A stretch of DNA of 64,000 nt, from assembly GCA_050010635.1 (NCBI GenBank), contig JBEKKR010000008.1, positions 56,378-120,377 of the forward strand, written 5' to 3'. This stretch comes from Candidatus Limnocylindrales bacterium. GTDB taxonomy: Bacteria > Chloroflexota > Limnocylindria > Limnocylindrales > CSP1-4. Positions 1-64,000 of this stretch are shown one piece after another. Under the pieces are notes generated by a model. That model did no database searches. It worked only from the letters and a program-made list of their open reading frames with translations, and was not told where the DNA came from. The stretch's first letter is position 1. Every line of letters starts with the position of its first letter. A program made the translations under genes and the position numbers.

Positions 1-225
1 TCGGTATGGACGTGGAACCAGTTCGTGCTCGCCCTGGTCCTCGTGGAGGACCCGAACCAGCGGACGGCGGCCGGCGCCCTGGGAGCTTTCCAGGGCCACT
101 ACGCCACCGACATCCCCTTGCTGTGCGCGGGCTCGCTGGAAATCCTCCTGCCCACCCTTATCGTCTTCATCCTTTTCCAGCGCCAGGTCATCGCCGCGCT
201 TCTACAGGGTTCGGTCAAGGGCTAG
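1..225 (+). CDS. Carbohydrate ABC transporter permease, C-terminal fragment (gene starts upstream of window)
   Basis: Tail ...DPNQRTAAGALGAFQGHYATDIPLLCAGSLEILLPTLIVFILFQRQVIAALLQGSVKG is typical of MalG/UgpE-type permease C-termini; stop at 223-225. Confidence 0.55.
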   Translation, partial: SVWTWNQFVLALVLVEDPNQRTAAGALGAFQGHYATDIPLLCAGSLEILLPTLIVFILFQRQVIAALLQGSVKG

Positions 226-251
226 CTGGGCCCAGACCCACCGAGGAAACC

Positions 252-1424
252 ATGCCACTTGCGATACATGCTGAGGCTGAGCCCGGCTACGGGGGCGTCG
301 TCGACGTCTTCGAGGCCAACTTCCGCGAGCGGGGGGACGTGGGCGCCGCCTGCGCCATTTACGTGGATGGCCGAAAGGTCGTTGACGTCTGGGGCGGGAT
401 AGCCGACAAGCGTTCTGCCCGACCGTGGGCCGAAGACACGGCCGCGGTGATCTTCTCCTGCAGTAAAGGCATTCTGGCTATCTGTGCATATGCGCTCGTC
501 CAGGACGGCCGTCTGGATCTCGAGGCACCCGTATCACGCTACTGGCCCGAGTTCGCGCAACACGGCAAGGAGGCGATTACCGTGCGCTGGCTGCTCAGCC
601 ACCGTGCCGGGCTGCCGGTGCTCGATCGGGATCTGACGCGCCCCGAGGTCCTTGCCTGGGAGCCGGTGATACGGGCAATCGAGGCCCAGTCTCCACTCTG
701 GGCTCCGGGTACGGCCCACTCATACCACGCCATGACCTACGGTTGGCTCGTCGGCGAGGTCATCCGCCGCATCACCGGCAGCCTGCCAGGCGTGTTCTTT
801 CGCGAGACCCTCGGGGATCCTCTGGGGTTGCACACCTGGATTGGCTTGCCTGCTTCCGCCCGCGCGTCGGTGGCCTGGATGGAGCCGCCCCTTCCTGATG
901 AGGACACTCCGACCGTCCGAGCCATTGTGCAACACCTCGCCGAGCCGGTGGCGTTGCGCAATCTCGACATGGGCGGGGCCTTCGGGTTCCCGCTTGAAGC
1001 CGGCATCGTGGCGTTCAACGACCCGGAGATACAGGCGGCAGAGGTTCCAGCTGCCAACGGCATCAGCACCGCGCGTTCGCTCGCCCGCCTCTACGCCGGC
1101 TGCGTATCAGAGATAGACGGCCCGAGGATCCTCTCCCGCTCGTCGATCGACGATGCCATCAGAGTGCTATCGTCCGGCCGGCAACTGTTTGGGCCGCCCG
1201 ACTCCGGTCAACGTTGGGGCACCGGATTCATGCTCGACTCTCCTCCAGCGCGCCCTCTAGTTGGAACTCGCAGCTTTGGGCACGATGGAGCCGGTGGTCA
1301 GCTTGGGTTTGCCGACGACGAGTTCGGCGTCGGCTTTGCCTACCTCAGCAATCAGATGGGTGGCCTCGTCGATGCCCGCGCGACTCAACTGACGGCTGCC
1401 GTCAAAGGTTGCCTCATCGGCTAG
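252..1424 (+). CDS. Serine hydrolase, beta-lactamase/esterase (class C-like) family
   Basis: ATG at 252 directly after the permease stop; S-x-x-K motif FSCSKG; overall beta-lactamase/EstB-like sequence. Confidence 0.8.
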   Translation: MPLAIHAEAEPGYGGVVDVFEANFRERGDVGAACAIYVDGRKVVDVWGGIADKRSARPWAEDTAAVIFSCSKGILAICAYALVQDGRLDLEAPVSRYWPEFAQHGKEAITVRWLLSHRAGLPVLDRDLTRPEVLAWEPVIRAIEAQSPLWAPGTAHSYHAMTYGWLVGEVIRRITGSLPGVFFRETLGDPLGLHTWIGLPASARASVAWMEPPLPDEDTPTVRAIVQHLAEPVALRNLDMGGAFGFPLEAGIVAFNDPEIQAAEVPAANGISTARSLARLYAGCVSEIDGPRILSRSSIDDAIRVLSSGRQLFGPPDSGQRWGTGFMLDSPPARPLVGTRSFGHDGAGGQLGFADDEFGVGFAYLSNQMGGLVDARATQLTAAVKGCLIG

Positions 1425-1502
1425 AAGTGACCGGAACAGTCACGACGATCGTGCGCAGATCCGCTCGGCGGACGTCGTGGCAGAACGGAAAGACAGAGCG
1501 GG

Positions 1503-2180
1503 ATGTCGAGGTCTTGGAGGAGCTTTGTGAAGGGCGACGTGATCGTCGTTGACAATAGCCACCGCCGGGTTGCGGCGACGATCGCGACGGCGATTCGACC
1601 GCTCCTCACCGCGAAACCGGGCCGGTTCCTCGTCACGGTCGCCGGCGAGTCCGGTTCAGGCAAGTCGGAAACTGCAGCGGCTCTTGCGGAGCAGCTGCTG
1701 GATGCGGGGATCCACTCCGCGATCCTCGGCCAGGACGACTACTTCGGGCTGCCGCCAAAGACAAACGACGCTCGGCGCCGTCAGGACCCTGATTGGCTCG
1801 GTCCTCACGTGGAGGTGCGCCTCGATCTGCTCCAGGCCAACGTGGACTCGGCTCTCGCGGGCGAGGCCTCAATTGAAAAGCCCATGGTCGACTACGCTGC
1901 CAATTCGCTTTCGACCGAAACCCTCAGCCTGGCCGGCGTGAAGGTCGTAATCGTCGAGGGAACCTACGTATCACTACTTAGGCACGTTGACGTGAGGATC
2001 TTCATCGCCCGAACCCGCCTTGAGACCCTGGAGCACCGGATGAGGAGGAATAGGGGCAACGAAGTGCGCGACCCCTTCATCGAGGGGATCCTCAGCGTTG
2101 AGCACAAGATCATCGCCGGCCATCGACATCTCGCTGATTTCGTCGTGACGAGCGACTACGACGTCGTCCAGGCAGACTGA
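1503..2180 (+). CDS. P-loop kinase of the uridine kinase/phosphoribulokinase family
   Basis: Walker A VTVAGESGSGKSE; length and downstream motifs resemble uridine kinase-like NTP-binding proteins. Confidence 0.55.
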   Translation: MSRSWRSFVKGDVIVVDNSHRRVAATIATAIRPLLTAKPGRFLVTVAGESGSGKSETAAALAEQLLDAGIHSAILGQDDYFGLPPKTNDARRRQDPDWLGPHVEVRLDLLQANVDSALAGEASIEKPMVDYAANSLSTETLSLAGVKVVIVEGTYVSLLRHVDVRIFIARTRLETLEHRMRRNRGNEVRDPFIEGILSVEHKIIAGHRHLADFVVTSDYDVVQAD

Positions 2181-2192
2181 GCCGCGAGCGCG

Positions 2193-3662
2193 ATGACAGT
2201 CAAGAACAAGGTCCAGCTGATCACCTACCCTGATTCACTCGGAGGCTCGCTGAAGGGCCTCGATGAGGCTCTGTCGCGCTTCTTTCCGGCTCTGTTCCAG
2301 GGCGGGATCCACATCCTGCCGCCGTTTCCGTCGTCGGGCGACCGAGGCTTTGCTCCGTTGACCTACCTGGAGATCGATCCGGCCTTCGGTACTTGGGATG
2401 ACATTCGACGGCTGGGCGAGCGATACGACATCTTGCTGGACCTCATGGTCAACCACATCTCCAGCAAGTCGCCATTCTTCGTCGACTTCCTGACGAACGG
2501 GCGCGCGTCGGAGTGGGCTGACCTCTTCATCACGCTTGACAAGTACTGGCCGGGCGGCCAACCGGCTCAACAGGACGTCGACAGGATGTTCCTGCGCAGA
2601 CAGCGGCCGTACTCCACGTTCAAGGTGGGTGCCGCCGGGATCGACGAGAAGATCTGGACGACCTTCGGCAAGACGGACCCATCTGAGCAGATCGATCTGG
2701 ATTGGAAGTCGCCCTTGTTCAAGGGCCTGGTTGCCGCCTTCATTGACAACTTCTCGCGTCAGGGCGTGAAGATCGTCAGGCTCGACGCTGTCGGATACCT
2801 GATCAAGAAACTTGGGACAAGCTGTTTCTTCGTCGAGCCCGAGATCTACGAATTCATGGACTGGATCAGCGCGATGGCCTCCACGAAGGGCATCACGCTC
2901 TTGCCGGAGGTTCATGCGCAGCCGGCAATCCAGAGTCGCCTCTCGCAGCATGGCTACTGGACCTACGACTTCATCCTGCCGTACACGATCCTCGAAGCGC
3001 TGATCATTCGGTCTCCGATACGTCTCCGGCCGTACCTGCTGTCGAGATCCGCCAAGCAGTTCACGATGCTCGACTGCCATGACGGAGTCCCGGTGAAGCC
3101 CGACATGGATGGGCTGTACGCGCCCGAGGACGTTCGTTGCCTGGTCCAGACATGCCTGGATCGCGGCGCGAACCTTAGCCTGGTTGTGTCACCCGAACAT
3201 CAGGACCCGGATGGCTTCGATGTCCACCAGATCAGAGGTACCTACTACTCACTGTTGGGTTGCGACGACGACGCCTACATCGCCGCCCGCGCCATTCAGT
3301 TCTTCGTGCCGGGCGTACCACAGGTCTACTACGTCGGTCTCCTTGCCGGACAGAACGACGTAGAGGCCGTCGCCCGCAGCGGCGAAGGCCGAGAGATCAA
3401 TCGGCACAACTACGGCGCTGACGAGATCGAGGCAGCAGTCAGAACGGATGTCGTACGGCGTCTCGACTGGCTCATCCGCCTTCGAAACCAGCATCCGGCG
3501 TTTGACGGGGAATTCCGAGTACTCGATTCCGACGCCGGCAGGCTGCGTCTCGCCTGGTCGAAGGATGGCGATAGCTGCGCTCTGGACGTCGATTTCGTCT
3601 CAATGAGCTCCAGCGTCGAGTCCATGGACGCGCTGGGGCACGTGCAGCGTGTCAGTCTCTAG
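2193..3662 (+). CDS. GH13 sucrose phosphorylase-family glycoside phosphorylase (possibly glucosylglycerate phosphorylase)
   Basis: 489 aa; N-terminus LITYPDSLGGSLKGL...ILPPFPSSGDRGFAP...LDLMVNHIS matches sucrose phosphorylase (GH13_18). Confidence 0.75.
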   Translation: MTVKNKVQLITYPDSLGGSLKGLDEALSRFFPALFQGGIHILPPFPSSGDRGFAPLTYLEIDPAFGTWDDIRRLGERYDILLDLMVNHISSKSPFFVDFLTNGRASEWADLFITLDKYWPGGQPAQQDVDRMFLRRQRPYSTFKVGAAGIDEKIWTTFGKTDPSEQIDLDWKSPLFKGLVAAFIDNFSRQGVKIVRLDAVGYLIKKLGTSCFFVEPEIYEFMDWISAMASTKGITLLPEVHAQPAIQSRLSQHGYWTYDFILPYTILEALIIRSPIRLRPYLLSRSAKQFTMLDCHDGVPVKPDMDGLYAPEDVRCLVQTCLDRGANLSLVVSPEHQDPDGFDVHQIRGTYYSLLGCDDDAYIAARAIQFFVPGVPQVYYVGLLAGQNDVEAVARSGEGREINRHNYGADEIEAAVRTDVVRRLDWLIRLRNQHPAFDGEFRVLDSDAGRLRLAWSKDGDSCALDVDFVSMSSSVESMDALGHVQRVSL

Positions 3663-3671
3663 ATTGGTCTG

Positions 3672-4640
3672 TCAGCTGTTCAGCGAATCGATCGTCTGGC
3701 GCAGGACGTCGGCGGACTTGCGGACACCCCGGGCCTCGTGCGGGCTGAGGTCCAGCCGGAGGACGCGCTCGATGCCGCGCCGGCTGACCACCGTCGGCAG
3801 GCTCAGGCAGACGTCGTCGATGCCGTAGTAGTCCGTGATCAGGCTCGAGATCGACAGGACCGTGTTCTGGTCGCGCAGGATCGCCTCGGCGATGCGCATC
3901 AGGCCGGCGGCGACGGCGTAGTAGGTGGAGCCCTTCCGGGTGATGATCTCGTAGGCCGCGTCGCGCGTCTGGCGGAAGATCCGTTCCATCGTGTCGGCGC
4001 CGAGGGCGATGCCGTTCTCCGCGCAGAAGGTGGGCAGGCGCATGCCCGCCACGTTGGCGAGCGACCAGACGGGCACTTCGCTGTCGCCGTGCTCGCCGAT
4101 GATGTAGGCGTGGACGCTGCGCGGGTCCACGCCGAGGTGCTCGCTCAGCATGTAGCGGAAGCGAGCCGTATCGAGGATCGTGCCCGATCCAAATACGCGA
4201 CTCGCCGGCAGCCCGGCCAGGTCCAGCGTCACGTACGTCAGGACGTCGACCGGGTTGGTGGCGACGACGATGATCCCCTCGGGGTTGGCCTCCGCGATCC
4301 GCGGCACGATCTGGGCGAAGATCGCCGCGTTCCGCCGCACCAGCTCGAGGCGAGTCTCGCCGGGGCGCTGTCCGACGCCGGCGGCGATGACCGTGATCGC
4401 GGCGCCCTGGCAGTCGGAGTATTCGCCGGCGCAGATCTTCGTCGGATGGGCGAACGGAACGGCGTGGTTGAGGTCCATCGCCTCGCCCTCGGCGCGCTCC
4501 TTGTTGGCGTCGACCAGCACTATCTCCGAGGCGATCCCGGAGAGAAGCAGCGTGTAGGCGAAGGTTGAGCCGACCATGCCGGTGCCTACGATCGCGACCT
4601 TCGTCGGCCGGCCCGTCTGGTAGTCGGGCTCGCGGGCCAT
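3672..4640 (-). CDS. ldh: L-lactate dehydrogenase
   Basis: KVAIVGTGMVGSTFAY Rossmann motif; catalytic region IGEHGDSEVPVWS; start taken at MAREPDY (ATG at 4638-4640). The ORF is open up to 4904 but the extra N-terminus is low-complexity. An alternative ATG lies near 4730. Confidence 0.85.
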   Translation of the reverse strand: MAREPDYQTGRPTKVAIVGTGMVGSTFAYTLLLSGIASEIVLVDANKERAEGEAMDLNHAVPFAHPTKICAGEYSDCQGAAITVIAAGVGQRPGETRLELVRRNAAIFAQIVPRIAEANPEGIIVVATNPVDVLTYVTLDLAGLPASRVFGSGTILDTARFRYMLSEHLGVDPRSVHAYIIGEHGDSEVPVWSLANVAGMRLPTFCAENGIALGADTMERIFRQTRDAAYEIITRKGSTYYAVAAGLMRIAEAILRDQNTVLSISSLITDYYGIDDVCLSLPTVVSRRGIERVLRLDLSPHEARGVRKSADVLRQTIDSLNS

Positions 4641-5051
4641 CGACGGCTCACCGGTCGGGCGACGGCGGTGGGCCGCACTCTTCCTGGGTTCGCCGGCAGG
4701 GGCTTCGGTGGGAGAGTCGGTCTCGCTCATGGACTCATCGTGACACGACAGGATGCCTTGCGCCAGCCGGGGCGCCGATGCGGCTCGAGTCCCCGGCGGA
4801 TCACGACCCACCGGCTGCTCGTTCGCCTCGGGTCGACCCACGTTCCGACCGGCGATCGACCTCGGTTTGGTTCTCGGGGTCGAATTCCGGGCCGGGTCCG
4901 GCACCTGCCGAAGCCACTCTGTCCAGGCGCTACAATCCGGCCACGCCGTCGCCCGCGGCAGGCGACGAGCAAGACGGAGTCTGGTACTGCTTCCGCGATG
5001 GCCGGCCGGTGGCCGCGCCCTTCACCCGGCCTGGCACGAGGTAGATCGCAC

Positions 5052-5195
5052 ATGCCGGCTACCAGTCCCACCGATCGGTCGGTCGGTGACCGCCTGGTCT
5101 TTCTGGGCCACTTGACCGTCCTCGTCGAGATGGCGGGGACGCGGCTCCTCACGGACCAGGTCCTGCTGCCTGACCGCGGTGTCGCGGCCGCGTAG
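5052..5195 (+). pseudogene. Possible remnant of an MBL-fold hydrolase N-terminus
   Basis: DRLVFLGHLTVLVEMAGTRLLTD matches the conserved first beta-strands of metallo-beta-lactamase-fold proteins, but the ORF terminates after about 45 aa; no continuation in any frame. Confidence 0.3.
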
Positions 5196-6579
5196 GGGGA
5201 GCGGCGCAGGGCGGGCCAACCCTGCGACTCGCTCGCTGGCCCCAACCGCCGCCCAGGACGGTCCACGCGTCGATCCAGCCCGGCCACCGGATCCGACGAT
5301 CGCAGAGGTGGGGCGCGAGCGCAATCCGCTCAAGCGCGCGCTGCTGGTCATGGGCCCTGGCGTGATAACGGGCGCTTCCGACGACGACCCCTCCGGCATA
5401 GGAACGTATGCGCAAGCTGGAGCCAGCTACGGCTACGCCACGCTGTGGACCGTCGTCCTCATGCTGCCTATGGTCACCACGGTCCAGTACATCTCGGCCA
5501 AGGTCGGGCTCGTAAGCGGTCGCGGCCTGGCCGGAGTGCTCCGCCAGTACTATCCGCGCTGGGTGCTGTATCCGGCCATACTGGCACTCGTGGTCGCCAA
5601 TACCCTGAACGCAGGGGCCGACATCGGGGCCATCGCAGCCGCCCTGAACCTGCTCCTGCCGGTGCCCGCGATGGCGTTCATCGTGCCCATCGGCGCGGCC
5701 ATCGTGGCAGTCCAGGTGCTGGGCTCCTACCATCTCATCGCCCGCGTCTTCAAATGGCTGGCTTTGGCGTTGCTGGCCTATCTGGCCGCTGCGCTGTTCA
5801 CCCGCCCCAACGTTGGCTCCGTGCTCACCGGCAGTTTCGTGCCGACCATTCGGCTGGATCCGCAGTACATCGGCATCCTGGTGGCGCTGCTCGGCACGAC
5901 GATCTCGCCGTACCTCTTCTTCTGGCAGGCCAGCCAGGAGGTGGACGAAGAGAGGCAGATGGGTCGTAAGTGGCTCTGGCAACGGCAGGGCGCAAGCCGC
6001 ACGGAACTCCGCTACGCCCTGTGGGACACGATGGCCGGCATGGTCTTGTGTGAGGTCGTGGCCTACTCCATCATCCTCACCGCCGGAGCGACCCTGTTCG
6101 CCGCGAACAACCACGACATCACGTCGGCGGCCGAGGCGGCCGAGGGATTGCGACCGCTCGCGGGCGAGTGGTGCACGGCGCTGCTGGCGGTTGGGCTGAT
6201 CGGTACGGGCGTGCTGGCGGTTCCGATTCTGACCGGCTCCGCGGCCTACGGAGTGGCAGAAGCGTTCGGCTGGTCGTCGGGCCTCGACTCCCGTCCGTCG
6301 CGGGCACCGCAGTTCTACGCGGTCATCGCGGCAGCCACGGCCATCGGGATGGGCATCAACTTCGTGGGCCTGAACCCGATCGCAGTCCTGGTGATAACGG
6401 CGGTAATCAACGGCCTGCTCGCGGCTCCGCTCCTGGTCGTGTTGATGCTCGTGTCGAACGACCGCAAGGTGATGGGCGAGCGCGTCAACGGTCGCCTGGT
6501 GAACGTGATCGGCTGCGTGACCGCCGTCGTCTTGTCCGCGGCGGCGGTCGGCCTGATCGTCACCACCCTTCTGGGCTGA
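5179..6579 (+). CDS. mntH: NRAMP-family divalent metal (Mn2+/Fe2+) transporter
   Basis: LLVMGPGVITGASDDDPSGIGTYAQAGASYGY resembles the E. coli MntH N-terminus; multiple TM segments; start uncertain (alternative GTG near 5308). Confidence 0.8.
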   Translation: MSRPRRGSGAGRANPATRSLAPTAAQDGPRVDPARPPDPTIAEVGRERNPLKRALLVMGPGVITGASDDDPSGIGTYAQAGASYGYATLWTVVLMLPMVTTVQYISAKVGLVSGRGLAGVLRQYYPRWVLYPAILALVVANTLNAGADIGAIAAALNLLLPVPAMAFIVPIGAAIVAVQVLGSYHLIARVFKWLALALLAYLAAALFTRPNVGSVLTGSFVPTIRLDPQYIGILVALLGTTISPYLFFWQASQEVDEERQMGRKWLWQRQGASRTELRYALWDTMAGMVLCEVVAYSIILTAGATLFAANNHDITSAAEAAEGLRPLAGEWCTALLAVGLIGTGVLAVPILTGSAAYGVAEAFGWSSGLDSRPSRAPQFYAVIAAATAIGMGINFVGLNPIAVLVITAVINGLLAAPLLVVLMLVSNDRKVMGERVNGRLVNVIGCVTAVVLSAAAVGLIVTTLLG

Positions 6580-6619
6580 GTTGCGCGACTGGCTGGTATG
6601 ACGCGCGGCACCGGATGGG

Positions 6620-7417
6620 CTATCCCTTGGCCTTGCCCAGCTCCGTGATGACGGTCCGGAACGGCTCGGCGTAGCCGGTGAAGCCGGCGAAGAGCCGCCA
6701 GACCTCCTCCGGCGGGCGGCCCGATTTGAGCATCCCCGCGCTCCAGGACTTGGCGTTGGCGTTTGCGCGCGGTCCGAAGCAGCCGTAGCAGCCGCGGGAG
6801 TAGGTGGGGCAAAGGGCGTTGCAGCCGGACGTGGTCACTGGACCCATGCACGCATCGCCGGCGGCCACGACGATGCAGACGATGCCCTTGCGCTTGCATT
6901 CTCGGCAGACGGCCTCGTCGCGGATCTGGGGCCGGCGGCCGACCAGGACCGAGGTGAGCAGCTCGGCGAGCTGGCCGCCGTCTATCGGACAACCCCGCAG
7001 CTCCGCGTCAACCTTGATGTGATCGGAGACGGGCGTGGCCATTGCCAGCGACTCGATCCACTCCGGGTGCTCGTAGATGGCCGCCCGGAAGGCGTCGTGG
7101 TCGGCCCAGTTGCGGAGGGCCTGGATCCCGCCGGACGTGGCGCAGGCCCCGATGGTGACGAGGATGCGGGCCTGCTTGCGCAGCTCCTTGATGGCGTCGA
7201 TGTGCTCCGGGGCGCTGACGGACCCCTCGACGAAGACGATGTCGTAAGGGCCGGGCGACCGGCGCGAGGTGGCCTCGGGGAACTCGACGATGTCGAAGCG
7301 CGAGACGATCTCCAGCAGCTGGTCCTCGAGGTCCAGCAGCGTCAGCTGGCACCCGTCGCACGACGCGAACTTGACGACGGCGACGCGCGGTCGAGCGGTT
7401 CTGCCTGCGGTCGCCAT
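6620..7417 (-). CDS. [NiFe]-hydrogenase small subunit-like Fe-S protein (group 3b HyhS/HydD-like, NuoB/Oxidored_q6 family)
   Basis: N-terminal CDGCQ; GACATSGG; RGCPID; distal cluster motifs CRECKRKGIVC, CMGPVTTSGCNALCP, CYGCFG; collinear with Pyrococcus HydD. Start codon overlaps the stop of the upstream gene (TGATG). Confidence 0.75.
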   Translation of the reverse strand: MATAGRTARPRVAVVKFASCDGCQLTLLDLEDQLLEIVSRFDIVEFPEATSRRSPGPYDIVFVEGSVSAPEHIDAIKELRKQARILVTIGACATSGGIQALRNWADHDAFRAAIYEHPEWIESLAMATPVSDHIKVDAELRGCPIDGGQLAELLTSVLVGRRPQIRDEAVCRECKRKGIVCIVVAAGDACMGPVTTSGCNALCPTYSRGCYGCFGPRANANAKSWSAGMLKSGRPPEEVWRLFAGFTGYAEPFRTVITELGKAKG

Positions 7418-9393
7418 CAGATTCCCTCTCGATTGAACATGTCGCCGAGCTCGTCGAGCCGGAAAACGGGGCCGTCCTTGCACACGAACCGACCGGCCAT
7501 CTGGCAGTGGCCGCACAGGCCGATGCCGCACTCCATGTGGCGCTCCATCGAGACGCAGATCCGATCGGCGGGAACGCCCTTGGAGATCAGGCCCTGGACC
7601 GACGACTGCATCATCCGCTCGGGTCCCACGACGAAGGCCGTGACCTTGGAGCAGTCCCACGAGATCATGTCGAAGAGCGTCGTGACCACGCCGACGCGGC
7701 CCTTCCACTCGGGCCCGGCGCGATCCACCGTGACGGCCACGTCGATGGCCTTGCTGGCGCTCCACGCCGCCAGGTCGTCGCGGAACAGCTGGTCCTCCGG
7801 CGTCCGCGAGCCGTAGAAGAGCGAGACCGACTCGAAGCGTTCGTGGTTCGCGACGAGCGCGTCGACCAGGCCGTGCAGCGGCGACAGACCGACGCCGCCG
7901 GCGACCACCACGGCATGCCGGCCATACGCTTCCTCAATCGGCCAGAAGGTCCCGAGCGGACCTCGCAGCCCGACCTTCGCCCCGGGATGGAGATTGACCA
8001 GGGCGGTCGATGTGGGGCCGACGGCCCGGATCGTCAGGTCTATGTGGTCGGCTCGGAAGCGCGAGATGGAAATCGGCACGCCCGGGAAGGCCGGCAGGGC
8101 GACCATCACGAACTGGCCCGGCCGGCCTGACAGGAAGGCCGGATCGAGGTCCGTCAATGACAGGGTCGTCGTGTCCTCGGTCTCGGCCCGGACCGAGCCC
8201 AGGCGGGCCACCGAGTAGGTGCCGGGGCTGGCGGCAACGGGCGTCACGGCCACGGGATGGACGACCGGCGGGATCGGCGGCGCGATGGCCGCCAGCTCTT
8301 CGCGGACGTCTATGCGGACCGGGCACCAGGCGATGCAGCGACCGCAGCCGACGCAGCCCGAGCTCTCGAACTGGTCCCACCAGGTCGAGAACTTGTGGGT
8401 CAGCCACTGGCGGTAGCGGTCGCGCGGCCGGGCCCGGAAGTCGCCGCCGGCGACCTTGGCGAAGGCCACGTCGAAGCACGAGTCCCACTGCCGCTCGGTC
8501 GAGCTCGTCTTGCCGTCCAGGTCCGACCTCTCGACGACCGACGTGCAGAAGCACGTGGGGCAGGCCATGGTGCAGTTGCCGCATTCGACGCAGCGGTCCG
8601 CGACCTGGATCCAGCGCGGGTGGTCCAGTTGCAGCTTGAGGCGCTCCCCGATGCCGGCCATCGGCAGCGGCTCGCCCATCTGCGTCCGCACCGACTCGAC
8701 GTTGTCCACCGCGGCGCCGGCCTCGGCGTGCGAGGGGCGGCGCGTCGGAAGCTTGGCGACGATCGCGGCTCCGCCCGGCGATCCGGCCTGGATGACGAAG
8801 CCGTCCTCGATCTCGGTGAGCATGATGTCGTAGCCGTCCCGGACCTCCGGTCCGGTCCCCATCGAGGTGCAGAAGCACGTGCTGGACGACGTGGTGCACT
8901 GGACCGCGACGATGAAGGCGGCGGCGCGCCTGGCCCGGTAATCCTCGTCGGTAAACTGGCTGCCGAGGAAGACTCGATCCTGTATAGCCAGGGCCGCTAT
9001 CTCGCAGGCGCGGACGCCCAGGAAGGCCACCGGCGGCGCCTCGGCCACCTGTTGCTCGAAGCCGAACGAGGTGCGATGGGCGGTCGCGATCGTCAGGTTG
9101 GGCGGGAAGGTGAACCGTTTCCAGGAAGTGGGCCCGACCGTGTAGCCGAAGACCTGGTCATCGCTGCGCCGTTCCAACCGATAGCGTCCGGCGCTCTGCT
9201 CGTCTCGCCAGCCGGCCGGAAGGTCGGCCGCCGTCTGGATCTCGTCGTAGACGATGGCGCTTTCGCGGATCGTGGGCCCGATGACACGCCGGCCGGTCGC
9301 TCGAATGGCCTGGATGAGCTCGTCGAGGTCCTGGCGCGCCAGGAACCACTGCCGGGCCGGGGCCGTCTGGCTGGGGGCAGGGCTGGTGATCAC
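7417..9393 (-). CDS. Fused Fe-S/flavin oxidoreductase: N-terminal 4Fe-4S dicluster domain (HyhB/AsrA-like) plus C-terminal FAD/NAD(P)-binding domain with 2Fe-2S site (HyhG/AsrB/PyrK-like)
   Basis: CVECGNCTMACPTCFC and CVGCGRCIAWCP ferredoxin motifs; C-terminal half with AVVVAGGVGLSP and CGIGLCGHCQMAGRFVC. Confidence 0.75.
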   Translation of the reverse strand: MITSPAPSQTAPARQWFLARQDLDELIQAIRATGRRVIGPTIRESAIVYDEIQTAADLPAGWRDEQSAGRYRLERRSDDQVFGYTVGPTSWKRFTFPPNLTIATAHRTSFGFEQQVAEAPPVAFLGVRACEIAALAIQDRVFLGSQFTDEDYRARRAAAFIVAVQCTTSSSTCFCTSMGTGPEVRDGYDIMLTEIEDGFVIQAGSPGGAAIVAKLPTRRPSHAEAGAAVDNVESVRTQMGEPLPMAGIGERLKLQLDHPRWIQVADRCVECGNCTMACPTCFCTSVVERSDLDGKTSSTERQWDSCFDVAFAKVAGGDFRARPRDRYRQWLTHKFSTWWDQFESSGCVGCGRCIAWCPVRIDVREELAAIAPPIPPVVHPVAVTPVAASPGTYSVARLGSVRAETEDTTTLSLTDLDPAFLSGRPGQFVMVALPAFPGVPISISRFRADHIDLTIRAVGPTSTALVNLHPGAKVGLRGPLGTFWPIEEAYGRHAVVVAGGVGLSPLHGLVDALVANHERFESVSLFYGSRTPEDQLFRDDLAAWSASKAIDVAVTVDRAGPEWKGRVGVVTTLFDMISWDCSKVTAFVVGPERMMQSSVQGLISKGVPADRICVSMERHMECGIGLCGHCQMAGRFVCKDGPVFRLDELGDMFNREGI

Positions 9394-9442
9394 GATTCCG
9401 GCGACCTCCTGGAAGGGCGGCTGGCGGCTGAACGAGGGAGCC

Positions 9443-9949
9443 TCAGCGAGCGAACAGATCCAGAAGCTGCAGCCGGGTTGCCCGGAGGCGTCGCGCTACA
9501 GCCTTGAGGACTCGAGGGTAGAGACTGGCCGCGAGAGCGTGGTCTTCCTTGAGGGCCGCTCGGAGCTTCGTGCCCTCGATGACCAGGGCCCGGCTCGGCT
9601 GAGTCGCCACCACCGTCGACTGGGCTTGCGTATCCGCCAGCACGGCGGACCAACCGAAGATGTCGCCCTGCTCGACGCTCAGGATCGTAACCGGTCCGCG
9701 TTCGGGAACCAGCGTCCGCAGCGCGAGCCGGCCGGAGATGAGAATGCCCATCTCCTTGGCGTCGTCGCCTTCGTGGAGGATCACCTCATCCGCCTCGAAG
9801 TCCTGCACTTCGCCGAGCTTGGCCAGGCGTTCCTGGGTCTCCGGCGAGAGCTCGGCTCCAAACCACGTGTGGTTGAGCATGGCGAGAACGGCGGCGTAAT
9901 CGTCCATTGCGCGAGCATGCATTTGAGGCTTTCGCGCGGGCAGTGCCAT
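9443..9949 (-). CDS. Stand-alone cyclic-nucleotide-binding domain protein (no HTH)
   Basis: cNMP-binding fold (ILHEGDDAKEMGILISGRLAL ... GDIFGWSAVL); 168 aa ending in a dimerisation-like helix; first gene of the module. Confidence 0.7.
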   Translation of the reverse strand: MALPARKPQMHARAMDDYAAVLAMLNHTWFGAELSPETQERLAKLGEVQDFEADEVILHEGDDAKEMGILISGRLALRTLVPERGPVTILSVEQGDIFGWSAVLADTQAQSTVVATQPSRALVIEGTKLRAALKEDHALAASLYPRVLKAVARRLRATRLQLLDLFAR

Positions 9950-10055
9950 CAGGTCGGCGGGGGCGGGCCATTCGGCCCCGTTGCCGCGCCGGGCTGCTCG
10001 CCGGGCGGCTTCGCCTTAGACTGCACGGAGTCTCCGCCAGCGGAGTTGTGAATCG

Positions 10056-11126
10056 ATGGAACCCAGTCGGCGGGTCGTCGCCGGTTTGAGTGGAGCGGCG
10101 CTCGTCCTGATCGGCGTCGGCATCGCCGCGCTGGTCTTCGACTCGGCCCTTTCCGGCAGCGGGGCCACGATCAGCCATGCCGGGACGACTCCACCGGGTC
10201 CGAGCTCGCCGCCGGTGTTGCCTTCGTCGACTCCTCCTTCGTCGCCGTCGTTTGGAGGCGGCTCGGGGACGCCCTCGCCGAACATCTCGAGTTCGCCCGC
10301 GGTCTCGGTCGGGCCGACGGCACACCCAGTCGGGTTCGCCCAGCAGGGCACCGGTTTCGTCTACTACGCCGCGGATGGAACGGTCATCCCCGTGATGCCC
10401 GTGCCCGGTTGCGAGATCCGGCTGGAGTACAGCAAGGCCGTGTACTACGCCCTCGCTTCGAACAAGTTTGGGCTCAAGACCGGCTCGTACGCCGGCGAAT
10501 TCAAGCCCCTGGTCACCATGGGCCAGGCCGATGGCTCGAGTGCCGAAACGGGCGGCATCGTCGTCGCCGGCCCGGTCGCCGCGAGGATGATCGCCGACAA
10601 GCTGGCCTCGATCCAGACGCCGGGGGACAGGTGGATTGTCGCCCTGCCGGTCGACATCCGGACGTCGGCCAGCCCCGTCTCCGTCTCGTTCGATCAATTC
10701 GGTCTGGCCGGCTGGTCGAATACGCCGCGCGTCATCGTAGCCTTCCCGGGCTCACTGCCTGTGGTGGAGATCAACCCGGCCAACGAAGGCTTCCACGTTC
10801 TGGTCGAAGGGTTGGGCGTCACCGCCTGGCAGGTCATCGACCCCAGGCGGCTGACCCTGGCCCCGGATGCCATCGACCCTGCGCACGCCATGAACCAGCT
10901 GCTGATCTACGGCAACGGGACGCCGACGATCCCGGGGCTGACGGGCCCGCCGCGCGACACGCTCTCCGATCGAAAGGCAAGCAACCCGTTCCCCGTCGGA
11001 CAGCTGATGCTATCGGCCACGACCGACGTCAGCGTCTCCCTGGTCGTGAAGGGGAGCCGCGCGGACCTGGGTCCGGACAAGATCCTGAGCGTCGGCGACG
11101 TCCCGGTCTTCGTGGGCCGGAACTAG
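10056..11126 (+). CDS. Hypothetical membrane-anchored/secreted protein with a Pro/Ser-rich linker
   Basis: N-terminal TM helix, then SSPPVLPSSTPPSSPSFGGGSGTP linker; coding-like composition; no recognisable family. Confidence 0.5.
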   Translation: MEPSRRVVAGLSGAALVLIGVGIAALVFDSALSGSGATISHAGTTPPGPSSPPVLPSSTPPSSPSFGGGSGTPSPNISSSPAVSVGPTAHPVGFAQQGTGFVYYAADGTVIPVMPVPGCEIRLEYSKAVYYALASNKFGLKTGSYAGEFKPLVTMGQADGSSAETGGIVVAGPVAARMIADKLASIQTPGDRWIVALPVDIRTSASPVSVSFDQFGLAGWSNTPRVIVAFPGSLPVVEINPANEGFHVLVEGLGVTAWQVIDPRRLTLAPDAIDPAHAMNQLLIYGNGTPTIPGLTGPPRDTLSDRKASNPFPVGQLMLSATTDVSVSLVVKGSRADLGPDKILSVGDVPVFVGRN

Positions 11127-11262
11127 CCGGCTCGAGCCCGGCGGAGGCTTTGTCCTACTGGAGAAGGGCGCCGGCGGCGCAAGGTTCAGCCTCCGGGATG
11201 ATCCCATCGTCGCGACCGGTGGCTAGACTGACCCCGGCGACAGTGAGGCAGCGAGGTGGGTC

Positions 11263-11904
11263 ATGAATGATCGATGGCAGCAACGCGGCGACCGCAGCGA
11301 CGACGACGCCAGGCGAGGTTCCCTCGTCGTCGGCCTGCTCCTGGTCCTGCTCGGCATCTTCTTCCTGGCGTCCGAGCAGTTGAGGTTCGACGTGGGCCGA
11401 GACGGCTGGCCGATCTTCGTGATCGCTCCCGGCGTCTTCCTCCTTCTCGTCGGACTTGCCATTCCCCACGAGGGCGGCCTCGGAGCGGCGATCCCGGGGG
11501 GGATCATCACGACCGTCGGGTTGATCCTCGCGGCACAAGCTGCCACCGACACTTATGCCAGCTGGGCCTACGCCTGGGCCCTCGTCGCGCCGGGATCGGT
11601 TGGGGCGACGCTGACGCTGTACGGGCTGCTCCATCGGCGCTGGGATCTGCTCGACGCCGGATTGCGGACGGCCGCTGTCGGGCTTGGGCTCTTCATCGGA
11701 TTCGGCCTCTTCTTCGAGAACGTCGTCGGCATCGACGAGGGCAGCCGGACCACGGCTCTCCGCAACGCCATGCCGGTCCTGGCCGTCGGCCTCGGCATCG
11801 TGATCGTGATCATGAACGTGTTGCCGCGGCGATCCCGTGAAGGTGGATACGCCTCGGACGCGTCGAACAGGACAGAGCCGCCCGCGCCTCCCGCCGCTGG
11901 CTGA
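11263..11904 (+). CDS. Hypothetical integral membrane protein
   Basis: Four or more hydrophobic segments; coding-like GC3. Confidence 0.5.
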   Translation: MNDRWQQRGDRSDDDARRGSLVVGLLLVLLGIFFLASEQLRFDVGRDGWPIFVIAPGVFLLLVGLAIPHEGGLGAAIPGGIITTVGLILAAQAATDTYASWAYAWALVAPGSVGATLTLYGLLHRRWDLLDAGLRTAAVGLGLFIGFGLFFENVVGIDEGSRTTALRNAMPVLAVGLGIVIVIMNVLPRRSREGGYASDASNRTEPPAPPAAG

Positions 11905-11914
11905 GCCGCGCCGG

Positions 11915-13207
11915 CTAGCGGACCTCGATCACCTTGTAGTCGAGCGTTCCGGCCGGGACCTGGACGCGAATCGTCTCGCCCGGATGCCGGCCGAGCAGCG
12001 CCTTGCCGATTGGCGAGGTGAAGCTGATCTTGCCGGCCGCGGCGTCGGCCTCGGCCGAGCCCACGATCGTGAAGATCTCCTCGCCGTGGCGGTCGGTCTC
12101 GATCACGACCGTCGAGCCAAGCACGACCTCGGTGCCGCCCTCTGAGCTGGCCTCGAACATGACCGCGTACTTGATCATCTGCTCGAGCTGCTGAACTCGG
12201 CCCTCGAGGAAGGACTGCTCCTTGCGCGCCGCCTCGTAGTCGGCGTTCTCGCTCAGGTCGCCGAGCTCGCGAGCGACCTTGATTCGTGAGATCACTTCGG
12301 GCCGGCGATGGTCGGTGAGCTCGGTGAGCTCGGCGTGGAGCGCGGCCAGGCCTTCGGCCGTCAGGTGGATCGGGGCAGAGGATGGGCCACCCTTGCCGCC
12401 CCGAGCGGTCTTCGACGAGCGCCGGACCACCGGCGTCTCGATGGCCGAGGGTCCGGTCGTCGCCGCGACAGGCTTGACCGTCTTGCGAGCCGCCGCCCTC
12501 GGGCGGCTTGGCTTTGCCAGCGAGGCGGGTCTGGTTGCTCGGGGACGGAACGAAGTTCTGCCCAGAGACGTATCCGGCTCGTACGCGTCGGGCAGATGGG
12601 TCACCTTCGTGACCTTCGCCGGAGCCGGTGTGGCCTCGTCGTGGAGGGCCGCTGTCAGTCCGTGCTCACGGCGCTGGCCGCCCGGCGTGATCAGGACGGC
12701 AAACGGCGTCGAGCCGGCGGTCTTGATGAAGATCTCGAGGAGCGTGTCCTCGTAGAGCTCCGGATCCGAAACGGGCGCCCACCAGATCCGGGCCTTGTTG
12801 AGGTCGTGGAGGGTCTTGAGCCAGTAACCGGTGGATTGCGGGCGCCGCTCGCCGAGCGGGGTCTTGTACATGCCGGCCAGTCGAGCCGCCACGGACTTCT
12901 GGCTCGAGCCGATGTAGAGGATCGCCTGGCCCGGAATCCAGAACGAGGCCAGGCGCGACTGCAGCTCCGCGACGGTCGGATGCTTGCCGTCGAGGAGCAG
13001 GCCCGGGACGCGGGTGAGCCAATCGCGGATGGCGTTCGGGTCGATCGACACCTTGGGCTGCGGCGCGGGCAGCTCCACAATGAAGACGCCCGGACCACTG
13101 CCCGAGACGGGCCTGCCCCAGAGTGTCGGTCCCTCGACGGGAAGCCCGTTGTCCCGCAGCAGGTCGCGGCCTGTGAGAAGGGGCGCTGGAGAGGATGAGG
13201 TCGTCAC
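11915..13207 (-). CDS. GreA-family transcription elongation factor fused to an about 270-aa N-terminal extension (unknown domain plus basic linker)
   Basis: C-terminal 155 aa are a complete GreA (coiled coil ...ELGDLSENADYEAARKEQSFLEGRV... plus FKBP-like ...EIFTIVGSAEAD...ISFTSPIGKALLG); N-terminal part has GVFIVELP ... ILYIGSSQKSVAARL (faintly GIY-YIG-like) and a K/R/P-rich linker. Confidence 0.7.
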   Translation of the reverse strand: MTTSSSPAPLLTGRDLLRDNGLPVEGPTLWGRPVSGSGPGVFIVELPAPQPKVSIDPNAIRDWLTRVPGLLLDGKHPTVAELQSRLASFWIPGQAILYIGSSQKSVAARLAGMYKTPLGERRPQSTGYWLKTLHDLNKARIWWAPVSDPELYEDTLLEIFIKTAGSTPFAVLITPGGQRREHGLTAALHDEATPAPAKVTKVTHLPDAYEPDTSLGRTSFRPRATRPASLAKPSRPRAAARKTVKPVAATTGPSAIETPVVRRSSKTARGGKGGPSSAPIHLTAEGLAALHAELTELTDHRRPEVISRIKVARELGDLSENADYEAARKEQSFLEGRVQQLEQMIKYAVMFEASSEGGTEVVLGSTVVIETDRHGEEIFTIVGSAEADAAAGKISFTSPIGKALLGRHPGETIRVQVPAGTLDYKVIEVR

Positions 13208-13276
13208 CTGTGAACCGTGCCTTGCCGCAGCCTACATGTCAAACGGGCCACCGGCGGCACCCGTCTATGAGTGACT

Positions 13277-13304
13277 GAAGGCCCCGGTGAAAGCCGGGGC
13301 CTTC
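13277..13304. terminator. GC-rich hairpin downstream of pfp (11-bp perfect stem GAAGGCCCCGG/CCGGGGCCTTC, 6-nt loop)
   Basis: Seen directly in sequence 20 nt after the pfp stop; no U-tract, which is common for high-GC terminators. Confidence 0.4.
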
Positions 13305-13324
13305 GAGCTCTCTGGCGAAGATCG

Positions 13325-14527
13325 CTACTTGAGGAGCGAGGGATCCTCGGCCACGGGGATGCCGAGCAGCAGCGGGAGCCCCATCCGGTCGGTGTAGATC
13401 GGGCGGTACCGATCCGTGTTGTACATCGTCGCGATGTCGATCGAGCGCGGGCCCTGGTTGGGGTCGGGCAGGGGGGAATGACTGTACTTGCCGCCGCGGA
13501 TCGCGACCATGCGGCCGCTGATGCCGTCCGCGATCAGGTTCATGGCCACGTTGGCGAAGGTGATGCCGACGATCGAGTCGACGGCGTCGGGGTCGCCCGA
13601 GCGCAGGTCGTAGGTCAGCTCGCTGGCCAGCGTCTCGTGGCCGGATTGGGCCTGGATCTCCGAGGCGAGCACCTCGGCGATGTTGGCCTTGTGCTTGTGG
13701 CCGAACGAGTCGGCGGGGCCGTACTCTTCGATCTGGCCGCCCTTCCACATCGCGCCCTCGGCGGCGATCGCGAAGGAGTACCTGCTGGGGTTCGCGAGCT
13801 TGTCGTGGACGAGCAGCTCGACGAGGTGGTTGAGGTCGAACTCGTACTCGGGGATCAGGCAGCGGGCGCTGGTCACGTAGGCCGTGTACAGGGCGGTGAA
13901 GCCGGCGTCGCGGCCGAAGATGCGGAATACGCCGATCCGCTCGTGCGAGCCGAGGGTGGTCCGCTGGCGGTTGATTGCGTCCTTGGCTCGCGAGATGGCG
14001 GTCGAGAAGCCGATGCAGTACTCGGTGCCCTGGACGTCGTTGTCCATCGTCTTGGGGACGGCCACGAGCTTGACGCCGGCGTCGGCCAGGACCTGGCTGA
14101 AGCTCAGCGTGTCGTCGCCGCCGATCGGGACGAGGTAGTCCAGGCCGAGCTTCTCGATGTTCTCCAGGACGACGGGCGTGAAGTTGTACACGCCGTCCTT
14201 GACCTCGAGCTGCTTGAGGCGCTCGGGCCCGATGTGCGCCGGCGTCTTGCCGGCCTTCATCTTGCGGGCGTTGGTTCGGGAGGTGTGCAGCCAGGTGCCG
14301 CCGGTCCGATCGATCGAGCGGGTGTTGATCCGATCGAGCGGGACGATGTAATCGTGGTCCAGCTCAGGGCCCGGCTTCATGTGCGTCAGGCCTTCCCAGC
14401 CGCGCCGGATGCCGTAGACCTCGTAGCCAAGCTCGGTTGCGCGATAGACGACGCTCTTGATGACGTAGTTCAGACCGGGGACGTCACCGCCGCCCGTGAG
14501 GATACCGATGCGCGGAGTTCGACTCAT
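13325..14527 (-). CDS. pfp: Pyrophosphate-dependent 6-phosphofructokinase (PPi-PFK)
   Basis: PfkA fold with GGDDT (not GGDGS) and PKTMDND (Lys, not Gly), the classical signatures of PPi-dependent PFKs. Confidence 0.85.
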   Translation of the reverse strand: MSRTPRIGILTGGGDVPGLNYVIKSVVYRATELGYEVYGIRRGWEGLTHMKPGPELDHDYIVPLDRINTRSIDRTGGTWLHTSRTNARKMKAGKTPAHIGPERLKQLEVKDGVYNFTPVVLENIEKLGLDYLVPIGGDDTLSFSQVLADAGVKLVAVPKTMDNDVQGTEYCIGFSTAISRAKDAINRQRTTLGSHERIGVFRIFGRDAGFTALYTAYVTSARCLIPEYEFDLNHLVELLVHDKLANPSRYSFAIAAEGAMWKGGQIEEYGPADSFGHKHKANIAEVLASEIQAQSGHETLASELTYDLRSGDPDAVDSIVGITFANVAMNLIADGISGRMVAIRGGKYSHSPLPDPNQGPRSIDIATMYNTDRYRPIYTDRMGLPLLLGIPVAEDPSLLK

Positions 14528-14655
14528 GCATGCCTTCCGTGGATGTTCGGGCGCAGCCGGAAGATGCGCCGCGGTTCTGCTGACAGATACATCTTAAGGC
14601 CGGCGGGGGCATCGGCGGCAGTCCGAACGACACGAAGGCAGGATCCGGGGGCCCG

Positions 14656-14673
14656 GGACCCGTGGACGGGTCC
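14656..14673. promoter_or_regulatory. Perfect 18-bp palindrome GGACCCGT-GG-ACGGGTCC in the pfp upstream region
   Basis: Seen in sequence about 130 nt upstream of the pfp start codon; candidate operator. Confidence 0.3.
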
Positions 14674-14784
14674 AATGTCAACGTGGTGAGGAATCGGCAG
14701 GAACCGGGCCGGCGGTCGATTGGCTTGCCGGATGCCGCTCGGGTCTCGATGCCGACATCGTCGTCGGGCCGGCTTTCAGTCGGG

Positions 14785-15693
14785 TTACAGCCGATCGCCG
14801 GAGGCGCTCGCATAGGCCTCGAAGTGGTAGCGCATGAAGAGATCGTCGCCGGCGCGCCGAATCGACGACAGGCTGGCCCAGCGGCCGTGCCCCTCGCCGA
14901 AGCTCGTCCCCTCGACCAGGGCGAGGCGGTGAATGGCGTCGTCGCGGCCGGCAATCTGTGGCGCCACGGTCAGGAACAGCTCGTCGATCAGCCGGGCCCG
15001 CAGCAGCTCGCCAAAGAGGTGCGGCCCGCCCTCGCACAAGGCCAGGCGAGCACCGGTCTCGCGGATCAGCTGGAGAAGGGCTTCAGCGGGAACCCCGGCG
15101 CCGTCACCGAGCGCGGCCACTCGCACGTTCGGTGGAAGGGGCAGGCGGGCGAGGCGACCTGCGCCGGCCCGGGTCGTGGCCACGATCACGGGCACGTCCG
15201 GAGCGTTGAGGCCCGCGTGAGTGGTGTCGAGGTTGCCGCTTGCCGTCACCACGATCGTCGTCGGCTGGGGCGACAGCCGCAGCGCGGAACGCCAGGTCGC
15301 GAATGCGTCGGCGAAGGCGGGCTGGACATGGGCGGCCGTCCACACGTGTCGCCGGCCCACGCGCATCGTGCCCGCTCCCACGACCACGACGTCGGCCAGG
15401 GCGCGGAGGAGGGCCATCATGAACCGGTCCGCGTCGGAGAAGCCGCTGATCTCCCCGCCGCCGGCGTTCGGCTCGCTCGGGCCGAGGGCCACGACGCCGT
15501 CGAGAGTGGAGACGAAGTTCGCCACGACCGTGGGCCGCTCGCTCCCCAGCTCGATCGTCAGCTCGCCGGAGAAGCGGTCCGCGAGCGATGGCGGCAGGAG
15601 ACCTCCGCGACGATCGACCTGAGCCGACGCCACTGCCGGAGCCTCCCACAGCGATTCGAGCGTCAACCCCTCGCTTCGGCGGTCCATGGTCAT
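14785..15693 (-). CDS. RibD C-terminal domain / dihydrofolate reductase-family reductase
   Basis: VANFVSTLDGVVALG ... VVVGAGTMRVG ... LCEGGPHLFGELL ... LFLTVAPQIAG: bacterial bifunctional deaminase-reductase C-terminal fold; start 1 nt after the folE stop. Confidence 0.7.
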   Translation of the reverse strand: MTMDRRSEGLTLESLWEAPAVASAQVDRRGGLLPPSLADRFSGELTIELGSERPTVVANFVSTLDGVVALGPSEPNAGGGEISGFSDADRFMMALLRALADVVVVGAGTMRVGRRHVWTAAHVQPAFADAFATWRSALRLSPQPTTIVVTASGNLDTTHAGLNAPDVPVIVATTRAGAGRLARLPLPPNVRVAALGDGAGVPAEALLQLIRETGARLALCEGGPHLFGELLRARLIDELFLTVAPQIAGRDDAIHRLALVEGTSFGEGHGRWASLSSIRRAGDDLFMRYHFEAYASASGDRL

Positions 15694-15694
15694 C

Positions 15695-16450
15695 TCAGTC
15701 GCGAACCCCTCGCTGGAGCCCCGCGAGATCGTAGAACTCCGCGCGGAGGGCCGCGTTGGTCGTATATGCCCCGGTGAAGGCCGTCGTGCGAGTCATGGGG
15801 TGGAGCTCGCGTACGCCGCGCATCTGGGTGCAGAGATGGTGGGCGTCCATGTAGACGGCCACGCCGTGCGGCTGCGTCAGCTCCATCAGGGCCTCGGCGA
15901 TCTGGTGGGTCATCCGTTCCTGGACGCCGAACCGGCGAGTGGCGATCCGGACCAGCCGAGTCAGCTTGCTGATGCCGATGATGTTCTCGTGGGCGATGTA
16001 ACCGACGAACGCGCGTCCGACGAATGGCAGGGCATGGTGCTCGCACAGCGAGGTGAACGGGATAGGGCCCTCGACCACCTGCGATAGCTCGCAGCTCGAA
16101 CCGCCGTAGCACTCGGTCGGGAAGACCGTGACGAGCTTGGGGTCGCCGTCGTAGCCCTCCGTCGAGTCGAAGAGCGCTCGCATGAAGCGCCGGGGCGTGT
16201 CGCGCGTTCCCGGGCTGTCGACCTTCATGCCAAGGGCCGCGAAGATCTCCGCCAGGGCGGCCTCGTAGCGGGCGAAGTCCTCTTCGGATATGGCGGCACG
16301 GCGACTTCGCGCGGTCTCGTCGTCGAGCTCGAGGGCCAGATTGGGCGCCCTGCTCGCCAGCCCGTCCAGGTCGTCGTCGTGGTGGTGGGTGGCCAGGCGC
16401 GTGACCGCGATCTCGTGGTCGCGGTGGCCGCCGGGGTGGTGACTCGCCAT
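15695..16450 (-). CDS. folE: GTP cyclohydrolase I
   Basis: CEHHALPF active-site motif and overall FolE similarity; His/Asp-rich N-terminal extension. Confidence 0.85.
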   Translation of the reverse strand: MASHHPGGHRDHEIAVTRLATHHHDDDLDGLASRAPNLALELDDETARSRRAAISEEDFARYEAALAEIFAALGMKVDSPGTRDTPRRFMRALFDSTEGYDGDPKLVTVFPTECYGGSSCELSQVVEGPIPFTSLCEHHALPFVGRAFVGYIAHENIIGISKLTRLVRIATRRFGVQERMTHQIAEALMELTQPHGVAVYMDAHHLCTQMRGVRELHPMTRTTAFTGAYTTNAALRAEFYDLAGLQRGVRD

Positions 16451-16577
16451 TTGGGCCTCCGTATCGATGACCCACTATGAGCCCGGCCGCAAGGCCGAAG
16501 GAAATGGCCGGCTCCGGCGTCGCGGCGAGAGGAATGCGCCGGTGCGGCTGGATGCGGTGCGTCCGCGGCGGGACGCC

Positions 16578-17123
16578 CTAGAGCCGCCGCAGCTCAGTGG
16601 TCTCGTCCTCGGCGATGGCGCGGGCGCAGGTGGGGCAGTACCAGCGAGCCTCCAGCGGCGTCCCACAGGCCCCGTGGCGCAGCGCATCCGACGAATCCGC
16701 CCGGGAACCCCAATCGGCGAGCAGCCGAAGCGCTCCGGCCAGCTCGCGACCCTCGGCGGTGAGCTCATAGCTGAGCCGGACCGGGCGCTCCGAATAGGGC
16801 CGGGCGAGGAGCACGCGCTCGCGCTCGAGACGCTTGAGCCGGTCCGACAGGATGTTCGGGGCGATGCCCGGCAGGACCGCCTGCAGGTCGTTGAAGCGGA
16901 GCGGCCCATCGAGGAGCGACTCCACTACCAGCAGGCACCACCGGTCGCCGACGCGGTCCAGGGCAGTCTGCAGCGGCGAGGGCGGCGTCGTTGCACGCCC
17001 GGCGGCCGGACCGGCCCGCAGCGGCGAGCGCTCGGCTGCCGCGGAGTCCCGAGGCTCTGGCGAAGGCGACGGCCGGGCTGTATCTGACACGCGTTCCATG
17101 GTAGCGAGTCCGCTCTTGCGCAC
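16578..17123 (-). CDS. HxlR-family winged-helix transcriptional regulator
   Basis: DRWCLLVVESLLDGPLRFNDLQAVLPGIAPNILSDRLKRLERERVLLARPYSERPVRLSYELTAEG is canonical HxlR/MarR-like; GTG at 17123 or ATG at 17099. Confidence 0.7.
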   Translation of the reverse strand: MRKSGLATMERVSDTARPSPSPEPRDSAAAERSPLRAGPAAGRATTPPSPLQTALDRVGDRWCLLVVESLLDGPLRFNDLQAVLPGIAPNILSDRLKRLERERVLLARPYSERPVRLSYELTAEGRELAGALRLLADWGSRADSSDALRHGACGTPLEARWYCPTCARAIAEDETTELRRL

Positions 17124-17137
17124 CCGGCGGAGCCGAG

Positions 17138-17160
17138 GTAACTTGCAACTAGCAAGTTAC
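17138..17160. promoter_or_regulatory. 23-bp perfect palindrome GTAACTTGC-AACTA-GCAAGTTAC between the HxlR regulator and the divergent HtrA-like protease
   Basis: Seen in sequence; 9-bp arms, 5-bp spacer; sits 15 nt upstream of the regulator start and about 57 nt upstream of the protease ATG. Confidence 0.5.
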
Positions 17161-17217
17161 TACCAACAAGTAAGATCGGCCGTGCCGCTCACATCGGAAC
17201 GGCCACGGGAGCAGACA

Positions 17218-18126
17218 ATGGGCGCACTAGACGAACTCCAGAAGGCCGTAGCGACGGTGGCCGGCAAGGCCGCACCGGCGGTTGTCGGCATCGGCGGCCA
17301 CCATCACCGCGGCAGCGGCGTGGTCGTGGCCAAGAACCGGGTGTTGACGAACGCCCACAACGTCCACGAGGACGGCGCCACGTGCGTCTTCTCCGATGGG
17401 CGCCGCGAGAACGGCAAGCTGCTCGGCGAGGACATGGACGGCGACCTGGCCGTGCTCGAGGTGAACACCGGCGACGTGTCGCCCCTGACATGGAGCGGGG
17501 CGACCCTCCCGGGTGTGGGAGCCGTTGTATTCGCGGTTGCAAGCGCCTCCAACGGCGGCGTCCGTACAACTGTCGGGCAGGTCTCCGGAGTGGCGCGCTC
17601 GTTCTGCGGACCCGGCGGGCGGCTGATCGGCGGCAGCATCGAGCACACGGCACCGCTCGCCTCCGGCTCGTCGGGCAGCCCGATCCTGGACGCCGATGGA
17701 CGAATGCTCGGCCTGAACACGCAACGTCTCGGCGAGGGCTTCTACCTCGCCATCCCGGCGGATGACGAGCTGAAGGCGCGCATCGACGCCCTTGCCCGCG
17801 GTCAGTCCACGGTCCGGCCCCGGCTGGGGATCGCGGTTGCGCCGAGCCATGTCGCCAGGCATCTGCGGCGGGCCGTCGGCCTGCCCGATCGCGACGGCAT
17901 CCTGGTTCGGGGCGTCGAGGAGGGAAGCCCGGCCGAGCAGGCCGGAATCCGAGAAGGCGACCTCATCGTCGCCGCTGCCGGTGCCCCGCTCACGGACCCG
18001 GACGAGCTGCACGCCGCGTTGGCGAAGGCCGGAACCGGATCGATCGAGATCGGCCTGGTCCGCGGGGCCGAAGACCTGAAGGTCAAGGTGAACCTCGGCG
18101 CGGAGTCAGCCGGCAAGGCCAACTGA
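17218..18126 (+). CDS. Trypsin-like serine protease with C-terminal PDZ domain (HtrA/DegP S1C family)
   Basis: GSGVVVAKNRVLTNAHNV (His), DLAVLEV (Asp), GSSGSPILD (Ser) triad; PDZ-like ...GILVRGVEEGSPAEQAGIREGDLIV; RBS GGGAG before the ATG. Confidence 0.8.
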   Translation: MGALDELQKAVATVAGKAAPAVVGIGGHHHRGSGVVVAKNRVLTNAHNVHEDGATCVFSDGRRENGKLLGEDMDGDLAVLEVNTGDVSPLTWSGATLPGVGAVVFAVASASNGGVRTTVGQVSGVARSFCGPGGRLIGGSIEHTAPLASGSSGSPILDADGRMLGLNTQRLGEGFYLAIPADDELKARIDALARGQSTVRPRLGIAVAPSHVARHLRRAVGLPDRDGILVRGVEEGSPAEQAGIREGDLIVAAAGAPLTDPDELHAALAKAGTGSIEIGLVRGAEDLKVKVNLGAESAGKAN

Positions 18127-18146
18127 CCGGGAGCGCGGATTCGACT

Positions 18147-18185
18147 GAGGGCGTGCTCGGGCCGCAGGGTTCCGGGCACGCCCTC
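18147..18185 (+). terminator. Hairpin downstream of the HtrA-like gene (10-bp stem GAGGGCGTGC/GCACGCCCTC)
   Basis: Seen in sequence 20 nt after the stop; followed by the direct repeat CTGATTCAGGGC x2 (18186-18213). Confidence 0.4.
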
Positions 18186-18205
18186 TGATTCAGGGCCGGC
18201 CTGAT

Positions 18206-18754
18206 TCAGGGCGCGCCCGGGCTGGGCAAGACTAGATAGATCTCCTGGGGCGTCCCGGAAGCGCACGCCGGAATCGCATCGATGCGCCGCTGGCCAGTCG
18301 CGGGGTCGGCGCTCGCAACTGCCGTCGACAGCACGAACGTGTAGACGTGGTCGCCGCACCCCATCGCCAGGACCGGAACTCCGTCCGTCTCGATCAGGAC
18401 CGAAACTCCGTCCGTCTCGATGTAGAAGAAGGCGGACTGGGGCGTTTCGAGGGCCTCCGACGTAGGCGCCGTTGCGGGCCACGGAGTCGCAGCGGCTGAC
18501 CCGGAGAGTGCGTCGCTCGCGGTTGCAGGCTCGGGAGCAGCGACTGCCAACGAGGAGGTGGACCCGGACGGCACCGGCGGCTGCGTGCCGATGTCCCAGG
18601 GCTTGGCGATCGCGACGGCCAGAAAGACGACCGCGGCCGCCGACGCGAAGGTGAGCATGCGGGAGTCGCTTCGCCGGCCGATTCGACTGATGGTCGGACC
18701 GGCATCGGGCGGCTCCTGCGCGTTGAACACGACAGGTGACCTCTCTTCGTCCAT
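18206..18754 (-). CDS. Hypothetical membrane-anchored protein
   Basis: Single N-proximal TM (AAAVVFLAVAIA); contains an in-frame 27-nt tandem duplication (IETDGVSVL/IETDGVPVL). Confidence 0.45.
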   Translation of the reverse strand: MDEERSPVVFNAQEPPDAGPTISRIGRRSDSRMLTFASAAAVVFLAVAIAKPWDIGTQPPVPSGSTSSLAVAAPEPATASDALSGSAAATPWPATAPTSEALETPQSAFFYIETDGVSVLIETDGVPVLAMGCGDHVYTFVLSTAVASADPATGQRRIDAIPACASGTPQEIYLVLPSPGAP

Positions 18755-18850
18755 CGACGCCTACCATAAGCCCCGCGGTCATCAAGTCAAGTCGAGAGAG
18801 GTCGCCCAGATGCCGCCCACGGGCGCGTCCTCGTGAGCCATGATTGACGC

Positions 18851-20404
18851 ATGCCTGCGCTGAAGGTTCGGGCCGGACCGACTCTGGTTGGGGTCGACGT
18901 CGGGTCGACCCACATCAAGGTCGCGCTCGTGGCCCCGGGGAGTAGCGTGCTCCACGTCGCCCGGCGAGCCACCGAGACCCACGCCGTCCGGGGCGGCGGC
19001 GCGTACCACCGCCCGGCCGAGCTGCTCGCTGCGGTGAACTCGGCCATCGCCGAGTGTGTGGCCGCGGCCGGCGGCGCCGCCGGCAAGCCAGTGGCCGTAG
19101 GCATCGCCAGCATGGCCGAGGCCGGCGTCCCCATCGATCGCCGCAACCTGCCCCTCGGCGACATCCTGGCCTGGCACGACCCACGGCCCGAACGTCACGC
19201 CGCGTCGCTGGAGCGGCGGATCGGTGCCGCCACCCTCTTCGCCAGGACGGGGCTGCGGGCGGAGCCGAAGTACACGCTGCCCAAGCTGCTGTGGCTGCGC
19301 GAACAGAGGGCCTCGGACTTCACGCGCCTCCGCCGCTGGGCCGGCGTCGCCGAGCTGGTGGCGCTCGACCTGACCGGCGAGCTCGGGACGAACGCCTCCC
19401 TGGCCTGCAGGACGCTCGCCTTCGATGTCACCAGACGAATGTGGGACTCCGAGCTGCTGGCCCTGGCCAGCCTCGGGCCGGACCAGATGCCGCCCGTGCT
19501 GCCACTCGGCAAAGCGGTCGGCGGCCTGACGGCGGCGGCGGCCACCCGGCTGGGATTGCCGGGCGGGACGCCGGTCGCGGTCGCGGGCCATGATCACCTG
19601 GCGGCGGCCCTCGGCGCCGGTGTCACCAGGCCGGGCGATGTCCTCGACTCGATGGGCAGCGCCGAGGCGGCGCTGCTGGTCACCGAGGCTCCGGCTCTCG
19701 CCGACGAGGTCCGCCGGGGCGGCTACTCGACCGGCTGCCACGCCGCCGACGGACTGGCCTACGTGGCCGGCGGGCTGCAGTCGTCCGGGGCGCTGATCGA
19801 ATGGTTCCTCGCCACCTTCCTCGACCCCGGAGCGGGGCGAGAGGGCGCAGGTCCCGATGCCGCTACCTCGGAAGCCGATCGCTACGCGCGCTTCATCGAG
19901 CTGCTGGAGCAGGCTGGGCCCGGACCGGTCGAGCCGATCGTCCGGCCATACCTGCGAGGCCGGACCGCGCCCCATCGCGATCCTGCGGCGAGCTTCGAGA
20001 TCGAGGGGTTGCGCGAGTCTCACACCCTTGTCGACATTGCGGCGGCCGTGGTCGACGGCGCCGCGTACCACGTCCGCTGGATGCTCGACGAGCTGGCCCG
20101 CATCACCGGCACGCCTCTCGACCGGGTCAAGCTCACCGGCGGGGGAGCGCGGAATCGGCGCTGGGTGACCGCCAAGGCGGCCCTCGGTCCCGGCCGGCTC
20201 GAGGTGGTCCGGACGGACGAGGCGGCCGCCCTGGGAGCGGCGCTGGTGGCGGGTGTCGCCTGCGGCGCCTACGAGTCAGTGGCCGACGCCCTTGCCGACG
20301 CCTCGCCCTTCGACCGGGTCACCGCCGCGGCCACCGTGCGCGCCCGGTACGACGCCGCCTATCTGGATCGCTGGCTGCCGGCCGTGATGGCGCGCCTGCG
20401 CTAG
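18851..20404 (+). CDS. FGGY-family carbohydrate kinase (xylulokinase/gluconokinase-like)
   Basis: N-terminal LVGVDVGSTHIKVALV, central GHDHLAAALGAG, C-terminal LTGGGARNRRW, typical of FGGY kinases. Confidence 0.8.
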   Translation: MPALKVRAGPTLVGVDVGSTHIKVALVAPGSSVLHVARRATETHAVRGGGAYHRPAELLAAVNSAIAECVAAAGGAAGKPVAVGIASMAEAGVPIDRRNLPLGDILAWHDPRPERHAASLERRIGAATLFARTGLRAEPKYTLPKLLWLREQRASDFTRLRRWAGVAELVALDLTGELGTNASLACRTLAFDVTRRMWDSELLALASLGPDQMPPVLPLGKAVGGLTAAAATRLGLPGGTPVAVAGHDHLAAALGAGVTRPGDVLDSMGSAEAALLVTEAPALADEVRRGGYSTGCHAADGLAYVAGGLQSSGALIEWFLATFLDPGAGREGAGPDAATSEADRYARFIELLEQAGPGPVEPIVRPYLRGRTAPHRDPAASFEIEGLRESHTLVDIAAAVVDGAAYHVRWMLDELARITGTPLDRVKLTGGGARNRRWVTAKAALGPGRLEVVRTDEAAALGAALVAGVACGAYESVADALADASPFDRVTAAATVRARYDAAYLDRWLPAVMARLR

Positions 20405-20425
20405 CGCCGGGCACCGCCGCGGACC

Positions 20426-21655
20426 TCAGCGGTACACGGCCGACTCCGATCGAACCAGCGCCGCGAGGTTGCCGAGAGCCACGTTCACGTCTACCAGGTG
20501 GAGTCCCCAGGTCGGCGACTCGGCGATGCTCAGGCTGGGCCGGCGGTCCGACGTGCCGCCGGTTCGGTCGACCTGGAGCCAGGTCGCGCCGCCCGAACTG
20601 ACGCAGTGCGCCGAGTACTCGCCTGGATAGGAGATGAACGGCGTGGCGGCCGCGGCCTTGGGCGCGCGGCTGCCGAGGAAGAGCGAGAGCCCGGCAGTGG
20701 GGAAGTACGGATCCAGCGGGGCGGTGCCGCCGCCCGGCGCGGCCGGGTTGACGCACAGGATTTGCAGCCCCGCGGACGAACCTCCCCAGAACCGGTTGAG
20801 AGCCGAGTTGACGCGACCGAAGACCGCGCCGGCCGGAGGCGTGCTGTCGAAGGTCGAGTACGCGACGACGCAGCCGGTCTGGGACGCCGAGGAGCAGGCC
20901 GGGATGTTGTCGAAGGCCCCGCCGACCGACTTGCCGATGGGTACCGTGACATTGCCGCCGAGGAGCAACGCCGACACGAGACGCCGGCGCACGTCCGGGT
21001 TCGGATCGACCTGGAACTTGAGCAGGCCGGTGAGCATGATCGCGCCCTGCGAGTGCCCGATGAAGACGATGCCCCGGCCGTGGTTGTAGTTGGCCATGTA
21101 GCTGCGGAAGGCCGAGTCGAGGTAGTTGTAGGCGATCAGCGCCGAGGCGAAGGAGATCTTGCTCGGTGTCGCGATGGCGGCGAGCGTCAGCTGTGGGTAC
21201 ATCGGCGCGAAGACGCGGCAGACCTGCGAGAACCGCGCCGCCTGGGCGACGGCAACGGCCCGCTCCTCCGGATCGATCGTCAGGTTGGCGTTGACCGTCT
21301 TCTGCTTGCTGACGGTCGGGTATACGTAGAAGCAGTCGATCGGCGGATCCGTGGCGGGGGCTGCGGGCTCAACGGTCGACTTGCCGGCGGCGTCGACGAC
21401 GGTCGCGTCGAGGTTTCCCTCGCACGGGTTGGCCGCCAGCCCGGGCTTGCACAGCCAGACGGTGTCGTCGGGCGCGGGCGAGGCGGAGGCGGTCGGATCC
21501 GGGGTGGGAGAGACAGATGCGAGGGGTGTCGCGGTGGCCGAGGTCTGGTCGGCCCTCGGCGTAGGTGCCTGGCCCTGGGTCGATGTCGAGCCCGAGCCGC
21601 ATGCTGCGGCCGTCAGCAGGACAACGAACGCGAGAAGAAGGATGCGTCGGCGCAT
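20426..21655 (-). CDS. Secreted lipoprotein with alpha/beta-hydrolase-like GHSQG serine motif (DUF3089-like)
   Basis: Lipobox LLTAAACGS; Pro/Thr/Ser-rich linker; GHSQGAIML nucleophile-elbow-like motif. Confidence 0.6.
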   Translation of the reverse strand: MRRRILLLAFVVLLTAAACGSGSTSTQGQAPTPRADQTSATATPLASVSPTPDPTASASPAPDDTVWLCKPGLAANPCEGNLDATVVDAAGKSTVEPAAPATDPPIDCFYVYPTVSKQKTVNANLTIDPEERAVAVAQAARFSQVCRVFAPMYPQLTLAAIATPSKISFASALIAYNYLDSAFRSYMANYNHGRGIVFIGHSQGAIMLTGLLKFQVDPNPDVRRRLVSALLLGGNVTVPIGKSVGGAFDNIPACSSASQTGCVVAYSTFDSTPPAGAVFGRVNSALNRFWGGSSAGLQILCVNPAAPGGGTAPLDPYFPTAGLSLFLGSRAPKAAAATPFISYPGEYSAHCVSSGGATWLQVDRTGGTSDRRPSLSIAESPTWGLHLVDVNVALGNLAALVRSESAVYR

Positions 21656-21865
21656 TGGGGCATCCTCCCCCCAAACGCCGCGGGCTGTCCAACGGGCCGG
21701 TTCGAGACCCCGTCAGACGGCCGGCGCCCGACTGCGCAGGATCGGCCACTCGGGATCCCCCCTTGTCGAATCGGGTGAGAAGTTCGGGCGTGACCGACCG
21801 GGTCGCATCGCGGGCCGCCCGTTCGAGGAGCGGAAGCCGGAGGTCCGGCCGCGTAGACTTGGCCC

Positions 21866-22576
21866 ATGAACTGGTTCGTCGATCCCAAGAAGATGCGTCT
21901 GCCCTCATCGAATGAAGTTCTGCCCGGTCGCGCGCAGGAGATGCCAGTCCCCGCCCGGCACGCCATCCTCGACGCGCCGATCCGACCGCCCTATCCCGCC
22001 GGAACGGAGATCGCGGAGTTCGGGATGGGCTGCTTCTGGGGCGCCGAGAAGCTGTTCTGGAACACCCCCGGCGTCGTGACGACGGCGGTCGGCTATTCCG
22101 GCGGCGGCACCCCGAACCCGACGTATGAAGAGGTCTGCACGGGCCGTACCGGGCACATCGAGACGGTCCGCGTCGTCTTCGATCCGAAGAAGGTCACCTA
22201 CGGCGAGCTGCTCAAGATCTTCTGGGAGGAGCACGACCCGACGCAGGGAATGCGCCAGGGCGGCGATCAGGGCACGCAGTACCGCTCCGCGATCCTGACC
22301 CACAACGGAGCCCAGCAGCGCGAGGCAGAGGCGGCGCGCGAGGCGTTCCAGACCCGGCTCAAGGCCGCCGGCATGGGCACGATCACCACCGACATCCGCC
22401 CCGCCCCCGAGCTCTACTTCGCCGAGGCCTACCACCAGCAGTACCTCGAGAAGAACCCGAACGGCTACTGCCCCAACCACGCCACCGGCGTGACCCTGCC
22501 GGCCGACTTCTTCAAGTCGGCGGGCGCAGCACGACGTGCAGTCGATGCGGCGAAGGCGATCGAACAGGCTCGCTGA
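21866..22576 (+). CDS. msrA: Peptide-methionine (S)-S-oxide reductase
   Basis: GMGCFWGAEKLF active site and full-length MsrA similarity. Confidence 0.9.
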   Translation: MNWFVDPKKMRLPSSNEVLPGRAQEMPVPARHAILDAPIRPPYPAGTEIAEFGMGCFWGAEKLFWNTPGVVTTAVGYSGGGTPNPTYEEVCTGRTGHIETVRVVFDPKKVTYGELLKIFWEEHDPTQGMRQGGDQGTQYRSAILTHNGAQQREAEAAREAFQTRLKAAGMGTITTDIRPAPELYFAEAYHQQYLEKNPNGYCPNHATGVTLPADFFKSAGAARRAVDAAKAIEQAR

Positions 22577-22827
22577 CGAGCCGGCACGGACTGTCCTTGC
22601 CGTGGGGGTGATCAAGTTGCGGTTGCCGGGCCACAGCCCGTATCCGCCTCGCCTTCAGCTGATCGGCGGGTTTTCATCCTCGTGGCTGGCGCGAATTCCA
22701 GCCTAGAGTCGGCCGCAGCAGTTGGCCGAAGAGTCTGCGGCATCGTTTGCCGCGCCCCACGGCCGGGCTCGGTGCCGTCGCAGCGGCGGCGCCAGTAGGA
22801 CCAGTTGGCAGTGGGAGGTCCGGAGCT

Positions 22828-23406
22828 ATGTCTGACATGAACCAGGCCCGGCCGGAGGTGGAACCGGCGCTACCTGTCGCTAAAGAGGGGGAACCCGAGC
22901 CAGCCGTCGAAACACAGGCAACACCCGAGCCGGCCGTCGTCCCGCCGCCAACCGTGCCAACCGATGTCAACGCCCGGTCGACGCAGATGGTCGTCGGCAT
23001 GCGGCAGGGCCCGGGCTTTCTTGCCCGGGCAGTCTGGTTCGTACTCATCGGCTGGTGGCTTACCGCCATCGTGATCGTAGTCGCCTACGCGCTGGCGTTG
23101 TCCATCCTGGGATTGCCGTTCGCCTTCTATCTGTTCAACCGCATTCCGGCGTTCCTGACCCTCCGCGGCCGCAGCAAGACCTTTGAGGTCGAGACCACCG
23201 CCGATGGGACGAGGTACTTGACCGCGGCGAACGTCCAACAGCGTCCGATGTTGCTCCGGGCCATCTGGTTCATTCTCATCGGCTTCTGGTTCGGTGCCAT
23301 CTGGATGGCTCTGGCGTACGTGCTGTGTGTGCTGATCGTCACGATGCCGTTCGGGCTCGCGATGTTCAACCGAGTGGGCGCGGTGATGACGCTCCTTCGC
23401 TACTAG
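22828..23406 (+). CDS. YccF-like inner-membrane protein (tandem DUF307 repeats)
   Basis: Two repeats of the WFxLIGWW...LAY...PFxLxxFNRxxxxxTL pattern; RBS GGGAGG before the ATG at 22828. Confidence 0.7.
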   Translation: MSDMNQARPEVEPALPVAKEGEPEPAVETQATPEPAVVPPPTVPTDVNARSTQMVVGMRQGPGFLARAVWFVLIGWWLTAIVIVVAYALALSILGLPFAFYLFNRIPAFLTLRGRSKTFEVETTADGTRYLTAANVQQRPMLLRAIWFILIGFWFGAIWMALAYVLCVLIVTMPFGLAMFNRVGAVMTLLRY

Positions 23407-23582
23407 AGGCACGCCAATCTGGCCCGGCCCCTGCGCGGCGGCGGCTACCACTACTACCCAACCGTGGACCAGGTCACGGGCTGGATCCTGGCCGCTGGTC
23501 GGCGAGGATTAGTCGGACCGCCGAGTACCCCCCGGGTGTCACGGCGCCCGACGACTACCAGGCGAGCGGGAAGTGGCCCGCG

Positions 23583-24344
23583 CTACGCGCCCGTCACCTT
23601 GGTCGGAACGGTCACCTTGTTCGCCGGGTCGTTGACGTTGCTGATGTCGAACAGGACCTCGTAGACGATGCTGTTGTCGACTGCCGTGCCCACGATGGCC
23701 ATGCTGACGGGGTAGCCGCCATCCTGGGCAATCCAGACATCGGCCGTCCACGTGGCCCCGGTGATGGCCGCGATCGATCCGAGTGTGGCAAGACCCGCGC
23801 TCGAAGCCCGGTAGTGGTCTGCTTGCACGCCGTTCTTGGTATCAGACCCGATTCGGTCGTAGCCGCCGACCGTTGACGGATTGATGGCGCTCGAAAACAT
23901 CGTGGCCGGGGAGAACCTCTCGGCCAGCTTCGTGCCGGAAATCGTGATCTGGTCGAAGCTGCCGGTACCGCTCATATCCAGGTAGTCTTGCCCGCCGATC
24001 TCGATGATGTGGAGGCCGATCATCTTTATGTCCGCGGCTTCCTCGGGCTTGACGATGATGGTGCCGCCTATCGTGAATGGGGCGTCGCCCACGGCCGACG
24101 AGGTGGGGAGCATCGAGAGCATGGAACTGAACGTGCCGCCCGCCAGAGTCATGCCGAAGTTGTAGCTTCTGACGTTTGCGAAGGCGCTCGCCGCCGCGCC
24201 GAGGCCCGTGTCCGGGCTACTGGTGGCGCCTGAGTTGCCGGGTCCTGCAGTCGTCGAGCTGCCGACGCAGGCGCTCAGCGCTATCGCCATGACCGTCAGC
24301 AAAACGACCCGGCCGCGGCTCCGCCGCTCGATGAACCTGGGCAT
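23583..24344 (-). CDS. Hypothetical lipoprotein
   Basis: Signal/lipobox VVLLTVMAIALSAC; strong RBS AAGGAGG; last gene of a three-gene minus-strand operon. Confidence 0.55.
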   Translation of the reverse strand: MPRFIERRSRGRVVLLTVMAIALSACVGSSTTAGPGNSGATSSPDTGLGAAASAFANVRSYNFGMTLAGGTFSSMLSMLPTSSAVGDAPFTIGGTIIVKPEEAADIKMIGLHIIEIGGQDYLDMSGTGSFDQITISGTKLAERFSPATMFSSAINPSTVGGYDRIGSDTKNGVQADHYRASSAGLATLGSIAAITGATWTADVWIAQDGGYPVSMAIVGTAVDNSIVYEVLFDISNVNDPANKVTVPTKVTGA

Positions 24345-24430
24345 TTGGACCTCCTTTGGAATCGTGAAGCCGGCTGCGGAAGGCGCGGCTGGGGACGTAA
24401 GACCTCGGGCACCTTCCGCGCCACCGGCGC

Positions 24431-24811
24431 TCAGATCGTGAGGAGCCGGTCGAAGAACGACCGGTAATGCTGCAGGGCGATCCGCAGATCCTCCGTCGAG
24501 ATGGTCTCGCCCTGAACCAGCTGCGGTTCGAGCTTCGCTCGCCTCTCGGCGAAGGTCTTCGCGAGTTGCTTCATGACCTCCGCGACGAGGAGATCGGCCT
24601 GCTCGACCGACCGTCCGGGCTCGTCGACGAAGCCTGCCTGGATGTCCAGCCATCGAGTCCGGAAGGAATCGGCTGCGCCGGGCGCAAAGAGCAGGATACT
24701 GCTCCTCCTCGTTGTTCGGCGCAGGCCCGACGGACTGGTCCGCGGCCGCTTCGGGGGCCGTGGACCGGGGCTCGGCGTGTCGTTCGCCTGGAGCGTTGTC
24801 GGTTGGATCAT
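24431..24811 (-). CDS. Hypothetical protein, paralog of the upstream gene's C-terminal domain
   Basis: SFRTRWLDIQAGFVDEPGRSVEQADLLVAEVM aligns with RFNDEWQVMQATFVDDPSTAVHDADALIGRVM in the upstream gene; ATGA start/stop overlap at 24808-24811. Confidence 0.5.
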   Translation of the reverse strand: MIQPTTLQANDTPSPGPRPPKRPRTSPSGLRRTTRRSSILLFAPGAADSFRTRWLDIQAGFVDEPGRSVEQADLLVAEVMKQLAKTFAERRAKLEPQLVQGETISTEDLRIALQHYRSFFDRLLTI

Positions 24812-25416
24812 CGGGCTGCCACCTGGACGGCGGACTCCGGGAGAGTCCCAACCGTCGGCGGCTCCTCGACCATCTCGGTGAACAACGCGTGTGAGTTGAG
24901 CACGGCCTGGCGCAGGTCCTCCGTGTTCGCCTGACCATCAGCGTCGCGGAGCGCGACCTCGTGCGCGGCGCGGTAGTGGTCGAGGATGGCGGGATGGTCG
25001 ACCGAAACGTCGGCGGAGCGCTGCTCGTAGTCGCTCTCCGGGTAACCACGGGCGGCCATGACTCGTCCGATTAACGCGTCGGCATCGTGAACGGCGGTTG
25101 ATGGATCGTCGACGAATGTGGCCTGCATGACCTGCCACTCGTCGTTGAAGCGCTTGCCTTCGTCGGCCTCGAGGGGCCTGATGTCGAACCCCGAAACTCG
25201 CTTCTGACGGGCCGTCAGCTCGCTTTCCGCGATGCGGACGTCGCCTTTCTCGGCCACCGTCCGGTCGTACTCGGGCCCGAACCGCTGCCGGAGCTGCTCG
25301 CTCCGCTGTTCCTTCTCGTTCCGCTGTCGCGTCTGCTGTGTCGAGTACAAACGGGCGGCCACGATCACGATCGCGACGATCACGACCGCGGCGACGATCA
25401 ATGCTGCAGTAGGCAT
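24808..25416 (-). CDS. Hypothetical membrane-anchored protein (N-terminal TM plus charged coiled-coil region plus conserved C-terminal domain)
   Basis: TM ALIVAAVVIVAIVIVAA then an E/R/Q-rich segment; paralogous domain shared with the downstream gene. Confidence 0.5.
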   Translation of the reverse strand: MPTAALIVAAVVIVAIVIVAARLYSTQQTRQRNEKEQRSEQLRQRFGPEYDRTVAEKGDVRIAESELTARQKRVSGFDIRPLEADEGKRFNDEWQVMQATFVDDPSTAVHDADALIGRVMAARGYPESDYEQRSADVSVDHPAILDHYRAAHEVALRDADGQANTEDLRQAVLNSHALFTEMVEEPPTVGTLPESAVQVAAR

Positions 25417-25479
25417 CTAGGAATTCCTCGTTTGGCTTGGCCCCGGGATGCGTTTCATCGGGCTGCGGCATCTTGCGGC

Positions 25480-25496
25480 GATACCAGTCTGGTATC
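25480..25496. promoter_or_regulatory. Perfect palindrome GATACCAG-T-CTGGTATC in the divergent intergenic region
   Basis: Seen in sequence between the 24808-25416 gene (minus) and the ArsB-like permease (plus). Confidence 0.3.
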
Positions 25497-25593
25497 TCGA
25501 CACCGCCGGATCGCTCACGCTAGGCCGAAGCCGGCGGCGGCGCGAGGATGAAAACCCACACCGTCTGACGAACAGGTCGGCGCCGGGCCTGGA

Positions 25594-26967
25594 TTGCCAC
25601 GACTCGGGGCGCAGCAAACCCCGAACGTTGCCCACCGGCGCCAGGCTTTGGGCCGTGCGACCATTGCGTTCTTGATCGCATCATCGTCGCTGACTTCTCA
25701 AGCGCCCATCGCCGCCGCCATCTTCCTGGTGGCGATTGCCCTGGTCGTCGCTCGACCGTGGCGTTTGACCGAGGCCTTCGCCGCCTTGATCGGCGCGGGC
25801 GCGATGGTCCTCGCGGGGCTCGTGTCGCCGAGCGGCGCAGTCTCGGACGTCGCCGGTCATTGGAACGTCCTGCTCTTTTTCGTTGGTCTGACCGGGGCGG
25901 CGGCCGTGGCCGAACGAAGCGGGCTGTTCGACGCGTTGGCCGGCACTTCCGCAAGGTTGTCGGGGGGCAGCCCGAAGCGGCTGCTCGTCGCGGTCGTGGG
26001 GGCCGGCGCAATCGTTGCCGCGCTCCTGTCCAACGATGCCGCCGCTCTCGTCTTGACGCCCGTCGTCTACGTGCTCGTGGCCCGGTTCGGCCTGTCGCCG
26101 CTTCCATACGTGCTCGCCTGCACCTTCGTGGCCGATGCCGCATCCATCGCGCTCCCGGTCAGCAACCCCGTGAACGTCATCGTCAGCGACCGCCTCGGGG
26201 TGAGCGCGGCCAGCCTGGTGCCCGTTCTCTTGCCGGCCGGCATCGCGTCCGTGGTCGCTTTGCTCGGCTGCTTGTTCGTCGTCTACCGACGGCAGCTTCC
26301 GGCGCGAGCGCCGCTCGCGCCTTCCTCAGGCTCATGGGCCACCTGGGCCGAAGTTCCTCGACCGCTCCTGGGCGGCTTCGGGGTCGCGGTTGCCGCCTTC
26401 GCCCTGGCTTCGGCGGTGGATCTGCCTCTCGGGCCGACGATGGCCGCCGTGTGGCTGCTGCTGCTCGGCGTCGAGTGGATGAGCCGGCGTCCCGATCGGC
26501 CGCTCGACGGCGTCGGCTGGTCGCTGCTCGTCTTCGTGGCCTCGATGGGCATACTCGTAGACGGCCTTTCGTCCGCCGGCATTACCGCCTGGCTCGCGCA
26601 GATCGTGCTGGGGCAGGTGCGCGACTCGCCGGCCGCGGTCATGGTCGTGACCGCCTTCGCCGCGGCCGTTGGCTCTAACCTGATCAACAATCTCCCGGCC
26701 GCATTCGTGTTCGCCGACGCCGTTCACGGCGCGGGACTGAGTGCGGCCAGCGCCCATGCCGCCGCCCTCGGCACGATCATCGGGGCGGACCTGGGACCAA
26801 ACTTGACGCCCGTCGGCTCAGTCGCCACGCTCCTGTGGTTCGTGCTCCTGCGCCAGCGTGGCCTGGAGGTGTCAACGTGGAGCTACATCCGGATCGGGAT
26901 CATCGTGACGCCCATCACGATCCTCGCGGCGCTCGGCGTCGCCCTGTTGCTCGGCGTGCCGAGGTGA
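25594..26967 (+). CDS. ArsB/NhaD-superfamily anion permease
   Basis: About 12 TM; sequence resembles arsenical pump membrane protein/citrate transporter-like permeases; start uncertain. Confidence 0.75.
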   Translation: MPRLGAQQTPNVAHRRQALGRATIAFLIASSSLTSQAPIAAAIFLVAIALVVARPWRLTEAFAALIGAGAMVLAGLVSPSGAVSDVAGHWNVLLFFVGLTGAAAVAERSGLFDALAGTSARLSGGSPKRLLVAVVGAGAIVAALLSNDAAALVLTPVVYVLVARFGLSPLPYVLACTFVADAASIALPVSNPVNVIVSDRLGVSAASLVPVLLPAGIASVVALLGCLFVVYRRQLPARAPLAPSSGSWATWAEVPRPLLGGFGVAVAAFALASAVDLPLGPTMAAVWLLLLGVEWMSRRPDRPLDGVGWSLLVFVASMGILVDGLSSAGITAWLAQIVLGQVRDSPAAVMVVTAFAAAVGSNLINNLPAAFVFADAVHGAGLSAASAHAAALGTIIGADLGPNLTPVGSVATLLWFVLLRQRGLEVSTWSYIRIGIIVTPITILAALGVALLLGVPR

Positions 26968-26974
26968 CCTGGTC

Positions 26975-27475
26975 GTGAGCGCACGTAGACGCTTCCTTGT
27001 GGCTCTGGCCGGCACCGAGGACGCCGCCCTGCCCGCACATCTTGCGCAGGTCGTCGGCTCAGGCGGATCGGAGGACGAAATCACGCTCCTGCACGTCGCG
27101 GAAGCCGGACCTCGGGAGCTTGCGGCCTACGACCCGGTAGTCCGCCGGGGGCCCTGGCCGCTGCCGAAGAGAGACCGGATCGAGCACCGCCTGGCCGACG
27201 CGGACGACGAAGGATCAGCCGCTCTTCTGGCCCTCTGGCACGAGCGGTTCGTGGCGGCCCTGCCCGGGGCCCAGATCGTGCACCTCGTCGCCCAGGGTCG
27301 CCCGGAGCAAGAGATCATCGCCGCCGCCCAACGGCTGCATGCCGACGCGGTCATCCTCTGCGCCCGCCCGCGAACTGGCGCCACCGAGCCCGGGCCCAGG
27401 AGCGTGGGCCACGTGGCCCGGTTCGTTGTCGACCACTCCCCGGTGCCGGTTCTGCTCATCCGGCGCTCCAGCTGA
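26975..27475 (+). CDS. Universal stress protein (UspA family)
   Basis: LLHVAE ... AQRLHADAVILCARPRTG ... GHVARFVVDHSPVPVLLIR, typical USP C-terminus. Confidence 0.7.
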   Translation: MSARRRFLVALAGTEDAALPAHLAQVVGSGGSEDEITLLHVAEAGPRELAAYDPVVRRGPWPLPKRDRIEHRLADADDEGSAALLALWHERFVAALPGAQIVHLVAQGRPEQEIIAAAQRLHADAVILCARPRTGATEPGPRSVGHVARFVVDHSPVPVLLIRRSS

Positions 27476-27566
27476 CCTGGCCGCCCGCCGAGCGAGCGGA
27501 TCCCCGGGCACAAGGGCGAGCGGACTCCGTCCGCGGGATGGCATCAAGAGCTGTTCGGCGACCTCG

Positions 27567-28226
27567 CTATTTGCCGTCCCGGCCGGCCGCCGCGTATCCG
27601 CTCAGCACGTTGTCGACTATGCGCTCGGCAAACGCGCGATCGAGCTCGCCGCCGAACATCAGCCGGAAGTAGACCGGGCCGACGAGCAGTTCAGTGGCAA
27701 TCTCGGCGTCCGCATCCGGGCACAGGTCGCCGCGTTCGATGCCGCGGGCGATCATCCGGGCGATCTCGGTGCGCCTTGCCTGCACGACCGTTGCCCGGAA
27801 GGGGTCGCCGAGAGCGGGGTTCGTGGCGATCTGTGAGAGCAGGGCGCGAATGACCGGGCCGAACTCGGACTCGGTGACGGCCAGCAGCGGGTTCATCACC
27901 GCCGCCAGCATCTCCTCGCGCGTGTCGCCGGACTCTTCGATCGCGATGTGCGGCGCGGCCAGATCGGCCAGGAGGGCCTGAGCGAGCGCCTCCTTCGATG
28001 GCCAGCGGCGGTAGATCGTCGCCTTGCCCACGCCTGCGTAAGCCGCCACGTGCTCAAGGCGAAGTCGCGTGTACCCGTCCCGAATGAGCAGTTCACGGGC
28101 CGCGTCGAGTATCGCCCGGTTGACCCTGTCGCTACGCGGCCGGCCCCTGTGCGCTCCGCCGCTCGCCGTCGCCGGCGGCCCCGCCGGCGAGTTGCGAGAC
28201 GGAGCGTCTTGATAAATGCGGGCCAT
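27567..28226 (-). CDS. TetR/AcrR-family transcriptional regulator
   Basis: HTH RLEHVAAYAGVGKATIYRRWPSKEAL; start at MARIYQ (ATG 28224-28226). Confidence 0.8.
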   Translation of the reverse strand: MARIYQDAPSRNSPAGPPATASGGAHRGRPRSDRVNRAILDAARELLIRDGYTRLRLEHVAAYAGVGKATIYRRWPSKEALAQALLADLAAPHIAIEESGDTREEMLAAVMNPLLAVTESEFGPVIRALLSQIATNPALGDPFRATVVQARRTEIARMIARGIERGDLCPDADAEIATELLVGPVYFRLMFGGELDRAFAERIVDNVLSGYAAAGRDGK

Positions 28227-28243
28227 TCCGTTATGATACGGAA
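28226..28243. promoter_or_regulatory. Candidate TetR operator TTCCGT-TATGAT-ACGGAA (6-6-6 inverted repeat)
   Basis: Seen in sequence overlapping the TetR start codon and about 30 nt upstream of the divergent small ORF. Confidence 0.45.
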
Positions 28244-28274
28244 CGGATCGTATCCAGGCAAGGAGAATCCTGCA

Positions 28275-28508
28275 ATGACCATCACCGACCACCTGAGGGC
28301 GCTCGAGCGCATCGAATACGCCGAGAGTCAAATGCCGTTCTGCGTTTGCGGAAGGCCGATGACACCGGCCGGACGGCCCGACGGCATCTGGCTCGAGTGC
28401 ACTTCTCGCACAGAGCGGAGTAGCAGCCGCATCGGCCGAATCCTCTCGACGCTCTCGGATACCGGCCACAGCAGCCGGCTGATCATCGAGGCCGACGCCG
28501 CCGCCTGA
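28275..28508 (+). CDS. Small hypothetical protein (77 aa) divergent from TetR
   Basis: Strong RBS AAGGAG 7 nt before the ATG; MTITDHLRALERIEYAESQMPFCVCGRPMTPAGRPDGIWLECTSRTER...; coding-like GC3. Confidence 0.45.
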   Translation: MTITDHLRALERIEYAESQMPFCVCGRPMTPAGRPDGIWLECTSRTERSSSRIGRILSTLSDTGHSSRLIIEADAAA

Positions 28509-28822
28509 CGGCGAGCCGCCGCCTGCTGGAAGCAGGCCCTCGCTCGCGGTGCGGGTGAGATCAGTGATTCTGGCAGTCCACCCAGACGACCGGCGAGATG
28601 CCGCTGCCGCCCACCCACAGTGCCGCGGCCGCGATGCGTACCCCTTTGACGCCGGCTTTGCGCCAGACGTGGCCGGGCAGCGAGGACTTGAGGCCGAGAT
28701 AACAAGCTAGTGGGCCTATCGCCCCTATCCGTCGGCGAGCGCCTGCCGGGGCAGACGGCATCGGCCCGGCCGAGCGCGCGCCATGGCGGCCCGCGGCAGG
28801 CCCTCACACAGTTCGGACTCGG

Positions 28823-29863
28823 TCAGCCGATGCGGAACGACTCGAGGAACTTCGCCACGCTGGCGAGGTTCGCGCTGCCCGCCGCGCCGCCTGCTACGAC
28901 GCCGAAGGCCTGACTGCCGAATAGGAAGATCTCGCCCTTCTCGATGCTTCCGCCCTTCGTCAAGGTGAAGGAGAAGCCGGCATGCCCGGCCACGGTGATG
29001 CTCGCTATGTTCGAAACGGTTGGGTCGCCAATGGAATAGGGCTCGTAGTAGGCGAGCGTCTTCTCGAAGAACGCGACCAGATCGGGGCCTGAGTTGGGTG
29101 GCGTCTTGCCGACGAACGTGATGTGGTCGACCGCGAACACCAGCTGTGGGTTGGTCTCAGACCCGATCGTCCGGGAGGCGTTGGTCTCCATGTACTCATA
29201 TCCATCGGCCACAGACGCGGCCAGCGAAACGGATCCGCTGGTGTCGCCAGGAAAGTCGACAGAGAAGCCATCGCCTTTGTATGTTGTCCAGGTTGCGCTG
29301 AGCGATGCCACTTCGTCATCGCTCCCCACCATGACGATATCCCAGGGCGACTCGCCGGCTGCGTTGTAGGCGGACAGGGCCACGCACGACGGACCGTGCT
29401 CGCCCAGGTAGGGCACGTAGTAGGAGGCTTTGCCGCCCGGAATGGTGGCGACCGGGATTGCCAGGGACCCATTCTCGGGGCAGACGTACCAGCCCGAGGG
29501 CCCCGGCCCATCGATGTAGGCGCCGCCCACTTCACCTATGTAGACCCTGTATCCGTCCACCTGGCCCGCCGGTGGCGTCCAGTTCAGCGACAGGCAACCA
29601 TCGGACTCGGAGTCCTCGGCGGTGCAAGGAGCCGAATTGGTGAGCGATACGTCGTTCGCTGTCAGGTTCGCGGGCGCAGCCGGAGCGGCGAGTCCGGCCG
29701 ACGTGGGCGTCGCTGTTGAGCCTTGCGTCGCGGCAGGACCGAGCGTCGCGACCGACCCCGCCGGCGACGTTTGCTGCGCTCCATTCTGGGAGCAGGCGGC
29801 TCCGCCCAGAACCGCCAGCACGGCCACGACAGCACACCGCCCGACGAGAGAACTCCGGGGCAT
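28823..29863 (-). CDS. Secreted lipoprotein, hypothetical (FN3-like segment)
   Basis: Start at MPRSSLVGRCAVVAVLAVLGGAAC with RBS GGAGGAG; extracellular composition. Confidence 0.55.
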   Translation of the reverse strand: MPRSSLVGRCAVVAVLAVLGGAACSQNGAQQTSPAGSVATLGPAATQGSTATPTSAGLAAPAAPANLTANDVSLTNSAPCTAEDSESDGCLSLNWTPPAGQVDGYRVYIGEVGGAYIDGPGPSGWYVCPENGSLAIPVATIPGGKASYYVPYLGEHGPSCVALSAYNAAGESPWDIVMVGSDDEVASLSATWTTYKGDGFSVDFPGDTSGSVSLAASVADGYEYMETNASRTIGSETNPQLVFAVDHITFVGKTPPNSGPDLVAFFEKTLAYYEPYSIGDPTVSNIASITVAGHAGFSFTLTKGGSIEKGEIFLFGSQAFGVVAGGAAGSANLASVAKFLESFRIG

Positions 29864-30089
29864 AGCAGTCTCCTCCCCATCTCCTCCGTCGAGATTCAGC
29901 GCCATTCTAGGCTTCGGCTGTCTGAATGGACGGTGATTGTCGATGTCACGACCACGGCGGCGACCAGCGCGGCCAGCAACTTCCTCGACATGCTCGTGTC
30001 TCCCCTCGAACGCACGCAGGGCCAACCCCGAGAAGATCGCTTCGAAGCCCCTTGCCCGTCAAGGAGGCACCTGGCGTACGAGGCCTGCT

Positions 30090-30311
30090 TCAGGCGCGGT
30101 TGAGTTTGACAGTGCCGGTCGCAGCGCCGCTGCCGGCGACGAAGTCGACCGTGCAGCTCATCGAGATCGTGTTGCTCCCGGTGAAGGTTCCCATGATCTC
30201 GACCTTCGAGATCACGCCGGCCATGGCCGCGTCTGCGGCCGAGACCGAGGTCAAGGCCAGCATCGATGCCAGCATCGCGGCCACGCCGAACCTGGCAAGC
30301 CTTGCTCCCAC
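30090..30311 (-). CDS. Small secreted protein candidate (about 73 aa)
   Basis: GTG start preceded by GGAGGT; signal-peptide-like ARLARFGVAAMLASMLALTSVSAADA then a 45-aa mature part. Confidence 0.4.
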   Translation of the reverse strand: MGARLARFGVAAMLASMLALTSVSAADAAMAGVISKVEIMGTFTGSNTISMSCTVDFVAGSGAATGTVKLNRA

Positions 30312-30492
30312 AGGAAGACCTCCGTGGCGCGTTTCCCCACGCGCATGCTCGGAGGGTCGGGTTACGTCAGTGGCTCGGCGCAGCCCGAGACCGTCATGAC
30401 AAATGGACCGCGCGTCATCGCCTCTCTCGCTGGGGGCAATCCTAGTGACGGCGACCCAGCGGTACAACTCCCAGCGTCAACACGAGAAGCCG

Positions 30493-31035
30493 TTAGTCCG
30501 CTTGGCTGCGATTCTTGCGTCTTCGCAGAACCAAGAACCAGAGACCGCCGGCCAGCAAGCCGGCTCCGGCGATGCCGCCCCCAACGACCGGGAGTGGCGG
30601 CGCGCTGGAGTCGTGGGATGCGTCGGGCAGTGGCTGCGGCGTAGCGCTCGCTACCGGAGTCGGTGTCGCGGTCGGATCGGGCGTTGGGGTCGGGGTGGCG
30701 GTGGGCGCCGGGGTCGGTTCGGGAGTCGGCGCGGGCGTCGGTTCCGGGGTCGGCGTAGGAGTAGGCGTCGGCTTGGGCGTCGGCTTGGGCGTCGGCTTGG
30801 GCGTCGGCTTGGGCGTCGGCTTGGGCGTCGGCTTCTTGGTCGGCACCGGCGTCGGCGGCCTGGGCGTGGCCGTGGCCGAGGGAGACGGAGACGGCAGGAC
30901 GGCCACCGCGGGCACGGCGCCGTAGTCTCCGCTCGAGCCTGTGTTCGTGGTCGCCTGCGCAGGAGCCCACGACGAGACGGCCAGGATCAATGCCGCCGTA
31001 CCGGCGACCGACGCAATCGTCGAGCGCTTCATCAT
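30493..31035 (-). CDS. Pro/Thr-repeat surface protein with C-terminal TM anchor and basic tail
   Basis: Signal peptide [28 protein letters not shown]; (PTPK)n/(PTPE)n repeats; C-terminus [34 protein letters not shown] resembles a sorting/anchor signal. Confidence 0.55.
30765..30832. repeat. Perfect 12-nt tandem repeat (CGTCGGCTTGGG x about 5.5) encoding the PKPT repeat
   Basis: Seen directly in sequence inside the PT-repeat gene. Confidence 0.8.
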
Positions 31036-31183
31036 TTCCTCGGTTCTCCCGCCCACGGGCGTGTTGCCCTGCCCATACGGAGGGGCACGCTCCCGGACCA
31101 TACGTTCCCCGGCGGGATTGCCAACGGGCCCTTTTGGCCCATGGCCTGCCGTAACTGGTACCGATCCGGCGTGGTCGCGCCGC

Positions 31184-31381
31184 TCACTCCTCGGGTGGCG
31201 GGACTTCCTTCACGGGATCCTCCGCCCGGCCGGCCGGCAGCCGGCCGGAGGTCTGCAGGGAGCCGCGCAGCAGGAACTCGATCTCGGCGTTGAGACTCCG
31301 AAGGTCGTCGCCGGCCCACTTGCGCAGGGCGGCGAAGACGTCCGGGTCGAGCCTCAACAAGAACGGGACACGTTCGGCCAT
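31184..31381 (-). CDS. Arc-family ribbon-helix-helix DNA-binding protein
   Basis: [36 protein letters not shown] matches the Arc-like RHH signature (RLP..L...L...A....RS.NAEI). Confidence 0.6.
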
Positions 31382-31456
31382 CTCAGCGACCTCTCGGGAG
31401 TGGGCGGCCGGCTCCCGCCGGCCGCCTCAGGCCCTTGCGAATTCGCAGAATGCCGC

Positions 31457-32377
31457 TCATCCCTGGTAGAGGGTTCCGGCGTTGACCACGGGCTGGGTCT
31501 CGTGCTCGCTGCAGAGGACGACCAGCAGGTTGCTAACCATCGCCGCCTTACGCTCCTCGTCGAGGTTGACGATGCGCTTCTCGCTAAGTTGAGCGAGGGC
31601 CATCTCCACCATGCTCACGGCGCCTTCCACGATCCGAGTCCGGGCCGCGATGACGGCGTTGGCTTGCTGGCGGCGGAGCATCGCGTTGGCGATCTCGGGC
31701 GCGTACGCCAGATGGCTCAGGCGCGCGTCGGTGACCTCGATGCCGGCCAGCGCCAGGCGGCTCTGGATCTCGATCGAAACCTTCTCGCCGATCTCGTGCG
31801 GATTGCCTCGAAGCGAGATCTCGCCGTCGACGTGGGAGTCGTACGGATACGAGGTGGCGACGGTCCGGATCGCGGCTTCGGTCTGGACCTTCAGGAACTG
31901 CTCGTAGTCGTCGACCTGGAACAGCGCCTCGGCCGTCTCGACGATCTTCCAGACGACGACAGCCGCGATCTCGATCGGGTTGCCGTCGCGGTCGTTGACC
32001 TTGAGGCGAGCGCTCTCGAAGTTGCGAACCTTGATCGAGATCTTCTTGCGCGGGTAGGCGAACGGATTGATCCACCAGAAGCCCTGGGAGCGGAGGGTGC
32101 CCTTGTAGCGCCCCACGAGAACGATGGCGCGGGCCTCATTGGGCGCCACGGCCGTGAAGCCCGCGTACAGGATCCAGTGAAGCAGGTACGCGATCACCAT
32201 GACGGTGAAGAGGACCCATTGCTCCACGATGAACGTGGGATCCAGGACCGCCAGCGCCACGAAGCCAACGGTCATCGCGACGGACACAACGATCAGCGCA
32301 AACAGACTAGGCCAGCCCGGCAGCGCGAATGCCGGCTTCTCCTTGATCATGGACGTGGAGCCTCCTTTCAGGTTCAC
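31457..32377 (-). CDS. SPFH/band-7 (stomatin/prohibitin-like) membrane protein
   Basis: N-terminal TM then an SPFH core ([32 protein letters not shown] ...) and a C-terminal coiled-coil. Confidence 0.8.
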
Positions 32378-32521
32378 GACTGCATGATATCACGAAGATA
32401 TCGCAGTGATAGCCCGAATGGCATAGATCGGGCGCCTCGAACGGACTGATCGGTTGGGCGCCCGGGCCCGGCTGAAGAGGCCCGAACGACCGAACGAACG
32501 GCGGCTCGCACGAATCGGAAA

Positions 32522-32552
32522 GCGGCCGCCGGGTCGATCGCCCGACGGCCGC
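32522..32552 (-). terminator. Hairpin GCGGCCG...CGGCCGC followed by a TTTCC tract, downstream of the SRPBCC gene
   Basis: Seen in sequence 20 nt after the stop of the 32573-33625 gene. Confidence 0.4.
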
Positions 32553-32572
32553 TCTTGATTCGAGTAGATGGG

Positions 32573-33625
32573 CTAGGCGCGGGCCAGCGCCTCGGCGAGG
32601 TAGCGGTCCAGCTTGTCGAAGGTTCCGGCGAAACCGCCCTGCATTCCTGCGCTCCCTGCTTCGAAGGCCTGGAGCTCCTCCGCGGTCGCGTTGATGGGCC
32701 CGCCGCGGAGGGTCAGAGTCGTCTTGCCGCCGTGCTCGGTCAGCGTCAGCGTGTTGAGGATCTCCAGCGGCCACGTGGCGATCCAGGGGTTGCGGGTCAG
32801 CCCGCCGGCCGCGTCGGAGAACGAGTTGACGAAGACGATCCGCTCCGTCGGCACGACCTCGCGGTAGGCGAAGAGGCCCCACATCAGCGGGCCGTTTGGT
32901 GTCTTCATGCTGTAGTGGAAGACGCCGCCCGGGCGCAGGTCCAGCCTGGCGACCCGGATCTCGCTGCCCTTAGGACCCCACCACCGAGCCAGCCGGTCGG
33001 GCTCCGTCCAGGCCTTCCAGACCAGGTCACGCGGCGCGTCGAACTCGCGGGTCACGACCAGCTGGGCCGATGCCGTGCCTGCTGCGGCCGGCCCGCCCGC
33101 TGTTCTGGCCGCGCTTGCCGCCGAGACCGCCGCCCCGCCGCCCCGCAGCCCGGCGAGCAGCTCGTCGAGGCGGTCGAAGCTCTCGGCCTCGCCGCGCTCC
33201 ATGCCCGAGGCGATCATCCCGTCTCGGGCTTCCTTGGAGCCGAAGAGCAGGTTCTGAGAAAGGGCCGTCCTGCCGTCCGTCTCGGTGAGCGTCGTGGTGA
33301 CGACCACTTCCTGATCCGCGATCGGTTCGTAGATCTGGGTGAAGACGATCCGTTCCGGTGCGGCGATCTCGCGATAGACGCCGTTGAAGCCGTGAATCGA
33401 ACCGTCCGGTGCCCGCTGGACGAAGCGGTACCTGCCGCCCGGCCGCAGGTCCATGCTGCATTCGATCAGGTCGAAGCCGCGCGGGCCCCACCAGTTCTTC
33501 ATGTGCTCGCAGTTGGACCAGGCCTCGAAGACGAGGATCCGCGGCGCATCGAAGGCGCGGGTGACCGAGATCTCCCGATCGGAGACGAGCGTGAGTGTCA
33601 TGCGGTGGGCGATCTTCTGAATCAT
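32573..33625 (-). CDS. Tandem SRPBCC (AHSA1/Aha1-like) domain protein
   Basis: Two copies of the WWGPxGxxxxxxxxDLRPGGxxxY motif separated by a Gly/Ala-rich linker. Confidence 0.75.
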   Translation of the reverse strand: MIQKIAHRMTLTLVSDREISVTRAFDAPRILVFEAWSNCEHMKNWWGPRGFDLIECSMDLRPGGRYRFVQRAPDGSIHGFNGVYREIAAPERIVFTQIYEPIADQEVVVTTTLTETDGRTALSQNLLFGSKEARDGMIASGMERGEAESFDRLDELLAGLRGGGAAVSAASAARTAGGPAAAGTASAQLVVTREFDAPRDLVWKAWTEPDRLARWWGPKGSEIRVARLDLRPGGVFHYSMKTPNGPLMWGLFAYREVVPTERIVFVNSFSDAAGGLTRNPWIATWPLEILNTLTLTEHGGKTTLTLRGGPINATAEELQAFEAGSAGMQGGFAGTFDKLDRYLAEALARA

Positions 33626-33734
33626 CGGTTCGTCCCTTGTCTATCGGTTCGAGGTTGGGGAGGCGCGCCGGAGCTCGGCCTCCAGGTTGTCGAGGAGTTC
33701 ACGCGTGCCGCGCTCGCGTTCTGCAGTCGCGACG

Positions 33735-34097
33735 CTAGGGGTTTGCGTTGTCACGATTGTTCTCCTGTGCCTGGAGCTCCCGGAGGTAGTCGTCGAGCCG
33801 GTCGAAGCTCTCCTCCCAGAAGCGGCGGTACTGCTCGACCCAGGCGGCGACGTTTCGAAGAGGCTCGGCCTCGAGCCGGCACGGACGCCACTGGGCTTCG
33901 CGGCCCTGCTCGATGAGTCCGGCCCGCTGCAGCACGCGGAGGTGCTTGGAAACGCCGGGGAGGCTCATGTCGAACGGGGCGGCGAGCTGCGTCACCGTTG
34001 CCTCACCGAGCGCGAGTCGGGCCAGGATGGCCCGCCGCGTCGGATCGGCCAAAGCTGCGAAGGTGGCGCTGAGGGGGTCGGGGCGGTAGGTGTTCAT
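33735..34097 (-). CDS. ArsR/SmtB-family metalloregulator-type transcription factor
   Basis: LADPTRRAILARLALGEATVTQLAAPFDMSLPGVSKHLRVLQRAGLI; commonly paired with AHSA1-like genes. Confidence 0.8.
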   Translation of the reverse strand: MNTYRPDPLSATFAALADPTRRAILARLALGEATVTQLAAPFDMSLPGVSKHLRVLQRAGLIEQGREAQWRPCRLEAEPLRNVAAWVEQYRRFWEESFDRLDDYLRELQAQENNRDNANP

Positions 34098-34199
34098 TGC
34101 TCGCTTAACTACTTGGTTATATAACCCACCGGCAAAGTACGACCCACGCGGCCCCCAGTCAATGACGTTGCGCCGGGCGGTCCGGCCTGCGGCGCGCGC

Positions 34200-35195
34200 T
34201 CAGACGATGCCGAGCGGCCTCTCGATGGCGGCGTCGGGTCGGAGTCGGCGGTCAACGAGGACGCGGATCACGTAGTTGATCTCGAGACCCGCGCCGTCGA
34301 AGGAGGGCGCGGAACCAGGCGGCACGAGCAGCCGGGCCTGGGCCGCACCGCTCGCCAGGTCCCCCGGCGAGACAGGCTGCGAGGCGAGGATGCCTTCCAC
34401 GCCGTTGGGGGCATTGGTGCGGCGGTGGAGCTCGATGCGCGCACCCTGGCCCTGCGGGGCCGACGGCCAGCTCACCCTGACGGCGACCTCCTGGCCGGAC
34501 GGGACGGGAAGCGGCGATTCCACGCTTATCGTGGCGTCGCCCACGGGAACCCCGGCCATGAGGCTGGCACCGCCCTGCTTGCCGACGCCGGCGCGCAGGA
34601 GATCGGGGTTCTGAGCCAGCGGCATGAAGACGGCCAGGAAATGGTCCGAGCCCATGGCGATGTCCCAGCGGACCTCCAGGGCCCAGGCGATGATCGACTC
34701 GCCCAGGTGGGCCGACGGCGGGCCCAGCTGCGGTGCCGGGACGGCGAAGCTCGACTCCCAGGTCTCGCCGGCGGCGAGGTTCGTCGGGATCGGCGGCTCG
34801 AGGAAGGCGTCGTGGGAGAAGAGGTTGCCGCTGGTTTCGACCCAGCGCTCGGTGTAGGTGACCTCGCCCTTCGAGTTGTGATGCTCCTCGGAGCGGCGCA
34901 CCTCGTCCAACCTCAACCCGACGAGCCGCAGGTAGGCCTTGCGCGACGAAATGGCCATGGTCGCGGTGAACTTGATGTGCCCGGTAATGCCGTCTCCGAT
35001 GCGGGCGGGATGATCGAGCGCGATCTGGCCGGCCAGCGCGCCGTCGGTGGGCCGCAGGAGTTCCTCGGCGGCGACCGAGTGGAGCGGATGGCTTCCCTCC
35101 GGGCCGGCCAGCCGCGGGCCGTTGAGCGCGTCGAAGGGCGACGGGGCCGAGCCGCTGTGGCCGCCTACGAGTCCGAACCCGATGTTCATCACCAT
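34200..35195 (-). CDS. Hypothetical protein (332 aa)
   Basis: Start MVMNIG with RBS GGGAGG; coding-like composition; no confident family assignment. Confidence 0.5.
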   Translation of the reverse strand: MVMNIGFGLVGGHSGSAPSPFDALNGPRLAGPEGSHPLHSVAAEELLRPTDGALAGQIALDHPARIGDGITGHIKFTATMAISSRKAYLRLVGLRLDEVRRSEEHHNSKGEVTYTERWVETSGNLFSHDAFLEPPIPTNLAAGETWESSFAVPAPQLGPPSAHLGESIIAWALEVRWDIAMGSDHFLAVFMPLAQNPDLLRAGVGKQGGASLMAGVPVGDATISVESPLPVPSGQEVAVRVSWPSAPQGQGARIELHRRTNAPNGVEGILASQPVSPGDLASGAAQARLLVPPGSAPSFDGAGLEINYVIRVLVDRRLRPDAAIERPLGIV

Positions 35196-35448
35196 CGAAA
35201 GCCTCCCGGCATGAAGGGGTCGGAGCTGGCGCCCGACGCCGGCCCGCCGCTCGAATACTAGGCTCACGGGCGGTGTCGCGAGGGTCGATCCAGCGATGCG
35301 CACCGCCGCACCGCCGCTCGACTCCCTTGCGTTGCCGGCCGCGATATGGTCAGTATCAAGTCATCCGAAACACTGACCGGATGCTGGGATAGTCGTAGAC
35401 GGGTCAGGCTGGCCCGACCGGCGGGCGAAGGTTGTCGGCCCTCCCTGT

Positions 35449-36570
35449 CTATCGCAGCGTTCGAGCCGCGTACGTCTCCAATCGCTCGAGAGCGGCGGGC
35501 ATGTTCGTCCGCCCGAAGCCGATCCGGAAGTGATTGCCGGTATCGGCGAAGACCGTGCCGGGCAGGATGAGCGTGCCCGTCTCGGCGACGAGATCCTCGG
35601 CGAAGCGGTCGATCGGCACGTCGCGCACGAGGCGCGGGAAACCGATGCTGCCGCCCCGCGGCCGGACCCACTCGAAGGTCCCGGCCCAGCACTCGAAGAA
35701 CGCATCCAGGAGCGGCATGTTGGCCTCGACGATAGCCCGGTTGCGCGCCAGGACCCGATCGCGAGCTCGCAGCGCGATCAGGGCGAGCACCTCGGCCGGG
35801 GCCGAGTTGCAGATCGTGGTGTAGTCCTTGAACGCGGCCAGCCGCGCCAGCAGGTCCCGGTCGCGCGTCGCGACCCAGCCGATCCGGAGTCCGGCCAGGG
35901 CGAACGACTTGGACATGACGCCGATGCTGACCCCGGTCGGGGAGGTGTCGGCGCCGGCGGGCAGCCTGTCGGCCGGATCGAACTCCAGGAATCGATAGAC
36001 CTCGTCCACGATGAGCCTCGCGCCGGACTCGGCCGCCAGCTCGGCCAGCCCCCGGAAGGTCGCCCGATCGCTCAGCGAGCCGGTCGGGTTGTGAGGCTCG
36101 TTGACCAGGATCAGCCTCGTGTTGGGATGCAGCGCCGCACGGACCTCATCCACGTCGAGCCGCCAGCCGTCGGCCTCGCGCAGGGCCACGCGGGTGAGCG
36201 CCGCCCCTGCCGACCGAGCCACCTCGGCCAGGGACTGATAGGCCGGTTGGACCACGACCGCGTGATCCCCCGGCCCGAGCAGCACGTTGTGGAGCGCAAA
36301 GATCGCCTCCTCGGCGCCGGCGAAGACGAGCACGTCGTCCGGCGCGACTCGCTCGTACAACCCTGCGATCACCGCGCGGAGGGACGGATCGCCCGGCGAT
36401 TCCGTGTATCCGAGGCGCAGATCCGCCCATCGCCGCCTGCCATCCTCGTCGGCCAGGGCGAGCAAGTCGGCCATCGGCCAGCCTTCGACGTCCGATGCGC
36501 ACAGGAGCAGCTCGGCCCTGAATTCCCATCGGGCGAAGAACCGCTCGAGGGCGAAGTCTCGCAATCGCAT
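35449..36570 (-). CDS. PLP-dependent aminotransferase (class I/II fold)
   Basis: SKSFALAGLRIGW Schiff-base lysine region, NEPHNPTG, and overall fold-type I aminotransferase similarity. Confidence 0.8.
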   Translation of the reverse strand: MRLRDFALERFFARWEFRAELLLCASDVEGWPMADLLALADEDGRRRWADLRLGYTESPGDPSLRAVIAGLYERVAPDDVLVFAGAEEAIFALHNVLLGPGDHAVVVQPAYQSLAEVARSAGAALTRVALREADGWRLDVDEVRAALHPNTRLILVNEPHNPTGSLSDRATFRGLAELAAESGARLIVDEVYRFLEFDPADRLPAGADTSPTGVSIGVMSKSFALAGLRIGWVATRDRDLLARLAAFKDYTTICNSAPAEVLALIALRARDRVLARNRAIVEANMPLLDAFFECWAGTFEWVRPRGGSIGFPRLVRDVPIDRFAEDLVAETGTLILPGTVFADTGNHFRIGFGRTNMPAALERLETYAARTLR

Positions 36571-36637
36571 CGAATCTCCCAGGCAGGTATTCGTACGGTA
36601 CCTAATCGAAGCCAGATAGGGGCATCCCGCCGGAGGG

Positions 36638-37138
36638 TCAGCCGCCAGGCTGATCGGGCTTGAGCTCCAGGTAGTTGCCGGCCCGGAAGCCCATCGATTC
36701 GTAGAGCGGCCTGCCCTCGTCGCTGGCTCGGAGCCAGACCCGGCGCACGCCGGCCAGCCTGGCTTCCTCCACCAGCCGCTCCATGAGGGCCCGCGCGAGC
36801 CCCAGGCGGCGCGCCTCCGGTCGGGTGTAGACGTTGAGGATGTAGGCCTCTTTGCCGATCGGATTGAGCGGGCCGGGCGGATGAGCGAACCAGATCAGGC
36901 CGGCAGAGGCGACGGGCCGGCCGTCGAGCTCGGCGATCCAGGCGAAGAAGTCGCGGTCCAGGTGCTCGGCGACCCAGCGCTCGTTGTCACGGCGGAGGGA
37001 CTCCGGACGGGGCGTCAGCCCGGCCTCCGCGCCGGATATGTCGTCGAACATGGCGAGTCTGAACTCCACGATCGTCGCCAGGTCCGAGGGCACGGCCGGT
37101 CGAATCGAAACGCGGCCGGCGTCGAGCTGCGCTGTCAT
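36638..37138 (-). CDS. GNAT-family N-acetyltransferase
   Basis: RRLGLARALMERLVEEARLAGVRRVWL acetyl-CoA-binding motif. Confidence 0.8.
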   Translation of the reverse strand: MTAQLDAGRVSIRPAVPSDLATIVEFRLAMFDDISGAEAGLTPRPESLRRDNERWVAEHLDRDFFAWIAELDGRPVASAGLIWFAHPPGPLNPIGKEAYILNVYTRPEARRLGLARALMERLVEEARLAGVRRVWLRASDEGRPLYESMGFRAGNYLELKPDQPGG

Positions 37139-37190
37139 GCCCAGATATTGCGCGCTCGTGGCCGGCCGCGTCCGACGGGATCGCAGCGAA

Positions 37191-37832
37191 TTACTTGATG
37201 GTCAGCGTCCCGTCCGAGACGACGTCGCCTTTCGAACTCGTCAGCTTGAACTCGTACACCCCGGGCGCCAGGTCGCCCAGATTGGCGTTGGACTCTACGC
37301 AGTCCACCCCGTTCGATTGATCCGCGGTCAGCGTGCTGGTGTCGAGCACGGACCCGTCCTTGATGATCGTCAGGGTCACCGTTTCGCCGGTCAGTCGCGA
37401 CTTGTAGAAGAAGTTGGCGTAGACGGGCGTCCCGGTTGTGACCGTCGTCACCTGGTTGCCCAGGTCGCATGTCGCGGCGCCCGAAGCCGTCGGCGCGTCC
37501 GTCGTGAAGATGACCTGTCCGCCGTGCTTGGGGCTGAGCACATAGCCGATCACGCCGAGGACGACCAGGGCGATGACCACGACGCCGACGCCGATGATGA
37601 TTCGCTTCCCGATGCTGCTCTTGGGGGCGGCGGTGGGTGCGGGAGCGCCCCAGGCCGGAGGTGGAGCGCCGTAGGGGGCCGGCGGAGCGCCATACGGCGC
37701 GGGCGGTGCCCCGTATGGGGACGGCGGGGGAGGAGGCGGGGCGCCGTAGCCGGGCTGGTCGGGGGCCGGAGGCGGACCCCATACCGGCGGCGTGGGTCCA
37801 CCGGGGGTCTGGCCGGGGTTGTTGGGGTCCAT
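37191..37832 (-). CDS. Pro-rich N-terminus / single-TM / extracellular beta-rich domain protein (copy 1)
   Basis: PPAPYGAPPAPYG repeats, TM IIIGVGVVVIALVVLGVIGYVL, C-terminal ...GVYEFKLTSSKGDVVSDGTLTIK. Confidence 0.55.
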   Translation of the reverse strand: MDPNNPGQTPGGPTPPVWGPPPAPDQPGYGAPPPPPPSPYGAPPAPYGAPPAPYGAPPPAWGAPAPTAAPKSSIGKRIIIGVGVVVIALVVLGVIGYVLSPKHGGQVIFTTDAPTASGAATCDLGNQVTTVTTGTPVYANFFYKSRLTGETVTLTIIKDGSVLDTSTLTADQSNGVDCVESNANLGDLAPGVYEFKLTSSKGDVVSDGTLTIK

Positions 37833-38071
37833 GCGAGCCTCTCTTTAGCTGAGATGTCGCGCCCAGTATTGCCGATGGCGCGGGGCGAGCCTAGTCCCAG
37901 AAGCGGCCCCGAATCGGGGGTTTCGCTTGCCGGTCCGGCTCTTCGGGCAGCCGGAGCCGTGGACTGCGACCGGAACCTTGCCGGGCGACGGCGGCGGGCA
38001 GTCGTGTTGCGCTGCCATGCCCGGGTTATGAGCGCTCGTGGCCGGCTGTGTCCGACCCGATCGCGGGCCGG

Positions 38072-38722
38072 CTACTTGATGGTCAGCGTACCCTCGGCCT
38101 CCGTCTTGCCGCCCACTGAGAGCGTGAACTTGTAGACGCCCGCCGACAGTGGGCCGATGGCCCCATCCTCGATATAGCAGTTGAACTTCTTGCCCGCAGG
38201 GATCGTGTTGGTGAAGAAGGCCTGGCCGTCCTTGGTCACCGTGAGAGTGATCTGGTCCGTCGGCTGCATGTCATCGCGGAGTCTGGCGATCATGTAGATG
38301 GGGTCAGACGCGGTGACCTCCGTGACCGGGCTGTCGAACTTGCAGGTGTTGGTCCCGACTGCGTACGAGCCTTTCGAGAACATCACCTGGCCGGAGTTGC
38401 CCGGCAGCAATACCGAGGCCACGGCGCCAATCCCGATCACCACCACAACCACGATGACGATGCCGATGAGTCGCTTGCCGATGCCGCCCTTGTTGGATGT
38501 CGGCGCGGGGGCTCCCCAGGCCGGGGCCGGGGGAGCGCCGTAGGGCGCCGGGGGAGCGCCGTAGGGGGCCGGCGGAGCGCCATACGGCGCGGGCGGTGCC
38601 CCGTAGGGGGCCGGCGGGGGAGGGGGCGGGGCGCCGTAGCCGGGCTGGTCGGGAGCCGGAGGCGGACCCCATGCCGGCGGCGTGGCTTGACCGGGGTTCT
38701 GGCCGGGGTTGTTGGGGTCCAT
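38072..38722 (-). CDS. Pro-rich N-terminus / single-TM / extracellular beta-rich domain protein (copy 2, paralog)
   Basis: Same architecture; C-terminus ...GVYKFTLSVGGKTEAEGTLTIK; start MDPNNPGQNPG. Confidence 0.55.
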   Translation of the reverse strand: MDPNNPGQNPGQATPPAWGPPPAPDQPGYGAPPPPPPAPYGAPPAPYGAPPAPYGAPPAPYGAPPAPAWGAPAPTSNKGGIGKRLIGIVIVVVVVIGIGAVASVLLPGNSGQVMFSKGSYAVGTNTCKFDSPVTEVTASDPIYMIARLRDDMQPTDQITLTVTKDGQAFFTNTIPAGKKFNCYIEDGAIGPLSAGVYKFTLSVGGKTEAEGTLTIK

Positions 38723-38988
38723 GCGAGCCTCTCTGTTGCTGAGATGTCGCGCCAAGTATTGCCGATGGCCCAGGGTGCGCGTAGCCCCGGAAGCGGCCCC
38801 GAATCGGGGCGTTCAGGTTGCCGATCCGGCTCTGCGGGCGGCCGGGGGCCGTGGACCGCGACCGGAGCCATGCCGGGCGACGGCGGCGGGCAGTAGTGCT
38901 AGCGTCAGCGAGGTCGTGCCGGCGCCCGAACACGCGAGCTTGGTCCATACGGCGGAGCTGGAACCCGCACGACGTCAGGAGCTGGCAG

Positions 38989-39942
38989 ATGCGACCCTTC
39001 TTCGGCTACCACATGCCGAACTACACGTTCCAGGACACGGCCGACACGGACCTCTTCGACCGGGTCGTGGAGCTGGCTCAGGCTGCCGAGAAGGCCGGAT
39101 TCGACATGGTCACGGTCATGGACCACTTCTACCAGATCGGCGTGGTCGGTCTGGAAGAGGAGCCGATGCTCGAGGGGTACGCGGTCCTGAGCGCGCTTGC
39201 GATGCGGACGAACCGGGTCCTCCTCGGAACGATGGTCAGCGGCGTGACCTACCGCAATCCGGCCATGCTGGCCAAGATCGTCACGACGATCGACGTGATC
39301 TCCAGGGGTCGAGCGGTGCTCGGGCTCGGCGCCGCCTGGAACGAGTCTGAGCACGCGGGCTACGGTTTCGAGTTCCCGCCGATCGGCCGTCGCGAGGATC
39401 GCCTGGAGGAGGCGCTGACCATCATCCGGGCCATGTTCGATCAAGAGCGCCCGAGCTTCGAAGGCACCTACTTCCGGATCGACCGCGCCCTCAACCGGCC
39501 CCGGCCGATCCAGCCGGGCGGACCGAAGATCCTCGTCGGTGGGGCCGGCGAGAAGCGGACGCTCAAACTCGCCGCCCGTTTCGCGGACATGACCAACTGG
39601 TTCGGGGCCCTGGAGGATGCCGCCCCCAAGCTCGCGGTGCTGGACCGTCATTGCGAGGCCGTCGGGCGCGATCCCGCGCAGATCCTGCGCACGGTCTCGG
39701 TCCCCATCGTCCTGGCCGACGGGGAGCGGGACAAGGCCGCCGTTCTGGCCGCGATCCCGGCGGTGCGCCGCGGCGCGGTCGTCGCGGCGACGGTTTCCGA
39801 AAGCGCCGAGATGCTTCATCGGTACATGGACGCCGGCTTCGGCGGGTTCATCTTCCGCAACGCCACGACCCGGACGCCGGAGGCGGTGGCGCGGGTGGGC
39901 GAGTTGATAGAGATGATGCGGTCGAAGGATGGTGCGGCATGA
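38989..39942 (+). CDS. Luciferase-like monooxygenase family, probable F420-dependent oxidoreductase
   Basis: FGYHMPNYTF ... MVTVMDHFYQIG ... LGLGAAWNESEHAGYGF; typical LLM class F420-dependent oxidoreductase layout. Confidence 0.75.
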   Translation: MRPFFGYHMPNYTFQDTADTDLFDRVVELAQAAEKAGFDMVTVMDHFYQIGVVGLEEEPMLEGYAVLSALAMRTNRVLLGTMVSGVTYRNPAMLAKIVTTIDVISRGRAVLGLGAAWNESEHAGYGFEFPPIGRREDRLEEALTIIRAMFDQERPSFEGTYFRIDRALNRPRPIQPGGPKILVGGAGEKRTLKLAARFADMTNWFGALEDAAPKLAVLDRHCEAVGRDPAQILRTVSVPIVLADGERDKAAVLAAIPAVRRGAVVAATVSESAEMLHRYMDAGFGGFIFRNATTRTPEAVARVGELIEMMRSKDGAA

Positions 39943-40337
39943 GCGCCAAGGTCGACTTTGACGAGCTCCGGAAGCGCCTCACCCCACTCCAGTTCTCCGT
40001 GACTCAGCAGGCGGCCACCGAGCGGCCCTTCACCGGAGCCTATTGGGACGCCCACGACGCAGGCGCCTACCGGTGCATCGTCTGCCGCGAGGTGCTCTTC
40101 CAGTCGGATGAGAAGTACGACTCGAACTGCGGCTGGCCGAGCTTCTACGACGTAGCCGATAAGGCGAAGGTGGTGACGCGGCCGGACAACAGCCTTGGGA
40201 TGCGCCGGACCGAAGTCCTGTGCGCCAACTGTGGCGCGCACCTGGGCCATCTCTTCGAAGACGGACCCCGGCCGACCGGCCTGCGCTACTGCATCAACTC
40301 CGCCTCGCTCGACTTCGAGAAGCAGGCAGGGAAGTAG
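39939..40337 (+). CDS. msrB: Peptide-methionine (R)-S-oxide reductase
   Basis: CIVCREVLF...CGWPSF...CANCGAHLGHLFEDGP...RYCINSASL (SelR/MsrB with Zn CxxC pairs); ATGA overlap with the upstream gene. Confidence 0.85.
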   Translation: MSAKVDFDELRKRLTPLQFSVTQQAATERPFTGAYWDAHDAGAYRCIVCREVLFQSDEKYDSNCGWPSFYDVADKAKVVTRPDNSLGMRRTEVLCANCGAHLGHLFEDGPRPTGLRYCINSASLDFEKQAGK

Positions 40338-40456
40338 CGGCCCCCGGCTTTGATCTCATCCGCCGCTCAGCCGCGCCGGCGCCTGACGGCTCCACTCCCC
40401 GGCCGGGCGTCTGCGATGATGACGGCGGGGACGGAGGAATCGGATGGAGGCACGAG

Positions 40457-41317
40457 ATGGCGGCTCGAACGGACCCGGCTGGCGGGCCTGCAGCGGATGT
40501 CGGCGTGGCGTCGCGTCCATCCGAGGGCACGGCTCCAGACGGCACGGCGCTCCACCTGCGCCACTGGCCCGCCTCGGGCCAGGCCTGGGCCACCGTCCTG
40601 ATCGTCCACGGCATCGGCGAGCACAGCGGCCGCTATGAGCGGACCGGCCGGCTCATGGCCGAGGCCGGGCTGGACGTCCATGCCTTCGACCTAAGGGGTC
40701 ACGGGCTCTCCGGCGGCCGGCGAGTCTACGTACGGCACTGGGACGACTTCCTGGACGACGTGGAGGCGCAGCTCGCGACCCTGCGCAGGCCCGGCCTGCG
40801 GCTGGTCCTCTTCGGCCATTCGATGGGTGCCCTCATCGCCCTGAACTACGCCTGCTCTGACCGTCCCAAGCCCGATCTCCTCGTTCTCAGCGCGCCTCCC
40901 CTCCAGGCTGCGGTCCCACGCTGGCAGCGAGTTCTCGCCCCGATCCTCAGCCGCGTGGCCCCGACTACTGTCGTGGCCAACCCGATCAGCGGCGATCAGC
41001 TGGCGAGCGATTCGGCCGTCGGTGTCGCGTACTTCGCGGATCCTCTCGTGCAACCGCGTTCCACCATGCGCCTCGGCGCCGAGTTCTTCTCGGCGATGAA
41101 GCGGGGCCGCGGCGGTCTCGGCCGGCTCCGGGTCCCGACGCTCGTCATCCACGGCGGCGCCGACACGCTCGTGCCCACGGCCGGGAGCGAGCCGCTGGCC
41201 GCCGTCCCCGGCGTCGAGCGGCGAGTCCTGCCGAACCTGCGCCACGAGACGCTGAACGAGCCGCAAGGACCGGAGGTCGTGGCCGGAATCGTGGAGTGGC
41301 TGCGGGCCCACGTCTAG
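40457..41317 (+). CDS. Alpha/beta hydrolase (lysophospholipase/monoacylglycerol lipase-like)
   Basis: HGIGEHSGRY ... GHSMGALIA nucleophile elbow ... HGGADTLVP; RBS GGAGGAA. Confidence 0.75.
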   Translation: MAARTDPAGGPAADVGVASRPSEGTAPDGTALHLRHWPASGQAWATVLIVHGIGEHSGRYERTGRLMAEAGLDVHAFDLRGHGLSGGRRVYVRHWDDFLDDVEAQLATLRRPGLRLVLFGHSMGALIALNYACSDRPKPDLLVLSAPPLQAAVPRWQRVLAPILSRVAPTTVVANPISGDQLASDSAVGVAYFADPLVQPRSTMRLGAEFFSAMKRGRGGLGRLRVPTLVIHGGADTLVPTAGSEPLAAVPGVERRVLPNLRHETLNEPQGPEVVAGIVEWLRAHV

Positions 41318-41407
41318 CGGAGGGCGACGGACCTCACGGTAAATGGGGCATCCGCACGATGTCGCGGCGCCATCGCCGCCGACGCTGGCGTCTGGCAACA
41401 TTAGGCC

Positions 41408-42640
41408 ATGAGCATCGAGATTCGAGTCTGTCCGCCGGAACGGTTCGTCGAGTTGTTGAAGCTCGCCGAGATCGGCTTCAGCGAGGATGCGCCGGACGAT
41501 CTGATCGGCCGCGTCGAGCGCGTGGCCGACAAAGAGCGCTGGTTCGCGCCGTTCGACGACGACCGAATGGTCGGGACCAGCGGCGTCTTCTCGATGCGCC
41601 TGAAGGTTCCCGGCGGCGAGCTTCCGACGGGCGGCATCACCTGGGTGACGGTCCTTCCTTCGCACCGCCGCCGCGGCCTCATGTCCGGGATGATGCGGCT
41701 GATGATCGACGACTGCCACGGGCGAGGCGAGCCGCTCGCGGCTCTGTGGGCGGCCGAAGGCGCCATCTACCAGCGGTTTGGATTCGGCCTTGCGACCACG
41801 AGCCTGAACCTCGAGGCGGAGACGTCGGCGGTCGGGTTCGCGCGCGACTGGCCGCGGGAGGGAAGCTTCCGGATCCTGCCGGCGGGGGAGGGTCTCGACC
41901 TCGTGGCTCCCGTCTACGAGGCGACCCGGGCCGGACGCGCCGGTTTCCTGGCCCGAACGCCGGATTGGTGGGCCGGCATCCTGCCGCTCGTCGAGAAGGA
42001 CGCGAAGGGCGGCGGGGCGCGCCGGCTGGTCGTCTACGAGACGGCCGACGGACCGGAGGCCTACGCTGTCTACAAGACGAAGGCCGAGTGGAACGTGCGG
42101 GGTCCGGCTTCAACTCTGATCGTCGAAGAGGCGATCGCATCGACGCCCCGGGGGACACGCGAGATCTGGCGCTTCCTGTTCGAAGTCGACCTGGTCAGGA
42201 CGCTCAAGACGTGGCGCCTGCCGGCCGATCACCCGCTCTTCCTGCTCTCCGCGGAGCCACGCCGCCTGGGCACGACCGTGGGCGACGGGCTGTGGCTGCG
42301 CATCGTGGACGTCGCTCTCGCTCTCGAGGGCCGGACGTACGGCATCGACGGCCACGGCAGCGGCAGCCTGACCCTGGACCTGCGCGACGAGTACTGCCCC
42401 TGGAACGCGGGTCGATGGCGGCTGGACGTCTCGGACGGGCATGCCGCGGTGGCCGGGACGGACGGCGAGGCGGATCTAGCCCTCGACGCGAACGACCTTG
42501 GGTCGCTCTTCCTCGGCGGCTTCACCGCAACGGCGCTGGCCGGCGCGGGTAGGGTCGTGGAGTTGCGCCCGGGAAGCCTGACCGTGGCGGATGCCCTGTT
42601 CCCCACGGCGTCGATGCCCTGGTGCCCCCAGGAGTTCTAG
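41408..42640 (+). CDS. Eis-like GNAT acetyltransferase with C-terminal sterol-carrier-like domain
   Basis: GNAT motif TVLPSHRRRGLMSGMMRLMIDD followed by two further domains in the Eis-family arrangement. Confidence 0.65.
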   Translation: MSIEIRVCPPERFVELLKLAEIGFSEDAPDDLIGRVERVADKERWFAPFDDDRMVGTSGVFSMRLKVPGGELPTGGITWVTVLPSHRRRGLMSGMMRLMIDDCHGRGEPLAALWAAEGAIYQRFGFGLATTSLNLEAETSAVGFARDWPREGSFRILPAGEGLDLVAPVYEATRAGRAGFLARTPDWWAGILPLVEKDAKGGGARRLVVYETADGPEAYAVYKTKAEWNVRGPASTLIVEEAIASTPRGTREIWRFLFEVDLVRTLKTWRLPADHPLFLLSAEPRRLGTTVGDGLWLRIVDVALALEGRTYGIDGHGSGSLTLDLRDEYCPWNAGRWRLDVSDGHAAVAGTDGEADLALDANDLGSLFLGGFTATALAGAGRVVELRPGSLTVADALFPTASMPWCPQEF

Positions 42641-43094
42641 GAAGGGACCGTCCGTCCGCTTCCGACGAGGGACCGTTCGGTTGGTCCGACGAGCCCAGGC
42701 CTAGGCCGCACCGAGTACCGGAGCGAGCGCACTGAAGGTGCGTGAGCGAGGAACGCAGGCGCCAACACCGGCATGGGCCGTCTGACCAGGCGAACCTATC
42801 GCTCGAAGCGGACCTGTTGGTGGTTGCCCGCCGGCGCGCACACGTCGCACAGCGTCAGCCCGTCTTCGATCAACGCAGCCCGGCGGCATCCGTGGCCGGC
42901 ATGAACTGCGACAGGGTGCTTGCACACGGAACACTGGAGCGGTTTCGCGTCCATGCGATCGCCTCTAGTGACCATGCTGTCACCCACGTCTCCATTGTAG
43001 GCGGCGCCAGTACGGATTTCTCGGTCGTCACGCCGGAAGACCGCCAGATGCCGCCCGCGGAGCCCGGCGAGGCGCCGGCGTTTCGAAGGCCGGA

Positions 43095-43730
43095 TCAGTC
43101 GAACCAGAGCGGCGGGTACGGCAGCGGAAGGAGAAGGACGTACGCCGAGACGCGTGTCCCGTATCGGAGGACCGACCCGTAGAAGGAGACTGCCCATTCC
43201 GGGTAGCGGCCGGAGGCGAGGATCGGGATCCACAGGACAAGCAGGCTGAGGACTACGAGGATCGCCGCGAAGCTCAGCACGATCAGCTGCGGCAGCACGC
43301 ACAGGATCCGGACGATGAAACCGACGAACGGGATGCCCCAGAGCCGGTTGATCTCCAGGTTCTCCAGGTCGATGTCTACGTCGGTGGGTGAGGGAAAGCC
43401 GGGCTCCAGCGGCGGATACCCGCCCGGCATCAGGAACACGGCGTAGGCGGCCACGCGGGTGCCTCGATGGATGTACTCGGTCAGCGGCTTGACCATGATC
43501 GCGGGGACTCGGCCGTTGAGAAGGATCGGGATCCAACCCACGAGGAACCAGATCCAGGTGACGAAACCGAGGACCTGCAGGACGACGATGTGCGGGATCG
43601 CCATGAACCAGCGGACGAGGTGCCCGAAGACCGGGATCCCCCACAGCCGGTTCAGCTCGCGCTCATCGGTGATGATGACCTGGACGGGGTAGCCGTCCCT
43701 GGATGCCTCCGGAGCCTGGACAGTGGCCAT
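43095..43730 (-). CDS. DUF4389-like membrane protein (internal duplication)
   Basis: Two repeats of NRLWGIP(V/F)(F/V)G..VR...... followed by hydrophobic segments. Confidence 0.55.
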   Translation of the reverse strand: MATVQAPEASRDGYPVQVIITDERELNRLWGIPVFGHLVRWFMAIPHIVVLQVLGFVTWIWFLVGWIPILLNGRVPAIMVKPLTEYIHRGTRVAAYAVFLMPGGYPPLEPGFPSPTDVDIDLENLEINRLWGIPFVGFIVRILCVLPQLIVLSFAAILVVLSLLVLWIPILASGRYPEWAVSFYGSVLRYGTRVSAYVLLLPLPYPPLWFD

Positions 43731-43937
43731 GTCGATACCCTCGTTGGTTCGGTGTGGCGATAGCGGGCCGAGGATAGCCCGCGCGGCCGGGGATTCGCGT
43801 CCGTCTTGAGGCGGATAGGGCAACGGCGGACGGCGGACCCGGCCGGACTTCAGTGCCATGGACGGCTGGGGAACGCCGGTGAGTCCAGTGGAGCCGGACT
43901 CGTCGAGTCGGCCCGATCGGCCGCCCTACAACCGCGC

Positions 43938-44282
43938 TCAGCCCTCGGCGGCTACGGCGTCGACCGCGGGACGCTCGGCCGCGACGCGCTCCAGGTCTAC
44001 GGATCGGACGCGCCGGGTCTTGCCGGCCTCGGTCCGGACCATTGCGGCCGGGATGATGCCGGTCAGGATGGACTCGACGACGGCGAACTCGCCGGCATAG
44101 AGACCGCCACCGCCGATCTTGACGCGATGGCCGACCTTGAGATCGTCGCGAACGTCGAGGGCCGCCAGGTTGATCGTAGCGACAGTGGATCGGACGTAGT
44201 TCGGGTCGCTTGGCAGGCCGCCGCCGCGGGGCTGCTTTGTGGCCGTCCTGGCGACGGGGTAGGTCACCTTGCGTTTTCGCAT
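43938..44282 (-). CDS. Hypothetical small protein (114 aa) immediately downstream of the helicase
   Basis: Coding-like GC3; VGHRVKIGGGGLYAGEFAVVESI; start 4 nt after the helicase stop. Confidence 0.45.
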   Translation of the reverse strand: MRKRKVTYPVARTATKQPRGGGLPSDPNYVRSTVATINLAALDVRDDLKVGHRVKIGGGGLYAGEFAVVESILTGIIPAAMVRTEAGKTRRVRSVDLERVAAERPAVDAVAAEG

Positions 44283-44285
44283 CGC

Positions 44286-45578
44286 TCAGCGGCTCCCGGC
44301 TGCGACTGACAGTGGGGCTCGGCCATAGTCTGGCGAAGTTCCGGAATTCCCGCCGGAGCGGTATCTGGACCCCTGGCTGCGGTAGCCGCCGCGTCCGCCG
44401 CGCGACCGATCGGAGGGCGCCGGGGCGCGATCCGGGTCGGGCAGGTATTCCTCGACCACTTCGCACGGGATCGACTTGCGCAGCAGGCGCTGGACGCCCC
44501 GCAGCTCCTCGACCTCGTCGGGCGAGACGAGCGAGATGGCCGTCCCGCTGGCTCCGGCTCGGCCGGTTCGGCCGATGCGATGGATGTAGTCCTGCGGTTC
44601 GTACGGCAGCTCGTAGTTCACGACGTACGGGAGGTTCTCAATGTCCAGGCCTCGAGAAGCCACGTCCGTGGCCACGAGCACCTTGACGAAACGGCCGCGG
44701 AAGGCCTCCAGGGCGCGGGTCCGCTCCGGCTGGCTGCGGTCGCCGTGGATGGCCGACGTGCTGACGCCGCGCCGGTCCAGGTACGAAGCGAGCCGGCTCG
44801 CGCCGAGCTTGCTGCGGGTGAAGACCAGGACCTGCTCCATCGAGTCACGCTGGATCAGATGAATGAGCAGGTCTGCCTTGCGGCTCTGGTCGACCGGATA
44901 GAGGACCTGGGTCAGGTTGTCGGCGATGCTGTTCCGGGCCGCCACTTCGACGATCTCGGGATCGTGCTGGAACTCCTTCGCCATCCGACGGACGTCGTCC
45001 GAGAAGGTGGCGGAGAACAGCAGGGTCTGGCGCTGAGAGGGGAGCAGGGCCGCGATCTTGCGGACGTCCGGGATGAAGCCCATGTCCAGCATCCGGTCGG
45101 CCTCGTCCAGGACGAGGACTTCGACCTGGGTGAGGTTCACCGTGCGCTGCCCGATGTGATCGAGCAGGCGTCCCGGAGTGGCGACCAGGATCTCCACGCC
45201 CTTCCAGAGCAGCTTGATCTCGGGGTCGATCCGGGTTCCGCCGTAGACGACCGCGGAGCGCAGAGCGCTGCTTCGGCCGTATGTCTTGACGGCGTCGGCA
45301 ATCTGGACCGCCAGCTCGCGCGTCGGCGTGAGGATGAGAACGCGGACGGGGTGCCGGGCCGGCGAGAAGCCGGCGTTGGCATGGCCCTTGAGGCGCTCCA
45401 GGATAGGCAGGACGAATGCGGCGGTCTTGCCGGTGCCGGTCTGGGCGGCGGCGAGAACATCGCGGCCGTCGAGGATGAACGGGATGGCCGCGCTCTGGAC
45501 CGGCGTCGGCTCCGTGTAGCCCTCCCTCGCGACTGTGGCGAGGAGGTCGGCCGAGAGGCCGAGGTTTTCAAAAGACAA
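44286..45578 (-). CDS. DEAD-box ATP-dependent RNA helicase (RhlE-like)
   Basis: Q-motif PTPVQ, AQTGTGKT, DEAD, SAT, HRIGRTGRAG; Arg/Gly-rich C-terminal tail. Confidence 0.9.
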   Translation of the reverse strand: MSFENLGLSADLLATVAREGYTEPTPVQSAAIPFILDGRDVLAAAQTGTGKTAAFVLPILERLKGHANAGFSPARHPVRVLILTPTRELAVQIADAVKTYGRSSALRSAVVYGGTRIDPEIKLLWKGVEILVATPGRLLDHIGQRTVNLTQVEVLVLDEADRMLDMGFIPDVRKIAALLPSQRQTLLFSATFSDDVRRMAKEFQHDPEIVEVAARNSIADNLTQVLYPVDQSRKADLLIHLIQRDSMEQVLVFTRSKLGASRLASYLDRRGVSTSAIHGDRSQPERTRALEAFRGRFVKVLVATDVASRGLDIENLPYVVNYELPYEPQDYIHRIGRTGRAGASGTAISLVSPDEVEELRGVQRLLRKSIPCEVVEEYLPDPDRAPAPSDRSRGGRGGYRSQGSRYRSGGNSGTSPDYGRAPLSVAAGSR

Positions 45579-45767
45579 ACGATTGCTCCTGTGTGCGTCG
45601 ATACGACGCAGGGTCCGATCGGACCGGGCGGAACGGATTGGGTCCCGCGCTTATGGCGCAATCGGGATGGGGCCGGCACCCACGTAGCGTGCCGACGGCA
45701 GACGCTGCTGCAGCGTGTCCGAAACAGCGATTGACAGACTTATGGTAACACCGCGCCCGTGCGCGGT

Positions 45768-46946
45768 TCAGGCTCCGACCGCCGCAAGGTTTCGAAACTG
45801 CGGACGAGGCGCCGCAGCGGCGGTTTCGATGACCCCATCGAAGATGTGCCGGTACTGGCTCCCGACCTCCCACCAGACCATGCCGCGGCTGCGTTCGTAG
45901 GCTCGCATGCCCAGAGCCCCCCGAAGCTCGGGATCGCTCAGCAGCTCGATGAACTCGCGCGCGAGCGCCTCCGAGGAGCCGGCCGGGACGAGCCGGCCGC
46001 AATCCGGCGAGAGCATCTCGATCGCGTATGCATACGGGGTGGAGACGATCGGCTTGCCCGCCGCCATCGCGAACGACAGCGTGGACGAGACGGTCTGGTC
46101 GAGGCTCGAATAGGGAGTCGTGATCACGTCGGCCGCCTCGAGCCAGTTGCCCAGCTCGACCCGCCCGACGAACCGATCGACGAACCTGACGTACTGGCCC
46201 ATGCCGCGCGCGGCGACCTGGGCCTCGAGGCCGGCCCGGTACTCGTTGCCGTCGAGGGCGAGGCGGTTCGGATCGGTCGCGCCGAGGATCACGTAAGTGG
46301 CATTCGGTATGGCCGCGACCACCGCCGGCATGGCGTCGATGACTGCCTCGCAACCCTTGCCGGGCTCCAGCAGTCCGAAGCTCAGGATCACGCTCCGGCC
46401 CTGAAGGCCGAGACGGGGCTTGATGGTGTCGGCGGCGACCTGCGGCAGATGAGGCACGCCGTGCGGGACGATCTGCAGCCGATCGGCTGCGACGCCGTAC
46501 GAGCGGGTCATCTCGGCGGCCGCGGATTGGGACATGACGATCGTCGCGGCGGAGCGGTCGACGAGCTCGGTCAGGATCGCCCAAAGGGCGGGAGTCGGTC
46601 GGGCCGGGACGTCGTGGAAGGTCGTCACCATGGGGACGCGGAGGGCTCGGGCGAAGTCGAGGACATACGAGCCGTCCTCGCCGCCCCAGATGCCCTGGCC
46701 GTACTGGACGCACACGACTTCCACGCCACAGTCGTTGAGGGCACGGGCGACGTACCCGTAATCGGCCTGGGTGTCGCGGCGGATCCGATGGCGGACCTCG
46801 GCCGGGTAGGGACCGGCTTCACCGGTCGGATGCAGGGCCACGATCTCACGCTCGCCGACCGTGGTGGCCAGATCGTACGTGAAGGTGGCGATGCCACACT
46901 GTCGGGGGGAGTAAGTCGAGACGAACGCAGTTCGCGAGATCAGTTA
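45768..46946 (-). CDS. GT4-family glycosyltransferase
   Basis: C-terminal GT4 fold (VLGATDPNRL ... LEAADVITTPYSSLDQTVSSTLSFAMAAGKPIVST). The conserved N-terminus ...TAFVSTYSPRQCGIATFTYDLATTV lies in-frame upstream of the first ATG/GTG/TTG, directly after an AGGAG RBS with only CTG/ATC as possible initiators. Confidence 0.7.
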
Positions 46947-47024
46947 GCTCCTATCGGGTTGGCCGACCGTGTCTGCGGCCCTGGGCATCGTGCCCGCGAA
47001 CAAGCTCATCGCCCTGTGGGACGG

Positions 47025-47042
47025 GACGCGACACGTCGCGTC
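47025..47042 (-). terminator. Perfect hairpin GACGCGAC-AC-GTCGCGTC downstream of the cold-shock gene
   Basis: Seen in sequence about 60 nt after the csp stop; no U-tract. Confidence 0.3.
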
Positions 47043-47099
47043 TGGAGGAGTTCCGCGGCCCGATGCGATGAACGCTCGGGCCGCGAATGTCCTGCTGGA

Positions 47100-47303
47100 C
47101 TAGGCCGCGCTCACCTGAACGGCGCGCGGGCCCTTGGGGCTCGTCTCGATTTCAAACGAGACGCGCTCGCCGCCGGCGAGGCGATCGAAGTCGAGGGGAG
47201 CGACGAGACCGCCACGATGGAAGAAGTATTCCTTGCCATCTTCAGCGGCGATGAAGCCGAAACCGCGTTCGGACACGACCTTCTTAACGGTACCGGTGGT
47301 CAT
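47100..47303 (-). CDS. Cold-shock protein (CspA family)
   Basis: MTTGTVKKVVSERGFGFIAAEDGKEYFFH RNP motifs; 67 aa; about 200-nt 5' leader. Confidence 0.85.
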   Translation of the reverse strand: MTTGTVKKVVSERGFGFIAAEDGKEYFFHRGGLVAPLDFDRLAGGERVSFEIETSPKGPRAVQVSAA

Positions 47304-47595
47304 GAGCGACCCCTGTATTCTCTTCCCGAACAGATGGCAGACGCACGGTCCGTTCGAGAAGGGGTGACCACGCGGAGCGTCGCTGCAAGTTGCAGCAACG
47401 CATCTACGATACTCGCTTTCCGGGGATAGCACAACGACGGGCCGTGAGGCGGGCCATTCTGGGGCACGCCGCACGCGGCTCTCGCGGGCGCGTTGGCTTG
47501 ACCGATTGCCGCCGCAGGCGCACCGTGGGTGCCAGCCAATCACGCCGGGTCACGACTACGTCGCCCGCAGCGCGCGGCAGACTGGATCCCCGCTC

Positions 47596-47880
47596 GTGTC
47601 CCGCAGAAGCTTCCGCACCGCCGATGCGCTCATCGTGGTGAGCACCGACGGCTACTTCGACGTCTTCCCGCCGATCGATCGGTCCCCGAACGACAAGCCC
47701 AACTATCGCGGCGTCCTGGCCGAGCTCGGCCCGACCGTTCGCGGCTCGGACGACAGGCTCGCCGTTCGTCCGGAATCGGTCGCGCTCGACGCGGCGGTCT
47801 CGACATGGTCCCGCAACCACGGCGCGGCCGCCGTGCGCGGCGACCTCGGCGGCGGCCGCGACGGCAAAGTGGTGGTCTAG
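47596..47880 (+). CDS. Hypothetical small protein (about 94-124 aa), divergent from csp
   Basis: Very high GC3; ...ALIVVSTDGYFDVFPPIDRSPNDKPNYRGVLAELGP...; start ambiguous (TTG 47506 or GTG 47596), no strong RBS. Confidence 0.35.
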   Translation: MSRRSFRTADALIVVSTDGYFDVFPPIDRSPNDKPNYRGVLAELGPTVRGSDDRLAVRPESVALDAAVSTWSRNHGAAAVRGDLGGGRDGKVVV

Positions 47881-47979
47881 CCCTCTCGGGCGGACTCTTC
47901 GGCGCACGAACCCCCTCACCTGATCTACCGAGCTTGCCGGCGAGTTCGCGCTTGTCCGCAAGCCTGAAGGGAGACTCCC

Positions 47980-48234
47980 ATGGCTGACGAGAACACAGAG
48001 GCAGCGGCCCCGAGTCCGAAGCCCGAGGCGGACCGCAGCAGGTCCTCGTTCCGTTCCGCCCCCGCGGCGGCCTCGACCGTCGACAGCCGCCAGAACGGCG
48101 GCGCCGGCGTCCAGCGGAGCCATCTCCGCAACCGCAAGGCCTGGCTCAAGGGCCGTATTCGCGCCGGCCAGACCTGGTCCCAGCGCAAGAACGCCAGCCT
48201 GACCTACTGCCCGGCCAAGGCTCGAGCCAGCTAG
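47980..48234 (+). CDS. Small basic hypothetical protein (84 aa)
   Basis: Strong RBS AAGGGAG 6 nt before the ATG; K/R-rich C-terminal half. Confidence 0.45.
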   Translation: MADENTEAAAPSPKPEADRSRSSFRSAPAAASTVDSRQNGGAGVQRSHLRNRKAWLKGRIRAGQTWSQRKNASLTYCPAKARAS

Positions 48235-48300
48235 GCGATCTTGGGCCGGGCTCGACCCGGCCTTCGCTCCAACCGGACCGCGGCCGGCCGCGCCCCGAGG

Positions 48301-48732
48301 CTAGCGGCCGTGCCGCTCGCGGGCCAGCTCGTTCAGCCGCGCGTCCGAGATGCCGAAGTGGTGGGCGACCTCGTGCCGCACGGTGTCGGCCACGCCCAGC
48401 GCCAGCGACTCCGGATCGCGGAACTGCCGCAAGTGCGGTCCGCGGAATATCGTGATCTTGCTCGCGTAGGCGGCGTTCTCCGCGCCCCACGCCGTCCGCG
48501 GCACTCCCGTGTAGAGCCCCAGCAGCCCCCAAGCTCCGACGGATGTCAGCTGGTCGGGCGTGGGTTCGTCCTCGATCACCACCGCGACGCTGCCGAGCCG
48601 CTCCCGGAAGACGTCCGGCAGCGAATCGAGAGCGGCGAACACGAGCGCCTCGAAGGAGTCATCGCCGGGCTCGGGCGCGCCGGAGGCGTCGGCGAGGTCG
48701 GCTTCGCTGGGTGGATCTGGCTCGGGCGGCAT
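48301..48732 (-). CDS. Zn-metallopeptidase-family protein (HExxH)
   Basis: HEVAHHFG zinc-binding motif in a conserved 140-aa metallopeptidase-family scaffold with an acidic N-terminus. Confidence 0.7.
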   Translation of the reverse strand: MPPEPDPPSEADLADASGAPEPGDDSFEALVFAALDSLPDVFRERLGSVAVVIEDEPTPDQLTSVGAWGLLGLYTGVPRTAWGAENAAYASKITIFRGPHLRQFRDPESLALGVADTVRHEVAHHFGISDARLNELARERHGR

Positions 48733-48779
48733 TCAGCCATTATCGGGCCTTGCTCCGGAATACCCGAACGGGTTCCAGG

Positions 48780-49511
48780 ATGGGCGCCCGCGTACCTGTC
48801 ACCATTCCGGGCATGACCCCAAGCCTCACGCTCCGCGCCATGCCCACGCCGCAGGCCATCCTCTTCGACCTGGACGGAACGCTCGTCGACACCGTGCGCC
48901 TGCGCATCGAAGCCTGGACCGAGGCGTTGCGGCAGCACGGCGTCGCGGTCGATCACGATCGACTGGCCGGCCTGATCGGGTCCGACGGTCGTCGGCTCGC
49001 CCGCGAAATGTCCCGAGAGGCCGGACGGGAGTTCGACGAGGCAGAGGCGAAGGTCGTCGACGACCTCAGCGGCGCCATCTTCGATGAGCTGAACGCCACG
49101 CCCGCCCCGCTGCCGGGCGCAACGGAGTTGTTGAGCGCGCTCGAGCTGAGCCACCTGACCTTCGCCATCGCGACATCGAGCCTGCCGGGCCAGGTCATGG
49201 CCTCGGTGAGGTCGCTGACCCTGCCGGCCGAGCCGCCGATCGTGGACGGCAGCCACGTGGCCCACGCCAAGCCGGCTCCGGACCTGCTGCTGGCGGCGGC
49301 AGCTCAGCTGGGCGTGGCGCCCGAGGGCTGCTGGTACGTGGGCGACTCGACGTGGGACATGATCGCCAGCGCCGCGGCCGGGATGACCAGCATCGGCGTG
49401 ACCACCGGCGCCGCGGACTCGGACGCGCTGACGGCCGCCGGGGCCACGGTCACGATCGAAGACCTCACCGCCTTGCTCGCCGAGTTGAGGCGGCGAGGCC
49501 TGCCGACGTAG
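48780..49511 (+). CDS. HAD-superfamily hydrolase (phosphoglycolate phosphatase-like)
   Basis: FDLDGTLVDT motif I, ATSS motif II, GDSTWD motif IV; start at 48780 or 48813. Confidence 0.75.
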   Translation: MGARVPVTIPGMTPSLTLRAMPTPQAILFDLDGTLVDTVRLRIEAWTEALRQHGVAVDHDRLAGLIGSDGRRLAREMSREAGREFDEAEAKVVDDLSGAIFDELNATPAPLPGATELLSALELSHLTFAIATSSLPGQVMASVRSLTLPAEPPIVDGSHVAHAKPAPDLLLAAAAQLGVAPEGCWYVGDSTWDMIASAAAGMTSIGVTTGAADSDALTAAGATVTIEDLTALLAELRRRGLPT

Positions 49512-49784
49512 TCGACGCCGGCGGAACGCCGCGGGCGCAAGTGGCCCAACGCTACTGCCCGGGTGGTCGCTACCTGCTCGACACTGCCAAGGGCGCGGAC
49601 CTCGGCGGCGACCCTTCCGCCGGCACCATCGTGGCCGACTTCAACTTTGCCTACCAGCCCTCGTGCGCGTTCGATCCGCGCTGGTCGTGCCCGCTCTCTC
49701 CGCCCGAGAACCGCCTCGACCTGGAGATTCGAGCCGGCGAGCGGATCGCCTAGGTCGCCGCCCAAAACCGCGCGCGGGTCGCGG

Positions 49785-51695
49785 TCAGCCGGGGATGCTC
49801 GCCGAGTCGTACCAGGCGCGGTAGTCGCGGACCGATCGACCCCAGTCGAGAACGTGGCACATCGCCGGCAGGTTCGCGATCAGCCGCCCGTAGTCCGAAC
49901 GGTGGTCGCGGTACAGCGCCGCGGCCGACACGATTGCTTCGCCGAGGGCCGCGGCCTGGGCCCGGAAGAGGGCGGTCGATGCGCGCGCGACCGGGTCCTG
50001 CTCGCCCTGCATGGCGCTCTGCGCCGCTTCCTGCCAGGCGCGATCCGCCGGCACGGTCTCGCGGTAGAGGAGCCCGGTCGAATCCTTGGGGCTGATGCCA
50101 TGGTCGATGACCTGCTGGACGAGGCCGCCGGTGGCCCGGGCGATCACCGGCGTCAGCCAGACATACGGCTCGGTGACGCCGCCGAACGGCTCGTACAGCG
50201 ACGGCCAGACCGACCACGTGACGCCCCGGACCAGGTCGGCGTAGATGTCGGCGATGCGGAATGGCAGAACGACCACCTCCCCGGCCCGCCACTCGGCCAG
50301 CCTGGCAAGGAAGTCGAGATTCAGCCGCGTGTCCGGATCCGAGGCCATGGGGCTGAGCGGCGAGATTATGTACTTGCCGAGCCCCGCCGGCATCCTTTCG
50401 ATCGCGGCGGCAAAGACGTCGAAGCCCTTCTGCCCGGGGTCCAGGCGGCCGGTCATAAGGAAGACCGGCACATCGTCGGGAAGTCCGGCCAGCGGACGGC
50501 CGTCGCCACCATCCAGCGTGCCGTAAACGGGCTCGTTCGGGTTGGCCGCGGCAACCAGCCGCTCGAGGTAGTCCCCGAGCTCGCCGAGGGCCTTCCGCCG
50601 CGCGGCCAGCTTCAGCTCGAGCAGTGCACTCGTCCGTCCGCGAAGGGCCGCGGCGATCGCCCTGTCCAGGGCCGGATCCGGGCCCGGCAACTGGGCGAAG
50701 AGCCCGTTGTCGATGCCGACGACGCCCTGGCGGGCGAGGATCTTCTGGTAGTGCGCGACGAAATGCGCGGTCTGCAGCGGGTCCGTCGTCAACTCCTGGG
50801 CGAAGCGCCGGCTGACCGTCGATATCGGCGCGTCTGCGAGCGGGATCATGCGCGCCAGCACCGTGTGGTTGTCGTGGTGCAAGAGGGGCCAGCGTTCGGG
50901 CCCGAGGCGGTCGGTGATCTTCGCCAGGACGTGGTCGGACAGTCGGTGGTCGTACGGGTTGTGGAGGGTCAGCAGCACCGATGCCGAGAAGCCCTTCAGC
51001 GGGCCGCCGAGAAGAGCTTCCTTGACGGTCAGTGCGACCGCCGCCAGCTCCCAGTCCTGGGCGTGGACGATGAGGTTGTGGGCGATCCGGCCTTCGAGAG
51101 CCAGCGTCGCCAGGACGGCAGGTATCGCCTTCGCGGCGAACAGCGCGTCGCGCAGCAGCTTCGAGTGGTTGCCGTCCCGGTGCGCTCGCGTCTCGTCGCC
51201 GAACACGTACGGATCGGCCCCGCCGGCGCCGCCGTCGGCATCGAAGAACCCGGTGGCCTCGAACAGGTACCACTCCCGCCCGCCCTCCGTGGCGAGGTAG
51301 ACCGAAACCGGCACCTCGACTCCGTCGTAGACAACCGAGCAGGCGCCGCACGACTCCAGGCTCGACCGGGGCGGCGCGGTTCGCAAGCCGGCGTGCAGCG
51401 GGCTCAGCCGGATCACCTGCTCGCCAACGGCCGCCAGCTCGCCCGGAAGCATGGCCGCGATCGCGGCGATGCCCCCCGATCGGGCCCAGCGGTTCTCGTA
51501 GCTCAGGAAGACGACCGTACGCGGGCCTGCCACGGCCCGGCTCCGATCCAGACGACGCAGCTCCGCCTTCGAGAAGAGGGCGGCCAGGGCGGTCCGGTCG
51601 TGCTTCCAGCCGGGCAGGACGGTCGAGGTCTCAACGTCGGCGAACGACCACGCGTCGGGGCGCTGGATCGGCACCTCGAACGTGTGACCGGCCAC
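49785..51695 (-). CDS. Divergent GT5-like (glycogen/starch synthase-fold) glycosyltransferase, 636 aa
   Basis: N-terminal VVFLSYENRWARSGGIAAIAAMLPGELA resembles the GlgA K-x-G-G-L region; C-terminal GRLDPGQKGFDV and YEPFGGVTEPYVWLTPVIARATGGLVQQV resemble GlgA C-terminal motifs. Confidence 0.6.
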   Translation of the reverse strand: MAGHTFEVPIQRPDAWSFADVETSTVLPGWKHDRTALAALFSKAELRRLDRSRAVAGPRTVVFLSYENRWARSGGIAAIAAMLPGELAAVGEQVIRLSPLHAGLRTAPPRSSLESCGACSVVYDGVEVPVSVYLATEGGREWYLFEATGFFDADGGAGGADPYVFGDETRAHRDGNHSKLLRDALFAAKAIPAVLATLALEGRIAHNLIVHAQDWELAAVALTVKEALLGGPLKGFSASVLLTLHNPYDHRLSDHVLAKITDRLGPERWPLLHHDNHTVLARMIPLADAPISTVSRRFAQELTTDPLQTAHFVAHYQKILARQGVVGIDNGLFAQLPGPDPALDRAIAAALRGRTSALLELKLAARRKALGELGDYLERLVAAANPNEPVYGTLDGGDGRPLAGLPDDVPVFLMTGRLDPGQKGFDVFAAAIERMPAGLGKYIISPLSPMASDPDTRLNLDFLARLAEWRAGEVVVLPFRIADIYADLVRGVTWSVWPSLYEPFGGVTEPYVWLTPVIARATGGLVQQVIDHGISPKDSTGLLYRETVPADRAWQEAAQSAMQGEQDPVARASTALFRAQAAALGEAIVSAAALYRDHRSDYGRLIANLPAMCHVLDWGRSVRDYRAWYDSASIPG

Positions 51696-51810
51696 TGCCT
51701 GCTCCTTGTTCGTGATCTCCCGGGCGGTTCGATTATGAGCCTTCCCGTGGCCGCCCCGATCCGGCGCATACCACCCGGCGGGCGTCGCTCGCGGCCGCTA
51801 TGCTCGACCG

Positions 51811-52635
51811 ATGGAGCGCTTCGTCGAGGTTCCCGGCGGCCGGCTATTCGCGGTGAGCGAGGGCTCGGGCCCGCCGATCGTTCTCATGCACGCCGCCATC
51901 GTCGATCTCCGCGCCTGGGACGCGATGGTTCCGGGGCTCGTCGCCGCGGGCTTCCGCGTCGTCCGCTACGACTACCGGGCCTTCGGTGCCTCAACCACGG
52001 AAGACGTCGAGTTCAGCAACCGGGCCGATCTGCGGGCGGTCATGGACGCCTTCGGGATCGGGCGGGCGGCCCTGGTCGGCAACAGCCGCGGCGGGATCAT
52101 TGCCATCGACGCGGCGATCGAGTTCCCGGAGCGAGTCGTCGCGGTCGTCGGCCTCGGGGCAGGGCTGGGGGGCTTCGAGGGTGAGCTCACGCCCGAGGAG
52201 CTGGCCATCATCGAGAAGGCGGAGCGCCTCGAATCGGCCGCCGAACCCGACGTCGAGGCGATAGTCGACCTGGAGGTGCCATTCTGGGTGAACGGCCCGG
52301 GCCAGCCGCCGGACCGGGTGGACCCGGCGATCAGGGAGGCCGTCCGGGCGATGGATCGGCCGCTCTACGAAGCCGGGCGGGTCAAGGGCCGGTCCATCAA
52401 GCTCGATCCGCCGGCCAACGAGCGACTCGGCGATCTGAGCTGCCCCGTCCTGGCGGTTGCCGGTGCCCTCGATCTCTCCGAGATAGTCCAGACCGCGCGA
52501 CACCTCGAGGCCGCCGCCCCGAACGCGCGGGCTGTGATCTGGCCGGACGTGGCCCACATGATCGGCATGGAAGCGCCGGACCGGCTCAACGCCCTGATCG
52601 TCGAGTTCCTCGCGCCGCTGCGCCCCTGGAGGTAG
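51811..52635 (+). CDS. Alpha/beta hydrolase
   Basis: VLMHAA ... GNSRGGIIA nucleophile elbow ... C-terminal His region. Confidence 0.8.
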   Translation: MERFVEVPGGRLFAVSEGSGPPIVLMHAAIVDLRAWDAMVPGLVAAGFRVVRYDYRAFGASTTEDVEFSNRADLRAVMDAFGIGRAALVGNSRGGIIAIDAAIEFPERVVAVVGLGAGLGGFEGELTPEELAIIEKAERLESAAEPDVEAIVDLEVPFWVNGPGQPPDRVDPAIREAVRAMDRPLYEAGRVKGRSIKLDPPANERLGDLSCPVLAVAGALDLSEIVQTARHLEAAAPNARAVIWPDVAHMIGMEAPDRLNALIVEFLAPLRPWR

Positions 52636-53094
52636 CGGTGGCAGGACCCATTTCCGGCCGGGCTTTCGGGATCGCCCGCATTAGGACCTTGCGGCAGTTG
52701 TATTGTCTGCGACGGGCGCGCACGATGGTTATCTGACCGACCCCCCGTGCCGATGCCTCGGTTTCCGAGACTGCGTCAGGCCGGCAGCCGGAAGGTTCCC
52801 GTGCTCGTTCCGTTTCCCCGTCTCCATCCCGGGCTGCCCTATTGGCGGCCGGAGTCGGCGGACCGCGTCGAACGCCGGGCGATGGCCATGTGGCCCCGGC
52901 TGAATCATCGAACCCTTCACCGGTGCCGCGGCAATCCAGCCCGCATCGCTGCCTACATCGCCCACCGCACCACGATGACGCCCAAGGCCATCGAAAAGCT
53001 CATCGCCGACAATTAGTCGGGCAGCCTGGGCGTGGCCGCGGCGATGCCGTGCGGCCCGGGCGGCCGGCGGCCCAGGAGCGGGCTCCGGCGGGAT

Positions 53095-54600
53095 TTAGCT
53101 CTTCGCGGACGGATCGCCGATGCGGCCCATGAACAGGACGGCGCCCGTGGACTCCTCGCGGATGAAGTAGAGGAACGGCTTGTCCACGTGGAACTGCACG
53201 TGACGTGGCGTGGCCACCGGGCCGGCCGAGCCGGCCCTTATCGACACAGGGGTGACCGCGGCCGCGGTCACGCCCTGCTCCACCACGTCGATGTTGGCCT
53301 GGTGGATCACCTTGGCGACATACAGGCGCTCGACGGTAGTGATGCCCGAGAGATCGGCGCCGTTCCGGTCGAACAGCGTGGGCATGCCCATGGCCGCCAG
53401 CATGCTCGCCAGGTCGACGCGGGTCTCGGCGGAGAAGCGGGGCAGTGTCAGGTCCACGTCGTACTTCTCAGCCGCGAAGTCGATCGAGGCGAGCCCGGCC
53501 GCGGTGAGCCCGCTCACGAACGAGACCATGGAATCGGGAACGACGATCGTCATCGACAGCGAGGCGGAGCCCAGGGGCAGCACCACCGCCCTGTAGCCGG
53601 TCCCGGCCGAGTAGGACAGCGTCCGCTCCGCCGCCATCGTCGGAACCGAGACCTGGGACCCGTCGCCGCGCGTGAACGGCAGCGACTTCGTGGCGTTCGG
53701 ATCGAACTGGGTTTCCCAGGCTGCCTTGAGGTAGATCGCGTTCGCGAGGGCAAGGCGAGTCATGGTGTCGATATCGCCCGGCTGGAGGACCGCCGGGATG
53801 CGCCCCTTCGTCCGGTCACTGGCCCACTTGTTGATGATCTGGCGGGCGCCTTCGGGATCGTTCTTGTAGTCGAGCAGACCCAGCCCGGCCCCGAACCCGG
53901 AGCTCAGGGAGTCGAGGTAGGCCTGCTGCAGGCTCATGCCCTTCTGGGCAAAGGCGGCGTTTGAGACGTCGAGCTCGACTACCGGCTGCTTGCCGGTATG
54001 GTCCGGAGTGGCCGCAGGATCGTTCGAGCCCCAGCCGGAATCGTCGTACTCGGTCTGGGATTGGAGAGCCAGGATCAGGGCCACGATCTCGGCGGCCTGC
54101 CCGGTGGAACCGAAATCGTGCATGACCTTGTCCATCTCGGTCGCCGTGAGGCCCCGCGCGCCGGGCCGGACCATGGCCAGGGCGAGGGCGATGCTCGTGG
54201 GCGAAGCGCACAGGTTGCCCGTCGGGTCGAGCCGGCGGAGCAGGTCGAACCCGAAGTCGTTGATCTCGGTGCCGGCGAGGCGGCCGGCGTCAGCGGCCGG
54301 CGCAAGCAGCCCGGCCTTGCCCAGTGCGATCGCGAACTCGCCGCCCGGGTCCTGCGTCGTCAAGGGAGTGGGCCCCTCCGACGGCGACAGCGAAGGCGCC
54401 CCCGTGGGCGATGGCCAGGGCGTGGAGCTCGGCCAAACCGTGGTGGGGCCACTGTTCGCCGTGGGGGTTGCCGTCGCCGTGCCGCAGGCCCCTGCAACCA
54501 CGACCGCCATCAGCGCCGCTCCGGCGCCGCGGAGTCTCTTCTCGCCGCCGTGCCCCGGTGCCGGCAACAGGTTCCTCAGCCGCAGCCATCCCGCCAACAT
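53095..54600 (-). CDS. Serpin-family serine protease inhibitor with lipoprotein-type signal and low-complexity N-terminal linker
   Basis: Serpin core (NAIYLKAAWETQFDP ... reactive-centre-loop region GVTAAAVTPVSIRAGSA ... FHVDKPFLYFIRE); N-terminus ALMAVVVAGACG plus Pro/Ser/Thr-rich linker. Confidence 0.8.
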   Translation of the reverse strand: MLAGWLRLRNLLPAPGHGGEKRLRGAGAALMAVVVAGACGTATATPTANSGPTTVWPSSTPWPSPTGAPSLSPSEGPTPLTTQDPGGEFAIALGKAGLLAPAADAGRLAGTEINDFGFDLLRRLDPTGNLCASPTSIALALAMVRPGARGLTATEMDKVMHDFGSTGQAAEIVALILALQSQTEYDDSGWGSNDPAATPDHTGKQPVVELDVSNAAFAQKGMSLQQAYLDSLSSGFGAGLGLLDYKNDPEGARQIINKWASDRTKGRIPAVLQPGDIDTMTRLALANAIYLKAAWETQFDPNATKSLPFTRGDGSQVSVPTMAAERTLSYSAGTGYRAVVLPLGSASLSMTIVVPDSMVSFVSGLTAAGLASIDFAAEKYDVDLTLPRFSAETRVDLASMLAAMGMPTLFDRNGADLSGITTVERLYVAKVIHQANIDVVEQGVTAAAVTPVSIRAGSAGPVATPRHVQFHVDKPFLYFIREESTGAVLFMGRIGDPSAKS

Positions 54601-54802
54601 GGTCGCCCTCTTTTCTGATTGACCCCTAGGTCGAGGCCGTCACAGTTAGGACGTCATTGTCCACCTCTCAGTTGCGGCCCAGTGCGCCGGCGCTACGGAA
54701 AGTCGTCGAGCCCGCTTCGCCGCGGACTCCGGTACGATCTGGCGACCCGCCCGGTCGCGTGCCGCCTTCAACGGCATCGCCCCGGCCTTTCCGTGAGGAA
54801 TC

Positions 54803-55432
54803 ATGGCGACGCAGTTCAATACCGTCGTATTCGACCTGGGCGGCGTCCTGATCGACTGGAACCCGCGGCACCTGTACCGCAAGATCTTCGGCGCCGACGA
54901 GGCGGGCATGGAGAGGTTCCTGGCCGAGGTCTGCACGCCCGCGTGGAACTCGAGTCTCGACGCCGGCCGGCCGTTCTCGGAGGCCATCGCCGAGCTGATC
55001 GCCGCTCACCCGGACCAGGCCGAGCTGATCGCCGCCTATCGGGAGCGCTGGCCGGAGATGCTCGGTAGCCCGTTCGAGGAGACGGTCGCGATCCTGCGCG
55101 AAGTCCGGCGGGCCGGCTACCGGACATACGCCCTCAGCAACTGGTCGGCCGAGACTTTCGGGATCACGCGGCCGCTCTTCCCATTCCTGGAGGAGATGGA
55201 CGGGGTCCTCATCTCCGGCGAGGTGGGGGTCGGCAAGCCGAACCCGGCCATCTTCCGCGAGTTCCTGTCGCGCTTCGACATCTGGCCCGCCAGGACGGTG
55301 TACGTCGACGACTGGGACCTGAACGTGGCCGCGGCCGCGGCACTCGGAATGACAGCGATCCGCTTCTACGACGCCGCCCGGCTGCGTGCGGATCTGCGCC
55401 GCCTGGGCTTGCCGCTCGAGGCCGGCTCCTGA
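54803..55432 (+). CDS. HAD-superfamily hydrolase (haloacid dehalogenase-like)
   Basis: VVFDLGGVLIDW motif I; SNWS motif II; GKPNPAIF ... VDDWDLN motifs III/IV. Confidence 0.8.
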   Translation: MATQFNTVVFDLGGVLIDWNPRHLYRKIFGADEAGMERFLAEVCTPAWNSSLDAGRPFSEAIAELIAAHPDQAELIAAYRERWPEMLGSPFEETVAILREVRRAGYRTYALSNWSAETFGITRPLFPFLEEMDGVLISGEVGVGKPNPAIFREFLSRFDIWPARTVYVDDWDLNVAAAAALGMTAIRFYDAARLRADLRRLGLPLEAGS

Positions 55433-55520
55433 ACGACGGCAGCGCGGCCACCCGGCGCCGCGTCCCCGCCGGCGCCTAGACTGAGCCCGCGCCCCTACCG
55501 GCTGATCGCACGCCCGGAGG

Positions 55521-56474
55521 TTGAGGTTGATCGCCCTGGCCCGGCTCTACGTTCGGCAACTCGACCGCCACGACACGACGGGTCTCGCGGCCGAGCTGGC
55601 CTTCCGGTTCATGTTCGCGACGTTTCCGTTCGCGCTCTTCCTGGCCGCACTGGGAGCCTTCGTGGCCCCCTGGCTGGGTGTCGCCGACCCGACCGCGCGG
55701 ATCGTGGCCGCTCTCGGCGACAGCATCCCCTCGGACCTGGTCGGCCCCGTTACGTCGCAGCTGAACAAGGTCCTCGCGGACACCGAGCCGGCTTTCCTGT
55801 CGGTTGGGGCGCTCGTCACCGTGTACTCGGCGGCCGGCGGCATCAACGCCCTGATGAAGGCGATGAACCGGGCGTTCGGAGTGAGGGAGACGCGGATGCT
55901 GCCGGGCCGGATCGCCCTGGGCATGGCACTCACGTTCCTCGGCGGCCTCGGGATCGTGATCTCCGTCGTGGCGGTCGTCGGCGGGACGCTCGTGACCCGC
56001 GACCTCGCCGATCGGGCCGGGTTGGGCGGCGCGACGTGGACCGTCCTTTCGCTCCTGCGATGGCCGGTCGCCTTCGCCGTCCTGCTGGTCGCGATCGGAG
56101 CGCTATTCCGCTACGCCTCGTGCGTTCGGCCGACCTGGCGCTGGACTCTCGCCGGATCGGCGACCTTCGCCGTCGCCTGGCTCGTCGTCACCTACGGGTT
56201 CGGGCTGTACGTCTCGCGAATCGGGAACTTCGACGCCACCTACGGCGCCCTCGGCGGGATCATCGTCCTGATGCTGTGGTACTACCTCACGGCGATCATC
56301 CTGATTTGCGCGGCGGAGCTGACGGCGCTTCTGGCCGCGAGGTTCAATCCGGAGACGCTCGAATGCTCGGTCCGCGAGCCGATCGGCGTGGCGCCAGGAT
56401 CGACGAGCGAGGCCGGCGGATCGGCTGGCGAGGCCGGCGGATCGGCCGATGCGAACGGAGGGCAGCATGGCTGA
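55521..56474 (+). CDS. YihY/BrkB-family membrane protein
   Basis: Six TM; FPFALFLAALGAF ... YGALGGIIVLMLWYYLTAIILICAAEL signature. Confidence 0.8.
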   Translation: MRLIALARLYVRQLDRHDTTGLAAELAFRFMFATFPFALFLAALGAFVAPWLGVADPTARIVAALGDSIPSDLVGPVTSQLNKVLADTEPAFLSVGALVTVYSAAGGINALMKAMNRAFGVRETRMLPGRIALGMALTFLGGLGIVISVVAVVGGTLVTRDLADRAGLGGATWTVLSLLRWPVAFAVLLVAIGALFRYASCVRPTWRWTLAGSATFAVAWLVVTYGFGLYVSRIGNFDATYGALGGIIVLMLWYYLTAIILICAAELTALLAARFNPETLECSVREPIGVAPGSTSEAGGSAGEAGGSADANGGQHG

Positions 56475-56736
56475 ACCACGAACGGTCGCGGGGCAGGCGG
56501 CTCTCTCGGGGATGCGCCCTTACGTCAAGCGCGCGCTCGGCCAGACCATCCTGGCCATCGAAACCGAGGCGGCCGCTCCCTATTTGGCGGCGCTGCGCGA
56601 GGCGGACCGCGTGCTGGAAGCGATCGCCGCCCAGGGCGCGGACTCTCCGTGGGACGCGGCCACTCGGGCCGACCTGGTGAAGCGCGCTCAGGCCGCGCGC
56701 CATGTGGCGGAGCCCCTTCTCGCGCCGCCGGTGTAA
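56467..56736 (+). CDS. Small hypothetical protein (89 aa) overlapping the YihY stop
   Basis: ATG 8 nt before the upstream stop; helical Ala-rich protein. Confidence 0.35.
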   Translation: MAEPRTVAGQAALSGMRPYVKRALGQTILAIETEAAAPYLAALREADRVLEAIAAQGADSPWDAATRADLVKRAQAARHVAEPLLAPPV

Positions 56737-56768
56737 TTCGATTAGGTAACGTCCGCGGCGATAAGGCG

Positions 56769-57629
56769 CTACGCCGTGATCAGGGCGGCTTCGTCCGCCG
56801 TGATCGGGCCCATCCGCCCGGCGAGGTGGCGGGCGTCGGGGCCGACGCCCATCAAGGACGCGGACAGCAGGTTGTGCAGCCAGAGCAGCCCGATGAAATA
56901 GAGCCCGGGAACCTCCGACACGCCCCGATCGTTCCGCGGGACGCCGTACTCGTCGAAGATCGGCAGGTCTACCCAGCTGAAATCCATCCGGTAGCCGGAT
57001 GCCCAGATGACCGTGCTGATGCCGGCCTTCGACAGGTTCAGCTCGAGTGTCTGGGCCGGTTCGAAGTCGAATCCTTCACGGTCGTCCGGGGGCGCCTCCA
57101 TGCCGGTTCGCTCGACATACGTGTCGATCGGGCCCTGGAAGCGCGCCGCGAAGAAGCCGTCGGCGCGGGTGAGGCTCTCCGAGAGGTCCGGCCGCAGCGA
57201 GACCCGCTCGCCGTCGATGCGGTCGAGGTGGCCCAGGAGCGTGATGCCGTCGGCGGCCATGCGGCGAAGGTTCGTCTCGTGGCCGCCGCCGTGGCCCGAC
57301 AGGTGCGGGTTGGCGGCGAAACGCAGCCGCGGGTCCGGGACGGTCTTGATCGTCGGCATTTCGACGCCGAACTCGGGGCCGCGTTCGAAGACCTGCCGTA
57401 ACCACCAGAAGCAGTCGCGGCCGCGATATCGGCGCACCATCCGGCCCGCGCTCCCCACCGCAAGGTAGACCCGTCTGCCGGCCGCGTGGAGCTCCTCGGC
57501 GAGCTGCGCCCCCGTCTGGCCCGATCCCACGATCAGCACCGCGCCGGGCGGCAGGGCAGACTCGCGCCGGTAGTCGTGGGAGTGCAGCCGGGTGATCCGG
57601 AAGGGAAGGGCTCCGGACAGGGCGGGCAT
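56769..57629 (-). pseudogene. 5'-truncated flavin-containing monooxygenase-like gene (only the NAD(P)-binding half onward)
   Basis: Begins at the second Rossmann motif VLIVGSGQTGAQLAEEL; the FAD-binding N-terminus (about 120 aa) is absent in all frames; upstream space is occupied by the sigma fragment. Confidence 0.5.
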
Positions 57630-58533
57630 CTTGGGGTACTGGAAGCCGCGGACCCTCGGCGGCCTGACTACCCCGGAGATCGCGCGGGCCTTCCTCGTCC
57701 CCGAAGCGACGCTTGCTCAGCGCCTGGTTCGGGCCAAACGCAAGATCCGCCAGGCCGGGATTCCCTACCGCGTGCCGCTCGGCGACGAGCTGCCCGAGCG
57801 GCTCGACAGCGTCCTGGCGACGATCTACCTGGTATTCAACGAGGGGTACCTGGCGACGACCGGCGAAGCGGCGGTCCGCCACGACCTGTGCTCCGAGGCC
57901 ATCCGGCTCGCCGAGCTGGTAGCCGAGCTACTGCCCGACCGGCCGGAGACGAATGGGCTGCTCGCCCTGCTCCTGCTCCAGGACTCCCGACGCGAGGCCC
58001 GCGTCGGCCCGGACGGCTCGATCGTGCTGCTCGAGGACCAGGATCGGTCGCTGTGGGACGGCGCGGAGATAGCCCGCGGCCTGGCGGCGCTGGATCGGGG
58101 CTTCGAGGCGGCAGCGCGGCTGTCCCACGCGTCCGTTGGCCGCTACCTGCTCCAGGCCTCCATTGCCGCCGAGCACGCCCGAACGATGAACGGACGGCCG
58201 ACCGACTGGCGGGCGATCGCCACGCTCTACGAGGCCCTGGCCAGGCTCGACCCGTCGCCGGTGGTCGAACTGAACCGCGCCGTCGCGGTCGCCCAGGGGG
58301 ATGGCCCCGCGGCGGGTCTCGAGCTGCTCGACGACCTGGCGGCTCGCGGCGAGCTGGCCGGCTATCACCTCCTGCCGGCCGCGCGGGCCGACCTGCTGCG
58401 CCGGCTCGGACGCCCCTCGGAGGCCGCCGACGAGTACGCGCGGGCCCTCTCCCTTTCGGACAACGACGCCGAACGCCGCTTCCTGCGGCGCCGCTTGGCA
58501 GAGACGTCGGCCGGGGGCACAATCGTTCGCTGA
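57592..58533 (+). pseudogene. 5'-truncated ECF sigma-70 family gene (region 4.2 plus long C-terminal extension only)
   Basis: GLTTPEIARAFLVPEATLAQRLVRAKRKIRQAG is sigma region 4.2; region 2 is absent in all frames; 5' end overlaps the 5' end of the FMO fragment. Confidence 0.5.
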
Positions 58534-58543
58534 AGGAGCGTTC

Positions 58544-58973
58544 GATGGGTTACTGGGCGACGAGTATTGCCCTGATCGCTTTCGGGACTCTGGGCCTGAT
58601 GACGATCGGCCTGCCGTTCCTGATGATCGGCGTCGCGATGCTGCTGCTGGGTCGCTTCCGCAACCGCTCCCTTGTGTACTGGCCGATCATGCTGGGGCTC
58701 ATTGCCGGCAACATCGCCTTCTGGCTGACCGTGCCCTTCTACTGCTCTGCGAGTTCGACGGTTGTCGGGGGTTCGTCGGCGGCGACGTGTTCGAGCCTCA
58801 TCGGCATCCCCTGGCCGGACGACGCGACGGGAATGAACGTTACCCCGGCCGCGTTCGGTATCGTGAGCAGCTTCGCCATCGTCGTGGGCATCGTGACCGC
58901 CGTCGTGGTGCTTTCCTGGTTGTGGATCGACCGCGAGCGGACCGCCGGCCGACGCCAGGCTCCCGGCGGCTGA
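58544..58973 (+). CDS. Hypothetical small membrane protein (142 aa)
   Basis: RBS AAGGAG; 4 TM segments. Confidence 0.5.
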
Positions 58974-59095
58974 CGGCGTTTCACAACGTCTTGTCGCACA
59001 GGTCACGACCGAGCAGTTTCGGAGAAGCCGCCGCCGCGGCGGCTCCCTAGCATGAGGGTCGTCCCATTAAGACTCGCGGAGGAGGAAACCTTGCA

Positions 59096-59572
59096 ATGAA
59101 GGACACGCAGAAGCCCGCCAGGAGCACCACCGCGATCGACAAGACGGTCGAGGGATTCACCGACGAGGAACGAGACGCGATGAAGGAGCGCGCCCGGGAG
59201 GTGAAGGCGGCGGCGCGCCGCGGCCCGCGCGCGGCCGAGGCGGACGGGGAAAGCGAAGTGCTCGCCAAGATCGCCGAGATGGCGGAACCGGATCGCGTCA
59301 TGGCCGAGCGGCTCCATGCGATCATCAAAGCCAACGCGCCGGCCCTCTCGCCGAGAACCTGGTACGGGATGCCCGCGTATGCCAGGGACGGCAATGTCGT
59401 CTGCTTCTTCCAAAGCGCGGACAAGTTCAAGGCGAGGTACGCGACGCTCGGCTTCAGCGACAAGGCGAACCTCGACGAAGGCGCCATGTGGCCGTCCGCC
59501 TTCGCGCTGACGAAGTTGACCGCCGCCGACGAGGCAAGGATCGGCGCGCTCGTGAAGAAAGCGGTGAGCTGA
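59096..59572 (+). CDS. DUF1801 (YdhG-like) domain protein
   Basis: C-terminal [38 protein letters not shown] matches DUF1801. Confidence 0.65.
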
Positions 59573-59825
59573 GGACTCCCCTGTGAGCCGGATCGGCGCA
59601 TGAATCCTGCCCGTCCACCGCTGCCTTAACCGTAATTGGATCAGGCCGCCATCGATGGCGTCACACGACTAGATGGCCCTTGGACCCAGGGCAGGCTGGC
59701 AGCGTATTGGTCGGCTGCCGCCCCCCGGTGGCCGGGTACGCTCAGCTCGGGCGGAGTCGCGCGAGCGCGTTTGTCCGCCCGAGCTCGAGCCGCGGTCACG
59801 TGGCCCCGCGAGCGGCGCCACATGC

Positions 59826-60164
59826 CTACATCAGGCCGACGACGTGGCCTTCCGGATCCGCGAAGAGCGCGATCGTCGTCTCGGGGGCGATCTTGGTGAG
59901 CGGCATGATGACCTTCCCGCCCGCCTTCTCGACCTTCTTGAGCGTGCCTTCGGGGTCGTCGGAATGGACGTAGAACGTCACGTGCCCGGCGCCGCCGTCC
60001 TGGCTCTTGCCGATGCCGGCGGTGAGCCCGCTGGCCTCGCGGTACATCCCGTAGCCGTCGGGGTTGTTCGTGTCGAGGCCCCAGCCGAACGCGTCGGCGT
60101 AGAACTTCTGGAGCTTCGCGCCGTCGCGGCCCACGACCTCGACGTGAATCACATGGGTTGCCAT
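59826..60164 (-). CDS. VOC-family (glyoxalase/bleomycin resistance-like) protein
   Basis: 112 aa; HVEVVGRD ... GAGHVTFYVHSDDPEG ... GGKVIMP; RBS GAGGAGAT. Confidence 0.75.
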   Translation of the reverse strand: MATHVIHVEVVGRDGAKLQKFYADAFGWGLDTNNPDGYGMYREASGLTAGIGKSQDGGAGHVTFYVHSDDPEGTLKKVEKAGGKVIMPLTKIAPETTIALFADPEGHVVGLM

Positions 60165-60340
60165 CTGTCGATCTCCTCGGTTGGATTGGGTTCGAACGAC
60201 TTCGTTGATCGGCCGTCCTGACCAACCGACGAGCCGGGCAGGGCCGGATCGACAGCCCGCCGAACTGGCCCGCCTGACGCGACGGAAGCCGGCGGTCCGG
60301 CCGGCTCGCCGCGTGGATAGGCGCGTCCGGCGGCCCCCCG

Positions 60341-61309
60341 CTAGTCGTCGCCGGCTTCGTCGAGGCGGAGCCGCGTCCACGAGGCGCCGATCAGCAGCAC
60401 CTGGAACGCGAGATGCAGCCAGGCCAGCGCCGCGAAGACGGCCGCGACGCCGCCGAAGACGGAAAGCGCGCCGGTCAGGATCGGCGCGATATAGACGAGC
60501 AGTTCAGTGAGGCCGGTCAGCGCGAGCCCCGCCACCAGGGTCGGCAGCCACAGGACCTGGAGCGGCACCGTTGTGTTTGGAACCACGCGGTACACGATGC
60601 CCACGGCGACGATCACCAGGAAGGCGGTCAGCAACGGGAAGGCGACATCCGCCAGGATCGCGGCCGCGGCCCCGATGGAGCTGCCCTCGAGGCGGCTCGT
60701 CACCGTGGCCTTGATCGCCGAAAGACCGATCCCGGACAGCAGCCCGCCGACCAGCAGAAAGACCGAAACGAAGCCGCGCAGGATGCGGTCGAAGGGCCCG
60801 CGCGCCGGCCTACGCGCGAAGACCCGGGCGATCGCAGCGTCCAGGGCCCCGTAGAAGTGGCTCGTGCCCCAGGCCAGGCCCGCCAGACCGATGATCGAAA
60901 ATGCCCCTCCGTGCGACGCCACGTTCCTCAGTCCGTCCCGCGCCACAGGCGCCAGCGCCGCGAGCTGGCCCGTGAGGAAGCCGACGAGCTCCTCGCGGCC
61001 GACCTCGTCCGGGACCAGGTAGCCCAACAGGCCGACGGCGAAGAGCAGCCCGGTCAGGCCGGCAAAGAGCGCGCTGTACGCCAGGCCCTCGGCCAGGAGA
61101 CTCCCGCCCGCTCTGTTGTAGATGTCGAGGATCGAACTCAGCCGGCGGACGGCCGGCAGCTGGCCGATCCGGTCGACGAGCCTGCCGATCGGGGCGAAAC
61201 GAGCGCCGGGCTCAGCCTTGTCGGCGGTGCCGGCGGCCAGGTCCGGCCGGGCAGCCGGGCGCTCATTTCGATCGGATGCAGTCGCGAGTTGCTCCGGTGG
61301 TTCGACCAT
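60341..61309 (-). CDS. YihY/BrkB-family membrane protein (second copy in window)
   Basis: Six TM; same family signature as 55521-56474. Confidence 0.8.
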   Translation of the reverse strand: MVEPPEQLATASDRNERPAARPDLAAGTADKAEPGARFAPIGRLVDRIGQLPAVRRLSSILDIYNRAGGSLLAEGLAYSALFAGLTGLLFAVGLLGYLVPDEVGREELVGFLTGQLAALAPVARDGLRNVASHGGAFSIIGLAGLAWGTSHFYGALDAAIARVFARRPARGPFDRILRGFVSVFLLVGGLLSGIGLSAIKATVTSRLEGSSIGAAAAILADVAFPLLTAFLVIVAVGIVYRVVPNTTVPLQVLWLPTLVAGLALTGLTELLVYIAPILTGALSVFGGVAAVFAALAWLHLAFQVLLIGASWTRLRLDEAGDD

Positions 61310-61395
61310 TCGACGAGTCTATCCGGCCACGGCGACTTCGCGGTCCCGCCTGGCGGCGTTCGAATCGATCCTGCCCTCGACGACCGACCGCCCGC

Positions 61396-61842
61396 CTAGA
61401 CGGCCTGCACCCAACGAGTGAACTCTCGCTCCGTCCGTGGGCCAACAGGGGCGGCTACCCCTCGCTTGAAGTGAGTGCCGCCGAAGATGTGGACGTACCC
61501 GCCGAAATCCGAGGGCAGGTAGAAGTCGCCGTACTTCAGCATGGCAACTCGCGCCCTGCCAAAGCGTCCGCAGAAGTACCCGAACTCGAAAAGGACGTTC
61601 AGGTTCGGCACCTGGACTTCCTTCCCTCTGACGGTCGAATCGGATTCCGGCGTGAAGATCATCAGGACGGCATCGACCTTGTCGCCGATCGCATCGAGGT
61701 CCTCGAGCAGTGTGCGCCCGGGATCGAAGGCGTCCCACCAGGGCAGGAATCTGAGGGTGGGCCCCGAGAACTTCTGGATCACCGCGCGGGCCTGCGATTT
61801 GGCCGCCGAAGAGGACCCGATGAACACCGTCGTTTGAGGCAC
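61396..61842 (-). CDS. Stand-alone TIR-like nucleotide-binding protein (COG4271/PF10137-type)
   Basis: VFIGSS N-terminal strand, central LMIFTPESDS, and PNLNVLFEFGYFCGRFGRARVAMLKYGDFYLPSDFGGYVHIF matching the TIR_like signature (RxNVxfElGyfxGxlGrxrv...LPSDlxGv); about 60% GC against about 70% background. Confidence 0.6.
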   Translation of the reverse strand: MPQTTVFIGSSSAAKSQARAVIQKFSGPTLRFLPWWDAFDPGRTLLEDLDAIGDKVDAVLMIFTPESDSTVRGKEVQVPNLNVLFEFGYFCGRFGRARVAMLKYGDFYLPSDFGGYVHIFGGTHFKRGVAAPVGPRTEREFTRWVQAV

Positions 61843-62171
61843 GAACCCGCCCTCCTTGTGTGCACTCGAGCAACCGGCTCCATGTTAGTTCTTGCCGGAG
61901 CGGCGGATGCCCATTGCCGGGCGGCGGACATTCGTACTCGATCTGATGTGTGTCTTGCGAGAGTAGATTGAGCCGGCGTGTTGGGGGGCCAACGTGGAAT
62001 TGATGCCGGTTAGGCGCTGGGGTTGGACCTAGACTCGCTTGCACTTTGCGAGCGCCGGTGGGGCGGGCAAGTGATGTATCGCGCCGCCGAGCTGCGATTC
62101 GTCGAGGGCTGGCGCCTTCACCCGGGGTCACTCGCACGGAACCCGAATGGGATGGATACTTCTTGAGATAG

Positions 62172-63098
62172 CTACGCAGGGGTCTGCGTAAGGGGAACCT
62201 CGTCGGCCGGACCAGTCCAGTCGTTCAGGTAGACATGTCTCAGGTGTCGGACTGGGATTGGAGGCATGACCTCGCTCGTCAACAGACCGTAGACGAGAGA
62301 CTCGGCCGGCCATCGCATCCCAGTCTGGTCGAAGCCGCCGAACGTTACCAATAGGGCGTCATTCCCCTCTCTGTCCTTATCCGCAATGGCGGATGTCAGA
62401 TGACGATACGCCTGCGGCCAGGTTGTCAGCGTTGTGTGGGCTAGCCCGAGGTCGAAGCCGTGGCGACTCGCAAACCGGGTTGTCATCGGGAATCCGCCTG
62501 GTGGGCCGGCCAAGAGCCTCATCCCACTCGGCGTAACAACCTCCGGAAGCCTTGGGAGCGGATTGGGCAATGGATCTCCTGGCTGGAGTTCGATCAGGTG
62601 TTCCAATGGACGCAATGCGCCAAGGGCTTCCACAATCTCGTCGGCTCCGCTCCTCAGGAAGTCGGGCGTGGATAGGTCTTCTGTCCAAATGAAGACTCGC
62701 CAGCCCGCCAGATCGGGGCGGTTGGCCAAAGACGCATCGAGCTTCCTTTTCACCAAAGCGAGTCGCGTCGCTGCCTCCCGGCGCTCCGGATCGGCGAACT
62801 GGGTCAGTTCGAGTCCGAGGCGTCCCTCTGAGCAAGTAACTTGAAGATCCGGAGGATCAGCGCCAGCGACAGCACCTGTGAATTCAGGCTGGCCGCGAGA
62901 CCTCTCGATGTGCTCTGCGAATCGGGCGAAGACGGTCAGGTCGATCGCGCTCCGGGGAAGGGCGCTGATCCCCCAGTCTTCTATCTCGGCCTCGTAGGCG
63001 ATGAGTAGCGCTGAAGCATCCGCCGTCCGACCCCGGAGCCCAAATGACGAAACCGCCCCGCTCTGCTCGCACGTGAATGTCAATGTGGTCACCGTCAT
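62172..63098 (-). CDS. Hypothetical protein (308 aa) in the lower-GC islet
   Basis: Continuous ORF at about 55-60% GC; start MTVTTLTFTCEQSG; no recognisable domain. Confidence 0.45.
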   Translation of the reverse strand: MTVTTLTFTCEQSGAVSSFGLRGRTADASALLIAYEAEIEDWGISALPRSAIDLTVFARFAEHIERSRGQPEFTGAVAGADPPDLQVTCSEGRLGLELTQFADPERREAATRLALVKRKLDASLANRPDLAGWRVFIWTEDLSTPDFLRSGADEIVEALGALRPLEHLIELQPGDPLPNPLPRLPEVVTPSGMRLLAGPPGGFPMTTRFASRHGFDLGLAHTTLTTWPQAYRHLTSAIADKDREGNDALLVTFGGFDQTGMRWPAESLVYGLLTSEVMPPIPVRHLRHVYLNDWTGPADEVPLTQTPA

Positions 63099-63318
63099 CT
63101 CACGGGCAATAGCAGGCAGAAGGAACAAGGGAACGGGCAGAGCCGGAAGTGGCGCACGGGGCCCAGCGGACGCTGCGGCCCCCTTTGTTAGCGCTTCGGT
63201 GGGCAGGCGACTGCGAGATCTCTCGTCTACCGTCCCCGCGGAGCCCTTGTAGGCTTGGTTTCTCTGTTTCCCTGAACGGCGATGCCTGCTATTCGGCACA
63301 ATTCGGCATCCTCACCTA

Positions 63319-64000
63319 CTAGGAACACCCGCTCGTGGAGCCGCAGTTCAGGCACTTGTAACAGGACCCGTTGCGGACCATGATCGAGCCGCATTCGGCG
63401 CAGCTGGGGGCGTCGGCCTGGGAGGTGAACGTCACCTGGGCCTTGCCGATGCCGAGGTTGCCCAACGTGACGCGGGCGGCGGAGCCGTTGCCGTTGCCGC
63501 CAGCGCGAGCTGGCGCGTTGCCGTTGCTGCTTATGGGAGTGGTCTCGGAGCGGGGAGCGGCGTCTTGCCCCTCTCTGGCGGGCGGCGGGGTAGCCGCCTG
63601 AGCCTCTGGAGCTGCAACCGCCGTAGGCGTGCCGGCTCCGCCGGCCTCGCCACTCAACGGTGAAGCCGGCCCCGCGGCGGGCAACGTGCCACTCCCTGAA
63701 TTCCCGGCGATTCCAGCCACGTTGGCTCCACCGAGGCCGAGGGTGAGCGGCTGGACCGAGGATTCAGCGGCAGCCGACCGGTCGACCAGACCGAGCGTGG
63801 CGCGGTCTTCCGGCGGGAGGAAGCGGGATCCCAGCCAGCGGAAGATGTAGTCCACGATCGACTTGGCGATCGGGATCTCCGGGTTGGTGGTGAAGCCCGA
63901 CGGCTCGAAGCGGACGTGGGCGAACTTGTGGACCAGGTCGTGGAGCGGCACGCCGTACTGGAGCGCGACGCTCACGGTGGTCGCGAAGGTGTCCATCAGG
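63319..64000 (-). CDS. nrdJ: Class II (B12-dependent) ribonucleotide reductase, C-terminal part (gene continues beyond window)
   Basis: C-terminus ...PSCAECGSIMVRNGSCYKCLNCGSTSGCS (Zn-ribbon typical of NrdJ) preceded by an Ala/Pro/Gly-rich linker and a conserved region. Confidence 0.7.
   Translation of the reverse strand, partial: LMDTFATTVSVALQYGVPLHDLVHKFAHVRFEPSGFTTNPEIPIAKSIVDYIFRWLGSRFLPPEDRATLGLVDRSAAAESSVQPLTLGLGGANVAGIAGNSGSGTLPAAGPASPLSGEAGGAGTPTAVAAPEAQAATPPPAREGQDAAPRSETTPISSNGNAPARAGGNGNGSAARVTLGNLGIGKAQVTFTSQADAPSCAECGSIMVRNGSCYKCLNCGSTSGCS

Follow-up and report, generated by a model that had tools for sequence, protein, structure and literature searches.

An ORF map of the 64-kb window (the whole stretch of DNA that was analyzed) placed three genes side by side on the minus strand, encoding a cNMP-fold protein, a HyhB/HyhG fusion, and a HyhS-type small subunit. 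The features of the locus are as follows.

3672–4730, minus strand: L-lactate/malate dehydrogenase-family (LDH) gene, with Ldh_1_N and Ldh_1_C domains
5308–6579, plus strand: NRAMP metal transporter (PF01566, E 6.5e-85)
6580–6619, no strand: predicted former hyhL/protease site, 40 nt from the small-subunit stop to the convergent NRAMP gene (ORF map)
6620–7417, minus strand: HyhS-type [NiFe]-hydrogenase small subunit, 265 aa (PF01058 at E 5e-23; dN/dS 0.05–0.13)
7417–9393, minus strand: HyhB/HyhG fusion, 658 aa (Fer4_22, NAD_binding_1, DHODB_Fe-S_bind)
7417–8209, minus strand: HyhG/AsrB-like half of the fusion, residues ∼395–658 (NAD_binding_1 and DHODB_Fe-S_bind)
8284–9393, minus strand: HyhB/AsrA-like half of the fusion, residues ∼1–370 (Fer4_22 at E 4e-30)
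9394–9442, minus strand: spacer between the cNMP-fold gene and the fusion gene, 49 nt by direct sequence reading
9443–9949, minus strand: stand-alone cNMP-fold protein (PF00027 at E 1.4e-15)

The three coupled minus-strand ORFs are present as given in the preliminary description, and the sequence confirmed the TGATG at 7417 in which the stop of the fusion overlaps the start of the small-subunit gene; a start at 7420 was not borne out because this overlap sets it at 7417. The gap between the cNMP-fold and fusion genes is also real but measures 49 nt rather than the reported 50 nt, and it contains an AGGAGG located 13 nt 5′ of the GTG start of the fusion. The cNMP-fold protein has 168 aa if translation begins at the first ATG; the public gene call, which uses the ATG at 9907, gives 154 aa. 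Both flanks agreed with the earlier reading, i.e., the NRAMP gene on one side and, on the other, a gene for an unrelated 356-aa protein with a hydrophobic N-terminal segment, for which a Pfam search gave no match.

Profile searches of the small subunit gave ShyD/HydD as its best NCBIfam matches (E 1e-44, below the equivalog cut-offs), and the protein aligned over its full length with the Pyrococcus furiosus SHI delta structures 9nez (chain A), 9e1j, and 9e15 (E 2e-40). The proximal, medial, and distal Cys patterns were claimed at the outset to be complete, and the alignment agrees: all 12 Cys (numbered on the 265-aa protein) are invariant across 121 homologues. By analogy with solved small subunits, C20, C23, C92, and C143 would bind the proximal cluster; C171, C174, C181, C190, C199, C203, C210, and C213 are assigned to the medial and distal clusters, and the full set is predicted to be enough for three [4Fe-4S] clusters. 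Loci of this type that lack a large-subunit gene (L-less) form a clade, described below, that retains 98 of the 100 small-subunit columns that are ≥90% conserved among 3b small subunits. A search for general relaxation of the L-less small subunit found none; the few relaxed sites group at residues ∼182–220, in the C-terminal part with the last eight Cys, and the N-terminal domain is spared. A subunit whose largest protein interface had been freed might be expected to relax somewhat, which speaks against a hydrogenase-independent role in electron transfer.

For the fusion, the best NCBIfam matches were AsrB/AsrA, sulfhydrogenase HydB/HydG, and ShyB/ShyC, all below equivalog cut-offs. Its HyhB half, in which the HydB/ShyB/AsrA matches span residues 84–370, aligned with PDB 9nez_B at E 4.7e-44 and has 15 conserved Cys, namely the C130/C166/C173/C175 group plus a pair of ferredoxin-type CxxCxxCxxxC motifs that include additional Cys, all of them invariant across 14 loci. 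The HyhG half (PDB 9nez_C at E 7.8e-34) combines an FAD/NAD(P)-binding ferredoxin-reductase fold, in which GGVGLSP lies at residue 499, with a [2Fe-2S] site at its C-terminal end (C622, C627, C630, and C638). All 19 cofactor Cys of the fusion are invariant, and Cys581 is fixed in the L-less clade only. On the basis of these domains and conserved Cys, the fusion is predicted to bind FAD, NAD(P)H, one [2Fe-2S] cluster, and several [4Fe-4S] clusters. The two halves match AsrA (E 3.5e-35) and AsrB (E 2.9e-56, the top NCBIfam match), but the scores of 121.8 bits for AsrA and 190.5 bits for AsrB lie far below the equivalog cut-offs of 323.15 and 288.6 bits. Moreover, an AsrC-type siroheme subunit is absent from the window gene calls, the Pfam domains listed for the window genes include no sulfite reductase, and the trio includes a hydrogenase small subunit, whereas Asr systems have none.

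The closest known counterpart is the group 3b hydrogenase (HyhBGSL; SHI/II HydBGDA, ShyBCDA; actinobacterial Hyh), whose beta, gamma, and delta homologues occur in the same order in the trio with all Fe-S ligands conserved. The cNMP-fold gene is likewise found in bacterial 3b operons, e.g., the plasmid operon of Rhodococcus qingshengii. In the trio, B and G are fused, as in Limnocylindria-type loci generally, and the cNMP gene leads the operon instead of lying between B and G. The trio differs from the group 3b hydrogenase in that its locus has no large subunit or maturation protease.

The lack of a large subunit had been noted from the start, and our searches of the 64-kb window upheld it. 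Neither the L1 (RxCGxCxxxH) nor the L5 (DPCxxCxxH) motif occurs in the six frames of the window. When the window was searched by tblastn, three 3b large-subunit queries gave no match at E ≤ 1, three maturation protease queries gave only chance-level matches (E 0.3–0.4, with the L089 protease; none with the other two), and the group 3d HoxH of a relative gave no match at 1e-6. Likewise, Cupriavidus necator HoxH, HoxW, and HypA/B/D/E/F had no match at E ≤ 0.01, and the hydrogenase large-subunit Pfam domain (PF00374) was not found in gene calls covering most of the window. Among the components of a functional 3b enzyme, the small subunit and HyhB/HyhG are thus present, and the large subunit and maturation endopeptidase are absent within the window. 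Because those two proteins are absent, the locus on its own cannot be a hydrogenase.

Comparison with related contigs showed that the trio corresponds to the group 3b operon cNMP-BG-S-L-protease minus its last two genes. L-containing relatives with 60–72% small-subunit identity have this same order in full (L005, L008–L015, L087, L089, and L098–L110), and the maturation protease follows hyhL in L005, L087, L089, and L174. Every contig with ≥75% small-subunit identity lacks both hyhL and the protease gene (the window, L002/L003, L004, L007, L090, L093–L096, and L177–L180). With complete operons (L005, L087, and L089) used for comparison at the hyhL/protease site, tblastn detected no remnants of either gene in the L-less contigs at E ≤ 1. 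The L-less loci formed a single clade inside the L-containing Limnocylindria, with support from 100/100 neighbor-joining bootstraps both in the S tree and in the BG+S tree, which points to one old deletion. Judged from these sequences, the trio is group 3b by descent, and hyhL and the protease gene were lost by clean deletion in one Limnocylindria lineage. The family and structure matches, together with the position of the clade within 3b, bear out the initial assignment of the three proteins as group 3b accessory subunits, and the distinct large-subunit-less branch that had been considered exists as a clade inside 3b, beside complete operons. The L-less state is conserved across this clade; the gene order, which had been presented as uncharacterized, amounts to the Limnocylindria 3b order ending after hyhS.

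All of this evidence is metagenomic sequence, and the window itself comes from a metagenome assembly (ERZ4200889 NODE_63), so a large subunit could in principle have been lost through a chimeric join in the contig. The L-less contigs, however, come from independent assemblies. We rejected such an assembly or binning artefact, which has a negligible probability, because the same junction-free arrangement is replicated in at least 10 independent assemblies (ENA, JGI, NCBI) whose sequences have diverged and whose downstream genes differ. Outside the clade, a Planctomycetaceae locus (L031) has cNMP-B-G-S without a large subunit, another (L025) has G-S only, and an Acidimicrobiales locus (L067) has B-cNMP-G-S without a large subunit; intact L-less modules appear to have arisen independently in these two groups as well.

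Downstream of the trio, the LDH gene is the same-strand neighbor in all L-less loci that reach far enough, with synteny by tblastn at 80–95% identity in L002, L004, L007, L093, L095, and L096, and also in L177; by position it is a conserved neighbor. The NRAMP insert is common to the window, L093, and L096, and other L-less loci carry different inserts. The NRAMP gene lies outside the module; it is one of several insertions, each specific to a lineage, that separate hyhS from the LDH gene. Around the trio, no gene for an acceptor or a catalytic partner could be identified.

We estimated dN/dS for pairs of L-less loci, bearing in mind that dS within the clade is at saturation (about 0.5–0.9). 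The values were 0.05 (S) and 0.04 (BG) for the window and L093; 0.10 (S), 0.13 (BG), and 0.10 (cNMP) for the window and L002; and 0.14 (S) and 0.21 (BG) for L004 and L090. Complete operons gave 0.06 (S) and 0.13 (BG) for L005 and L009 and 0.04 (S) and 0.12 (BG) for L010 and L012. These estimates indicate that all three genes are under purifying selection, with dN/dS (0.04–0.13 for close pairs) like that of complete operons. Alternatively, the hydrogenase operon could be decaying and the trio its functionless remains, the catalytic gene and protease already being gone; the Frankia 3b operons show patchy loss and pseudogenisation (PMC11879354), and L025, which retains only G and S, resembles stepwise erosion. 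We regard this explanation as very improbable. Throughout a clade in which identity falls to 75% (S), 72% (BG), and 62% (cNMP), the ORFs are intact, the start/stop coupling is kept, and the cofactor ligands are invariant; the dN/dS range of 0.04–0.2 is as in complete operons. For the eroded-looking pair of L031 and L025, too, dN/dS was low (S, 0.05; G, 0.12; dS ∼0.75). The L-less state is a conserved, selected condition of the whole clade and not a one-off. Of the two options offered in the preliminary description, a hydrogenase-independent Fe-S electron-transfer enzyme or a distantly encoded large subunit, the former is favored because this state is conserved and selected clade-wide, and the latter stays a rival.

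In that rival explanation the trio belongs to a working hydrogenase, with its large subunit and protease encoded elsewhere or with a different large subunit, such as the group 3d HoxH, acting in trans. The undiminished conservation of the small subunit (the 98 of 100 columns) is in keeping with this idea, and 3b operons such as those of Frankia typically rely on hyp genes located elsewhere (PMC11879354). In one clade member (L177–L180), a complete group 3d HoxEFUYH operon with native GC3 lies 200 bp downstream of hyhS and encodes a HoxH with intact L1 and L5 motifs; at least some members of the L-less clade are thus hydrogenase-competent organisms. Operons of groups 3b and 3d also adjoin in L062 and L099. 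On the other hand, the Hox operon of L177 has its own small subunit, HoxY, and neither the window nor any L-less locus other than L177–L180 contains Hox genes. About 150 surveyed loci have the large subunit immediately downstream of hyhS, and the few exceptions are large subunits displaced by 1–3 kb (L023, L029) or situated nearby on the opposite strand (L075, L134, L137); the 64 kb of the window hold no large subunit, protease, or Hyp homologue. Among the best 120 3b large-subunit clusters, none had a longest contig equal in bp to the long L-less contigs. The P0237 large subunit (longest contig 114,107 bp) resides in an ordinary complete operon on a contig other than that of L-less P0254 (114,106 bp), and neither of the two NCBI Limnocylindrales large subunits checked comes from the L-less MAG GCA_036392215.1; both are from other MAGs. 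We consider a large subunit in trans unlikely, yet a serious contender.

The cNMP-fold protein had been suggested as a possible means of gating the module by a cyclic nucleotide. The fold is genuine, but the protein is not peculiar to this module: most of the complete 3b operons surveyed, bacterial and archaeal alike, encode a homologue, and such a gene within the 3b operon has been reported for Frankia (PMC11879354) and Methylosinus (PMC12319191). Binding of cAMP or cGMP by this partner to gate the oxidoreductase would fit the fold and the tight operon linkage of the gene in nearly all 3b operons. The phosphate-binding cassette of the window protein is degenerate, however, with GW-S for GE and QST for RSA, so that it lacks the Gly-Glu and Arg-Ser/Thr-Ala of CRP/PKA-type cyclic-nucleotide sensors. 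An alignment with Escherichia coli CRP puts Trp at the position of Glu72 and Gln at that of Arg82, where the CRP residues are the ones that hold the ribose and cyclic phosphate in such domains. Approximately 70 operon-linked homologues likewise have Trp for Glu72 and Gln or another residue for Arg82, and GW-S is found in nearly all of them. Gating by a cyclic nucleotide is unlikely because the cassette Glu and Arg are absent, and we assign it a low probability. A more plausible role may be that of an accessory subunit like HoxI of the C. necator SH (HoxHYFUI2, group 3d), a ∼165-aa stand-alone cNMP-fold protein in a soluble NAD(P)-linked hydrogenase operon, with which the window protein shares 25% identity (E 8e-6). 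HoxI has been presented as a subunit related to NADPH rather than as a sensor of cNMP (PMC12319191, citing Burgdorf 2005; PMC3189943). Both proteins are without the cassette Arg; they differ in that HoxI keeps GE where the 3b-linked proteins carry GW-S, and in that HoxI is tied to a NuoEFG-type diaphorase and the window protein to a HyhBG-type one.

Taken with the evidence above, the leftover module probably has another job. We lean slightly toward the trio being a hydrogenase-derived, NAD(P)H-linked flavin/Fe-S electron-transfer complex that operates independently of hydrogenase. The retained products, i.e., the HoxI-like cNMP-fold protein, the HyhB-HyhG fusion, and HyhS, would be made as a translationally coupled unit and form a soluble complex that itself neither makes nor consumes H2. 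We infer that electrons would pass from NAD(P)H to FAD, the [2Fe-2S] cluster, the HyhB clusters, and then the distal, medial, and proximal clusters of HyhS, and that the proximal cluster would deliver them to an acceptor in place of the Ni-Fe site; candidates are a small oxidant such as polysulfide or a redox protein. There are precedents: the AsrA/AsrB pair, homologous to the HyhB and HyhG halves, feeds a catalytic partner other than a hydrogenase. Activity has also been found for the HoxFU diaphorase of the C. necator SH in isolation (PMC3189943).

The same principle, hydrogenase modules kept for another redox chemistry, applies to NuoB/NuoD of complex I, Mbx/Mbs, and Ehr, although those complexes retain a homologue of the large subunit, whether or not it has Ni-Fe ligands, and are membrane-bound or electron-bifurcating, whereas the trio locus has none and its module is predicted to be soluble. 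Hybrid [FeFe]/[NiFe] hydrogenases also retain and reuse HyhS domains, and HyhS fused to HydA has been described (PMC11216029). In the full-text literature searched, we found no account of a hydrogenase small subunit that persists with no large subunit at all. Tentatively, and with a likelihood just short of even, we propose a new class of H2-independent, soluble, NAD(P)H-dependent flavin/Fe-S oxidoreductase in which the exposed proximal cluster hands electrons to a new acceptor and which arose independently in Limnocylindria, Planctomycetaceae, and Acidimicrobiales.

Metagenome surveys often read genes of the hydB/hydG/hydD type as signs of H2 or sulfur metabolism; because the L-less clade keeps such genes under selection with no catalytic subunit at the locus, these calls can be wrong. 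The degenerate-site cNMP-fold protein, although present in most bacterial and archaeal 3b operons surveyed, has been little studied. If true, the proposed class would offer a present-day example of hydrogenase modules being repurposed, a route also suggested for complex I and Asr-type enzymes. If the module works alone, it would be a natural case of a repurposed hydrogenase electron-transfer arm, would bear on how complex I, Mbx, and enzymes of the Asr type arose, and would point to a further redox reaction linked to NAD(P)H in a Chloroflexota lineage that is widespread in soil and fresh water.

Confirming that the three minus-strand genes are tightly coupled, the ORF map places them together at 6620-9949:

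9443-9949, minus strand: first gene, a stand-alone protein of the cNMP_binding fold (domain search)
7417-9393, minus strand: BG, a 658-aa fusion of a HyhB/AsrA-like Fe-S domain and a HyhG/AsrB-like FAD/NAD(P)/[2Fe-2S] domain
6620-7417, minus strand: third gene, S (hyhS), a 265-aa hydrogenase small subunit of the HydD/HyhS type

At the junction of the latter two genes, GGAATCTGATGGCG was read directly in the sequence; one base is common to the fusion TGA and the small-subunit ATG, and this overlap defines the small subunit as 6620-7417 (265 aa). The gap between the cNMP-fold and fusion genes, put at 50 nt in the preliminary description, is indeed a spacer, but it measures 49 nt 5' of the fusion GTG start and contains AGGAGG. 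A convergent NRAMP gene begins 40 nt past the small-subunit stop, and promoter and terminator scans returned nothing above chance. The window is included in a 215-kb metagenomic contig (ENA ERZ4200889 NODE_63), and every close homologue that carries a name belongs to Candidatus Limnocylindrales, Limnocylindria or unclassified Chloroflexota. Other genes of the window were also recorded:

10056-11126, plus strand: 356-aa protein lacking Pfam matches, with a hydrophobic segment near the N-terminus, divergent from the trio
11263-11904, plus strand: LiaF/LiaI-like membrane protein, divergent from the trio; this pair adjoins the trio in the window's subclade (compared loci L002, L007, L095 and L177), not in L004 or L090
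11915-13207, minus strand: 430-aa GreA/GreB-family protein, conserved in relatives L002, L095 and L177, with GreA domains at residues 281-429 only and an N-terminal extension of ~280 residues lacking a Pfam match
53095-54600, minus strand: 501-aa bacterial serpin (PF00079), a family uncommon in bacteria
~61396-61842, minus strand: 148-aa CAP12-PCTIR_TIR domain protein (a domain of the TIR type, known from anti-phage signalling), next to a 375-aa protein without Pfam match

The trio had been described as accessory subunits of a group 3b NAD(P)-coupled hydrogenase, and the operon survey and solved structures agree. Among the ~170 related loci listed (surveyed by tblastn through context look-ups and scans of genome and metagenome collections), the dominant architecture, found in most bacteria and some archaea, was B-(cNMP)-G-S-L, where L is the catalytic large subunit (hyhL), often with the maturation protease next; Limnocylindria-type loci have the order cNMP-BGfusion-S-L-protease. 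A PGAP-annotated plasmid operon of cultured Rhodococcus qingshengii encodes a 4Fe-4S protein, a cNMP-domain protein, an FAD/NAD(P)-binding protein, an "oxidoreductase", Ni/Fe hydrogenase alpha and a maturation protease. In the PDB, all three redox domains matched chains of the solved P. furiosus sulfhydrogenase I (SHI) best. The operon architectures and SHI matches thus identify the trio as a group 3b operon cut short after hyhS. In several complete 3b operons of Limnocylindria, a paralogous second gene for a HyhBG fusion lies directly after the protease (L005:10725-12728, L009:12787-14736, L098:5200-5643 and L104:5683-7632); it is ~55% identical to the window BG, suggesting that each hydrogenase could draw on either of two diaphorase modules. 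One complete 3b operon, represented by two assemblies (L175:7568-9142 and L176:6594-9142), differs upstream between them: in L175 the cNMP gene is uncalled and the BG call is shorter (524 aa, against 679 aa in L176). The cause may lie in the assembly or in variation between strains.

Motif, tblastn and Pfam searches of the 64 kb bore out the observation of a trio without a large-subunit ORF. Six-frame scans of the window contained neither the L1 and L5 Ni-Fe ligand motifs nor Hyp and protease signatures. Three Limnocylindria 3b large subunits had no tblastn match in the window at E<=1, three maturation proteases gave chance-level matches only (E 0.3-0.4), the group 3d (Hox-type) HoxH of a relative had none at 1e-6, and C. 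necator HoxH, HoxW and HypA/B/D/E/F had none at 0.01. Pfam calls for the contig's genes, together with a scan of the uncovered stretch, included no hydrogenase or sulfite-reductase domains. Candidate large subunits outside the window were rejected. The one whose contig nearly matched in length that of P0254, an L-less small-subunit protein (from a locus without hyhL and protease), sits within an ordinary complete operon on a 114,107-bp contig, which is different from the 114,106-bp contig of P0254. The Limnocylindrales large subunits listed (best 120 of 8000 matches; a weak negative) belong to MAGs other than the L-less MAG GCA_036392215.1. Literature searches on orphan hydrogenase small subunits and for a paper on the SHI structure brought up nothing directly relevant.

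The truncation is a character of a clade. Where small subunits are 60-72% identical to that of the window (L005, L008-L015, L087-L089 and L098-L110), hyhL and the protease are always next and the operons are complete; loci at 75-97% identity all keep the trio and lack both genes, with no remnant. The latter comprise at least the window, L002/L003, L004, L007, L090, L093-L096 and L177-L180, these numbers being lower bounds; as they were assembled independently (ENA, JGI and NCBI), an assembly artefact is ruled out. Samples that carry the clade include peat, sediment and soil. The preliminary description had left open whether the small subunit belongs with HyhS or on a distinct large-subunit-less branch. 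It is HyhS-type and lies inside group 3b; in neighbor-joining trees of S and of BG+S, the L-less loci also form one clade of their own, nested inside L-containing Limnocylindria (100/100 bootstraps). This nesting of a single clade implies that hyhL and the protease were lost by a single old deletion. In the metagenome set, the large subunit is present in all loci listed with usable downstream sequence except the Limnocylindria L-less clade. The idea that a conserved partner takes the place of L downstream of hyhS was rejected, since the genes between hyhS and the LDH gene vary by lineage and LDH alone is constant:

L002: nothing
window, L093, L096: NRAMP
L095: 683-aa membrane protein
L007: 906-aa histidine kinase
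L004, L090: PEMT and CLC channel
L177-L180: Hox operon

Further, independent L-less modules with intact ORFs occur in two Planctomycetaceae genomes (L031 and L025) and an Acidimicrobiales MAG; between L031 and L025 (dS ~0.75), S has a dN/dS of 0.05 and G one of 0.12:

L031, 7444-10768: cNMP-B-G-S
L025, 9108-10786: G-S only
L067 (Acidimicrobiales), 1433-4680: B-cNMP-G-S, with unrelated genes next

We compared the retained genes between L-less and complete loci by the Nei-Gojobori method, more distant pairs being saturated at dS ~0.5-0.9.

dN/dS of trio genes in L-less and complete loci
window vs L093 (L-less): S 0.05, BG 0.04
window vs L002 (L-less): S 0.10, BG 0.13, cNMP 0.10
L004 vs L090 (L-less): S 0.14, BG 0.21, cNMP 0.32
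L005 vs L009 (complete): S 0.06, BG 0.13, cNMP 0.17
L010 vs L012 (complete): S 0.04, BG 0.12, cNMP 0.04
L087 vs L089 (complete): S 0.16, BG 0.20, cNMP 0.28

These ratios indicate that the retained trio genes are under selection. Alignment upheld the complete set of cluster ligands claimed for the small subunit, with 12/12 cysteines invariant in the ~30 closest homologues (mostly L-less) and in 90 more distant cluster representatives; 19/19 cofactor cysteines of the fusion are likewise invariant. A set of 100 alignment columns reaches 90% conservation or more in 3b small subunits as a whole; two of these carry a replacement throughout the L-less clade (Leu to Phe and Ser to Ala), against 3-9 in control L-containing clades. 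Per-site entropy relative to L-containing relatives rose only around residues ~182-220, so the constraint on the L-less small subunit shows only a modest local relaxation rather than a general one. That the trio is a pseudogene is very unlikely given the low dN/dS, the invariant cofactor cysteines and the conserved columns. The clearest clade-specific substitution is at BG residue 581 (window 7651-7653), where every L-less locus examined has a Cys (SWDCSKV, in the NAD-binding domain) and 9/9 L-containing Limnocylindria loci have Gly.

Undiminished conservation of the small subunit would also be expected if it still bound a large subunit encoded elsewhere, and counts in favour of this alternative; one lineage of the clade also bears on it. 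In L177-L180 (four assemblies), P0254 is ~85% identical to the window's small subunit with the same upstream synteny, and a complete group 3d-like operon lies 206 bp past hyhS on the same strand (L177 11004-17479: hoxE, hoxF, hoxU, hoxY, hoxH, then LDH; also in L178, L179 and L180). Its hoxF encodes a 1051-aa fusion of NuoF-like domains and a GltD/Pyr_redox_2-like NAD(P)-binding module, HoxH has the motifs RICGICPVSH and DPCLSCASH, and no maturation protease adjoins the operon. Recent horizontal insertion was tested by GC and GC3 (0.88-0.90), both of which match the flanks. In the BG+S tree, the L177 lineage takes the basal position in the subclade of the window; either the operon was already present at that point and has since been lost, or it was inserted in the L177 lineage alone. 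The window and all other L-less loci lack Hox genes. Members of the clade can therefore be hydrogenase-competent, which keeps service by a large subunit in trans alive as an improbable explanation; against it, the Hox operon comes with a small subunit of its own, which leaves the 3b-type one still lacking a cognate partner. Adjacent 3d and 3b operons were also seen in an Acetobacteraceae MAG (L062:547-6884 and 7601-12035) and on a Limnocylindria-type metagenome contig (L099:108-2758 and 3458-8129), and co-location of these two soluble hydrogenases appears to recur.

Gating by a cyclic nucleotide through the cNMP-fold partner, as had been proposed, is unlikely. Homologues occur in most of the 3b operons surveyed among the loci listed, and have been noted as a "small transcriptional regulator" in a Frankia 3b operon (PMC11879354) and as HoxI-like in Methylosinus (PMC12319191). 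When the cassette of the window protein, GDIFGWSAVLADTQAQST, was aligned with that of E. coli CRP, GDFIGELGLFEEGQERSA, Trp stood at CRP Glu72 and Gln at Arg82. The GW-S signature and missing Arg are common to nearly all of ~70 operon-linked homologues, and these shared replacements make canonical cyclic-nucleotide binding unlikely. C. necator HoxI (from pHG1), 25% identical to the window protein, keeps GE but lacks the Arg, as do nearly all the 3b-linked proteins. Within HoxHYFUI2, HoxI is a subunit that can dissociate (PMC3189943), and a HoxI-like accessory, possibly nucleotide-binding, diaphorase subunit would be the better analogy.

The proposed interpretation therefore stands in part, without its cyclic-nucleotide gating: judged from sequence, the locus is a conserved and selected module derived from a 3b hydrogenase and lacking the catalytic subunit. 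By homology with SHI, AsrAB and PyrK-type proteins, electrons would pass from NAD(P)H to the FAD of the G half, next through the [2Fe-2S] cluster and the [4Fe-4S] clusters of the B half, and then along the HyhS clusters in the order distal, medial, proximal. Their exit would be either the surface normally turned towards the Ni-Fe site or some point on the B half. The LDH gene downstream of hyhS is conserved on the same strand, and malic enzyme adjoins the complete operons of the sister clade; these neighbors are compatible with a putative role of the module in NAD(P)H balancing.

What the first reader, a model, noticed from the sequence alone, without database searches (positions are those of the whole stretch)
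61396..63300. Lower-GC islet with a stand-alone TIR-like protein and an unknown 308-aa partner (candidate defence module)
GC drops from about 70% to about 55-60% across 61.4-63.3 kb. The islet holds a 148-aa protein matching the TIR-like nucleotide-binding family used as NAD-degrading or signalling effectors in CBASS/Pycsar/Thoeris-type systems (signature NVLFEFGYFCGRFGRARV...LPSDFGGYV), a 330-nt promoter-containing intergenic region, and a co-oriented 308-aa protein with no recognisable domain. The islet is inserted between housekeeping genes (YihY, NrdJ). Composition shift plus a defence-type domain plus an unknown neighbour is the usual footprint of a horizontally acquired defence module; the partner could be the sensor or trigger.
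Basis: partly seen in the sequence, partly recalled or inferred. Interest (0 to 1): 0.65.

Follow-up and report, generated by a model that had tools for sequence, protein, structure and literature searches.

The report
Two unrelated accessory genes, not a module
The low-GC islet is real, but it holds two independent single genes: a highly conserved sensor-less TIR enzyme long resident in this lineage, and a recently inserted member of an unannotated, probably nuclease-like family. They are not a sensor-effector defence pair.

Summary
The 148-aa protein is a genuine Cap12/PycTIR-type TIR domain (PF10137, E 1.4e-21) with its catalytic Glu intact. The 308-aa neighbour matches no Pfam, NCBIfam or PADLOC model. 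GC does fall, but to 61-65%, not 55-60%.

The interpretation as a co-acquired two-gene defence module is not supported.
- The TIR gene belongs to a very conserved family of about 148 aa (434+ clusters, 45-90% identity across many phyla). It has no conserved neighbour in 58 species.
- In three related Chloroflexota genomes the TIR gene lies in the same region, with divergence like core genes and dN/dS of 0.16-0.26. Homology stops about 55 nt upstream and 4 nt downstream of the gene.
- The 308-aa gene has the lowest GC3 of the 64 window genes (0.66). It is absent from those relatives, which carry other cargo after nrdJ, for example an Mrr-nSTAND3 protein.
- Its family (about 380 representative proteins) never lies next to this TIR elsewhere. 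Members occur beside an MmeI-type RM enzyme, a Qat-like cluster and helicases, but also beside metabolic genes.
- A confident AlphaFold model (pLDDT 94.7) has a PD-(D/E)xK-like core, but no significant structural match was found.

Best reading: two independent single-gene accessory or defence candidates in a variable hotspot.

The parts
63319..63996 (-). 3' end of the upstream housekeeping gene (class II ribonucleotide reductase-like; TSCPD domain plus a C-terminal CxxC...CxxC). Conserved DNA ends exactly at its stop codon.
   Evidence: PF12637 TSCPD, E 1.3e-5. The region is 79-80% identical in DNA to L006 and L007 down to window 63320-63323, and homology then stops.
62172..63098 (-). 308-aa protein of an unannotated family, a strain-specific insertion. 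The predicted two-lobed alpha/beta fold has a PD-(D/E)xK-like N-terminal core. Motifs are G-A-D-P-P-D84, E97-L-T-Q and R106-R107. The ORF stays open upstream to a GTG at 63299 (375 aa as called by JGI).
   Evidence: No Pfam, NCBIfam or PADLOC hit. It has 3 close homologues and 380 distant representatives. AF2 pLDDT is 94.7 and pTM 0.91. GC3 is 0.66, the lowest in the window. It is absent from L005-L007.
61898..62171 (-). Distal part of the 329-nt spacer, with no detectable feature.
   Evidence: No Rfam hit. Fold z-score is -0.37. No promoter or terminator consensus on this strand. Not homologous to relatives.
61843..61897 (-). Conserved 5' region of the TIR gene. It contains GAAC-TAACAT (the -10-like hexamer at 61887-61882), GTTGC, and the ribosome-binding site AAGGAGG (61857-61851).
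   Evidence: The upstream sequences of the window, L005, L006 and L007 were printed side by side. DNA homology with relatives starts at window 61891, 61876 and 61856.
61396..61842 (-). 148-aa stand-alone Cap12/PycTIR-type TIR protein ('TIR148'), with a GTG start. The TIR domain covers residues 6-119 and the catalytic-motif Glu86 sits in NVLFEFG. A conserved 30-aa C-terminal tail follows.
   Evidence: PF10137, E 1.4e-21. Aligns to the solved Cap12 TIR 7un8, E 2.6e-13, with the FEFG motif matched. 434+ homologue clusters. 43 invariant columns. dN/dS is 0.16-0.26.
60341..61309 (-). YihY/BrkB-family membrane protein, the downstream housekeeping flank.
   Evidence: PF03631, E 1.4e-26. In L007 the homologue (67% aa) lies 4.3 kb further from the TIR gene.

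Best explanation
The islet is a small variable hotspot between nrdJ and yihY. It holds two functionally independent single-gene units of different age.

(1) TIR148.
- It is a sensor-less, single-domain TIR enzyme of the Cap12/PycTIR clade.
- It has been resident in this Chloroflexota lineage since before the split from three sampled relatives.
- It is transcribed from its own short conserved 5' region.
- It most likely acts alone as an NAD+ glycohydrolase, through its conserved Glu86 (inferred).
- Activity is presumably switched by oligomerisation or a trigger protein rather than by a nucleotide second messenger, because it has no ligand-binding domain (inferred).

(2) The 308-aa gene.
- It is a recent, compositionally foreign insertion directly after nrdJ.
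- It belongs to an unannotated family that lies beside defence genes in 4-5 of about 12 contexts seen.
- Its confident predicted structure has an alpha-beta-beta-beta-alpha-beta core carrying a PD...E-x-T motif, followed by an Arg pair on the next helix.
- It is therefore most likely a Mg-dependent PD-(D/E)xK-type nuclease working on its own (inferred).

Shown: domain identity, gene distributions, composition, synteny and selection. Inferred: the enzymatic activities, any anti-phage role, and the independence of action.
For: TIR identity:
- PF10137 E 1.4e-21 and PADLOC TIR effector models.
- The profile aligns to the solved Cap12 TIR 7un8/9lmq and to PycTIR 8jsj. NV[VL]FEFG is matched and E86 is invariant in the family.

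TIR148 behaves as a single-gene unit:
- All 434+ relatives are about 148 aa.
- In 58 species no neighbour family occurs in more than 14 loci. Those that recur are lineage synteny.

TIR148 is resident in the lineage:
- L005, L006 and L007 carry it at 82-89% aa identity, with nrdJ 5-6 kb upstream or the glyoxalase and yihY downstream.
- TIR DNA identity is 82-89%, against 79-80% for nrdJ and 74% for yihY.
- dN/dS is 0.16-0.26.
- GC3 of 0.81 is within the host range.
- About 55 nt upstream are conserved, and homology ends 4 nt after the stop.

The partner is a separate, recent insertion:
- GC3 of 0.66 is 3.4 sd below the window median.
- It is absent from the relatives, which carry other low-GC3 cargo after nrdJ. 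This includes Mrr_cat-nSTAND3 (PDC-S73).
- Its homologue at 61% identity (L003) and the one at 44% (L001/L002, 9 nt after an MmeI-type RM gene) have no TIR gene.
- HMM searches find no TIR148 in any partner-family locus, and no partner near any other TIR148.

Partner fold:
- AF2 pLDDT 94.7 with helix 49-68, strands 73-78, 85-89 and 92-100, helix 104-123, and strand 134-138.
- D84 and R106 are at least 90% conserved, and position 97 is E or D.
- Weak Foldseek hits recur to Hjc, PD(D/E)XK, VRR-NUC and restriction endonucleases.
- The N-domain profile's best plausible PDB hit is Pa4535/1y0k, aligned at the PPD motif (E 1.2). That is a PD-ExX-K variant whose Lys has moved to the second helix (PMC3424549).

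Defence-type neighbours of family members:
- MmeI RM.
- A KAP NTPase-QatB-TatD cluster, Trypco1-S8 peptidase and NERD.
- A DEAD/ResIII helicase.
- Mrr_cat.

Precedent: single-protein TIR-only systems have been shown to protect E. coli (PMC11350192).
Against: - No activity was measured.
- TIR148 often sits among ordinary metabolic or transport genes. These include a nucleoside symporter, CrcB, an F420-type oxidoreductase and Pirin. Only about 10% of its immediate neighbours hit PADLOC models.
- It is syntenic across 10-14 Steroidobacteraceae-type species. Its cross-phylum conservation is unusually high for a defence gene. A non-immune role is therefore possible.
- The nuclease assignment for the 308-aa protein has no statistically significant support. 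Foldseek E values are all 0.13 or higher. hhalign against two Mrr_cat proteins gave nothing. The canonical Lys position holds Thr.
- About half of the partner-family contexts show no defence gene.
- The two genes are co-oriented and adjacent, so read-through co-transcription cannot be excluded.
Confidence: 0.6

Rival explanations
1. The two genes form a genuine two-gene defence system. The 308-aa protein would sense infection and activate the TIR NADase, or would respond to a TIR-made signal in a Thoeris-like way.
For: The genes are adjacent, co-oriented and only 329 nt apart in a low-GC islet. TIR148 lacks a sensor of its own. Thoeris-type systems pair a TIR with very diverse effectors (bioRxiv 10.64898/2025.12.03.692087). 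One partner-family member is fused to NUDIX, a domain that acts on ADP-ribose-type nucleotides.
Against: The pairing occurs only in this genome and its identical contig L004. It is absent from 58 TIR148 loci and about 12 partner-family contexts. The genes differ sharply in GC3 (0.81 against 0.66). TIR148 predates the insertion in this lineage. TIR148 has its own conserved 5' region. The partner has no SLOG, Macro, SIR2, STING or SAVED-like match.
Confidence: 0.1
2. TIR148 is not an immune gene. It would be a conserved NAD+- or nucleoside-processing enzyme with a physiological or stress role, and the islet's only foreign element is the 308-aa gene.
For: Identity is 45-90% across Chloroflexota, Pseudomonadota, Acidobacteriota, Planctomycetota, Verrucomicrobiota and Poribacteria, with 43 invariant columns. 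dN/dS is 0.16-0.26. Synteny with metabolic genes is stable across 10-14 species. In several species the gene starts 5 nt after crcB or lies divergent from a nucleoside:H+ symporter. It is absent from 72,556 plasmids as a full-length family and from 50,697 phages.
Against: All characterised members of PF10137 are immune effectors (Cap12, PycTIR). In many lineages the gene's GC is 5-18 points below its flanks, and its nearest relatives cross phyla, which indicates repeated horizontal transfer. Some neighbours are type I and type IV restriction, PARIS-like AriAB and PDC-M05A. In this lineage it sits in a region of rapid gene turnover.
Confidence: 0.25
3. The 308-aa ORF is not a nuclease. It could be a scaffold, a sensor or an enzyme of another class whose PD...E motif is coincidental, or part of a mobile element.
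For: No significant match to any solved or viral predicted structure. No PDB sequence-profile hit below E 0.9 for either half. Thr occupies the canonical Lys position. The C-terminal lobe carries the strongest motifs (GFELGLAYT, HDKPGVDxLLITVGGPD), which are not nuclease signatures.
Against: The secondary-structure order and the placement of D84 and E97 fit the restriction-endonuclease core. Weak hits are enriched for Hjc, PD(D/E)XK and VRR-NUC. No transposase, integrase or repeats flank it. It is absent from viral contigs.
Confidence: 0.35

Closest known systems
Cap12 (TIR-STING / TIR-SAVED) CBASS effectors and PycTIR Pycsar effectors (Pfam PF10137)
   Same: They share the TIR subfamily: PF10137 at 77 bits, and 7un8 at E 2.6e-13 over residues 3-116. 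The NV[VL]FEFG catalytic-Glu motif and the N-terminal FIGSS motif are the same.
   Different: TIR148 has no STING, SAVED or cNMP-binding sensor domain, only a 30-aa tail. There is no CD-NTase or PycC cyclase nearby. NCBIfam Cap12 equivalogs score 50 and 37 bits against a cutoff of 450. TIR148 is always a stand-alone gene.
Single-protein TIR-only anti-phage systems of E. coli (PMC11350192) and PADLOC candidate PDC-S35
   Same: These are single-gene units whose only recognisable domain is a TIR. PDC-S35 models match residues 40-119 (E 1.2e-13).
   Different: PDC-S35 proteins are 231-278 aa with the TIR at the C-terminus. TIR148 is 148 aa, far more conserved, and often lies in non-defence neighbourhoods. 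No protection assay exists for it.
Thoeris ThsB
   Same: Both are small TIR proteins that can act without a fused sensor.
   Different: ThsB belongs to other TIR Pfams (PF08937, PF13676). It is defined by an adjacent ThsA-type effector, which is absent here.
PD-(D/E)xK phosphodiesterases, especially the diverged DUF1780/Pa4535 type (pdb 1y0k; motif PD-ExX-K)
   Same: The 308-aa model has the alpha-beta-beta-beta-alpha-beta core. PPD lies before strand 2, an acidic residue lies in strand 3, no Lys occupies the canonical site, and basic residues (R106, R107) sit on the following helix.
   Different: Similarity is not significant (E 1.2; Foldseek E 0.13 or higher). The protein has an extra N-terminal beta-sheet and a roughly 120-aa C-terminal lobe with its own strongly conserved motifs. 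DUF1780 is restricted to Pseudomonadales (PMC3424549).

Membership tests
PF10137 CAP12/PycTIR TIR domain | Score above the Pfam gathering threshold over most of the model | tested here: met
   77.1 bits against a cutoff of 24.7. Residues 6-119 match model positions 2-115 of 119.
PF10137 CAP12/PycTIR TIR domain | Catalytic glutamate in the NVxFExG motif | tested here: met
   E86 is invariant in 18 diverse family members. It aligns to the FEFG Glu of Cap12 7un8/9lmq and PycTIR 8jsj. That this Glu is catalytic rests on established knowledge of TIR NADases.
CBASS (Cap12 effector) | Adjacent CD-NTase cyclase gene | tested here: not met
   The neighbours are the 308-aa unknown and YihY. The PADLOC scan of 61 other window proteins lists only generic helicase, HTH and cold-shock-type hits.
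CBASS (Cap12 effector) | Effector carries a cyclic-oligonucleotide sensor domain (STING or SAVED) | tested here: not met
   The protein is 148 aa, with only 29 residues after the TIR domain. NCBIfam Cap12 equivalogs score 50.2 and 36.6 bits against a cutoff of 450.
Pycsar (PycTIR) | Adjacent PycC cyclase and an N-terminal sensor region on the effector | tested here: not met
   The PycTIR model matches only its TIR part, positions 152-256 of 288. No cyclase lies nearby.
Thoeris | TIR gene (ThsB) in an operon with a conserved effector (ThsA-type: SIR2-SLOG, TM-Macro and others) | tested here: not met
   The partner has no such domain. The pairing is not conserved in any other locus.
Single-gene TIR defence | The TIR-only protein by itself confers phage resistance, dependent on the catalytic Glu | not testable with these tools
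   This needs cloning and phage challenge. Context evidence is mixed: about 10% of immediate neighbours are PADLOC hits.
PD-(D/E)xK nuclease superfamily (308-aa protein) | Core alpha-beta-beta-beta-alpha-beta fold | tested here: met
   AF2 model with pLDDT 94.7: H49-68, E73-78, E85-89, E92-100, H104-123, E134-138. This is a prediction, not a solved structure.
PD-(D/E)xK nuclease superfamily (308-aa protein) | Signature residues D ... (D/E)-x-K | tested here: inconclusive
   D84 is at least 90% conserved and position 97 is E or D. The K position holds T99. R106 (at least 90% conserved) on the next helix could substitute, as the migrated Lys does in Pa4535.
PD-(D/E)xK nuclease superfamily (308-aa protein) | Significant sequence-profile or structural match to a known member | tested here: not met

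The most novel reading that the evidence does not exclude
The 308-aa protein founds an undescribed, structurally distinctive enzyme family.
- It has about 380 representative proteins (one per 50%-identity cluster).
- It is absent from Pfam, NCBIfam and PADLOC.
- It has no PDB or viral structure match.
- It may act as a stand-alone defence nuclease with a non-canonical PD-ExT...RR active site.

Beside it, TIR148 may be a minimal, sensor-less TIR enzyme. Its extreme conservation and partly housekeeping-like genomics would point to a role or activation mechanism different from all characterised bacterial TIR effectors.
Probability: 0.3. Interest if true: 0.55.

Novelty: new member of a known kind. 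Interest (0 to 1): 0.35.

Why it matters
The result corrects a tempting guilt-by-adjacency call. The two genes differ in age, in composition and in where else they occur, so the pair should not be entered in catalogues as a new TIR system.

Two leads remain.
- Stand-alone TIRs were deliberately excluded from the latest systematic TIR survey. TIR148 is therefore an untested but very widespread and unusually conserved minimal TIR. How an NADase with no sensor is kept off is an open question.
- The 308-aa family is a confident-fold, unannotated family. It recurs next to RM, Qat-like and helicase genes, so it is a reasonable candidate for a new single-gene defence or nuclease family.

Tried and rejected
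- Word-indexed homologue searches for the partner, with a single sequence and with a 3-sequence profile, found only 3 clusters. The exhaustive HMM search was needed to reveal the family.
- The first AF2 run used a 3-sequence alignment and was useless, with pLDDT 50.
- Foldseek against PDB and BFVD gave nothing significant.
- hhalign of the family profile against two Mrr_cat proteins gave nothing.
- PDB profile searches with the whole protein and with each half gave nothing below E 0.9, apart from a spurious DARPin hit.
The viral scan found no relatives.
- A degenerate DNA pattern for GFELGLAYT recovered 12 metagenome loci that encode family members.
- Direct and inverted repeats around the insertion were searched for att-like scars. 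Only short, chance-level matches appeared.
- Rfam and RNA folding of the spacer found nothing.
- A fluoride riboswitch was sought upstream of the crcB-TIR148 pairs and none was found.
- TIR148 was searched on plasmids and phages. Only distant PycTIR-type domains (37% identity or less) appeared on plasmids, and nothing in phages.
- The ECF-type promoter idea for GAAC...GTT upstream of the TIR gene was rejected, because the 13-nt spacing is too short.
Full report
**What is in the sequence.**
- On the minus strand, a ribonucleotide-reductase-like gene ends at 63319.
- An ORF follows at 62172-63098 (308 aa from the ATG). The frame stays open to a GTG at 63299.
- A 329-nt spacer comes next.
- A 148-aa ORF occupies 61396-61842 (GTG start).
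- After 86 nt, a YihY/BrkB gene follows.
- GC in 300-nt windows falls from 0.67-0.76 to 0.607-0.65 between about 61.3 and 63.4 kb. The dip is real but shallower than the 55-60% reported.

**The 148-aa protein (TIR148).**
- It matches Pfam PF10137, the CAP12/Pycsar TIR domain, over residues 6-119 (E 1.4e-21).
- It matches the TIR portion of PADLOC CBASS effector, PycTIR and PDC-S35 models.
- It matches NCBIfam Cap12 equivalogs only far below their cutoffs: 50 bits against 450.
- A family profile aligns to the solved Cap12 TIR (7un8, E 2.6e-13; 9lmq) and to PycTIR (8jsj). The NV[VL]FEFG motif is superposed.
- The Glu of that motif, E86, is invariant among diverse relatives.
- Residues 120-148 are a short conserved tail, not a ligand-binding domain.

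**The TIR148 family.**
- The word-indexed search returned 434 clusters at E of 1e-3 or better.
- Almost all of the 120 listed are 143-163 aa (one is 182 aa).
- They are 62-99% identical to the query.
- A scan of one genome per species found 58 loci in Chloroflexota, Gamma- and Betaproteobacteria, Acidobacteriota, Planctomycetota, Verrucomicrobiota, Poribacteria, Lentisphaerota and Actinomycetota.
- I clustered all ORFs within 5 kb of the gene. No neighbour family occurs in more than 14 of 60 loci.
- The recurrent families are lineage synteny in Steroidobacteraceae-type genomes: an amidohydrolase, an F420-type oxidoreductase, a methyltransferase, CrcB, GFA and EamA.
- Immediate neighbours are mostly ordinary genes: nucleoside:H+ symporter in 7, CrcB in 6, F420 oxidoreductase in 4, Pirin in 3.
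- Roughly a tenth of neighbours hit PADLOC models, including type I and type IV restriction, AriAB, methyltransferases and PDC-M05A.
- In many loci the gene's GC is well below that of its flanks, and nearest relatives cross phyla. Horizontal transfer has therefore occurred. In other lineages the gene is compositionally ameliorated and syntenic.
- No full-length relative is on any of 72,556 plasmids or 50,697 phage records.

**The local history.**
- The three closest genomes are L005, L006 and L007, from Chloroflexota/Limnocylindrales-type MAGs. Their TIR genes are 82-89% identical in protein to the window's.
- L006 and L007 have nrdJ 5-6 kb upstream of the TIR gene.
- L007 has yihY and the glyoxalase-like gene downstream, 4.3 kb further away than in the window.
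- L005 keeps only the glyoxalase linkage.
- DNA homology to the window covers three stretches. The first is nrdJ up to its stop. The second is the TIR gene, from 14-49 nt upstream to 2-11 nt past its stop. The third is yihY and the glyoxalase gene. It covers nothing in between.
- TIR DNA identity (82-89%) is comparable to nrdJ (79-80%) and yihY (74%).
- dN/dS for the TIR gene is 0.16-0.26.
- The conserved upstream stretch carries GAAC-TAACAT, GTTGC and AAGGAGG. This fits an autonomous transcription unit, although the sigma-70 consensus scan reports no promoter.
- The space after nrdJ holds different, low-GC3 cargo in each genome:
  - The window has the 308-aa gene (GC3 0.66).
  - L006 has unknown 165-aa and 430-aa proteins (GC3 0.73 and 0.66).
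  - L007 has a 766-aa Mrr_cat + nSTAND3 protein (PDC-S73, GC3 0.67). A K+ channel-SHOCT gene, an HTH protein and a PDC-M05A nucleotidyltransferase follow it.
- Among the 64 predicted genes of the window, the 308-aa gene has the lowest GC3 (median 0.853, sd 0.056). The TIR gene, at 0.81, is within the normal range.
- The TIR gene is therefore an old resident, and the 308-aa gene is a recent, separate arrival.

**The 308-aa protein.**
- It has no Pfam, NCBIfam or PADLOC match.
- The word-indexed search found only an identical copy (L004, the same arrangement), a 61% relative and a 44% relative.
- The 61% relative (L003) has an Rv1289-family gene downstream, not a TIR.
- The 44% relative (L001/L002) starts 9 nt after an MmeI-type IIL restriction-modification gene and precedes dnaE.
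- An exhaustive profile search found 380 representatives at E of 1e-3 or better, 190 of them at 1e-10 or better.
- None of 139 members matches a Pfam domain in the homologous region. Thirteen carry a SEC-C motif, one an N-terminal NUDIX domain and one an HTH_17.
- With the 139-sequence alignment, AlphaFold2 gives pLDDT 94.7 and pTM 0.91.
- After an N-terminal three-stranded sheet, the order is helix 49-68, strands 73-78, 85-89 and 92-100, helix 104-123, and strand 134-138. This is the restriction-endonuclease core order.
- Family motifs sit where the active site would be. G-x-D-P-P-D84-F precedes the second core strand. h-G-h-[ED]97-[CL]-T-Q lies in the third. R106-R107 open the next helix.
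- The canonical Lys position holds Thr.
- Foldseek finds nothing significant in PDB or BFVD. The weak hits are enriched for Hjc resolvases, PD(D/E)XK, VRR-NUC and restriction endonucleases.
- The N-domain profile's only plausible PDB hit is Pa4535 (1y0k), aligned at the RF...PPD segment with E 1.2.
- Steczkiewicz et al. describe 1y0k as a highly diverged PD-(D/E)XK protein whose Lys has migrated to the second core helix (PMC3424549). That is the same variation inferred here.
- This is suggestive, not proof. I put the nuclease reading at about 0.55-0.65.
- The C-terminal lobe (GFELGLAYT; HDKPGVDxLLITVGGPD) has no match at all.

**Contexts of the 308-aa family.** About twelve distinct contexts were examined. 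Defence-type neighbours appear in four or five of them:
- an MmeI RM gene;
- a KAP-NTPase/QatB/TatD cluster, together with Trypco1-S8 peptidase, a transposase and NERD (L091);
- a 1028-aa DEAD/ResIII helicase, followed by an overlapping unknown gene (L066);
- an Mrr_cat protein 3.5 kb away (L081);
- the present TIR gene.

The rest lie among metabolic or unknown genes. Members usually have lower GC3 than their neighbours. No member is in viral contigs. HMM searches found no TIR148 in any of these loci and no family member near any other TIR148.

**Conclusion.**
- The interpretation as a two-gene, co-acquired sensor-effector module does not hold.
- The best-supported picture is a variable hotspot downstream of nrdJ with two independent single-gene units.
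- One is a resident sensor-less Cap12-clade TIR enzyme. It is probably an NAD+ glycohydrolase acting alone. Single-protein TIR systems are known to protect E. coli (PMC11350192). Stand-alone TIRs were excluded from the latest systematic survey.
- The other is a recently inserted member of an unannotated, probably PD-(D/E)xK-like family. It lies beside defence genes in 4-5 of about 12 contexts.
- A non-immune role for TIR148 remains a serious rival. The reasons are its housekeeping-like synteny and its strong conservation.

Noticed in passing
window 1-3662: Three genes at the start of the window (3-1424, 1503-2180, 2193-3662) also have low GC (0.60-0.65) and lowered GC3 (0.69-0.79) relative to the window median of 0.85. 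This may be a second foreign segment.
   Followed up: no
L022, L027, L030, L035, L039, L040, L062 (just upstream of the TIR gene): In several Steroidobacteraceae-type species the TIR148 start codon lies about 5 nt after the stop of a CrcB fluoride-channel gene on the same strand, which suggests co-transcription. No fluoride riboswitch was detected in these loci.
   Followed up: partly
L011, L014, L017, L020, L026, L031, L051: In seven gammaproteobacterial species TIR148 is divergent from a nucleoside:H+ symporter. Five of them (L011, L014, L020, L026, L051) share an upstream AAAACTAGCAGAAAATG element. This is probably lineage synteny, but it is a possible hint at nucleoside metabolism.
   Followed up: partly
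window 61882-61888; also L005, L006, L036, L052 upstream of TIR148: A CTAACAT (-10-like) heptamer recurs 20-50 nt upstream of TIR148 in distantly related hosts, as if the gene travels with its own promoter element.
   Followed up: partly
L007 2675-7841: A relative carries, between nrdJ and the TIR gene, an Mrr_cat + nSTAND3 NTPase (PDC-S73), a K+ channel with SHOCT, an Xre-type HTH and a PDC-M05A nucleotidyltransferase. L006 shares the channel. The window has lost or never had these genes.
   Followed up: yes
L091 1962-10797: A distant member of the 308-aa family (P0139) sits between a QatABCD-like cluster (KAP NTPase, QatB, unknown, TatD) and a Trypco1 + S8 peptidase pair. A transposase and a NERD protein lie nearby.
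   Followed up: partly
P0175 and 13 of 139 members of alignment A4: The 308-aa family shows domain fusions. One member has an N-terminal NUDIX hydrolase. Thirteen members have a SEC-C zinc motif, seen at the C-terminus in the sequences inspected. The weak PADLOC E1-E2/E2/PDC-S12 hits are probably due to SEC-C.
   Followed up: partly
window 63099-63299: JGI gene calling gives the 308-aa gene a 375-aa product starting at the GTG at 63299, 20 nt after the nrdJ stop. The extra 67 residues are low-complexity and are not aligned by the close homologues, so the ATG at 63098 is the more likely start.
   Followed up: partly
L066 98-5276: A family member is flanked by a 1028-aa DEAD/ResIII helicase upstream and by an unknown 285-aa gene that overlaps its stop by 4 nt. 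This is a possible three-gene operon.
   Followed up: no
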